DNA from: a candidate division WOR-3 bacterium
GTDB taxonomy: Bacteria; Hydrothermota; Tepidihabitantia; SM23-42
Direction of reading: 5' to 3'
NCBI GenBank assembly: GCA_020349965.1
Contig: CP070705.1
Location: 2,134,905 to 2,171,599 of the forward strand
DNA: 36,695 bases
Numbering within the stretch: the stretch's first letter is position 1; the number at the start of each line of letters is the position of its first letter. The notes beneath the pieces were generated by a model. The model searched no databases, was not told the origin of the DNA, and worked only from the letters and a program-made list of their open reading frames with translations. Positions 1 through 36,695 of the stretch are shown one piece after another. The translations under genes were made by a program, and so were the position numbers.

Positions 1-1364
1 ACGCTCACGCCGTATTTTCTTTTGAGCCGGGCTAGAATGATATCGAGATGTAATTCTCCGATGCCCGAGATTATCAATTGCTTGATCTCCGGGTCGAAGG
101 CGAACGAAAAGGTTGGATCCTCATCGCGAAGACGGGCGAGTCCGTTCGAAATCTTCTCTTCATCGCCTTTCTCCTTAGGAACGATCGCCATGGATATGGA
201 CGGAGTCGGAAACACGATGGGCGGGAGGGAACCGTCTATTCCCTTAGTTAGAGTATCACCCGTATTCGTTTTCTTCAGTTTTACGAGACCGATTATCATA
301 CCGCTGGTCAGCTTTTCGATCTCAGTCTTTTCTTTGCCCTTGATCAAGAACATCTGATTGATCTTCTCTTCGGTCGACTTCGTAGTATTATCGACCACGT
401 CGCCGCTCTTTGCTGAACCACTGAAGATTCGTACGTAGCATACCTCGCCGAGGTGGGGTTCGACTACTGTCTTGAACACGTAACCGAGAAAAGGCGAGGT
501 ATCCTCGCGCTTGATCTTCTTGCCGCCGACCTCGATCTCCGGCATCATCTCAGATGAAGGGACGAACTCGGCGATCGCGTCTAGTAAATTCTTGACGCCG
601 ATTAATTCAAGTGCATCGCCTGCAAGACAGGGCGCGACTTTCCCGGCGATGATGCCTTTCTTAATCGGCTCTATGCATTCGCTCAGCTCCACTTTCTCGC
701 CTTCGATGTACTTGTTCATTAAAGCCTCTTCGAGATCAGCTGCAGCCTCAATGAATTTCTCTTGGTGTTTCTTTATGGCTTCATGCATACCATCGGGAAC
801 TGCACTTTCGTTACCCTTTGCATCATAGCCTTTGCCGCTCAGGACGTCGGCGACACCTTTAACCTTGTTACCATCGACCACCGGAATGGTGAGTGCGACG
901 AGGTTGTTCTTGTATGTCTCTTTTATTGCGGCCATCGTTTTTTCAAAGTCGGTATTCTCTTTGGCCAGTTTATTGATGAAGAATAAAACCGGTATGTTCC
1001 GGTTTGTGATTTCACCCAACAACCGCTCGGTACCGACTTCAATGCCGCTGAAGGCGTCGACGACGATGAGCGCGCAGTCGATCGCCTCGATCCCACTTAT
1101 TGCCTCACCGATGAAATCGGCGTAACCAGGAGTGTCGACGAGATTGATCGTGACATCACCGTGCTTGAAAGAAGCTAGCCCGAGGTTCAAACTGCATAGT
1201 TTGTCCTGTTCTTCGGGTTCGGTATCGAAAACCGACGTTTGCTCGCTTACTTTACCGAATCTCGTATTTGCACCAGTAAGATAGAGAAGGCCATCTGCGA
1301 TAGTCGTCTTGCCGCTTCCGGCATGACCGAATAGCCCTATATTCCTGTTACCCTTATGACCCAT
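1..1364 (-). CDS. fusA: Elongation factor G-like GTPase (EF-G2/FusA2), runs off the window edge
   Basis: Read by hand; absent from the ORF track because there is no stop in the window. ATG at 1364 with SD TAGGAGG. Translation begins MGHKGNRNIGLFGHAGSGKTTIAD, then LVDTPGYADFIGE and FFINKLAKE, with later EF-G motifs VFKTVVEPHLGE and SPMELHLDIILARLKRKY. Confidence 0.9.
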   Translation of the reverse strand, partial: MGHKGNRNIGLFGHAGSGKTTIADGLLYLTGANTRFGKVSEQTSVFDTEPEEQDKLCSLNLGLASFKHGDVTINLVDTPGYADFIGEAISGIEAIDCALIVVDAFSGIEVGTERLLGEITNRNIPVLFFINKLAKENTDFEKTMAAIKETYKNNLVALTIPVVDGNKVKGVADVLSGKGYDAKGNESAVPDGMHEAIKKHQEKFIEAAADLEEALMNKYIEGEKVELSECIEPIKKGIIAGKVAPCLAGDALELIGVKNLLDAIAEFVPSSEMMPEIEVGGKKIKREDTSPFLGYVFKTVVEPHLGEVCYVRIFSGSAKSGDVVDNTTKSTEEKINQMFLIKGKEKTEIEKLTSGMIIGLVKLKKTNTGDTLTKGIDGSLPPIVFPTPSISMAIVPKEKGDEEKISNGLARLRDEDPTFSFAFDPEIKQLIISGIGELHLDIILARLKRKYGVS

Positions 1365-1492
1365 GCAAGCCTCCTAAGAAGAAGGTTCGACAGGACCGAT
1401 TAAAGGCTGGTATTCTGCCATAATGGACAATCGAAAAAGCCTCTCGTTGCCATGTATGAACCTTCCTATACAATTCTGTACTTTTTTCATGT

Positions 1493-2056
1493 CTAACTCA
1501 GTGTTTTTGAAATCGTAATTGCAATTTCATCGCTCAGCAATTCTAGAATGATGTCGAGTGAACCGATGTAGTTTGTAGTTCCGCGTTTTATTATCAATCC
1601 TGCCGTTATATCGGAATCTTCATTTACCTTCAGGTTGATCTTTTCACTACGCAGAAATTTCTCCAGATCGTTGCGATAGTGGCCGAAGTCGTGTTTGCTT
1701 AGCAATAACTCTCCTTCTCTTTCGCCGCTTTTCTTGATTAAATTCTTCAGAAACATCAGGTAGTCAGTGTGCTCAGGCAGTTTTGCGACAGCCTCATCGA
1801 TAATCTTCTTGATTAAGTTCCACCTGTGCTCAGTCTGTTTCATATTAAGTCTGAGTCTTTGCTGAGAGATCGTTCGCATTATGTGCGTTTCTCGCTGTTC
1901 CTCAATTTCCTTCTTGATCTGCCGCTTCTTTTGCGCTATTTTCTCGTCGAATTCCTCGGCAATGCTCGATGCTTCTTTCTTGTGTTTTGCAGTGATTTCT
2001 TCAGCATCCTTCTTCGCATCCTCGAGTATCTTGTCAATGACTTTTTGAGTAGACAT
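1493..2056 (-). CDS. ntpE: V/A-type ATP synthase subunit E
   Basis: N-terminal coiled coil (KVIDKILEDAKKDAEEI) and a C-terminal DITAGLIIK motif; directly follows subunit K. Confidence 0.8.
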   Translation of the reverse strand: MSTQKVIDKILEDAKKDAEEITAKHKKEASSIAEEFDEKIAQKKRQIKKEIEEQRETHIMRTISQQRLRLNMKQTEHRWNLIKKIIDEAVAKLPEHTDYLMFLKNLIKKSGEREGELLLSKHDFGHYRNDLEKFLRSEKINLKVNEDSDITAGLIIKRGTTNYIGSLDIILELLSDEIAITISKTLS

Positions 2057-2057
2057 A

Positions 2058-2570
<513 letters not shown>

Positions 2571-2597
2571 CTAAATGTCAAAATACCTGAACTGGAA

Positions 2598-4685
2598 TTA
2601 CTGCTTGATATCGACATAATTGGTTTCCAGCCGGAAAGGCTTGAAAGGCTTGCTTCCGCCACTATAGAATCTGCCGAAGAATTCGATATACTGAAGCCGC
2701 ATGGTATGGATGAATCCACCGAGGGTATTTATGATCAGATTGAAGAGGTGGCTCGGAATTAGAATGATGACGACCAGGACTACGCCAATGACCGGGATTC
2801 CGGTAATCATCCAGGCGATTTTATTGATGGCGATGGCAATGACGCCCGTCACCATGCCAAGTGCCATCAGCCGGACATAGGAGAGGAGTACACCGAGATA
2901 GTTGGAAATGCCGTAAAGATTATAGAACCCCCACGCTATCTTGCCCAGGACCTTTTTCATCTCTTTGGGGCGTGTAAATTCAAAGACCATTAAGGGGATG
3001 GCTGCCAAGTAAAGATAAACTGGGATCTGAATTACATATCTTATGTTCAAGAAACCGAAGGCGAAGCTCGAAATCCCATACCATGTGAAGAAAACAACCG
3101 GAGCCCAAGCGAGCTGATCAACTGCTTTGGGCTTGCCCTCGGGATGTGAAGCAATGATGACACCGACAATACAGATCCATAAGATCAACTCAAAGATGGC
3201 TTTGCCCAAGAGCGATTTGCTGAAGACAACTGCATATAGCAGGATACTGGGTATGATTATAAACCACGTCAGGTTGGCGAAAATAGCCTGGCCATACTCG
3301 CCGTTCTTGAAGTTGTCCACAACTTCAATGGCGATGCCCAGCATCATGTGGACAAAACCCAGACCCAATGCGAGACCGATGAAGATCATTGGGTCCTTGA
3401 CCGGGTCGAATAGCATTACCGAATTCTTGAACCGAATGAGCGGCTCGAAGCCTATGTATTCGAAGATGTCACCGGCCCAGCCGCCCACCATGGCGCCTGC
3501 GAATATTGTCAATATTCCGCCGACCAGGAGGATCTTGAACAGACTTTTATCGCCGGTGACGCGCTTCATCAGGTAAAGGGAGATGATTATTAGTAATACA
3601 CCGTATAGGGCATCAGTGATGCAGAGTCCGAACATGACCGGGAAGAAGAATGCGAGAAAAGGCGTCGGGTCGTATTCTCGGGGGTCAGGCATGCTGTATA
3701 GTTTAACGAGCATTTCATACGGTTTGCTCAATGTGGCATTCTGCAGCGCGACCGGAGGACGTTCATCCGGGTCTCTTTCAACCTTATCGTAGAAAGCATA
3801 CCCGAACTTATTGATGAGCTTGTCAAGCCGCTTCAGGTTGCGTTTCAAGATCCAGCCGATGATATTTGTGGTACGTACCGTTTCCGGCAAAGAGTTAGTT
3901 ATGCCCTCCTTCTTCTGCAGAACAGAAAGCAGGTCAGAAGATGCCTCAAGGTTGAGGACCTCCTCTGCCAGATCCTCTTCGTGTTCGTTCAACTCATCTA
4001 ACCTGGTGCGGATGCGGCGCAATTCCTGCTCGAACCGATCGACCAACATCGCCGGTTTACCGGCATGAGAACGAAAATCCACTATTTCGCAGCCTAACTC
4101 GGTCAACCTAGTACGGAGCGTAGTACTCTGTTCTTTCTTCACAAAGAACAGGCAATAAAGTAGGGTTCCGGCGGAATTTACCTGTTCGAAGGAATGTGGA
4201 ATCTCTGAGATTGTAGCAATCAATTGAAGAATGTCCGGCCCCGGGATGGCGACCGGAAGAACTTCGGTTTGCCGGAATTCGCGTAGAGATTCCAGATCTG
4301 TATCAAGAGGCTGCCAGGGCGATAGGAGAGCAATATCGTCTTCGAGTTGTCGGGCTCGCGTCGATAGTGCTTCGCGTTCGGCCTTGATGCCTTCGAGTGT
4401 TGCTGCGGTTTTCGTGTGATCATAAGACTCGGCCAAATCGACAAAACTATCGTAAGACATCGAACGCTTCATATTGAAGAACATTGAAAGGGGATGGCGT
4501 TTCTTGTAAGCGCCTATTTGATTAAGAGCATCGGCGATACGGTTAAGTTCTTCGGATGTCTGGAGTGTCGTCTCTTGGAGTTCGCTAATGTGGACGATCC
4601 CCTCCCGCTGCAATTCTTTGACGAACTCTTCCTTTATGCTCTTATGAACGACAATTTGGATCTTTTCTACCGGGAGGACGGCCAT
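2598..4685 (-). CDS. ntpI: V/A-type ATP synthase subunit I (a)
   Basis: 695 aa; motifs YDPTPFLAFFFPVMFG, LSYVRLMALG and HTMRLQYIEFFGRFYSGG. Confidence 0.96.
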   Translation of the reverse strand: MAVLPVEKIQIVVHKSIKEEFVKELQREGIVHISELQETTLQTSEELNRIADALNQIGAYKKRHPLSMFFNMKRSMSYDSFVDLAESYDHTKTAATLEGIKAEREALSTRARQLEDDIALLSPWQPLDTDLESLREFRQTEVLPVAIPGPDILQLIATISEIPHSFEQVNSAGTLLYCLFFVKKEQSTTLRTRLTELGCEIVDFRSHAGKPAMLVDRFEQELRRIRTRLDELNEHEEDLAEEVLNLEASSDLLSVLQKKEGITNSLPETVRTTNIIGWILKRNLKRLDKLINKFGYAFYDKVERDPDERPPVALQNATLSKPYEMLVKLYSMPDPREYDPTPFLAFFFPVMFGLCITDALYGVLLIIISLYLMKRVTGDKSLFKILLVGGILTIFAGAMVGGWAGDIFEYIGFEPLIRFKNSVMLFDPVKDPMIFIGLALGLGFVHMMLGIAIEVVDNFKNGEYGQAIFANLTWFIIIPSILLYAVVFSKSLLGKAIFELILWICIVGVIIASHPEGKPKAVDQLAWAPVVFFTWYGISSFAFGFLNIRYVIQIPVYLYLAAIPLMVFEFTRPKEMKKVLGKIAWGFYNLYGISNYLGVLLSYVRLMALGMVTGVIAIAINKIAWMITGIPVIGVVLVVIILIPSHLFNLIINTLGGFIHTMRLQYIEFFGRFYSGGSKPFKPFRLETNYVDIKQ

Positions 4686-4987
4686 TTGAGAATGATATCC
4701 TGGGTCTTTTTAATGCTTTTTTCTCTATTCTTCTTATAAGATTCGTCCATTTTCTCCACGCTCTGCTTATATCGGGTTGTCAGAGCGGCGATCTCCTTGT
4801 CGATAGTTTTCTTCGCAATTTCGAGCTCTTTTTCCAACTCCTTGTCTCTCACCGCGTCAAGTGTCCCAAGTTTTTCTTCGTGTTCTGCGCGCGTTCTCTG
4901 GATCAGTTGTTGGCCGTTAGATTCGGCATTTTTCTTCAATATTTCGCCCTGTTCTTCGGCTTTCTTGATTTCCTCGATCAATTTCAT
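4667..4987 (-). CDS. V/A-type ATP synthase peripheral-stalk subunit G/H
   Basis: 106 aa charged coiled coil (LIEEIKKAEEQGE) overlapping the start of subunit I, the usual position of subunit H/G. Confidence 0.7.
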   Translation of the reverse strand: MKLIEEIKKAEEQGEILKKNAESNGQQLIQRTRAEHEEKLGTLDAVRDKELEKELEIAKKTIDKEIAALTTRYKQSVEKMDESYKKNREKSIKKTQDIILKWPSSR

Positions 4988-4992
4988 ACCCT

Positions 4993-5020
4993 ATTGTAGC
5001 TAATAATAAGACAAAGTCAA
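4993..5020 (-). promoter_or_regulatory. Sigma70-type promoter of the ATPase operon, probably leaderless
   Basis: TTGACT-16 nt-TACAAT, ending 5 nt before the ATG at 4987. Confidence 0.6.
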
Positions 5021-5098
5021 GACAGACTGAATTTTAAGGGCAATCGTGGGGCCTCGAAGGGTCAAACAAGAATAAGGGCGCAGAAAAGGTCGCTACTG

Positions 5099-6373
5099 CT
5101 ACTGACTATTGAGGGCGCGTTTCTTCATACGATCGGTAATGAAGAGTATTACCAATCCGATTACGACGAGTGATGCCGAAATAGCAAATGAAACCCGGTA
5201 GGCGAAGACCTCGGAGGTGCCGCTTCTTATCAGGAGATCGATGATCGGACCTGAGATAAATGTCGCTGCCATACCCCAGCTGAGAAAGAAGGTGGCGTTG
5301 AACCAGGCAAACTGCTTGCCTCGGCGTTCTGGAGGGATCAATTGCGAAGCGTAAGAATACGAGGATGATAGAATGACGACCATAGATACCCCAAAGAAGA
5401 AGTTGCACACGTAGATCAGAGGTAGTGCAGAGGCGAGCGCAAAACCGATAAGGCTGAGTATTGCGATTAACGCGCCTGCGTACAGAAGCGTAACGTCCTT
5501 GTACAATTTTGACAAACGCGATATGAATAATCCGACAATGAAGATGGCGATAGACTGCATATTGACGATATAGCTGAGGGTCTGGCTCGATACATTGAAT
5601 CCGGTGTCGAGTGAAAGAAATTGTGTCTTCACCGTGGCTATTGAATTACGTCCGAAATTGATGAAAATCATTGCCAGCATGAAAACAGAGAAGACCCGCG
5701 AGAGTGTAGTGGCATGATTGCTCCTGCGCACGGTCTTGGCCTGTACAACGGTGACACCGCCCTCGGGTATGAAGAACATGGGAATCGTTGACGCGAGCAT
5801 TATCCCGGATGCAACGAAGAACAGAAATCCACTATCAAACCCCCAGCCTTCGTAATATCGGGCAAGCCCATCATATGCCAGTCCGCCTATGAGTACGCCT
5901 ACGATTCTTCCGAGGGCGCCGAGACTGGAGAGTTTGCCCTGGATACCGGTGCGCTCTTCTTCTGGATAGAGGTCAGAGATGATAGCACTCCATCCGATAT
6001 TGGACATAGACCAGAATATCTCGACGACTGAAAGTCCGATGATGATAATATAACCTGCCATGGCCTTAGATGCCGGTATCTTGTGGAGATACCAGACAAG
6101 GAGGGTGCCGGCTGCGGCCAATGCCTCACCTAGTATGATATAGGTTCTTCGCTTCTGGTACTTGTCCGAAAGCGCTCCCCAGACGAATCTCTGGAAGACC
6201 ACATTTAGCACCATGGGGAGGGTGGCAAAGAGTGTCGTTTCGGTTACGCTGAGGCCAAGAAAGAAACGGAGATAGATGGAAAGGTAGCTGTAGAAGAGCC
6301 CCCTTCTGAACATGGTAAGGATCTCAAATGATGAAAGATTGAAGAGGGTCCTTTTGGCTCGTTGAACTGTCAT
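5099..6373 (-). CDS. MFS transporter
   Basis: 424 aa, about 12 hydrophobic segments, motif A-like WGALSDKYQKRR, and PEEERTG/PPERRG loops. Confidence 0.9.
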   Translation of the reverse strand: MTVQRAKRTLFNLSSFEILTMFRRGLFYSYLSIYLRFFLGLSVTETTLFATLPMVLNVVFQRFVWGALSDKYQKRRTYIILGEALAAAGTLLVWYLHKIPASKAMAGYIIIIGLSVVEIFWSMSNIGWSAIISDLYPEEERTGIQGKLSSLGALGRIVGVLIGGLAYDGLARYYEGWGFDSGFLFFVASGIMLASTIPMFFIPEGGVTVVQAKTVRRSNHATTLSRVFSVFMLAMIFINFGRNSIATVKTQFLSLDTGFNVSSQTLSYIVNMQSIAIFIVGLFISRLSKLYKDVTLLYAGALIAILSLIGFALASALPLIYVCNFFFGVSMVVILSSSYSYASQLIPPERRGKQFAWFNATFFLSWGMAATFISGPIIDLLIRSGTSEVFAYRVSFAISASLVVIGLVILFITDRMKKRALNSQ

Positions 6374-6424
6374 CTTGTATTGATGTCGGACAGGTGTGTG
6401 GGTCGGACTACAATGATCGAGGAG

Positions 6425-6988
6425 CTATTCGATACCGAACCACGGGCCTTTTTCGAGGTCTGAGAAAAATATCTTGCGGTCTTCTTCCCGTTTGATCGAC
6501 TCTCCGGCTTTTCGTGCGAGATCCAGGTACTTCTTCGCTTCGGTAGTACTGTGTGCTGCAGCATAGGCGCGAGCCATTGCCTCGTAAGCATAAGCGAGAT
6601 CGAAGTCCATGAACTTATGTGCCTCAGTCAATGTCAGGCATTTAACGGCATGGTGAAGTGCCTGTTCACTCCGCTCAAGAACTGCGTAGACATGGGAGAT
6701 CAGCCATTCGCCACGTTGGAAATTCACCGGTTCGCCGATTTTGCTCCAGTGATAATACGAAGCATGGGCTGCGTGTACCATTTCTTCGCTCTCTTCGTCG
6801 GAGCGAGTTTCTTTGGCTAAGAGACTCCACACCCGATTGTTACATCCGACGGCGAATCTCTTGTGCCATTCGAGAGTTTCTTTGTCTGCATCCTTCATTA
6901 CATTCTCCTCGGCCCGTACAAATGAGTGGACCATGATCATAGATGCGAGGATGAGTACAAGAAAATCGGTGATTTTCCTCGTCCGCAT
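6425..6988 (-). CDS. Conserved hypothetical helical (TPR-like) protein; start site ambiguous
   Basis: Motifs HAAHASYYHW, RGEWLISHVY and AYAYEAMARA. Candidate starts are 7006 (ATGA overlap), 6988 (SD AAGGAG) and 6898 (SD GAGGAG). Confidence 0.7.
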   Translation of the reverse strand: MRTRKITDFLVLILASMIMVHSFVRAEENVMKDADKETLEWHKRFAVGCNNRVWSLLAKETRSDEESEEMVHAAHASYYHWSKIGEPVNFQRGEWLISHVYAVLERSEQALHHAVKCLTLTEAHKFMDFDLAYAYEAMARAYAAAHSTTEAKKYLDLARKAGESIKREEDRKIFFSDLEKGPWFGIE

Positions 6989-7002
6989 TTTTTCTCCTTT
7001 CT

Positions 7003-7416
7003 TCATACATCGAAGATTATCTTAGCACGGAATTCATGCTTTTCTTTTACAATGGATAGATCGTGGTAAGTTGGATTCTTTATCTCAAGTTTCACCCGGT
7101 GGCGGGTCGGGTCAAACTTATCGCCGCGAAGCACTGCCTGCAGCGAGGTTTCTCGTACCGATATTGTATATTCGGATGGTATGAAACCGTGGACCGAGAA
7201 ATTGTATAACAATTCGCGGCACCAGTCGATGAAGAGATCTTCGAGCGACTCACTCCGCAAGTCGATGGATTTCTCCTTATCGGCATTGACTGAACCTGTT
7301 AGCTGTGTTTCGAAGATTGCCCGTCCGATATTGGCAAACAACTCATCGAGCGACCTGCCCCATGTTTCAATGCCAAGATCTGCCGTATGATCTGTGTACT
7401 GGTAGAGTACTGTCAT
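7003..7416 (-). CDS. Archease (RtcB RNA ligase activator family)
   Basis: 137 aa from the ATG at 7416; motifs YQYTDHTADLGI, EIKNPTYH and C-terminal IIFDV. Confidence 0.9.
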   Translation of the reverse strand: MTVLYQYTDHTADLGIETWGRSLDELFANIGRAIFETQLTGSVNADKEKSIDLRSESLEDLFIDWCRELLYNFSVHGFIPSEYTISVRETSLQAVLRGDKFDPTRHRVKLEIKNPTYHDLSIVKEKHEFRAKIIFDV

Positions 7417-7432
7417 TGGTAGCCCCCGTATG

Positions 7433-7460
7433 AGTTTAGTCAGAATTGCACAGAGGTCAA
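7433..7460 (-). promoter_or_regulatory. Putative sigma70-type promoter for archease and downstream genes
   Basis: TTGACC-16 nt-TAAACT upstream of a GGGGG SD-like sequence. Confidence 0.5.
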
Positions 7461-7501
7461 CAAAGGCATCTGGCCTTTGGATCGAGCATTCAGCATGAGG
7501 G

Positions 7502-9397
7502 CTAAAGATTCGCCGTGATTTTTTGCACCAGAGATTCGGCATCCAGGCCGCATTTCTTGTAGAGGACCTGGGGGTCATCCGATCTTCCGTAGTGTTCTAT
7601 GCCGATTGTGACTAAAGGCGTCTTAAGTTTTTCGCGGATCAGTTTCTGCGCGACGGTACTACCCAACCCCGTATCGACGACATGGTCTTCATACGTGAAT
7701 ATGCACTTTGTTCTTGCTGCCTCGTGTATTATTCGCGTATCGATACTCAGCGGAGATGAGACATTATAGATGCGGGGGATTATCCCGGTCGCCTTCAGTT
7801 TCTCATGGGCTTCGATCGCCATTGGAAGCATTGCACCGAAGGTCAATATCGCGCAGTCATCTCCTTTGCGGACAAGATCGGTCCTTCCGTACTCGTATCT
7901 ATAGTCGCCATCGAAGAATATGTTTCCCGCAGTATTCCTGACCACCGGGAGTTTCGTACGGCCGAGGCCGATCACGTAGTTGCCTTTCTGCTGCAAGACA
8001 TAGCGGACCGCGTGATCGGTCTGGTTCGGATCACCGGGGAGGATGAGCCTGAAGCCAAAGAGATTTTTCAAGAGACCGATGTAATCGATGCAGTGATGTG
8101 TTTTGCCATCCGGGCCCACGTTGTAGCCGAGGTGAGTCGCACAGATCTTTACGTTAGTGCAATTGATATCGTTCAGCCGCAGTTGGTTATAAACTTCATC
8201 GATCGCAAAGACTCCGAAATCTGCCCACAGGGTGACGATGCCGTTTATCGAAAGAGCACCGGCAATGGTGGCCGTCGTGTGCTCACTCACTCCGGCCTGA
8301 AAGAAGCCGTCCGGGCGGACCTTCCCGAATTCGGTCGTTTTCACCGATTCGGCAAGGTCACAATCGAGTACGGCAATGGGTAACTTCGGGTTGCGTTCGG
8401 CGATCTCGGCGAGTACGCTGCCAAAGACTGCCCGCGGATGGGTATCCTTCTCGTACGTCTTTGGTCTACCGGTGTCGATTGGTATGAATGCGATATCGTC
8501 AGTCCTAGGTAGCGGATGCCGGCAAGCGGCACGCGACCGGGTGATTGTCCCGATGCCGTCGGAAATCCCGAGTTCACCGAGTGCTCTTATGCATTCCTCT
8601 TCGGTCAATGCACGGCCGTGGTATTCACGTCGATTCTCCATGAATGAGACACCCTTGCCGATGATGGTTTCCGCGATGATTGCGTAGGGGTGGTCCTTGT
8701 CGCCGAGAGCCTGCCGTATTACGTTGTAGAGCTCCTTGAAATCGTGGCCAGAGGTTACCAGGACGCGCCAGCCATCGGCCAGGTAATTTTCCTCAATGTT
8801 CACCGGCATGACATCTTCGGTCCGCCCCGAGATCTGGATGTGGTTATGGTCGATGATAACGGTCAAGTCGTTCAGGTCGTATTTGCGGGCGAATCTGCGC
8901 GCCTCGGCGACCTGCCCTTTGGCCTGCTCGCCATCACTCATGGCAACGAAGGTGTTATACCGTAGCCCATTGAGGCGACCGGCGAGGGCGAAGCCGCAGC
9001 CGGCTGATAATCCCTGCCCCAGATTGCCCGTGGTCCATTCAATGCCCGGTACGTCCCGTTCGATGTGTCCTTCATACGGGCTGTTCGCATTGCGAAAACA
9101 AGCGAGCAGGCCTTCCCGGTCTATGAATCCAAGATGAGCCAGGCATGCATAGAGACCGGGCGCCGTATGTCCGTGGCTGACAATGATACGGTCGCGATCG
9201 CGCTCACAGGTTGTCTTGGCTGAAATTCGGGCATGGCTGAACAATGTCAGAAAGATGTCGATCGATGACATCGATCCGCCCGGATGACCCGAGCCGGCCA
9301 CAGTCGTCATCTTGATAATGTCCCCGCGGCAAAGCCGCGCCTTCTCCTTCAATTGGGCGATCCGATCCTCGGTGATATCGTCGGTGAATCCTGTCAT
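7502..9397 (-). CDS. tkt: Transketolase family protein (single chain)
   Basis: 631 aa; motifs GSGHPGGSMS, RDRIIVSHGH, TTGNLGQGLS, ETIIGKGVSFME and GPDGKTHH, plus a C-terminal transketolase domain. Confidence 0.88.
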   Translation of the reverse strand: MTGFTDDITEDRIAQLKEKARLCRGDIIKMTTVAGSGHPGGSMSSIDIFLTLFSHARISAKTTCERDRDRIIVSHGHTAPGLYACLAHLGFIDREGLLACFRNANSPYEGHIERDVPGIEWTTGNLGQGLSAGCGFALAGRLNGLRYNTFVAMSDGEQAKGQVAEARRFARKYDLNDLTVIIDHNHIQISGRTEDVMPVNIEENYLADGWRVLVTSGHDFKELYNVIRQALGDKDHPYAIIAETIIGKGVSFMENRREYHGRALTEEECIRALGELGISDGIGTITRSRAACRHPLPRTDDIAFIPIDTGRPKTYEKDTHPRAVFGSVLAEIAERNPKLPIAVLDCDLAESVKTTEFGKVRPDGFFQAGVSEHTTATIAGALSINGIVTLWADFGVFAIDEVYNQLRLNDINCTNVKICATHLGYNVGPDGKTHHCIDYIGLLKNLFGFRLILPGDPNQTDHAVRYVLQQKGNYVIGLGRTKLPVVRNTAGNIFFDGDYRYEYGRTDLVRKGDDCAILTFGAMLPMAIEAHEKLKATGIIPRIYNVSSPLSIDTRIIHEAARTKCIFTYEDHVVDTGLGSTVAQKLIREKLKTPLVTIGIEHYGRSDDPQVLYKKCGLDAESLVQKITANL

Positions 9398-9419
9398 GTT
9401 TCGATTGCTCCTCTGTCCA

Positions 9420-10895
9420 TCACATTACTACAACTTTGTAATCACCTTCGTTGAACGCATAATCGGCTTTGATTCGCAGGATGAGATTGTGAGTCCTGGC
9501 GATCTTGGCGATCGTATCTGCATGTCGAAGGCTCAGGTAATCAGCAAGACGCGGGGATGCTTGTAGTTCAACCATCTTGCCTTTGATGTTGGCCCCATTT
9601 GCCATGAACCATCGCTCGATATAACCAACTGCGCTCAGGCGCGAGATCGTTCTGCCCCGGCCTTTGCATATCGGGCATGTTTCACTGAGACTCGAAGTAA
9701 TACTCGTCCTCGATCTTTCGCGTGTGAATTCCAGAAGGCCGAACTCACTGATTCCACCAATACGGTAGCGGGCTTTGTCTTCGCGGATCATCGATTTGAA
9801 TTCCCTCAACATGCGGTCGGTGTTCTCCCTCTTTGTGAGATCGATGAGATCGACGATGACAAGTCCTCCGATATCCCGCAGGCGCAATTGCCGAACGATT
9901 TCTTTGAGCGCTTCGAGGTTAGTCGACAAGGCAAGCTTCTCTGCCTGTTTTTCTTTGGACGACTTACCAGTATTGACGTCGATTGTTACGAGCGCTTCCG
10001 TCTGATCGATAACGATATATCCGCCGCTGGGCAGCCACATCTTTCTTTCGAGGATGCTCTTTAACTTCTCCTCGACGCCGTAGCGTTCGAAAATCGGTTG
10101 AGAATCCCTGTAGAGTTTCACACGCGAACGCATGCGTGGTGACACTTTACCGAGGTAGGCGATGATTTTGCTGTATGCGGGAGGTGAATCAACGACCAGG
10201 TTTCTCACTTCGTTGTTGAAGATATCGCGCACGGTCTGGATGAGTGCATCTGGCTCCTGGTACACGAGGACCGGCGCGGGGTTCTTCGTCTTCTCGAGGT
10301 TCCTGTTCCATTCACGCTTGAGAACCTCGACTTCCCTTCTGATCTCTTCGGGTTTTGCACGGGCGGCGGCTGTTCTGATGATCAACCCCATGCCGACCGG
10401 CTTGGCGTGTTTGCCGGTTCTGAAAAGCATTTCGCGGACGCGTCGCTGTCGGACCTTACGGGAGATCCCGATGTTCTTTGCATTAATGAGCAGTACTACA
10501 TAGCGTCCAGGAATGGATATGTATGAAGTGATGCGTGGCCCCTTGATCCCGTATGAATCCTTGGTTACCTGGACGATTATTTCCTGGTTCTCTTTGAGCT
10601 TTATTTCTTCAGGGCGGTATTCGTGCTCCATTTCAATTTCGCTTTCGAAGAGTTCGGAAAATTCCTCGAAGGGTATTTCGTTGAGGGGAAGGAATCCATT
10701 CTTCTCGATGCCGATGTTTACAAACGCGGCCTTCAGTCCTGAAATAAGGTTAAGGACTTTGCCTTTGTAGATGTTGCCGACAAGGCTTGTCTGTTCGGCC
10801 CGTTCGAGGAAGAACTCGACGAAATTGCCATTTTCCATCACTGCAATTCTGGTCTCATTATCTGAAACGTTTACGATGATATCTTTTCTTCTCAC
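9420..10895 (-). CDS. rng: Ribonuclease G/E family
   Basis: S1 domain VGNIYKGKV...AAFVNIG, then IDQTEALVTIDVNTG, RQLRLRDIGG and the CPICKGRG Zn-link; GTG start overlaps the upstream TGA. Confidence 0.95.
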   Translation of the reverse strand: MRRKDIIVNVSDNETRIAVMENGNFVEFFLERAEQTSLVGNIYKGKVLNLISGLKAAFVNIGIEKNGFLPLNEIPFEEFSELFESEIEMEHEYRPEEIKLKENQEIIVQVTKDSYGIKGPRITSYISIPGRYVVLLINAKNIGISRKVRQRRVREMLFRTGKHAKPVGMGLIIRTAAARAKPEEIRREVEVLKREWNRNLEKTKNPAPVLVYQEPDALIQTVRDIFNNEVRNLVVDSPPAYSKIIAYLGKVSPRMRSRVKLYRDSQPIFERYGVEEKLKSILERKMWLPSGGYIVIDQTEALVTIDVNTGKSSKEKQAEKLALSTNLEALKEIVRQLRLRDIGGLVIVDLIDLTKRENTDRMLREFKSMIREDKARYRIGGISEFGLLEFTRERSRTSITSSLSETCPICKGRGRTISRLSAVGYIERWFMANGANIKGKMVELQASPRLADYLSLRHADTIAKIARTHNLILRIKADYAFNEGDYKVVVM

Positions 10896-13318
10896 TTGAC
10901 CTCCATTGGAGAAAGTAATTGACCTTCTTTCTCTATGAACATTGTTGTTCTCGTTACTTTGAATCTTTTTGCCTGCGCCATTGGCAGGTCAGTCAGGTAG
11001 GCAAGGAGATCGTAGATGCCGATCTGCCCCTTGCCGTAGTAGAGCCCGCAGGTAAAGACGCCATTGTATGTCATTGATTCGATTCCGTTCACAATATTCT
11101 TCTTTCCGGTCCGGGTATCGACATAGATCGGATCCCGGGATGTCGGGTCGATCTCTTGTCGTATGTCGCCGCTCTGGACGTTGACCTCGTAATATATCAA
11201 GTTTATCGAAACCGATAGTGATGGTGTCTTAGGATCGATGGCGCGTATGTCGAGTACCCTTATACCGGATGGCAGACGGGTGTTCAATTCTCTTGAGATA
11301 TTACCGAAATACTCGGTTCTCAGGTAGAGATCGAAGAAATCACCCTTTGATATCTGCCCGACACTCTTCGGCGGGCAGAAAGAGACTTTAGGAATCGGTG
11401 AGAATCCCTGAGAATATTTGATTGGCAGGGCTGATCGGCGTAAGGCACGATAGATAGTTCTGGTTATGTCCAGGTGTGATGCATAGCGGAAGGTTTCGCC
11501 GACCGAATATTTCACACGGTATGCCCCGTGCTGGTCGCGTGCTGTCCGATCGGGGGTGTTATTCTGATATTTCTCCGGGCTCTCTTTATGAATCGGCCGA
11601 TTTCCATCACACGCCCCGCACTTCACACACTTTCTGTAATAGCAGTTATCCGTCGTCACAGCGAGACGTGCTCTCTGGAATTCTTTATCCAGGAAGGTCT
11701 TATCGACTCCTACCTTAACAATGTCCCAGGGGTACTTCTCCTTGGACGACAAATATTCCTGCGGGTCTATCCCATGTTCGCTGAGGGCTTCTTGCCAGCG
11801 CGTGAAGTTGAAACCCTCGCGCCATTCCTCGAATTTGCCGCCGGATTTGTAAACTGTCTCTATGACGTCGAATATTCTTTCGTCCGCTCTCGAAAGAATC
11901 GCTTCAATGCGCGAGGCCTCAGGGGACTGGTACTTTATTTCCCGGCGGCGCGTCTTTGCGTTTTTGATCTTTTCGATCTTAGCATGAAGCTCTGCGAGGG
12001 GCGCGAACTCGACCGATTCGAATGGGGTGTGGGGTTTTGGTACAAAAGCATTTAGTGACAATTTGATGCTTCCCTTGGGGCATGCTTTCAATATCGCATC
12101 GCTCAGCCGGTTTATTTCGTCGATGTCGCTGTCGGTTTCAAATGGCAAGCCGATCATGAAGTACAGTTTTACCTGCCTCCAGCCTAAACGATATGCCGTG
12201 CTGATCGACGAAATGAGGCGTTCGTTTGAGAAAGATTTGTTTAATCTGCGCCGGAGTTCGTCATTCGCTGTCTCGGGAGCAAAAGTCAAACCACTCTTCT
12301 TAATCTCCTTCATTAACATTGCGAGGTCTTCGGTGAAGAGTTCGCCACGCATTGCCGGAAGTGATATGCTGACGACCTTCTTTCTGAGTATATCGTTGAG
12401 TTTGCGGATAAGATTGAGCAGGTCGGGGTAGTCAAGGATGGAGAAGGATAGAAGCGAGACTTCCTCCCACCCGGTTTGTCGTATGCCTTTTTCCACAGCC
12501 TTTAATATTTCCGATTCATGCCTTATGCGTAGCGGACGATTAACGTACCCCGCTTGGCAGAAACGACAACCCCACGTGCAACCGCGCATCGCCTCAATCA
12601 CGTAGCGGTCATGTGTGATGTCGCATATCGGCAGAATAGGCGGGAGTGGTAGGGAATTTTCATCGAGTTCGCTTGCCGTTAGCCTTTGTATTCTTGTATC
12701 GTAACCGTGGATCTGCGGCACCCAGACGCCACATACCTTCGACATAGCGCTGAGGCGATCGTCTTTTCGATCGATCGGTATATCTTTGAGGATCCTGGTA
12801 ATTTCCCCGACAACTGGTTCGCCATCACCTATGACAAATGCATCGAAGACCAGAGACATCGGTCTGGGATTCACTGTTGCGGGTCCGCCGGCAATGACAA
12901 TCGGATGGTGAGATTTACGATCGGCGGCACGGAAAGGTATTCTTGCCAGATCGAGAACGTACAATACCGTAGTGTAGCATAATTCGTTCTGCAGAGAGAA
13001 TCCCAGTATGTCAAAATCATTTAGCGATCGTTTTGTCTCGAGGCCATAGGGGGCGATGTCGTATTCTCTCAGTCTGTCTCCATAGTCTGTCCAGGGAGCG
13101 AAGATCCTTTCGCATTGTACGTCTCGTTCGCGGTTGAACAGGTGGTATATGATCTTGAGCCCGAGGTTGGACATTCCCAATTCATAGATCTCCGGGAATA
13201 TGAGGCCGACGTGTATCTTAGGATTCTTCTTAAGTGTGATATTATATTCGCCGCCGGTATAGCGAACGGGCTTCCTTACCAGCGGCAGGATGTCATCGAG
13301 AATTGCTGGAGCGTTCAA
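10892..13318 (-). CDS. TIGR03960-family radical SAM protein fused to a DUF2344 (TIGR03936) domain
   Basis: RGCTWGCRFCQAG (CxxxCxxC), KPVRYTGGE, TFAPET and PKPHTPF; C-terminal SHLD...YSQGFSPIPK domain; next to rng, as is common for this family. Confidence 0.9.
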   Translation of the reverse strand: MNAPAILDDILPLVRKPVRYTGGEYNITLKKNPKIHVGLIFPEIYELGMSNLGLKIIYHLFNRERDVQCERIFAPWTDYGDRLREYDIAPYGLETKRSLNDFDILGFSLQNELCYTTVLYVLDLARIPFRAADRKSHHPIVIAGGPATVNPRPMSLVFDAFVIGDGEPVVGEITRILKDIPIDRKDDRLSAMSKVCGVWVPQIHGYDTRIQRLTASELDENSLPLPPILPICDITHDRYVIEAMRGCTWGCRFCQAGYVNRPLRIRHESEILKAVEKGIRQTGWEEVSLLSFSILDYPDLLNLIRKLNDILRKKVVSISLPAMRGELFTEDLAMLMKEIKKSGLTFAPETANDELRRRLNKSFSNERLISSISTAYRLGWRQVKLYFMIGLPFETDSDIDEINRLSDAILKACPKGSIKLSLNAFVPKPHTPFESVEFAPLAELHAKIEKIKNAKTRRREIKYQSPEASRIEAILSRADERIFDVIETVYKSGGKFEEWREGFNFTRWQEALSEHGIDPQEYLSSKEKYPWDIVKVGVDKTFLDKEFQRARLAVTTDNCYYRKCVKCGACDGNRPIHKESPEKYQNNTPDRTARDQHGAYRVKYSVGETFRYASHLDITRTIYRALRRSALPIKYSQGFSPIPKVSFCPPKSVGQISKGDFFDLYLRTEYFGNISRELNTRLPSGIRVLDIRAIDPKTPSLSVSINLIYYEVNVQSGDIRQEIDPTSRDPIYVDTRTGKKNIVNGIESMTYNGVFTCGLYYGKGQIGIYDLLAYLTDLPMAQAKRFKVTRTTMFIEKEGQLLSPMEVK

Positions 13319-13356
13319 GGAAAGTCACCCGGATCAACTGATCAATCTTTAATCCC

Positions 13357-13890
13357 CTAAAACAATTCGTAACCACGGTCCAGTGCTCTATCATTGAGCG
13401 AAAGCTGATCGTCGCTCGCCCTGCTGAACCTCTTGCGCTGTGCCCTCTTAAGGGTTTCGAGTTTGAGGATGGTCGTCTTCTTTATCATGGCGCCGAGCAT
13501 GACCATATTGGCAATACGGCCCTGGCCGAGTTCTTCAGCGATTGCATTGGCCTCGACGGGGATGATGGTGATTTCTTCTCTTTTCGGGACCGATTTGATC
13601 AGAGTTTTGTTATAAAATAAAAGGCCATTCGGTTTCAGGGTAGGTTCGAAACGCGTCAGAGATGGTTCATTCATGACGATTACGATGTCAGGCGTTGCTA
13701 CAATGGGCGACGCGACGGGTTCTGTCGATATCACCACAGAGCAATTTGCCGTACCGCCGCGCATTTCTGCTCCGTACGAAGGGAAAAAAGTGACGTTTTT
13801 GCTTTCGTATAATCCGGCATGGCTCAGGATAATGCCCGAGGAGACGATCCCCTGTCCGCCGAACCCGGAAATGATGATCTCCGTGGTCAT
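13357..13890 (-). CDS. 2-oxoacid:ferredoxin oxidoreductase gamma subunit
   Basis: MTTEIIISGFGGQG, PSYGAEMRGGTA and ANMVMLGA; ATG at 13890 with SD GGAGG overlaps the beta-subunit stop. Confidence 0.93.
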   Translation of the reverse strand: MTTEIIISGFGGQGIVSSGIILSHAGLYESKNVTFFPSYGAEMRGGTANCSVVISTEPVASPIVATPDIVIVMNEPSLTRFEPTLKPNGLLFYNKTLIKSVPKREEITIIPVEANAIAEELGQGRIANMVMLGAMIKKTTILKLETLKRAQRKRFSRASDDQLSLNDRALDRGYELF

Positions 13891-14636
13891 TTTTCCTCCT
13901 TTGCGCGATTCCGGTATTCGCCGAGCGGGTAGTACTTGACCATGGTATTCTCGATCCATTTCTTCGACTGTACTGGCGTCATCCCCCAGTTGGTGGGGCA
14001 CATTGACAGTATTTCAACCATGGAGAACCCTTTCTCTTCGATCTGGTACGTAAATGCAGTCTTCAAGGCTTTCTCTGTGTTGATGATATTCTTAGGTGCG
14101 TTTACCGCGGTCCGGGCAAGGTAGTATGGTCCGTCGAGTCCAGAAAGGAGTTCGCATACCTTGATCGGGTATCCTTGCTTCTTTATGTCTCGGCCCTGGA
14201 CCGACGTCGTTGATTTCATTCCAGGAAGGGTGGTCGGTGCCAGTTGGCCGCCTGTCATGCCGAAAATGGCATTGTTGATGAAGATGATGGTAATGTTCTC
14301 GTTGCGTGCCGCCGCGTGGACGACCTCGGCCGTACCGATCGCTGCGAGATCGCCGTCGCCCTGGTAACTGAATACGATACAATCCGGTCGCGAACGCTTT
14401 ATCCCGGTAGAAACCGCCGGACCGCGTCCATGGGGAGGTTGAATCATATCGCAGTTGAAATATTCGTCGGCGAATACGGAACAACCTACTGGTGCGATGC
14501 CGATCGTTCGTTCCCGGATATTCAGTTTAACCAGGAGTTCGCCGATTATCCGGTGGACAACGCCGTGGCCGCATCCGGGGCAGTATCTCTGCAAGATGTC
14601 AGTTAGCCCTGCTGGTCTGCCGAAAAGCTGTTTCAT
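13887..14636 (-). CDS. 2-oxoacid:ferredoxin oxidoreductase beta (TPP-binding) subunit
   Basis: YCPGCGHG, YQGDGDLAAIG, NNAIFGMTGGQ and CPTNW. Confidence 0.95.
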   Translation of the reverse strand: MKQLFGRPAGLTDILQRYCPGCGHGVVHRIIGELLVKLNIRERTIGIAPVGCSVFADEYFNCDMIQPPHGRGPAVSTGIKRSRPDCIVFSYQGDGDLAAIGTAEVVHAAARNENITIIFINNAIFGMTGGQLAPTTLPGMKSTTSVQGRDIKKQGYPIKVCELLSGLDGPYYLARTAVNAPKNIINTEKALKTAFTYQIEEKGFSMVEILSMCPTNWGMTPVQSKKWIENTMVKYYPLGEYRNRAKEEK

Positions 14637-15700
14637 CGTGCACCTCCGAGAATTGTTTCGATCTTGCCAAATACCTCCGGAGGTGTCGGAACACCACCGC
14701 CTGGTCTTCCATGGAAGAATACCTTCTTCTTACATTCAGTGGCCAGCCTAACGTCGTCGACCATTTGCCCCATGTTCATTTCGACGACGAGGAAATGCTC
14801 GGTCTTCTTTGAAAGAGCAGAGAGTATTTTGCTTGGATATGGCCAGAGCGTAATGGGCCGCAATAGCCCGACTCTGTATCCCTTGGTGCGTGCCATCCTC
14901 GCTGCAGCATCGCATACCCGTGCACATGTGCCGTAGGCGACGATGATCAATTCTGCATCATCGCATGCCGTAGCTTCGAATCTCTGCTCGTTGGCGACGA
15001 TCTGCTCGTATTTCTTCTGGCGCTGCCAATTCCACGCCTCGAGTTTGCCAGGTCTAAGATCGTATGAACGTACGATTCGCCTTTCTCTATTCTTACATCC
15101 GCTTAGGGCATATGGCGGTTCTGGCAGGGTTTCAGGATTAATGGGTTTGTACGAGAATTCGACTGGCTCCATCATCTGTCCGAGCAGACCGTCGGCAAGG
15201 ATCAATGCGGGGTTCCGGTATTTCTCGGCCAGTTCGAACGCAATCTTTGGGAATTCATACAATTCTTGTGCCGAATTAGGTGCAAGGGTGATCGTGAAAT
15301 AATCACCGTGTCCACCACCCTTTGTTGCTTGGAAATAATCAGACTGCGCCGGCGCGATATTGCCCAACCCAGGCCCTCCGCGGACGACATTCACGACGAG
15401 GACAGGGATGTCGGCACCGGCAATGTAAGAAATACCTTCCTGCATCAAGCTGATTCCCGGTGACGAAGAAGACGTCATTGCTCGTTTCCCGGCCGCGGCG
15501 GCACCAAAGAGCATGTTTATCGCAGCTATTTCGCTTTCGGTCTGTATGAAAACGCCACCGATTTCATTCATCCGGATCGACATGAATTCAGGTATTTCGT
15601 TCTGCGGCGTGATGGGATACCCGGCAAAAAAGCGGCAGCCGGCCGCCAGTACGCCCTCGACTATTGCATGATTACCGTACATTAGCTTCTTCTCTGCCAT
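14633..15700 (-). CDS. vorB: 2-oxoacid (3-methyl-2-oxobutanoate-type) ferredoxin oxidoreductase alpha subunit
   Basis: GYPITPQNE, QTESEIAA, TSSSSPGISL, GGPGLGNI and GGGHGDY; ATG at 15700 after SD GAGGAG. Confidence 0.9.
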   Translation of the reverse strand: MAEKKLMYGNHAIVEGVLAAGCRFFAGYPITPQNEIPEFMSIRMNEIGGVFIQTESEIAAINMLFGAAAAGKRAMTSSSSPGISLMQEGISYIAGADIPVLVVNVVRGGPGLGNIAPAQSDYFQATKGGGHGDYFTITLAPNSAQELYEFPKIAFELAEKYRNPALILADGLLGQMMEPVEFSYKPINPETLPEPPYALSGCKNRERRIVRSYDLRPGKLEAWNWQRQKKYEQIVANEQRFEATACDDAELIIVAYGTCARVCDAAARMARTKGYRVGLLRPITLWPYPSKILSALSKKTEHFLVVEMNMGQMVDDVRLATECKKKVFFHGRPGGGVPTPPEVFGKIETILGGAR

Positions 15701-15710
15701 CGCATCTCCT

Positions 15711-15920
15711 CTACTTGTATATCTCGATTGCTGGTTCGGGGCAAATCTTGAAGCAGTAGCCGCAACCAATGCATTTGCTGTTATCCGTTACTTCGGCAGG
15801 GTGGTAACCACTGGGATTGATCCTGTCCGGAGAAAGGATCAAGATATTCGCCGGACATACTTCGTCGCAACACAACCCACAACCCTTACAAACTTCCTCT
15901 AAAATCTTGACTTGAGGCAT
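15711..15920 (-). CDS. 2[4Fe-4S] ferredoxin-like delta subunit
   Basis: CKGCGLCCDEVCP and CIGCGYCFKICP; SD GGAGGA. Confidence 0.92.
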   Translation of the reverse strand: MPQVKILEEVCKGCGLCCDEVCPANILILSPDRINPSGYHPAEVTDNSKCIGCGYCFKICPEPAIEIYK

Positions 15921-15991
15921 CAAGTCCTCCTTTCTGGCGTTTGATTTGTTGCAATTGACTGCTCATGAAAAGAGATAATTAATCTATGGTA

Positions 15992-16019
15992 ATTATAGTC
16001 AAGAAATGCAATAAGTCAA
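15992..16019 (-). promoter_or_regulatory. Sigma70-type promoter of the oxidoreductase operon
   Basis: TTGACT-16 nt-TATAAT. Confidence 0.65.
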
Positions 16020-16089
16020 GGAAAGGGCTCGAAAAATGGTGTCTATCCATATTTTCGGCAATGGTCTGAACTTAAGTGTCGATTGAGTA

Positions 16090-16117
16090 TTGACAACTAT
16101 TCAATCTCCCCTATAAT
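16090..16117 (+). promoter_or_regulatory. Sigma70-type promoter, probably leaderless
   Basis: TTGACA-16 nt-TATAAT, ending 6 nt before the ATG at 16124. Confidence 0.7.
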
Positions 16118-16123
16118 TCACCA

Positions 16124-17848
16124 ATGCTGGGGGTCATACTTATCCTTGTATGTCAATTCAACGCACACTATCAAGATTTTCTAGAATCAGGAAGGAGCGA
16201 GGAACTTTTCATTGGTCTGACTCAGGGGCGTTACGAAATAGCGGAATTCGCGGGTGACCCGATCGTGCTATGGTTCTGGCGCAACGCTGCGAAAGATCCG
16301 CAGGCCGACTCATTACTCGCGCGTGCCAGCATGAGGCGGAATTTCCATCTATCAGCGGTCTTGAGATGGGAGGCAAGAGATTCTGGCGATTATGATGTCG
16401 CAATGAACAAACTCCATCTCGCCAGCCATTTCGACACATCGGCGATAGAAAATTATGTGTCGTTCATCGCCCTTGCGGTAAAGGAACGGAGGGTCGATCC
16501 CTTGATTGCGGCCCTATCGCTCCCTGTTTTCAGCGATCTCAGAGGACAGCTATTTCTCATTGCGAACGCCATCGTATTGATCTTCCTCGCGATGTTCATG
16601 TGCACACTCGTGTATGTCATAGCCAAGACCGTATACTATCTGCCGCTGTTCAGCCATCGCATCGATCCCCAGGGACACGGTAAGCTTAAGGGGGTCGTCG
16701 GCCTTGCGATAATGATATTGCCGGTACTTGTTTTCCGTAATCTCTTCCCGATTTTAGTCAGCTATGGAGCGCTGCTTATGTTCGTTCTGAGCACGCGGGA
16801 GCGTAACTGGTTAAGGGTCCTGTTTGTGCTGTTAATTCTCGGGTACGTTTTCTCTCTGCCGCTACATAACCTGGTTAATTTCCTTACCAAGAACTCGAGG
16901 ATTCACCAACTCTACGAGATGGTGTACTACGACAACGATGTTACCATCGAAGCTGAGAATGACACCGAGAAAATCTTATCTGCGTATGCCCTAAAGCAAA
17001 AAGGTGAACTCGACAAGGCAATGTCTTTGTATGAGGAAATGTATTATAAAGGGCACCGGGAGATTGCGGTCGTGAACAACCTCGCCAACATCTACATGTT
17101 GTATGGCGAAGAGGCGAGAGCGGAGACACTCTACCACTACGTAATGCGGGCCGCTGACCGTGGTGAACCGTTTTTCAACATGGGCTTGCTTAAATTGAAG
17201 AATCTCGAATATAGCGAATCATCGAGATATATGGCAGAAGCGCGCCGGAAAGGGCTGTCGTCTCCGTCGAATGTACCTTTGGACATTATGCCGTCCATTC
17301 GTGAATACTATGAAATACTGCTATCTGAACGCATAGACATATTCAACAGCGTTAATCCCTTATTTTTCTTCACCTTTGCATTAATGTTTGCACTCACGTT
17401 TCTGCCATTCAGGTTCTCTTCACCTTACTATTGTGGGGCTTGCGGCCGAGCGATTTGTCAAAAATGCAAGGAGGAAAATGATGGTGAGACTATGTGCAAG
17501 GATTGCTTTACTAGATTGAAGTCGACAGAAAATGTGGAGATGGAAGCAATACTTAAGCACTCAGTGAATAAGCGCCGTCACCGCATGCGTTCAGTCATTG
17601 CTTATGTTATAAATATCATCGTGCCTGGGTCCGGATTGATCTACACCAATAGGAATCTTGTCGGGCTTCTGATAGTTTACGTCGTAATGCTCGCCTACAC
17701 TCCGCTGTTGATGTCAGAATTCTTTGTCAAGCCCGCAGGTTGGGTTAGCCTTCCGATGACGCCGATCTTTGTGGCGGTCGCTGTCATAGTTGCAGGGTTT
17801 GCGTATATTTATACCTTCTTGTCACTCAGGGGTTATCATGGCAATTGA
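16124..17848 (+). CDS. Multi-pass membrane protein with TPR repeats and a Cys-rich zinc-finger-like segment
   Basis: 574 aa; TM clusters, TPR-like AVVNNLANIY and PFFNMG segments, CGACGRAICQKC...MCKDC, and IIVPGSGLIY. Confidence 0.8.
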   Translation: MLGVILILVCQFNAHYQDFLESGRSEELFIGLTQGRYEIAEFAGDPIVLWFWRNAAKDPQADSLLARASMRRNFHLSAVLRWEARDSGDYDVAMNKLHLASHFDTSAIENYVSFIALAVKERRVDPLIAALSLPVFSDLRGQLFLIANAIVLIFLAMFMCTLVYVIAKTVYYLPLFSHRIDPQGHGKLKGVVGLAIMILPVLVFRNLFPILVSYGALLMFVLSTRERNWLRVLFVLLILGYVFSLPLHNLVNFLTKNSRIHQLYEMVYYDNDVTIEAENDTEKILSAYALKQKGELDKAMSLYEEMYYKGHREIAVVNNLANIYMLYGEEARAETLYHYVMRAADRGEPFFNMGLLKLKNLEYSESSRYMAEARRKGLSSPSNVPLDIMPSIREYYEILLSERIDIFNSVNPLFFFTFALMFALTFLPFRFSSPYYCGACGRAICQKCKEENDGETMCKDCFTRLKSTENVEMEAILKHSVNKRRHRMRSVIAYVINIIVPGSGLIYTNRNLVGLLIVYVVMLAYTPLLMSEFFVKPAGWVSLPMTPIFVAVAVIVAGFAYIYTFLSLRGYHGN

Positions 17849-18797
17849 AGGCGATCTTAAGAGCCTGAATATATCGAGCGTTTTGCAGCTCATTTCGAGC
17901 GAACACCTCACGGGGGTACTCAAGATCAGGAAGCATCCAGAGGTTGCCGATGTCGGCTTTGTGGATGGAGATGTCGCCGGTGCCTTTTTTGAGGTCGGGG
18001 AGCGTGTAGAAAGTCTAGAAACATACTTGGTTAAGTCGGGGATGATCGGCAAGAACCTGTTTGATATGATCGTGGACATTCATCATGAGACGAAAAGACC
18101 GATTATCAGTATCATCATTGAGGATAAATATCTGACGATCGAAGAAATTGAAAGAACGATAAAATTCAAAATACAGGAAGTGATGGATGAACTGTTCACA
18201 TGGAAAGAGGGTGATTTCAAGTTCAATGAGGGTGCACTGATCTACCCTAAGAGTGTTATTAAGGTTAGAATGCATACTGAAGGTCTGATTCTAGAATCGG
18301 CACGACGGCTAGATGAATGGCCGAGGATATCCAAGGCGATATCATCAGGAGATATCGTGTTTAAACGAATCGATCGTCCGGAATTGAAGCTTCAGCTAAA
18401 AGAAGACGAGGCCCGTGTTCTTTCGCTGATCGACGAAAGGCGAAGCGTCGACGACCTCCTACAGATATCTGGACTCGGCAAATTCCATACATACGCTTGT
18501 CTCTACCATTTGCAGTCAACTGGACAGATTGAGGTTGCCTACGCAAAACCGTCGGTGAAGAAAGAGCAAAAGACGGTCGTATCGATGAAATCGTTCAACG
18601 CGAGCATCACCGGTGCCTTGGCCATGGGTATTCTGGTCGCCGGATTCGTGGCCGGCATGTTTGTGTCAAGGCTGCGTGTGTTTTCCGTGGACTGGTGTTG
18701 CGTAGAAGAACATGAAGAAGATGGCGATCATAGTAAGATCTTCTTCTACAAGCATCAACGCCAGCCTTCTTCCCAAGAACTCAATGATTTGTTCTGA
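17838..18797 (+). CDS. DUF4388 domain protein with a C-terminal membrane anchor
   Basis: MAIEGDLKSLNISSVLQLI...TGVL, LFTWKEGDFKF and LILESARRLDEW; overlaps the end of the upstream gene. Confidence 0.85.
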   Translation: MAIEGDLKSLNISSVLQLISSEHLTGVLKIRKHPEVADVGFVDGDVAGAFFEVGERVESLETYLVKSGMIGKNLFDMIVDIHHETKRPIISIIIEDKYLTIEEIERTIKFKIQEVMDELFTWKEGDFKFNEGALIYPKSVIKVRMHTEGLILESARRLDEWPRISKAISSGDIVFKRIDRPELKLQLKEDEARVLSLIDERRSVDDLLQISGLGKFHTYACLYHLQSTGQIEVAYAKPSVKKEQKTVVSMKSFNASITGALAMGILVAGFVAGMFVSRLRVFSVDWCCVEEHEEDGDHSKIFFYKHQRQPSSQELNDLF

Positions 18798-18822
18798 AGA
18801 TTAACCTAAATAGTACGCGTTA

Positions 18823-19020
18823 TTACGTAGTCGGTTTGTGTTTTGGTTTACCAAGGTCGTAGGTGAACTGACTGAGTGTATACAATTGCATCAATTCTTC
18901 GTAGGAGAAAGTGGTTTTACACTTAGGACAAATATAGAATTCCTCATCGGTAACAATGAGGTTTATATAATTCGAAGTGAACAAACATACCGGACACAAC
19001 ACGTTGTCGATAGTCGCCAT
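18823..19020 (-). CDS. Small zinc-ribbon protein (65 aa)
   Basis: CPVC and CPKC pairs; fills an intergenic gap and has a consensus promoter immediately upstream. Confidence 0.7.
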   Translation of the reverse strand: MATIDNVLCPVCLFTSNYINLIVTDEEFYICPKCKTTFSYEELMQLYTLSQFTYDLGKPKHKPTT

Positions 19021-19025
19021 TGTGT

Positions 19026-19053
19026 ATTATATATAATGAATGGGGCTTGTCAA
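19026..19053 (-). promoter_or_regulatory. Sigma70-type promoter, probably leaderless
   Basis: TTGACA-16 nt-TATAAT, ending 5 nt before the ATG at 19020. Confidence 0.7.
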
Positions 19054-19060
19054 CCGCCCC

Positions 19061-19939
19061 TCAGAAAGAACGCATTGTGCCATTTTTTATGTAACACCAA
19101 GACATTGCCTGGGTGTTGCTGACATACAATATCCCTGAATCCTTCTTTATCCCGATCAGACCGCACCTGCATCCTGATTTTGTCGCATGGGCTATCACGT
19201 TCCTGCCGGCCTGCTTGGCCGACATCCTGTTCATCAATGCAACGGCGCGAAATGCCAGGATTTGGCGCATGATCTCTTCACCGTGTCCGGTTGTACTCAC
19301 CCCGGCAGTGGAATTAGCATAGGTGCCTGCGCCGATGATCGGCGTATCGCCAACGCGGCCAGGCAGCCGCAGGTTGATGCCCCCGCTCGATGTCGCGACT
19401 GAAATAATTCCGGATTTGTCGATCGCAACGACGCCGATCGTGCCGTAGTGATTGGTGAAATCGAAGATCTTCTCGAAGTAGTTACTTAGTATTTTTTTCT
19501 TTTTACGTTTCCAGATGATCTCCTTCTCTTTCGTCTTAGGGTTGTGATATCCTGCGCCCATCATGCGGGCGAAGCGTGTAGCATTCTCGCCGCAAAGCAA
19601 GAGGTGGTCCGTTTTTTCCATCACCATCCGTGCGATGCTGATCGGGTTCTTAACGTCTCTGATTACACCGACCGCACCGAACCTCAATTCGCTGGTCATT
19701 ATTGAAGCATCCATCTCCACCTCGCCGGCCAGGTTGAGGTAAGAACCTGTACCGGCGTTGAAGATGCTGGTGTCCTCGAGGATAATGGCTGCTTTCTCGA
19801 CCGCGTCGAGGCTCGAACCACTCTGGCGGAGGATTTCGTATCCGACGCGTACTGCTTCTTTTAACCCGATACGACGCCGGTGAGGGTAGTTTATGCCGCC
19901 TGCTCCACCGTGCGCAATCAAGGTGATCTTGTTTCTCAT
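19061..19939 (-). CDS. iaaA: Isoaspartyl peptidase/L-asparaginase (Ntn hydrolase)
   Basis: IAHGGAG, FNAGTGS, EMDASIM, the autoprocessing site G-TIGVV, GRVGDTPIIGAG and STTGHGE. Confidence 0.93.
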   Translation of the reverse strand: MRNKITLIAHGGAGGINYPHRRRIGLKEAVRVGYEILRQSGSSLDAVEKAAIILEDTSIFNAGTGSYLNLAGEVEMDASIMTSELRFGAVGVIRDVKNPISIARMVMEKTDHLLLCGENATRFARMMGAGYHNPKTKEKEIIWKRKKKKILSNYFEKIFDFTNHYGTIGVVAIDKSGIISVATSSGGINLRLPGRVGDTPIIGAGTYANSTAGVSTTGHGEEIMRQILAFRAVALMNRMSAKQAGRNVIAHATKSGCRCGLIGIKKDSGILYVSNTQAMSWCYIKNGTMRSF

Positions 19940-22002
19940 CTCTGCCGGGCTATTTTGCCGACCCTCTTGAATCCTTCATCCTTCAGTACGATAAAATATA
20001 CGCCTGAACCGACTTCCCGTCCGGCAGCATCTCTGCCGTCCCAGTATAACCTCCCGTCGACAATCTGATCATACCTGAATTCCCTCAGTCGTGCGCCGCG
20101 CAGGGAGTAAATTTCAACGGCCGGCGTCAGGGTGTCGGGATAATCCAAAACGATGAAACATGACGTCTGGAAAGGGTTGGGAAGTGAGTAGGGCACTGCG
20201 TAGTCTGTGATCGATATTGTGACCACATTGCTGAGGTTGCTCTTGTTCGCGTACATATCTTCGGCATACGTGGCATAAAGATAATCACCGAGAGATTTGT
20301 TAAAGACGTACAGCATTGTGTCCTGGAGAGAGTGCTGGATGAAGCGTCCTCCGGTCAACTCATATATATTCACATCATCGATATAACAACCACCTTCGTT
20401 GATGACGGTATTCGTACGGTATGTAATACGTATCGGATAGGTACCAGAAGAGAGAATCGACGTGCGCTCGATCCAGCCGCCGGAATAACCGTAATGTACG
20501 TCCCGAAAGGTTCCGTATTCGATGATCAATGAATCGGTCATGTCTTCAGTGCTGTAACGGAGGTAGATGCTCATCAGTCCAAGGTCGTCGATGACAACGT
20601 TGTCTTTCGTCTCTATGTAATTACTAAGATTGCCTGCATTGCCTGAAAAAAAAGAATGGTTACCGGCGTGGGGGTTAACTGTGCTGACGTCGAATCCTGA
20701 GAAAATCCACGAACCCGAATCTTCGCATGGATCGGTGAAGATCGGGTCCATTTCGGTCGCTTGGACAAGGTTGTACGTGACCGGAGCCAGGTCGTAAGAT
20801 CCTGTCCATACAAGACGGAAGTCATTATTACTGCCTGGATCGGTAGCCACCATTGCAGGATCGGTCGGTCTGATATCGTCGCTGTCATAGTACCAGTTGA
20901 GAAAACTCAGCCACCTCGACTGGACCCAGTCGAGGTTCTCGTAGTCGCTCAGGAGTTGTTTGAACTGTCGATACACATCCGGAAACCAGACGGTCAAACC
21001 AGTAGTACTTCCGAACGCGTCGCCCCAGTAGTCATGATGGAGAATCGTTTGAGCATAGGCATTGCTCATGGCGTCGAAATCGATGTGCGCGTATGCATCT
21101 GCCAGTCCTTCGATGAAGTCTCCAAGATCTATGAAATCATCTGTCGTGTCCGGAGTACACCCGATCGTCGGGATCGACTGGACATTCTGTCGTGCAGTGT
21201 AGAGACTTTGATTGGGTGATTCCATCATCATTCGACTTTCGATATTGGAGAGAATCTGCACCAAATCATTGAGTTCTGAAAGGTCGACTGCTGAGAGCGT
21301 AACCGGTTGGATTCCTTCATAGTTGCCGACGGTAGTCTGAACGATATGGTGTGCGAGGGTCGAAGCATTCATGTCAGGATCGGCATGGAGGCGTTCGAGT
21401 ATTGCATCGTACCTGAATCCTGCAAGGGGCATGACAGACTGGGGGGCAAGGAATAGAAGGGCATAATTCCTTGTCTCGAACGCAACCTCGATCTGCTGCA
21501 TCAAACAGGCGTCAAAAGCGAAGAGATCTATACGTCTTCCCGTGTACTCGTACGCTGCACTCAATGCCTTCTGGAAATCTCCGCTCGCGATGCTCAAAAC
21601 ATTGCCGCTCGACCAGTCGGCGCCAAAGGATCGGCTTGGTACCAAAGTCCAACCGCTGCCGTGATCCCATAGAATTACGCAATACCGGCGAGCAGGGAAA
21701 TTTGCTATGCCCCAGTAAATGAAATCGGCAAGGGTTTGCCACGAGCACATGTCAATGATACCCAGATCCTGGATGACAAGAGATGTCCCCTGCCCGACCA
21801 ATAGACGCCTTGCGCCGATGCTCGGCTTGTCGACTTGAACGACAACCGAGATATTCTGATCCGATCCGAAGCGTTCCAACTCGACCAAATCTGAATCGGC
21901 CCATTGAGCGAGGTCGTTGTCTGCAGCCACATATACGAGCATGGTCCATTCTTGCGCAACAACAATGGCGGGCAGCAGTATCAGTAGGGATAGATATCTC
22001 AT
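19936..22002 (-). CDS. Exported clostripain-family (C11) cysteine peptidase with a C-terminal FlgD-Ig/T9SS-type-A-like domain
   Basis: Signal peptide, WTMLVYVAADNDL, catalytic WDHGSGW and FDACLM; C-terminal PNPF...IYSLRG...WDGRD...SGVYF. Confidence 0.88.
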   Translation of the reverse strand: MRYLSLLILLPAIVVAQEWTMLVYVAADNDLAQWADSDLVELERFGSDQNISVVVQVDKPSIGARRLLVGQGTSLVIQDLGIIDMCSWQTLADFIYWGIANFPARRYCVILWDHGSGWTLVPSRSFGADWSSGNVLSIASGDFQKALSAAYEYTGRRIDLFAFDACLMQQIEVAFETRNYALLFLAPQSVMPLAGFRYDAILERLHADPDMNASTLAHHIVQTTVGNYEGIQPVTLSAVDLSELNDLVQILSNIESRMMMESPNQSLYTARQNVQSIPTIGCTPDTTDDFIDLGDFIEGLADAYAHIDFDAMSNAYAQTILHHDYWGDAFGSTTGLTVWFPDVYRQFKQLLSDYENLDWVQSRWLSFLNWYYDSDDIRPTDPAMVATDPGSNNDFRLVWTGSYDLAPVTYNLVQATEMDPIFTDPCEDSGSWIFSGFDVSTVNPHAGNHSFFSGNAGNLSNYIETKDNVVIDDLGLMSIYLRYSTEDMTDSLIIEYGTFRDVHYGYSGGWIERTSILSSGTYPIRITYRTNTVINEGGCYIDDVNIYELTGGRFIQHSLQDTMLYVFNKSLGDYLYATYAEDMYANKSNLSNVVTISITDYAVPYSLPNPFQTSCFIVLDYPDTLTPAVEIYSLRGARLREFRYDQIVDGRLYWDGRDAAGREVGSGVYFIVLKDEGFKRVGKIARQR

Positions 22003-22655
22003 GGGGTAATCTTATCCTTTAAGACGGGGGCGATCATTGCCGTACTGCCTGAGATGAAAGCATAATTTCTTTGCCCGTCGCCGAGTCGGTGGGAAAAAAA
22101 GGATTCGGGGTGACACTTCGTGCAAAGGTCGAGTGCTCCGATAAGCGACCCGGAGCCAAGGTCATGCATGACGGCTGCCTTAAGGTCCAGGAAATAACCG
22201 TCGTTGTATTGCGTTACTGCATGAGGGTAATCATGCGTGAACAGGTCGGCAACGTCCTGTTGGACCTCATAGCAGCATTTGCCGATCGAAGCGCCCATGA
22301 CATAGGTAAAATTCTTCAGTATCCTCTTCGCTTCCTTGGCGATACCTGCGATAATACCACGCCAACCGCAGTGGATTATACATATTTTGCCCGGCGCGAA
22401 CAGATAAACGGGAAGACAATCCGCGACCTTTACGCCGATGCACTTGTCCACGGAGCTCACGAGGCCATCGCCGACATACTCAGCTGCTGCGTCGACGTCA
22501 ACTATGACCCTTGAGTGAATCTGTTTCAGAAATACCGGATTGGCATCACTGATGAGATTATCCTGCCCGTGCTTTGTCGTGTAGAAGGCAGAATGATCGC
22601 CTTTCTTAAACTCGTAATACCTGCTCTTGCCCGTGTCGACCAATCGCCACTTCAT
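21999..22655 (-). CDS. pgeF: YfiH/PgeF (laccase-domain, purine nucleoside phosphorylase-like) protein
   Basis: LKQIHS, VADCLPV, HCGWRG, SIGKCCYEV and CTKCHPESFFSHR. Confidence 0.88.
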   Translation of the reverse strand: MKWRLVDTGKSRYYEFKKGDHSAFYTTKHGQDNLISDANPVFLKQIHSRVIVDVDAAAEYVGDGLVSSVDKCIGVKVADCLPVYLFAPGKICIIHCGWRGIIAGIAKEAKRILKNFTYVMGASIGKCCYEVQQDVADLFTHDYPHAVTQYNDGYFLDLKAAVMHDLGSGSLIGALDLCTKCHPESFFSHRLGDGQRNYAFISGSTAMIAPVLKDKITP

Positions 22656-24352
22656 CAGTTGGCCCTCGTCATCTCTTTGATCTTGAGCGTGGTTTTCCTT
22701 TTGCCCAGAAATGAGTCCTCAGCCACAGAATAGAGACAGTTGATACGAGTCTTGCCTACTTCTATATCGAGGATATCGTCTGCCCTGTCGTAGGCAATTG
22801 CAGGGAATACCCTGCCATGTTGCCTCAAGGAGATCATCAAATGGTTCTGATTGGCACCGACGACCCGCGGCACGCCGACGACTTCGAGGTTTTCACCAAG
22901 AAATGTCGGTTGGGGGTTGGCGATGCCGGTTGGCTCGAAGAATCTCAGGAAATGAACTACATCACTGGTCAGATGGGGAAGATCGAGTTGCATATCATAG
23001 AAACTGCATTTCTCAAATAGCGAGCCCTCGAATCTCTGGGCATATTCATTCACACAGACTTTGAATCGGTCGAGTTTATCAATGTGGAGTTCGACTCCGG
23101 CAGCTTGGGCGTGACCGCCATATTTCTTCAGGATTTCCCCACACGTCCCAATCGCTGCAGTGATGTCAAACCCGGGTATGGAACGTGCCGAGCCTTTGAC
23201 CGTATCGTTTCTGATCGTCATTATGATGACCGGGCGGAAATAATCGGAGGCTATGCGCGAAGCAACGATCCCGAGCACGCCTTCGTGCCAGCCTGTATGG
23301 GCTAGTACAATGACACGGTTTTGTGCAGTCTCTGCTGCTTGTATCATGGATACTGCGGCGCGATATGTCTCGTCCTGTACTTCCTTCCTCGTTTCGTTGT
23401 CCACGGAAAGACTCCGGGCGATTTTGAGGGCACGGGACATATCTTGCGTTAGAAAGAGTTCCAGCGCGTTCTGCGCATCATGCATTCGGCCGCAGGCATT
23501 TATGCGCGGACCAACGATGAAGCCGAGATGGTGCGCGTTGATCTCACCGGACAAACCTGTTTCTTTCAGCAGCGCCTTAATGCCTTTCTTATTGCTCCTT
23601 TGCATGCGATTCATACCGTACTTGATGAGAGTCCGGTTCTCGTCGATGAGCGGCACGATATCAACCACACTTCCGAGAGCGACGAGATCCAGATCTTTAT
23701 GGAGTTCTGCAACCGGTAGATCTAACTTTTTGTAGAGGGCGCTGAGTAATTTGAATGCGACGCCGACCCCGGCAAGTTCCTTGAATGGATAATTGCTGCC
23801 AGGTAATTTTGGGTTAATGAGAGCCAGTGCTGGAGGAAGGTCTTCTCTGGGTACGTGATGGTCGCATACGATGATATCTACGTTACGTTCATGTGCTAGT
23901 GCGATTTCGGTCAGTGCGCTGCTTCCGCAGTCGACTGTAATGACAAGCGTTCGTCGATCTGCGACTGCTTTCTCTATGCCATTGATTGACAGTCCATAAC
24001 CCTCTTCGAGTCGGTGCGGAATGTAGCAGTCAACGTCGAGACCGAAGCGCCTCAGGTTTGTCGTCAATAGGGCCGTCCCGGTGATTCCGTCTGCATCATA
24101 GTCGCCGTGGATCATGATTTTTTCTTTCTTCCTTATGGCGTCGATGATGCGTGCAACGGCTCTGTCCATGTCTTGCAGGAGAAATGGATCATGAAGGTCA
24201 GATAGTGACGGCGCAAAGAACTTCTCTATTGACCGGGGTGTGTAATAACCCCGGTTCTTTAGGATCTGAACTATGGGCGGCGGTATCCGCTTGCCTCTGA
24301 TCATGATGGCGGATGCTGTGCCCTGACTATTTTTAGATTCCCATCTGGTCAT
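22655..24352 (-). CDS. recJ: Single-stranded DNA exonuclease RecJ
   Basis: HGDYDADG, ITVDCG, CDHH, PRINACGR, GSARS and GGHAQAAG. The ATG at 24352 is preferred over the TTG at 24364 because of the promoter position. Confidence 0.96.
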   Translation of the reverse strand: MTRWESKNSQGTASAIMIRGKRIPPPIVQILKNRGYYTPRSIEKFFAPSLSDLHDPFLLQDMDRAVARIIDAIRKKEKIMIHGDYDADGITGTALLTTNLRRFGLDVDCYIPHRLEEGYGLSINGIEKAVADRRTLVITVDCGSSALTEIALAHERNVDIIVCDHHVPREDLPPALALINPKLPGSNYPFKELAGVGVAFKLLSALYKKLDLPVAELHKDLDLVALGSVVDIVPLIDENRTLIKYGMNRMQRSNKKGIKALLKETGLSGEINAHHLGFIVGPRINACGRMHDAQNALELFLTQDMSRALKIARSLSVDNETRKEVQDETYRAAVSMIQAAETAQNRVIVLAHTGWHEGVLGIVASRIASDYFRPVIIMTIRNDTVKGSARSIPGFDITAAIGTCGEILKKYGGHAQAAGVELHIDKLDRFKVCVNEYAQRFEGSLFEKCSFYDMQLDLPHLTSDVVHFLRFFEPTGIANPQPTFLGENLEVVGVPRVVGANQNHLMISLRQHGRVFPAIAYDRADDILDIEVGKTRINCLYSVAEDSFLGKRKTTLKIKEMTRAN

Positions 24353-24366
24353 GAGTGGATGCAATT

Positions 24367-24395
24367 ATGATAGCTAAGTGCATCAATGCTGTCAA
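24367..24395 (-). promoter_or_regulatory. Sigma70-type promoter of the recJ operon
   Basis: TTGACA-17 nt-TATCAT. Confidence 0.6.
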
Positions 24396-24405
24396 TGAAT
24401 CAGAT

Positions 24406-24966
24406 GTGGGGTAATCTATAAGCCGGGTTCTGTAGTTGATAGCCATTTCTCTTGTTCCGGCATCACTGCCGGATTCTGCGCAACCTACCCGTTCCAGCCC
24501 TGGCCGCTTTTGACGGCAGGAAGAGGCGGGCCACCTCTACTGGAACTGCTTGGTTTTGCTTCGGATGGGGTTTGCCGTACCTCTGATGTCACCATCAGAG
24601 TGGTGAGCTCTTACCTCGCCATTTCACCCTTACCCAGCACCTTTGGTGGCACAACAGGCTTTGCATTGATGCCGTGTTCAATTCAACCCGTCTGACCAAA
24701 GCGCCTGGTCATGGCCTATGGCTGCAGCATTGAGATCGCCTGTAATCTTTGCATCAAGATCACCAACATCTTGTCTCTGAAGGACGCAGAAATTTCCTTC
24801 AAGCGATCGTTCTATCAATCTCATGTGCCACCAAAGGTGCTGGGCGGTATGTTTTCTGTGGCACTTTCCTCCCGCACACAAAGTGCGGGGCTTCCAGTTA
24901 GGAAGCATCCTGCCCTGTGAAGCCCGGACTTTCCTCTCACATGGAGCGGCTATCCGATTACCCCAC
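24406..24966 (-). ncRNA. rnpB: RNase P RNA, type A, with a greatly expanded P12 (about 561 nt)
   Basis: Conserved regions GAGGAAAGUCCGGGC, AGUGCCACAGAAA, GGUAAGGGUGAAA, GGCAAACC and ACAGAACCCGGCUUA; P1 pairs GUGGGGUAAUC with GAUUACCCCAC. Confidence 0.97.
24633..24844. repeat. Perfect 21-bp inverted repeat enclosing 170 nt within rnpB P12
   Basis: cccagcacctttggtggcaca (24633-24653) and tgtgccaccaaaggtgctggg (24824-24844) are exact reverse complements. Confidence 0.95.
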
Positions 24967-24971
24967 GGGTG

Positions 24972-25000
24972 ATTATAGCTGCACTGCATATTTTTGTCAA
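24972..25000 (-). promoter_or_regulatory. rnpB promoter
   Basis: Perfect TTGACA-17 nt-TATAAT ending 5 nt before the 5' end of P1. Confidence 0.85.
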
Positions 25001-25134
25001 TATATCTGCCAGCCTCTCCGAAATTGTTGACTTTTACCAGTGGGATCGTCCGATAGTCCACAAGGATCTCTACTGCTGATCGATGTTCGCACTTACCGTT
25101 AATGTCCTTGGCTATTCAGTCCAAACAGGACGGC

Positions 25135-27144
25135 TTATCGACCATCCGTGCGGTTGTGATTATAAGACAATTGCATGAAGTATGTGCGACGGGGCATGGG
25201 ATAATCGAGGTCAATCAATGTATTGCCGAATTGGAGCGCATAGTCTGTATCGAACAAGTTTTTTATACCGACAGACAATGAGAACGTGTTGAAGAACTTT
25301 CTATTGACAGCAGTGTTGATTACCAGATAATCGTCGAGCACTTTCGTATCCATCGATACAGCTGGATAAGCGTCATAGTTCGCGTAATAATTGAATCGCC
25401 GAGAAGTATACTGTCCGGAAATGTTAAGTCCAAAACCATACGGTAGACTGAAATCGAGCACAGAAGATATGGTGAAATCCGGCGTGAAGGCGGCTGGTCG
25501 CTCTATTTCTTCATAAATTGTCAGAGAAGTATCTGCTATAGCGTCATAATAGTCATAAACGATCTCATCGTTCGTCTGCCGGGCGTTCAGAAAAGTGAGT
25601 TCGATGGCGTGCGCGAGAAAACTGGCTATTTGGTGTTCCAATTCCATGTCCAATCCCTCTATCTTCAAATAGTTGACATTCTGCGGATGCCACAATTTAT
25701 CGTCCCCTGGCAGCCATGCGATCCGATCCTTGACGTTGCGCAGGAAAAACGAGACTGCCGCAAAGAAATTTGGCAGTAGCGAACTCTCGATGCGTATCTC
25801 ATACGCCCAGCCGTGCTCTGGTTTGAGGTCGGGATTACCGGATTGAGGCCAGTAGAGGTCATTGAAGGTTGGTGCACGAAACGTATTTCCGATCGATAAT
25901 TTGAGCCAGATCATTTCAGCAGGCATACAAGAAATACCGATTGCGGGTGAAAGGAAATCGCCGAAGGCTGAATTGCGGTCGTAACGGATGCTTGGCGTTG
26001 CAGATAAAATATCGTGCAGGTTCACTTGCAATTCGGTCCACACGCCGACATTATATGAACTTGCATGCCAGTTCATATCGCCGCTAAGAGTTGAAACAGT
26101 CTTTGTGTGGAGGGTGTCATAGGTTGCGTCGAACCCGAGCGTAAACGCAAGTTTCTCCCAGCGCATGTTCAGCATTGCGTTGAAGCCGAGCATGTGAGTC
26201 AGATAATCATATTCTTCGCTTATTGTATCACCTGACCACCATCCTCCGTAAGTAGTACTGAATATTGTACGCTTCCGGTCAGCAAGAATCTTGCCTTGCC
26301 ACAATGCATCATCCGTAACCTGCAGGTCAACACCAAGATTCACCAGCAGCGAACGATCGATTTGCCGGTCAAAGACCGATGTTGCAGTACTGTCACCGAA
26401 TTGTGGTATTGGATGTAAACTGTCCACGATCGGCGCGGGCCCGGGTATTCCGTATTCCTTCTGGGTGTAGTAGATGAACGAGGAGTATTCTACGCGCTCT
26501 GATTTTTGTACAATTGAGCCACTGACGTTATACCGCGTCAGATCGCTGTTACTTCGTCCACCATCAGAGGTGCCGTAATTAACACCGATATCAAATTGTG
26601 TTTTCTTTACAGGCAGTCCGACTTTGAGAAAGAGATCATTTGTATGCAGCGGATCATCGAGCGCGGGCGTGGAAGGTGCGAATTTCATTGCGATCGTTGG
26701 CATACTCAATTCGCGGCGTGTAATTATATTCACGACGCCGCCGAGCGCATTCGCACCGTAGAGGCTTGAAACCGGTCCTTTGACCACCTCGATTCGCTCG
26801 ATCGTGTTTACATCGATCATACTCAGGTCGGCCATGCCATTGGTGACCGCGTTCAGGTTCTGTCCGTTGACGAGAACGAGGGTACCATTGCTCGGTACCC
26901 CGCGTAATGATATGCCCGTCACCCCGCCTGGCGTGCCGTAGTCTTTGAAATCTATGCCCGCAGCAGCGTTGAGAATTTCACTTAGGCTGATGGGGCTTAG
27001 CTTATCGATATCTTCACGCTCGATGACGATTACCGCAACAGCGGCGTCCTTTAGAAGAGCAGGGTATCGGTTGGCAGTGACTACGACCTCATCCATCTCA
27101 TAGGAGATTTGGTTGAGTAACAGCGACGTTAGTAGAAGTAACAT
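25135..27144 (-). CDS. btuB: TonB-dependent receptor, BtuB-like (probable corrinoid uptake)
   Basis: TonB box DEVVVTANR, plug IERIEVVKGPVSSLYGANALGGVVNIIT, FRAPTFNDLYWP and KNLFD; lies downstream of a cobalamin riboswitch. Confidence 0.88.
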   Translation of the reverse strand: MLLLLTSLLLNQISYEMDEVVVTANRYPALLKDAAVAVIVIEREDIDKLSPISLSEILNAAAGIDFKDYGTPGGVTGISLRGVPSNGTLVLVNGQNLNAVTNGMADLSMIDVNTIERIEVVKGPVSSLYGANALGGVVNIITRRELSMPTIAMKFAPSTPALDDPLHTNDLFLKVGLPVKKTQFDIGVNYGTSDGGRSNSDLTRYNVSGSIVQKSERVEYSSFIYYTQKEYGIPGPAPIVDSLHPIPQFGDSTATSVFDRQIDRSLLVNLGVDLQVTDDALWQGKILADRKRTIFSTTYGGWWSGDTISEEYDYLTHMLGFNAMLNMRWEKLAFTLGFDATYDTLHTKTVSTLSGDMNWHASSYNVGVWTELQVNLHDILSATPSIRYDRNSAFGDFLSPAIGISCMPAEMIWLKLSIGNTFRAPTFNDLYWPQSGNPDLKPEHGWAYEIRIESSLLPNFFAAVSFFLRNVKDRIAWLPGDDKLWHPQNVNYLKIEGLDMELEHQIASFLAHAIELTFLNARQTNDEIVYDYYDAIADTSLTIYEEIERPAAFTPDFTISSVLDFSLPYGFGLNISGQYTSRRFNYYANYDAYPAVSMDTKVLDDYLVINTAVNRKFFNTFSLSVGIKNLFDTDYALQFGNTLIDLDYPMPRRTYFMQLSYNHNRTDGR

Positions 27145-27175
27145 GTTTCCTCCTTTCGTCCGAAGGTTATATGTA

Positions 27176-27335
27176 GCTGGGGATAGGTCTCCTGGCTTAT
27201 CCTGTTCTGATCAGCCTTCCCGTCCGCAGGCAATAAATAAGCGGTAGCAGTGGCTTTCTTTGATCGGAAATAGATGGAATCACAGTGGCGGCGACCGCGG
27301 CCGATTCTCACGGCGCTTCCCTTGAATCCACCAGC
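27176..27335 (-). promoter_or_regulatory. Cobalamin riboswitch
   Basis: AAGGGAAG-CGCCGUGAGAAUCGGC, CCGCCACUGUGA, GCCACUG, GGGAAGGC and B12 box AAGCCAGGAGACCU. A following CCUUCG/CGAAAGG hairpin overlaps the SD, suggesting translational control. Confidence 0.92.
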
Positions 27336-27340
27336 CTGTC

Positions 27341-27369
27341 AGTATACCTTATGTATCAAAGGTTGTCAA
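27341..27369 (-). promoter_or_regulatory. Promoter of the riboswitch-btuB transcript
   Basis: TTGACA-17 nt-TATACT. Confidence 0.75.
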
Positions 27370-27401
27370 GGAAGTGGCCGACTACAAGATTGAATGTTGT
27401 G

Positions 27402-28088
27402 CTAAATCAACGTAGCGATGAAGGCCACCAATATGACGATGAGTAAGGAAGGCAATAGGTTGGCGACCTTAATGATTTTTATGTTGAGCAGCTTCAAACC
27501 GATAGCGAAGATCATGATGCCGCCGACACCTGTAAAGTCGTTCAGGTATGCCGGATTCGTGAGGAAACTGAATTGCCGGGCGAGTAGTGTCAGCCCACCC
27601 TGGATGACGAGCACGGTTGCCGCCGAGAAGATGACGCCCATACCCATGGCCGAGGCGAGAATGATCGATGACACGCCGTCCATCAGTGATTTGATAAAAA
27701 GCAGTTCAGGTTTGTTCTGAAGGCCGGCCTGTATCGAACCGAGTATTGTCATTGGTCCGACACAGAAGAGCAGGCTGGCAAAGACGAATCCCTGGGCAAA
27801 GGACGTCTCGCCTTGTCTCTTCACGAGACGCTTTAGTCTCTCGCCGATGGATCCGAGGAATTCTTCGATGTGTAATAGTTCGCCGCATACTCCGCCTAGT
27901 ATCACACTCAAGATGACGACTAGAGGCCTTTCCATCTGGATACCCATTCTTACGCCCAGAACGCAGGTGAATAGGCCAAGGCCGACCATGATCATTTTGC
28001 TGATGTCTTCGGGTATACCTTTTCGCAGAATCAATCCTAGGATGCTGCCGACAGCGACGAGGATAATGTTGACCACCGTGCCAATCAT
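27402..28088 (-). CDS. DUF554 family membrane protein
   Basis: MIGTVVN, GFVFASLLFCVGPMTILGS, KSLMDG and IKVANLLPSL. Confidence 0.92.
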   Translation of the reverse strand: MIGTVVNIILVAVGSILGLILRKGIPEDISKMIMVGLGLFTCVLGVRMGIQMERPLVVILSVILGGVCGELLHIEEFLGSIGERLKRLVKRQGETSFAQGFVFASLLFCVGPMTILGSIQAGLQNKPELLFIKSLMDGVSSIILASAMGMGVIFSAATVLVIQGGLTLLARQFSFLTNPAYLNDFTGVGGIMIFAIGLKLLNIKIIKVANLLPSLLIVILVAFIATLI

Positions 28089-28094
28089 GATGTA

Positions 28095-28122
28095 ATTATA
28101 CGCACCGCCATTGGAAATTCAA
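28095..28122 (-). promoter_or_regulatory. Putative leaderless promoter of the DUF554 gene
   Basis: TTGAAT-16 nt-TATAAT, ending 6 nt before the ATG at 28088. Confidence 0.55.
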
Positions 28123-28133
28123 TGTATACGCTT

Positions 28134-28165
28134 TTCATGAATTCGCTAATTGGCGAATTCATGAA
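28134..28165. repeat. 32-bp near-perfect palindrome, candidate operator
   Basis: TTCATGAATTCGC-TAATTG-GCGAATTCATGAA between the divergent DUF554 and ArsR genes. Confidence 0.75.
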
Positions 28166-28215
28166 TTTATTGTTGTTGAGCGATGGATGGTATTTGTATT
28201 ATATTTATAGGAAAG

Positions 28216-28533
28216 ATGAGAAATGAAAAGAGAAGAGTACCCGAAATCCACTACCGGAGTTCACGGATATGTAGAGTGCTGGGTAATCCAACGGCATACC
28301 AGATAGTCAAGCTTCTGATACGAAACTGTCATACTCCGTCGGCCATTGCTGTGAAGCTGAAGCTTTCAATCACTACGGTCAGCACCATCTTGAGGCACCT
28401 TAGGCAGATCGATGTTGTACGCTACGAGAATCTACGCGAGGGTAAGGTGTATTTCATTAAGGACAATACGATTGTCTCAGCCCTCGACCAGATCGAGGTG
28501 CTGGTCAAGCGTCTAAGGAGCCGCGAATACTGA
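28216..28533 (+). CDS. ArsR/SmtB-family winged-helix transcriptional regulator
   Basis: RVLGNPTAYQIVKLL, TPSAIAVKLKLSITTVSTILRHLR and REGKVYF; ATG at 28216 preferred over 28183. Confidence 0.8.
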   Translation: MRNEKRRVPEIHYRSSRICRVLGNPTAYQIVKLLIRNCHTPSAIAVKLKLSITTVSTILRHLRQIDVVRYENLREGKVYFIKDNTIVSALDQIEVLVKRLRSREY

Positions 28534-28551
28534 GTAATATTCTATAAGTGA

Positions 28552-28902
28552 CTATTTCGCTCCGGCTTTGAAGACGACCGTCGTGAATAGCTCGATGAAG
28601 AAGCCGTAGATGATTCCCATTATGATCGTACCCACGAAGATATACATTTCTTTGCCCGGGACGTAGAAACCCTGTAGAGCCATCGGAATGCTGAAGATGA
28701 AGCCCATCATGATACCGTGCAGCCACCATTTGATCTTTAGGACGCTGATGCCGATGGCAAAACCGATGAGGGTGCGGCCCAGAATGGTCGATAAGGCAAA
28801 GAACCAGGGGGTCGGTCCTTCGGACGACGCCAGGATCCAGCATACCACGCCGGAGATAACACCGAATATTGTTGCGATGAGCAGCCTCTTTACGTTCAAC
28901 AT
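28552..28902 (-). CDS. Small hypothetical membrane protein (about 4 TM)
   Basis: 116 aa hydrophobic protein with a strong SD GGAGG and an upstream TTGACA-16-TATCCT. Confidence 0.8.
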   Translation of the reverse strand: MLNVKRLLIATIFGVISGVVCWILASSEGPTPWFFALSTILGRTLIGFAIGISVLKIKWWLHGIMMGFIFSIPMALQGFYVPGKEMYIFVGTIIMGIIYGFFIELFTTVVFKAGAK

Positions 28903-28920
28903 ACGACCTCCTTTGTATCA

Positions 28921-28993
28921 AGGATAACGGATCAGATATCGATGTCAAGGCAATTGCATAATGCGTTGACATGTGTCTATTTATGTATAAACT
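28921..28993. promoter_or_regulatory. Back-to-back divergent promoters
   Basis: Minus strand: TTGACA (28948-28943)-16-TATCCT (28926-28921). Plus strand: TTGACA (28966-28971)-16-TAAACT (28988-28993). Confidence 0.55.
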
Positions 28994-29085
28994 CAGTGTT
29001 AATAAGAATTTGGTAGACTTAGGTTGGGATTGACTGAAACTTATTCCCTGGGTCACACGTATAGATATTGAGGAAAGGAGATGAG

Positions 29086-29760
29086 ATGAGCATCATGGAT
29101 ATATACTTTGCACCAAGTAAGATATTCTCCACCCTGCGAGAAAAACCCCGATGGATCACGCCGCTTATAATCATTGTCGTAGTCATTGCCCTGACAGCGG
29201 GTCTGACCATGACGTTTGCCCGCGAGGCGATATTGAGCCAGCAGGAGGAGGTGCTGAGAAACAGGGGCTTGACCGAAGAGCAGTTGCAACAGGCGATGGA
29301 GTTCACCTCTGGTCCGCTCGCTGCAATCTCGAGCGCAGTCAGCGCCGTGATCTTCACGGTTATCTTGTTGCTGATTTTCGCGCTGGTGGTGAATCTATTC
29401 ATTCCTCTGTTCGGCGGCGAGAGCGGTTTCAAGAAGGTCTTTTCGGTGATATGCCATGCCATGCTTGTGGTTGTACCTGCCGCTGTGTTGAAAGTCATCA
29501 TTGTGGCGCTCAGCAAGTCGCCGTATGTGACAACGTCGTTGGCCCTTCTGGGGCCAAACCTCGACAAGGGGTCGTTCGCATATCAACTATTGGCCGGTTT
29601 TGATGTTTTCACGATCTGGGAAATGATACTTGTCGCCCTGGGCATCAGCATAACGAACAGCTTGGTCAAGAAAAATGCTTACATCCTGGTCTTCTTGGTC
29701 TGGTTTGTATCAATCTTCATTGGTATTGGTCTGGGAAGCATTTTCGGCCGCGGGATGTAG
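29086..29760 (+). CDS. Yip1 family membrane protein (YknW-like)
   Basis: MSIMDIYFAPSKIFSTLREKPRW, GFKKVFSV and FDVFTIW; SD AAAGGAG; first gene of the exporter operon. Confidence 0.85.
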   Translation: MSIMDIYFAPSKIFSTLREKPRWITPLIIIVVVIALTAGLTMTFAREAILSQQEEVLRNRGLTEEQLQQAMEFTSGPLAAISSAVSAVIFTVILLLIFALVVNLFIPLFGGESGFKKVFSVICHAMLVVVPAAVLKVIIVALSKSPYVTTSLALLGPNLDKGSFAYQLLAGFDVFTIWEMILVALGISITNSLVKKNAYILVFLVWFVSIFIGIGLGSIFGRGM

Positions 29761-29788
29761 GCGGTCAATCTTGGCTCAAAATTAGTGT

Positions 29789-31027
29789 ATGGTGTTCTTA
29801 TTCTTGTGTATGCAGATTGATTCGGTATCGATCGACCAGGCGATCGAGATTGCCCTTGAGAATAGCCCAATTTACGGAGAATCCAAGGTGTCATTAGATC
29901 AATCACGTATCCAGTTCTATCAGGTACTCTCCGAACTGTTGCCGACGGTATATGCCACTGGTACTTACACAAAGACCGAGCATGGAGGTTTGACAACCAG
30001 CGGCTATGATGGTTCTCTCCAACTGACCATGCCTCTGTTCGACCTCGACATCATCAGCTCGATCTTTGTGGCGCGGAGGCAGGTGAAAGGCAGTTCGATT
30101 CAGCACCAGGCGGATGTGTCCAACCTCATATTGCGAATCAAAACGGCTTACTATGACTTGATAAATGCGCTCGAACTGACAAAGGCGTCGGAGGTCACGA
30201 TCGAAAGGGCTCGTGAGAATCTGAAACTGGTCGAGGCTAAGTATGAACTGGGTGCTGCATCACGGCTCGAATTATTACAAGGAGAAGTCTTCTATTTGAA
30301 CGCGGAGCAGGACAGGTCAAGAGCCAGGACACTTGAGATATCGGCACAGGAGGAGCTGAAGTCGCTCATGGGTATTTCAGAAGGCATTTATCCGACTGAT
30401 CAGCTCATCGAGCCTCAATTGGATGAAATACCGGATCTCGATACATTAATGCTGCAACTGCATGATGTAAATTATGAAATACTAATTGCGTCGGAGTACA
30501 GAAGTACTGCAAAGGCGAATTACATTGCTTCGTACCTTGCATTCCTTCCTCGTGTTTCGCTTTTTTACGGCTACAACATGAGCAGCGATTCTCTTATCTT
30601 TGATTTTGAATATTATAGAGACAATGCAGTCAAAAGTTACGGCATCAGCGTGAATTTTCCTATCTTCGAGATAAAACAGCTGGTGTTCAAGTGGCTCAAT
30701 GCCAAGAAAGACCTACAGAGGAGCGATCTTGCGCAGCGCCGGGCGGAGTTGGAGGCTGAAAAGATTTTGCGGACAACATACTACTCGCTCCAAGAATCGC
30801 TGGACAAGCTTCTGCTTGCAAACAAGAGTCTGGATGCCGCCAAAGAAGCGGCTGTCATATCGAGGGAGCAGTATGCGTTGGGGGCGACTTCCTTTCTGGA
30901 TTTCTTGACTGCCGAGCAATCTGTTTACGATGCCCTCGTTTCATACACTTCGGCGCTCAGTGACTACTACAAACAGCAGGCTTCTTTCTCCTATGTTTTG
31001 GGTACCTCCGTACTCAGTAAGGAGTAG
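29789..31027 (+). CDS. TolC-family outer membrane efflux protein
   Basis: SIDQAIEIALENSP, KTAYYDL and duplicated YELGAASRLELL / YALGATSFLDFL motifs. Confidence 0.9.
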   Translation: MVFLFLCMQIDSVSIDQAIEIALENSPIYGESKVSLDQSRIQFYQVLSELLPTVYATGTYTKTEHGGLTTSGYDGSLQLTMPLFDLDIISSIFVARRQVKGSSIQHQADVSNLILRIKTAYYDLINALELTKASEVTIERARENLKLVEAKYELGAASRLELLQGEVFYLNAEQDRSRARTLEISAQEELKSLMGISEGIYPTDQLIEPQLDEIPDLDTLMLQLHDVNYEILIASEYRSTAKANYIASYLAFLPRVSLFYGYNMSSDSLIFDFEYYRDNAVKSYGISVNFPIFEIKQLVFKWLNAKKDLQRSDLAQRRAELEAEKILRTTYYSLQESLDKLLLANKSLDAAKEAAVISREQYALGATSFLDFLTAEQSVYDALVSYTSALSDYYKQQASFSYVLGTSVLSKE

Positions 31028-31029
31028 TA

Positions 31030-32157
31030 ATGAATAAAAAGAGATTGTTGATAATTGTCGGCGCGGTTGTCGTTATCATATTGATCGTAGTATTGAATTT
31101 AAGCCAGGGTGACTCGGGCGAAAAGGTTGAGGTCGAGCTGGTCAAGGTGGGGAATGTGACGTCGGTTGTTACATCTTCTGGTGAACTAAAGGCTGGGTCA
31201 CAGGTTGATATTTCTGCAGAGACGATCGCCCGCGTGCGTAGGATCAACTATCGCGAGGGTCATTATGTTAAAAAGGGTGACCTGCTCATCGAGCTCGATG
31301 ATGTACAGGCCGATGCGACACGGAAACTGGCCCTGGCCAAATTCGAGCAATCAGAACAGGACTTGTTGCGTGCCCAAAAGCTCTTAGAGAAAGAGTTGAT
31401 ATCGCAGGAAAGTTATGAACGTATTGACCTCAGCTACAAGACCGCCACAGCATCGTACGAGCAGGCGCTTGATGCTTATCGCAAGACCAGGGTTTACGCG
31501 CCTATTTCTGGTAAAGTTATGAAGGTGAACGTTGAGGAGGGTGAGACCGCGGTCATGGGTGCATTGAATTATGGTGGTACGGTTATGATGACTATTGCCG
31601 ATATGTCACAGATGATCGCCGTCGTCAAGATCGACGAAACGGATGTGCCCGACGTCAAAGTTGGGCAGCAAGCTGAGGTCATTGCCGACGCGATGCCCGA
31701 CTCGGCATACGGAGGCATGGTCACCAAGGTCGGTCTAATGCCCATTACGAGCGGGCTGGGAACCGATGGTGTTACCGACTTTGAGGTCGAAATAAGAATG
31801 AGTGAATTTTCTCCACTGCTCAGGCCGGGGATGAATGTCAAAGCCGAAATCACAACGGGTGAGAAATCAGGTGTTCTGACGATCCCTATTCAAGCCTCGG
31901 GTAAGAGAGAGCTCGATGATGAGTTGGTGGAGACGGTGTTCGTGGTGATCGGCGGCAAGGCAAAATTGACGAAGATAGTGGCCGGGATCTCCAGTGATAC
32001 GAAAACAGAGGTCATCAGCGGCATAGCAGAGAATGATACGATAATCATTGGTCCTTATCGAGTATTGAGCAAATTGAAGGATGGCCAGAAGGTGAGTTTT
32101 GACGAAGTAGAAGAGGATACGAGCAAGGCTGCGCAGAATAGGGATCTTGAAGAGTGA
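31030..32157 (+). CDS. MacA-like periplasmic adaptor (membrane fusion protein)
   Basis: N-terminal anchor, VKKGDLLIELD, APISGKV, IDETDV and LRPGMNV. Confidence 0.93.
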   Translation: MNKKRLLIIVGAVVVIILIVVLNLSQGDSGEKVEVELVKVGNVTSVVTSSGELKAGSQVDISAETIARVRRINYREGHYVKKGDLLIELDDVQADATRKLALAKFEQSEQDLLRAQKLLEKELISQESYERIDLSYKTATASYEQALDAYRKTRVYAPISGKVMKVNVEEGETAVMGALNYGGTVMMTIADMSQMIAVVKIDETDVPDVKVGQQAEVIADAMPDSAYGGMVTKVGLMPITSGLGTDGVTDFEVEIRMSEFSPLLRPGMNVKAEITTGEKSGVLTIPIQASGKRELDDELVETVFVVIGGKAKLTKIVAGISSDTKTEVISGIAENDTIIIGPYRVLSKLKDGQKVSFDEVEEDTSKAAQNRDLEE

Positions 32158-32173
32158 TGAAAGCTGGCAACGG

Positions 32174-32866
32174 ATGATCATGACAAAAGGACGAGAGACA
32201 ATCTGCCGGGCGCTGGACATCCACAAGACTTACTGGCGGGGTAAGGTTGCGGTCCAGGCCTTGCGCGGTGTGACGCTGGAGATAAGGACGAATGACTATG
32301 TATCCATAATGGGTGCTTCGGGATCTGGCAAGTCGACGCTCATTCATATTCTGAGCTGCCTCGATACTCCGACAAAAGGTGAGTACTTTCTCGAGGATAA
32401 GCTCGTATCAAGCTATACCGACGCGGAACTGGCAGGTGCGAGAAACATGTTCTTCGGTTTTGTCTTTCAGAGTTTTAGTCTGCTGCCCAGGCTGACGGCC
32501 ATCGACAACGTCGCTTTGCCGCTCGTATATGCCGGAGTGAAGAAACGCGACAGAAATCAGCGGTCTGCGGAGATACTCAAGAAGATTGGTCTGGGCGATC
32601 GTATTAATCACCGCCCGAACGAAATGTCAGGTGGCGAATGCCAGCGTGTTGCGATCGCCAGGGCGCTTGTCAATACGCCCAAGGTCATCTTCGCCGATGA
32701 ACCGACCGGCAATCTCGATTCGAAGACCGGCAGCGAGATAATGGAGATTTTCGACAGGATCGTTGAGGAAGGTAACACCGTAGTCATGGTGACACATGAT
32801 TCGAATGTTGCATCGCACGCAAAGAAAATCGTAAGTTTGAAGGACGGGTTGATCGATGGTGAATGA
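32174..32866 (+). CDS. MacB/LolD-like ABC transporter ATP-binding protein
   Basis: GASGSGKST, MSGGECQRVAIARAL, ADEPTGNLD and VTHD; start is 32174 or 32180. Confidence 0.95.
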   Translation: MIMTKGRETICRALDIHKTYWRGKVAVQALRGVTLEIRTNDYVSIMGASGSGKSTLIHILSCLDTPTKGEYFLEDKLVSSYTDAELAGARNMFFGFVFQSFSLLPRLTAIDNVALPLVYAGVKKRDRNQRSAEILKKIGLGDRINHRPNEMSGGECQRVAIARALVNTPKVIFADEPTGNLDSKTGSEIMEIFDRIVEEGNTVVMVTHDSNVASHAKKIVSLKDGLIDGE

Positions 32867-34106
32867 TGTTCTGAACAAGATTTCGCTCTCCGTGCAAACA
32901 TTCAGGACGCACCGGCTGAGATCCTTCCTTACGGCTCTTGGCATTATCATCGGTGTGAGTACGGTCATAGCGATCCTTTCCCTCATCGAAGGGTTGAACC
33001 GATCAGTGGCCGAACAGATTCAGTCGATCGGCTCGGATCTGGTATTTCTCTCAAAATCACCGATTGTCCTTGCCGGCCCGCAGAACATTGAAGAGATTGC
33101 CAATCGTCCCGATTTGACGCCCGATGATGCATTGGCGATCAGTGAATTACCTTCGGTTGAGATAGCGATCCCGGACATTTCGCAGCGGCTTAACAAATTG
33201 AAGTACCGGGACAAAGAGATTGCCAACGTTCGTATAAGGGGCACGACCGAAAAGTTCTCATCGGTCAACAACCGGTTCATCGAGAGTGGGCGTGATTTTA
33301 CCAAGGATGATGTCACGCACCGCCGGAGCGTGTGTGCGATAGGTTCATATGTAGCCAAGAATCTCTTTCCCGATGAATCACCGGTCGGTAAGGAGCTGAA
33401 CGTGCGCGGACATCGGATCAAGATAATCGGCGTGCACCGAGAAAAAGGAGCATTCTTGGGGCAGAGCATGGATAACATGTTGGTGATCCCCTACACCTTC
33501 TATGAGAAGATTTACCCAAGCCGAGGCGAATCGGTATTTGAACGGGCATTTTTTGGTTACTCGATTGATATAAAACCAAAGAAAGGTCAGGTTGAGAGAG
33601 TGACCGATGAAGTGAGAGAACTGATGCGGCGCAGGCACAGACTTCCTTTCGATAAGAAGGATGATTTCGAACTGGGCACGCAACAGATGTTGATGGAGAT
33701 CTACCAGAACATCACCAGGGTCGGCTTCATTGCGATTGTAGCGATAGCGGCCATCTCCCTTGTCGTGGGCGGCATCGGCATCATGAATATCATGCTGGTT
33801 TCCGTGGCCGAGCGCACGAGAGAAATCGGTATACGAAAGGCCGTTGGTGCTTCGAACCAGAATATTCTTTCCCAATTTCTAGTAGAGTCGGTCTTTCTTG
33901 CCCTAGTTGGCGGTGTCATTGGAATCTTGCTGGGTCTTTTGCTCGCTTGGTTGATCTCCATTGTCTCACCGCTCAAAGCATCGGTATCTTTCTGGATGGT
34001 TCTGCTTGGCTTTGGATTTTCGGCTGCCGTTGGAATATTCTTCGGCATATACCCGGCGCGTCGTGCAGCCGGCCTCAATCCTATAGAGGCACTGCGATAC
34101 GAATAA
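32856..34106 (+). CDS. MacB/FtsX-like ABC transporter permease
   Basis: RSFLTALGIIIGV, VGGIGIMNIMLVSVAERTREIGIRKAVGA and PIEALRYE. Confidence 0.95.
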   Translation: MVNDVLNKISLSVQTFRTHRLRSFLTALGIIIGVSTVIAILSLIEGLNRSVAEQIQSIGSDLVFLSKSPIVLAGPQNIEEIANRPDLTPDDALAISELPSVEIAIPDISQRLNKLKYRDKEIANVRIRGTTEKFSSVNNRFIESGRDFTKDDVTHRRSVCAIGSYVAKNLFPDESPVGKELNVRGHRIKIIGVHREKGAFLGQSMDNMLVIPYTFYEKIYPSRGESVFERAFFGYSIDIKPKKGQVERVTDEVRELMRRRHRLPFDKKDDFELGTQQMLMEIYQNITRVGFIAIVAIAAISLVVGGIGIMNIMLVSVAERTREIGIRKAVGASNQNILSQFLVESVFLALVGGVIGILLGLLLAWLISIVSPLKASVSFWMVLLGFGFSAAVGIFFGIYPARRAAGLNPIEALRYE

Positions 34107-34107
34107 A

Positions 34108-34171
34108 CCCGTGTTGGCACCGGCGAGAGCTTTCAGCCCGTTTTCACGGAACTGAAGATACCCAACACGGG
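34108..34171. repeat. Stem-loop immediately after the exporter operon
   Basis: CCCGTGTTGG (34108-34117) pairs with CCAACACGGG (34162-34171), enclosing TTCAG/CTGAA and CCGT/ACGG inner stems; no U tract follows. Confidence 0.6.
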
Positions 34172-34268
34172 AAATACGAAATCCTAAGCACCAAACTCTA
34201 AGCAAATCTCAAATTCAAAATTCCAATGACCGAACCGTTTTGAATTTAGTGTTTCGAATTTCGGATTT
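34172..34268. repeat. Degenerate heptamer tandem repeats arranged as a long imperfect inverted repeat
   Basis: A-rich units AAATACG AAATCCT AAGCACC AAACTCT...AAATCTC AAATTCA AAATTCC are followed by complementary T-rich units AATTTAG TGTTTCG AATTTCG GATTT. Confidence 0.7.
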
Positions 34269-34329
34269 GAGATGGAAAGCGCCGCCGGCCAATGTTTTTT
34301 CCTCGTCGAGTCGGGGTCTGGGCCGTCAG

Positions 34330-34358
34330 TTGACTTCTTTTGGGTCACCGGTTATAAT
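34330..34358 (+). promoter_or_regulatory. Sigma70-type promoter of the GGDEF gene
   Basis: TTGACT-17 nt-TATAAT, ending 9 nt before the ATG at 34368. Confidence 0.7.
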
Positions 34359-34367
34359 CAAGTGTAC

Positions 34368-36695
34368 ATGAAGGGAATCTACCGCGATGACATGACCAAT
34401 TGCCACAACCGCAGATACATGTACCATTGGATTGAAAATGAAATCAGACGGGCAAGGCGGTTTGGCACAAAATTCGCTTTGATGCTGATCGACATCGACG
34501 ATTTCCGGGCGATAAATAATACCTACGGCCATCTCGAAGGTGACCGTATTCTGGTGAAGTTCGCGGAGTTCTTACGGAATAACATCCGGGAAGTTGACGG
34601 CATCGTACGTTACGGTGGTGATGAATTCATTGTACTCATGCCGAACAGCACGTCCAACGGTGCGACAGAACTTGGCCGTCGTATCATCGATGCGCTTAGC
34701 CGCACCGAATTGCGAACGCATAGAGTTCAGTGTAGCATAGGATTCTCTGTCTTCCCGGATGATGGGATGAAGGCCGACGGTTTGGTGAGCCATGCGGACA
34801 GCCTTATGCGCCAAGCCAAAGGTGCAGGTAAGAACCGGGTTTGTGCGAAAAGTGAAGCGGTCAAAAAATTCCGAATTCCCTCGCCGGTTTTTGTCGGACG
34901 TGATGATGAGACCAACTGGTGTTTGAGTCAGTTGAAGGATCATGATACGATCTTCGTAGCGGGAGATGTCGGAGTTGGCAAAACACGTCTTGTGATGGAT
35001 ATCAATGAGCGGCTCTATGCCCAGATCTTCCTGCAGGGTAATGCATATGAGGCACTGTCTACTGTAGCGTATCACCCTTTCAAGAATATGTTTGCCGAGT
35101 TGATGCATAAGGATTCGTCTCTTGTCGAGCAGACATTTAAAAGGTTGCCTCCAATCCATCAATCCGAGCTGATGAAATTATTGCCTCCGTCGGCTTTGTT
35201 GCGCGCAGAACATTCCGAGGAGCTCGACAAATTCCGCCTTTTCCATGCGATCAGCGATTTTCTATCGCTACTGGCTGAAAGCGTATATCCAGCGACAACC
35301 ATTATCTTCGTCGACGATTTGCATTGGTCCGACCGTCCGAGTATCGAGCTGCTGGATTTCGCGATGCGCAGTTTGAAGCATAACCTCAAGATCTTCGGCA
35401 CCTACCGGATCGTAGGTAAGAAGAATCTGCCGTTTTCGACTTATTGGAGCGCGTGGACTAAGGAGCGGTTGTGTGCGCAGATTACGCTTTCTCCGCTGAA
35501 TGAAACCCAAACAAACACGCTTCTTCAGGCGATTATGGGCACGGTGCCACCAACCATGGCAAAACAGGTATTTCGTGAGAGCGGCGGCAATCCATACTTC
35601 ATCGAGGAAATCCTGCTCGAATATGAGCGGAGGGGAAGACTTCAATGGGATGGGAGAGAATGGCGTGTTCTCAGGAGGGATACGGGTTCATTTCCTTCTA
35701 CAACCGAGGGGAGGATAAAGGGTAAGTTGAAGTGGTTGGATCCGGAGCTACGGTCTTTTCTGGAGATCGCGGCCGCCTACGGTCAGGAATTCGCTCCAGA
35801 GGTAGTGGCTACTGCCAGCAAGCGCAATGTAGGCCAGATCCTGGAGGCGCTTGATGAACTCTGCAGAGCCGGGTATCTGAAGAACAGGCATACGGGAACC
35901 TACTTCTTCACTGAAGACATCGTGCGTCAAGTCGTACACAGGAATATCATGCGCGCCAACGTGCCGGGTTATCACGAGGCCGTCGGTGAGGCGATAGAGT
36001 CTGTCTTTCATGACGACATCTCAAGCCATTACGAAGAATTGGCCAATCACTTCGCGCTTGCTAAGGATGCGCCGAGAGCTTTGATATATTCGAAGAAAGC
36101 CGCCCAGAAAGCCAGGGACCATTATGCCCACGGGTTGGCAGTGAAGTTCTATGAACGTGCGCTGAAGTACGAGGATGATATCGAACAGGCTTTCGAGATC
36201 GAGTTGGCTCTCGCCGAGATTAACACCACAATTGGTAACTATAAAAAAGCACTGGCGCAATTGAACGCTTGCCTTCGGATTAACCCGTACGCTTACCGCG
36301 TTTATGAACGACTCGGCAGCGTTTACGAAAAAATCGGCCAATATAAGAAAAGTCTCGAACACTACGAAAAGGGTATGAGAATGACTTCCGGCACGAATGC
36401 AGTCTATATATTCCAGGTCGCAATAGCATGGCTCTACACGAGAATGGGGCAATATATACGTGCGAGGGAAGAGTGTACGGTAATTTTGCGGAAGAAGAGA
36501 CAGATGAGCAGGCAAACCTTGGGTGATACATACGTCATACTTGGTGTCGTTCTTCTGAGGTTGGGTAAATTCAGTAGGGCAGAGCAATACTTCAGAAAGA
36601 GTCTGCGGATAAGGAAATCGATCGGCGACAAGAAAAATATTGCTGCATGCTATGTGGATCTGGGGCTGAATTACCAGGGAAAATTCAATATCAAG
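34368..36695 (+). CDS. Diguanylate cyclase (GGDEF) fused to a STAND/AAA P-loop NTPase and TPR repeats, runs off the window edge
   Basis: Read by hand; absent from the ORF track because there is no stop. MKGIYRDDMT...IDIDDF...NNTYGHLEGD...REVDGIVRYGGDEF, then FVGRDDE, GDVGVGKT, FVDDLHWSD, SGGNPYFIEE and TPR repeats. Confidence 0.92.
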   Translation, partial: MKGIYRDDMTNCHNRRYMYHWIENEIRRARRFGTKFALMLIDIDDFRAINNTYGHLEGDRILVKFAEFLRNNIREVDGIVRYGGDEFIVLMPNSTSNGATELGRRIIDALSRTELRTHRVQCSIGFSVFPDDGMKADGLVSHADSLMRQAKGAGKNRVCAKSEAVKKFRIPSPVFVGRDDETNWCLSQLKDHDTIFVAGDVGVGKTRLVMDINERLYAQIFLQGNAYEALSTVAYHPFKNMFAELMHKDSSLVEQTFKRLPPIHQSELMKLLPPSALLRAEHSEELDKFRLFHAISDFLSLLAESVYPATTIIFVDDLHWSDRPSIELLDFAMRSLKHNLKIFGTYRIVGKKNLPFSTYWSAWTKERLCAQITLSPLNETQTNTLLQAIMGTVPPTMAKQVFRESGGNPYFIEEILLEYERRGRLQWDGREWRVLRRDTGSFPSTTEGRIKGKLKWLDPELRSFLEIAAAYGQEFAPEVVATASKRNVGQILEALDELCRAGYLKNRHTGTYFFTEDIVRQVVHRNIMRANVPGYHEAVGEAIESVFHDDISSHYEELANHFALAKDAPRALIYSKKAAQKARDHYAHGLAVKFYERALKYEDDIEQAFEIELALAEINTTIGNYKKALAQLNACLRINPYAYRVYERLGSVYEKIGQYKKSLEHYEKGMRMTSGTNAVYIFQVAIAWLYTRMGQYIRAREECTVILRKKRQMSRQTLGDTYVILGVVLLRLGKFSRAEQYFRKSLRIRKSIGDKKNIAACYVDLGLNYQGKFNIK

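What the first reader, a model, noticed from the sequence alone, without database searches (positions are those of the whole stretch)
24633..24844. RNase P RNA with a 212-nt P12 domain: a perfect 21-bp stem enclosing a 170-nt branched insert
Seen: between the conserved ACAGAAAACAUACCG and UAAGGGUGAAA segments, P12 is a perfect 21-bp helix closing a 170-nt insert, which makes the RNA about 561 nt. The insert can fold internally, with pairings at 24665-24670/24814-24819, 24693-24698/24706-24711, 24734-24742/24800-24808, 24755-24760/24768-24773 and 24778-24784/24795-24801 (the last partly overlaps the third). All catalytic-core motifs and a perfect promoter are intact, so the gene looks functional. 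Established: E. coli M1 RNA is 377 nt, and P12 is the variable helix, expanded for example in some cyanobacteria and archaea. Inference: this is either a new structured accessory domain or an intervening sequence excised from the long duplex, as RNase III does for rRNA IVSs, which would give a two-piece RNase P RNA.
Basis: partly seen in the sequence, partly recalled or inferred. Interest (0 to 1): 0.85.

Follow-up and report, generated by a model that had tools for sequence, protein, structure and literature searches.

The report
Decayed endonuclease cassette in RNase P
The oversized P12 arm of this bacterium's RNase P ribozyme is most likely the eroded remnant of a small selfish endonuclease gene that, in related bacteria, still sits intact inside hairpin loops of the same ribozyme gene.

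Summary
Window 24403-24965 (-) is a full-length type A RNase P RNA (255 bits), the only copy in a 2.3-Mb genome. Its P12 is a perfect 21-bp stem around 170 nt.

It is not a one-off. In the same bacterial family, the same hairpin-bounded module sits in P12, P9, P17 or P3 of rnpB. In five places there it is an intact 77-87-aa GIY-YIG ORF (Pfam E 1.7e-11). Where dS is not saturated, dN/dS is 0.08-0.36. The same cassette, with the same ends, also follows tRNA-Ser genes.

The window's insert keeps the cassette's stem, leader, one codon block and tail, but has lost the ORF. Its interior is only 49-66% identical between copies, against 94-95% for the ribozyme core. So it is best read as a decayed cassette, not a selected RNA domain.

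Whether it is cut out was not testable. Excision of a P12 expansion, giving a two-piece RNase P RNA, is published for Thermodesulfatator indicus (PMC9945441). GIY-YIG ORFs in non-intron rRNA insertions are published for CPR bacteria (PMC11270868). I found no report of them in rnpB.

The parts
24403..24965 (-). rnpB, bacterial type A RNase P RNA, 563 nt
   Evidence: RF00010 at 255 bits, model 1-367. Only copy in the genome.
24972..25000 (-). sigma-70-type promoter of rnpB (TTGACA, 17-nt spacer, TATAAT)
   Evidence: 12 of 12 consensus matches. This is a consensus match only.
24633..24844 (-). P12 with the cassette relic: a 21-bp closing stem plus a 170-nt interior
   Evidence: Homologous modules in G007 and G010.
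24824..24844 (-). 5' arm of the closing stem. The outer 9 nt are the conserved CCCAGCACC. The inner 12 nt are variable and covary.
   Evidence: 21/21 pairs. Covariation over 16 cassettes.
24633..24653 (-). 3' arm of the closing stem
24816..24823 (-). Cassette leader motif UGAGAUUG, which pairs with 24731-24738
   Evidence: Present in 16 of 16 aligned cassettes, including the ORF-bearing ones. Helix 2 has 99.1% of cells paired, and its last pair is C-G in 9, U-A in 6 and U-G in 1.
24730..24744 (-). Conserved block UACAGGCGAUCUCAA, colinear with the Y-T-S-D-L codons of the intact GIY-YIG ORFs
   Evidence: Alignment A4. Best local match of the interior to the G015 ORF. Coordinates.
24774..24785 (-). 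Block GUCCUUCAGAGA. Ten of its 12 positions are invariant in the five short modules. It is colinear with the I-L-K-K codons of the ORF.
24653..24660 (-). Cassette tail AGCCUGUU, colinear with the last S-L codons of the intact ORFs, running into the 3' arm

Best explanation
The 212-nt P12 is the ordinary P12 hairpin of a working RNase P RNA carrying, at its tip, the eroded ORF-less remnant of a small hairpin-bounded gene cassette.

In its intact form the cassette has five parts: a ~20-bp closing stem, a leader (UGAGAUY), a ribosome-binding site, a 77-87-aa single-domain GIY-YIG (UPF0213-like) nuclease ORF, and a tail whose last codons form the 3' arm of the stem. In this bacterial family, which a source's protein name places in candidate division TA06, the cassette lives only in stable-RNA transcription units: in terminal loops of rnpB helices (P3, P9, P12, P17) and just 3' of tRNA-Ser genes.

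The closing stem simply lengthens the host helix, so the ribozyme core folds as usual and the insertion is tolerated without any intron. That step is inferred. In the window's genome the middle of the ORF has been lost and what remains evolves roughly neutrally. The exceptions are the stem, the leader/codon-block helix and a few short blocks.

Shown here: the anatomy, the homologous modules, the intact ORFs in relatives, purifying selection on those ORFs, and covariation of the stem.

Inferred: descent of the window's copy from an ORF-bearing cassette; that the insert does nothing for catalysis; and its fate in the RNA. I put retention as a passive expansion at about 0.45 and excision at the long duplex at about 0.4.
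For: (1) Same module, different helices. After aligning 19 rnpB genes, modules with the same ends sit in P12 (G000, G007, G010, G009, G013, G015, G016), P9 (G010, G009, G018, G013) and P17 (G007, G009).

(2) Intact ORFs inside rnpB on the RNA strand: G015 P12, G012 P9 and P3, G045 P9, G044 P9. They are 49-66% identical to the G015 ORF. The G015 ORF hits Pfam GIY-YIG at E 1.7e-11. The closest solved structures are the UPF0213 proteins 1zg2 and 1ywl.

(3) dN/dS is 0.08-0.36 in the 9 of 36 ORF pairs where dS was estimable. The other 27 pairs were saturated.

(4) The same cassette ends occur outside rnpB, directly 3' of tRNA-Ser genes. An exact 5'-end pattern gave 15 hits in 31 family genomes against 1 control hit: 11 in rnpB, 3 beside tRNA-Ser, and 1 with masked upstream sequence.

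(5) The window's insert aligns with ORF-bearing cassettes through the stem, leader, first ~24 codons' length, Y-T-S-D-L block and tail, with the middle missing. The distance from leader to that block is 82-86 nt in the 10 modules measured. A profile built only from 4 non-rnpB cassettes places its 2nd and 3rd best genome-wide hits on the two ends of the insert, colinear and on the right strand. A profile of the five short modules hits the G015 ORF N-terminus at E 0.023.

(6) A decay series exists. The G013 P9 copy has one TGA and the G007 tRNA-Ser copy one TAA. The G016 P12 copy keeps 35 codons with one TAG. Then come the ~170-nt modules, the 93-109-nt forms in G009 and bare hairpins.

(7) Stem covariation over 16 cassettes: 95.3% of cells paired against 83.9 +/- 1.0 in shuffles (0 of 500 reach it). 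There are 56 double-change cells against 17.9 +/- 3.3 (0 of 500). Slid controls give 33-49% paired.

(8) Module interiors are 49-66% identical, against 94-95% for the rnpB core and 68-74% for flanking genes.
Against: Direct homology of the window's interior to the ORF is weak. hhalign of the 48-aa reading of the insert against the ORF profile found nothing (probability 0.1%). An ORF-only DNA profile did not hit the insert at all at E <= 100. In an interior-only local-alignment test, 4 of 5 short modules gave z of 2.3-3.0 and one gave 0.13. For G000, 3 of 300 shuffles reached the observed score. The two end hits are individually non-significant (E 1.3 and 10).

The five ~170-nt modules share several invariant blocks and the same length at three different helices. 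Plain neutral decay does not explain that.

The outer stem (CCCGCACC/GGUGCGGG-like) also resembles the native short P12 and P9 hairpins of cassette-free relatives. Where the host ends and the cassette begins is therefore not settled.

No RNA data show what the mature RNA looks like.
Confidence: 0.78

Rival explanations
1. Excised intervening sequence. The 21-bp perfect duplex is cut (by RNase III or another ubiquitous RNase), the insert is discarded, and the cell runs on a two-piece RNase P RNA held together by the remaining P12 base pairs and tertiary structure. This concerns the insert's fate and is compatible with the cassette origin.
For: The 21/21 duplex sits at the tip of a stable-RNA hairpin. 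The genome encodes RNase III in a 233-aa open frame at 107.9 bits. Distribution among close relatives is sporadic, as for rRNA IVSs: 4 of 11 genus genomes. There is a published precedent: the T. indicus P12 expansion is excised in vivo and in E. coli, giving 5' and 3' fragments (PMC9945441, passages read). In CPR bacteria, the GIY-YIG ORFs found in rRNA genes all lie in insertions that resemble neither group I nor group II introns. That paper likens other, short non-intron insertions at two known 23S IVS sites to RNase III-cleaved IVSs (PMC11270868, passages read).
Against: Nothing here shows cleavage. The 'joints' in the read-laying skip ~206-208 nt, but they also occur in DNA runs and carry other letters between the two sides. 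They are therefore other organisms' short P12 hairpins, not spliced or cut forms. The T. indicus cuts lie in an A/U-rich part of P12, whereas this stem has 13 G/C of 21 positions.
Confidence: 0.4
2. The ~170-nt form is a non-autonomous (MITE-like) derivative that itself spreads between rnpB hairpins, mobilised or copied with help from an intact GIY-YIG copy elsewhere. Its invariant blocks would then be cis-acting sites, not leftovers.
For: Five copies of nearly the same length (171-172 nt between leader and tail) occupy P9, P12 and P17 in three genomes. Copy-to-copy identity does not follow the insertion site: G007 P12 against G010 P9 is 73%, the highest of 10 pairs. G010 still has an intact free ORF at 124 bits. 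Several blocks are invariant in all five copies.
Against: Copy number is tiny, at 1-4 5'-end hits per genome in the 7 of 31 genomes that have any. The window's genome has one module copy only and no close intact ORF; its best match is a distant 44-bit gene at C1:1641463-1641678. No target-site duplication is visible at the P12 junctions. Gene conversion between hairpins of one gene could give the same pattern.
Confidence: 0.3
3. A selected, structured accessory RNA domain of RNase P (for example for folding, localisation or partner binding), now independent of its origin.
For: Strong predicted folding: z = -7.3. The leader/codon-block helix and a hairpin (A3 columns 46-50 with 61-65) are kept in the five short modules. 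In T. indicus, replacing the expanded P12 by a short one impaired complementation (PMC9945441).
Against: The interior evolves no more slowly than flanking protein-coding DNA. The covariation term is -0.6 kcal/mol. Seven of 11 genomes of the genus, including ones with ~90% core identity, do without it. No Rfam family matches the insert at E <= 10, apart from two chance hits on the opposite strand.
Confidence: 0.08
4. The insert encodes a 48-aa micro-protein (AUG at 24822-24824 to the stop at 24678-24680).
For: The frame is open in G000. A frame of similar length opens from the same AUG in G010 P12 (48 aa), and the G010 P9 copy also reads on from that AUG.
Against: No Pfam hit at E <= 1. The frame is broken or shifted in both G007 copies. 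No ribosome-binding site is evident, because the AUG lies at the foot of the 21-bp stem. The peptides are poorly conserved.
Confidence: 0.03

Closest known systems
P12 expansion segment of Thermodesulfatator indicus RNase P RNA (PMC9945441; abstract and passages read)
   Same: A bacterial type A RNase P RNA with a much enlarged P12, absent from the closest relative. In T. indicus the distal P12 is removed after transcription, leaving a fragmented but functional RNA.
   Different: About 87 nt longer than a short P12, against about 190 nt here. Cleavage lies in an A/U-rich stretch. The passages I read make no link to an ORF or mobile element ('insertion' occurs 0 times in that text). Excision here is untested.
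GIY-YIG-encoding, non-intron insertion sequences in 16S/23S rRNA genes of CPR bacteria (PMC11270868; passages read)
   Same: Small GIY-YIG ORFs lie inside stable-RNA genes. In that paper's overall survey most insertions sit at the top or base of stem-loops, and those carrying GIY-YIG ORFs resemble neither group I nor group II introns. The closest database relatives of the rnpB ORFs (about 50-57% identity) carry names from Parcubacteria-type MAGs. In my own sample the ORF lay inside LSU rRNA in 5 of 40 Rfam-scanned metagenome loci, again bounded by 13-20-bp stems.
   Different: The host RNA here is RNase P RNA (and tRNA-Ser trailers), and the lineage is TA06-like, not CPR. 'RNase P' occurs 0 times in that paper. 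The window's copy has lost its ORF.
RNase III-processed intervening sequences of 23S rRNA (Salmonella, Coxiella and others; as summarised in PMC11270868, and the abstract of PMC4990558 in the listing)
   Same: Extra stem-loops at hairpin tips of an essential stable RNA, sporadic among relatives, sometimes carrying an ORF, closed by a long duplex.
   Different: Those are in rRNA helices 25 and 45 (helix numbers partly recalled) and are shown to be cut. Their ORFs are S23p/IVP-type, not GIY-YIG.
Free-standing GIY-YIG homing endonuclease SegB in the phage T4 tRNA gene cluster (PMC2330249; abstract in the listing only)
   Same: A GIY-YIG gene living among tRNA genes without an intron.
   Different: The Seg protein is recalled (not from any call) to be larger, with a DNA-binding domain. 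It is a phage protein with no hairpin-bounded cassette. The ORFs here are 77-87-aa single domains whose nuclease or homing activity is untested.
UPF0213 single-domain GIY-YIG proteins (PDB 1zg2 BH0048, 1ywl EF2693)
   Same: Best solved-structure matches of the ORF profile: E 2.1e-11 and 5.1e-06.
   Different: Those are annotated as hypothetical proteins. I know of no stable-RNA context for them (not checked).

Membership tests
Bacterial RNase P RNA, type A (RF00010) | Full-length covariance-model match above the gathering score | tested here: met
   255 bits against 100, model 1-367.
Bacterial RNase P RNA, type A (RF00010) | Conserved core segments (P4 strands, J11/12, J12/13) present | tested here: met
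   GAGGAAAGUCCGG, ACAGAAAA, AAGGGUGAAA and ACAGAACCCGGCUUA are all aligned at high posterior probability.
Bacterial RNase P RNA, type A (RF00010) | Protein partner RnpA encoded; sole rnpB copy | tested here: met
   PF00825 hit at 57.7 bits. One RF00010 hit in the genome.
Bacterial RNase P RNA, type A (RF00010) | Pre-tRNA 5' cleavage activity | not testable with these tools
   Needs an assay.
Hairpin-bounded GIY-YIG gene cassette of stable-RNA genes | ORF with a GIY-YIG catalytic domain | tested here: not met
   The window's 48-aa frame has no Pfam hit at E <= 1 and no hhalign match. It is met in relatives at the same and other rnpB helices. The window's copy is therefore a relic, not a member with an ORF.
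Hairpin-bounded GIY-YIG gene cassette of stable-RNA genes | Shared cassette ends: outer stem, covarying inner stem, UGAGAUY leader paired to the RAUCUCA codon block, AGCCUUGU-type tail | tested here: met
   Alignment of 16 cassettes, pair counts, end hits from a non-rnpB profile.
Hairpin-bounded GIY-YIG gene cassette of stable-RNA genes | Interior colinear with, and homologous to, the ORF | tested here: inconclusive
   E 0.023 to the G015 ORF N-terminus and z = 2.9. However, the ORF-only profile gives no hit.
Hairpin-bounded GIY-YIG gene cassette of stable-RNA genes | Endonuclease activity and homing into empty sites | not testable with these tools
   Only presence/absence polymorphism at identical sites is seen.
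RNase III-type intervening sequence of a stable RNA | Insertion at a hairpin tip, closed by a duplex of about 20 bp or more | tested here: met
   21/21 Watson-Crick pairs in the P12 loop.
RNase III-type intervening sequence of a stable RNA | Sporadic among close relatives | tested here: met
   Expanded P12 in 4 of 11 genus genomes and in 7 of 29 family genomes with a readable P12.
RNase III-type intervening sequence of a stable RNA | Excised in vivo without religation | not testable with these tools
   The runs available are contigs only. No informative cover or joint.
T. indicus-type excised P12 expansion | Expansion located in P12 of a type A RNA | tested here: met
T. indicus-type excised P12 expansion | A/U-rich cleavage zone above a lower P12 stem | tested here: inconclusive
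   The stem has 13 G/C of 21 positions with a central UUU/AAA. The interior GC is 0.47.
Group I / group II intron | Match to an intron covariance model | tested here: not met
   No such hit at E <= 10 in window 24300-25100, nor at E <= 1 in five cassette-bearing loci.
Dispersed MITE-like palindromic repeat | Many dispersed copies in the genome | tested here: not met
   One copy in the own genome by BLAST and by nhmmer. 15 hits in 31 genomes, all in rnpB or beside tRNA-Ser except one with masked upstream sequence.

The most novel reading that the evidence does not exclude
In this TA06-like family the RNase P ribozyme gene is a habitat for working protein genes. Up to two intact GIY-YIG ORFs under purifying selection sit in the loops of one essential rnpB gene (G012: P3 and P9), with no intron. 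They would be transcribed from the rnpB promoter and translated from, or after release from, the ribozyme precursor. The ~20-bp closing stems would serve both to preserve the host helix and as processing sites. Such cells would then assemble RNase P from two to four RNA pieces. The nuclease would home to the palindromic hairpin-coding sites of stable-RNA genes. The window's P12 would be the fossil of that cycle.
Probability: 0.35. Interest if true: 0.85.

Novelty: new variant of a known kind. Interest (0 to 1): 0.62.

Why it matters
RNase P RNA is usually treated as a compact, conserved ribozyme whose variable helices merely differ in length. Here the length variation has a concrete cause: a selfish gene cassette that uses hairpin loops of the ribozyme as safe insertion sites, as was known only for rRNA.

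- It gives an origin for at least some large 'expansion segments' of RNase P RNA. It suggests that other unexplained P12 expansions, including the excised one of T. indicus, be examined for the same ancestry.
- It supplies natural test cases for how much extra RNA, and perhaps how much fragmentation, the ribozyme tolerates at P3, P9, P12 and P17. In some of these the L9 tetraloop, recalled to dock on P1, is displaced.
- It has a practical side. Such inserts lower covariance-model scores and split hits (201.9-255 bits with modules, and partial matches in G004, G018 and G044, against 260-273 bits for six insert-free genus relatives). The ORFs inside are annotated as stand-alone hypothetical proteins.

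Tried and rejected
- Taxon. A scan of named genomes with the neighbouring RecJ protein gave only distant relatives, at most 41% identity, mostly Bacteroidota-type MAGs plus one Calditrichota MAG. A guess of green sulfur bacteria was dropped: no FMO-protein hit, although the control rang nowhere, so this is weak. The only placement I have is a source's name, 'candidate division TA06', on a protein identical to the G015 ORF.
- RNA evidence for excision. Of four runs laid, the two RNA runs gave no cover of 24667-24822, although one held an exact 148-nt contig of the 3' part of rnpB. All were contigs, so this says nothing about excision. The ~206-208-nt 'skips' occur in DNA runs too and have foreign letters between the sides, so they are other organisms' short P12. 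Small-share runs were not used for any claim.
- Protein-level link of the window's insert to GIY-YIG: none found.
- An ORF-only DNA profile against the genome did not hit the insert.
- A cassette profile that included 60 nt of rnpB flank was discarded as circular.
- Known RNA families in the insert or cassettes: none, apart from chance hits.
- A dispersed repeat in the own genome: no.
- Long rnpB genes elsewhere in the class. Fourteen loci were fetched (G082, 650 nt, and others). None holds a GIY-YIG-like ORF, and the P12 of six measured there is about 80-130 nt. The cassette was therefore found only in family f1 among the 132 class genomes searched.
- Literature. Searches found no paper placing a GIY-YIG ORF or a homing endonuclease in a bacterial rnpB gene. 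The hits were fungal mitogenomes, CPR rRNA and T. indicus. Supplementary files were not opened and may hold relevant tables, for example Table S4 of PMC11270868.
- The first pattern search used the wrong spacer length and found only one chance hit. It was corrected.
Full report
OBSERVATION. Rfam places a complete bacterial type A RNase P RNA on the minus strand at 24403-24965: 563 nt, 255 bits against a gathering score of 100, model positions 1-367. All conserved core segments align at high confidence. The P12 hairpin of the model is interrupted by one long insertion.

On the RNA strand, 24824-24844 pairs with 24633-24653 in 21 of 21 Watson-Crick pairs. The 212-nt segment folds at -93.2 kcal/mol with z = -7.3. 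A 12-of-12 sigma-70 consensus promoter ends 6 nt upstream of the RNA.

The gene is the only RF00010 hit in a 2.30-Mb single-contig genome, which also encodes RnpA and RNase III. A public DNA contig of 260 nt spans 24612-24871 without a mismatch. It may come from the source sample, so it is weak as independent support. Stronger support comes from two other assemblies, which carry a homologous insert at the same place (below).

RELATIVES. I searched 41 related genomes with RF00010, then all 31 genomes held for the family. Within the genus, seven genomes have a P12 of 27-31 nt between the two anchor motifs (G001, G002, G003, G004, G005, G006, G008). Four have a long one: G000 at 221 nt, G007 and G010 at 220, and G009 at 109. 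In the family, 7 of 29 genomes with a readable P12 exceed 100 nt, adding G013, G015 and G016. G019 had no hit and G021 gave only fragments.

Total rnpB length reaches 743-791 nt in G009, G007 and G010, because further large inserts sit in other helices.

ONE MODULE, SEVERAL HELICES. An alignment of 19 rnpB genes and extraction of the inserts show that these inserts are copies of one module. It has a closing stem beginning CCCGCACC (CCCAGCACC in P12 of G000, G007 and G010), a leader AUAUGAGAUC, a block ACAAGCGAUCUCA about 85 nt further on (spacing 82-86 nt in the 10 modules measured), a tail CAGCCUUGUUAU, and the complementary arm ending GGUGCGGG.

It occupies P12 (G000, G007, G010, G009, G013, G015, G016), the P9 hairpin (G010, G009, G018, G013) and the P17 hairpin (G007, G009). 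Helix names come from my reading of the Rfam structure line. In P17 of G007 the module replaces a hairpin of unrelated sequence. It therefore brings its own outer stem.

AN ORF INSIDE. The long P12 module of G015 translates, on the RNA strand, to an uninterrupted 80-aa protein preceded by GGAG. Pfam scores it as a GIY-YIG catalytic domain: E 1.7e-11, 44.7 bits against a cut-off of 22.6.

Fetching the remaining long or oddly matched rnpB genes of the family revealed four more intact ORFs of 77-87 aa inside rnpB: G012 in P9 and in P3, G045 in P9, and G044 in P9. The five are 49-66% identical to the G015 ORF, and 31 alignment columns are invariant. From recalled knowledge, those columns include the Tyr, Tyr, Arg, His and Glu positions expected of the GIY-YIG fold.

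The nearest solved structures are the single-domain UPF0213 proteins 1zg2 and 1ywl. NCBIfam gave only a sub-threshold group I intron endonuclease hit for one of the two ORFs scanned.

For the 9 of 36 pairs among nine intact ORFs where dS could be estimated, dN/dS is 0.08-0.36. The other 27 pairs were saturated. These are therefore protein genes under purifying selection, nested in a ribozyme gene.

Two sub-types exist, with different end sequences but the same plan. Neither matches an intron or any other Rfam family.

THE CASSETTE OUTSIDE rnpB. A profile of the five ORFs was searched in six frames against the 31 family genomes. The closest copies outside rnpB lie directly 3' of tRNA-Ser genes: G013 contig 4, G012 contig 32, and G007 contig 37, the last with an in-frame TAA. 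They have the same ends as the rnpB copies, starting immediately after the tRNA.

An exact pattern for the 5' end gave 15 hits in the 31 genomes against 1 hit for the reversed control. Eleven lie in rnpB, three beside tRNA-Ser, and one in G010 has withheld upstream sequence. The cassette is thus low-copy and confined to stable-RNA transcription units.

The window's own genome has relics of the cassette 3' of three of its four tRNA-Ser genes. Its only intact small GIY-YIG gene is a distant one at 44 bits.

IS THE WINDOW'S INSERT A DECAYED CASSETTE? In favour:
- In a 16-cassette alignment the five ~170-nt modules (G000 P12; G007 P12 and P17; G010 P9 and P12) align with ORF-bearing cassettes through the stem, the leader, a stretch the length of the first ~24 codons, the Y-T-S-D-L block and the tail, with the middle missing.
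- G015 carries the intact form at the very same P12 site.
- A profile made only from four non-rnpB cassettes puts its second and third best genome-wide hits on the two ends of the insert, colinear and on the right strand.
- The short-module profile hits the N-terminal coding part of the G015 ORF at E 0.023.
- Intermediates exist. There are copies with one stop codon. The G016 P12 insert still scores 45 bits over 35 codons with one TAG. Forms of 93-109 nt occur in G009.

Against:
- hhalign of the 48-aa frame found nothing.
- An ORF-only DNA profile did not reach the insert.
- An interior-only shuffle test gave z = 2.9 for G000 (3 of 300 shuffles as high) and 0.13 for one of the five modules.

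I conclude descent from the cassette with about 0.8 confidence. That rests mainly on the shared ends, order, spacing and site.

STRUCTURE AND CONSTRAINT. Over the 16 cassettes, the 22-bp closing stem and the 7-bp leader/codon-block helix are paired in 95.3% of cells, against 83.9 +/- 1.0 in shuffles (0 of 500 as high). There are 56 double-change cells against 17.9 +/- 3.3 (0 of 500). Slid controls give 33-49% paired. Ten of the 22 stem pairs show compensatory changes, and the last leader pair is C-G in 9, U-A in 6 and U-G in 1. The tool warns that relatedness inflates such counts.

The outer 8-9 bp hardly vary, while the inner 12 bp vary freely but stay paired.

The interior looks unconstrained by contrast. 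The five short modules are 49-66% identical there, while the rnpB cores of the same three genomes are 94-95% identical. The flanking TonB-receptor and recJ genes are 74% and 68% identical between G000 and G007. RNAalifold gives a covariation term of -0.6 kcal/mol.

This speaks against a selected accessory domain. What plain decay leaves unexplained is the equal length of the five modules and the several blocks that are invariant or nearly so. This is why I keep a MITE-like spread of the short form as a live rival.

WIDER PICTURE. Among 132 genomes of the class, long rnpB genes occur in other families. The 14 I fetched hold no GIY-YIG-like ORF, and the P12 of six measured there is about 80-130 nt.

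The ORF family itself is very large. At least 7,900 of the 8,000 scored candidates reach E <= 1e-8. Close members bear names from Parcubacteria-type MAGs, and a protein identical to the G015 ORF is named from candidate division TA06.

Of 80 metagenome loci encoding close relatives, I scanned 40 with Rfam. The ORF lies inside an RF00010 hit in 4, just downstream of one in 1, inside LSU rRNA in 5, and at the 3' end of SSU rRNA in 1. At least two of the four rnpB-embedded loci appear to be the same sequences as family genomes already counted, so they are not all independent. Two further loci show the 3' arm abutting the P4 motif, that is a P3 position, without an Rfam hit. Fourteen of the 16 loci inspected show an ungapped stem of 11-21 bp around the ORF.

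LITERATURE. Schwarz et al. (PMC9945441; abstract and passages) show that the T. indicus RNase P RNA has a P12 expansion that is excised in vivo and in E. coli, leaving a fragmented RNA. They suspect RNase E or RNase III.

Tsurumaki et al. (PMC11270868; passages) report that in CPR rRNA genes all GIY-YIG proteins are encoded by insertions resembling neither intron class. They also note that short non-intron insertions coincide with known RNase III IVS sites. RNase P is not mentioned there.

Lui et al. (PMC8172020; passages) note large helix extensions in CPR RNase P RNAs.

None of my seven searches turned up a GIY-YIG or other endonuclease ORF in a bacterial rnpB gene. Supplements were closed.

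FATE OF THE INSERT. This is untested. The runs available were contigs. The RNA runs do not cover the insert, and the apparent skips are other organisms' short P12 hairpins.

From recalled structural work on type A RNase P RNA, the distal end of P12 points away from the core and the L13 contact uses the proximal stem. A tip insertion should therefore be tolerated either way.

VERDICT. This is a real and confirmed feature. It is not a new RNA domain. It is the fossil of a hairpin-bounded GIY-YIG gene cassette that colonises stable-RNA genes. That kind of element is known from CPR rRNA but, as far as my searches show, not from RNase P RNA. The window's copy is the least interesting member of an interesting series. 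The intact ORFs nested in rnpB of its relatives are the part worth following up.

Noticed in passing
window 27165-27366 (-) and 25135-27144 (-): A cobalamin riboswitch (RF00174, 62.6 bits) lies directly upstream of a 669-aa TonB-dependent receptor (Plug plus beta-barrel), a BtuB-like arrangement. The receptor gene ends about 170 nt upstream of the rnpB promoter.
   Followed up: partly
window 24367-24395 (-): A second near-consensus promoter (TTGACA, 17-nt spacer, TATCAT; 11 of 12) lies immediately after the 3' end of rnpB and just upstream of the recJ start at 24364. No terminator-like site was found after rnpB.
   Followed up: no
own genome, outside the window: C1:393692-393780, C1:1310640-1310755, C1:1310850-1310953: The 3' flanks of tRNA-Ser(cga), tRNA-Ser(gct) and tRNA-Ser(tga) hold fragments of the same cassette: a tail-plus-3'-arm piece, a tail-like piece, and a mini-hairpin with the leader motif in its loop. 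tRNA-Ser(gga) has none.
   Followed up: partly
L146 (G013 contig 16), locus 554-1055: A second, weak rnpB-like locus (115.7 bits). Here an ORF-bearing cassette is flanked on the 5' side by the P2/P3 start and on the 3' side by the P12 3' strand and J12/13, as if recombination between a P3 and a P12 cassette had deleted P4-P11. G013 has 7% contamination, so it may belong to another organism.
   Followed up: no
L129 (G012 contig 8), 537-794 and 899-1129: A single rnpB gene, the only one found in that genome, carries two intact GIY-YIG ORFs of different sub-types, in P3 and in P9. Rfam then aligns only the 3' 357 nt as the 'full' model.
   Followed up: partly
L195, L205, L246, L244, L187 (metagenome loci): Close relatives of the ORF lie inside 23S rRNA genes, each bounded by a 13-20-bp stem. 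In L240 the ORF (one in-frame stop) starts at the 3' end of 16S rRNA. Many other loci have a tRNA gene within 30 nt downstream of the ORF.
   Followed up: partly
L213 (metagenome locus), 1482-1772: An ORF-bearing cassette sits between the 3' strand of P2 and the ACAGAACCCGGCUUA strand of P4. From recall, some type A RNAs have a P19 helix at that position.
   Followed up: no
G082, G113, G109, G096, G131, G062 (other families of the class; L147-L160): ORF-less P12 expansions of about 80-130 nt occur in rnpB genes of 440-650 nt. I did not test whether these are older relics of the same kind.
   Followed up: no
window 24678-25061 (-): The ORF list shows a 127-aa GTG frame running through the rnpB promoter, the 5' half of rnpB and most of the insert. 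It overlaps a confirmed RNA gene and is almost certainly not a gene.
   Followed up: no
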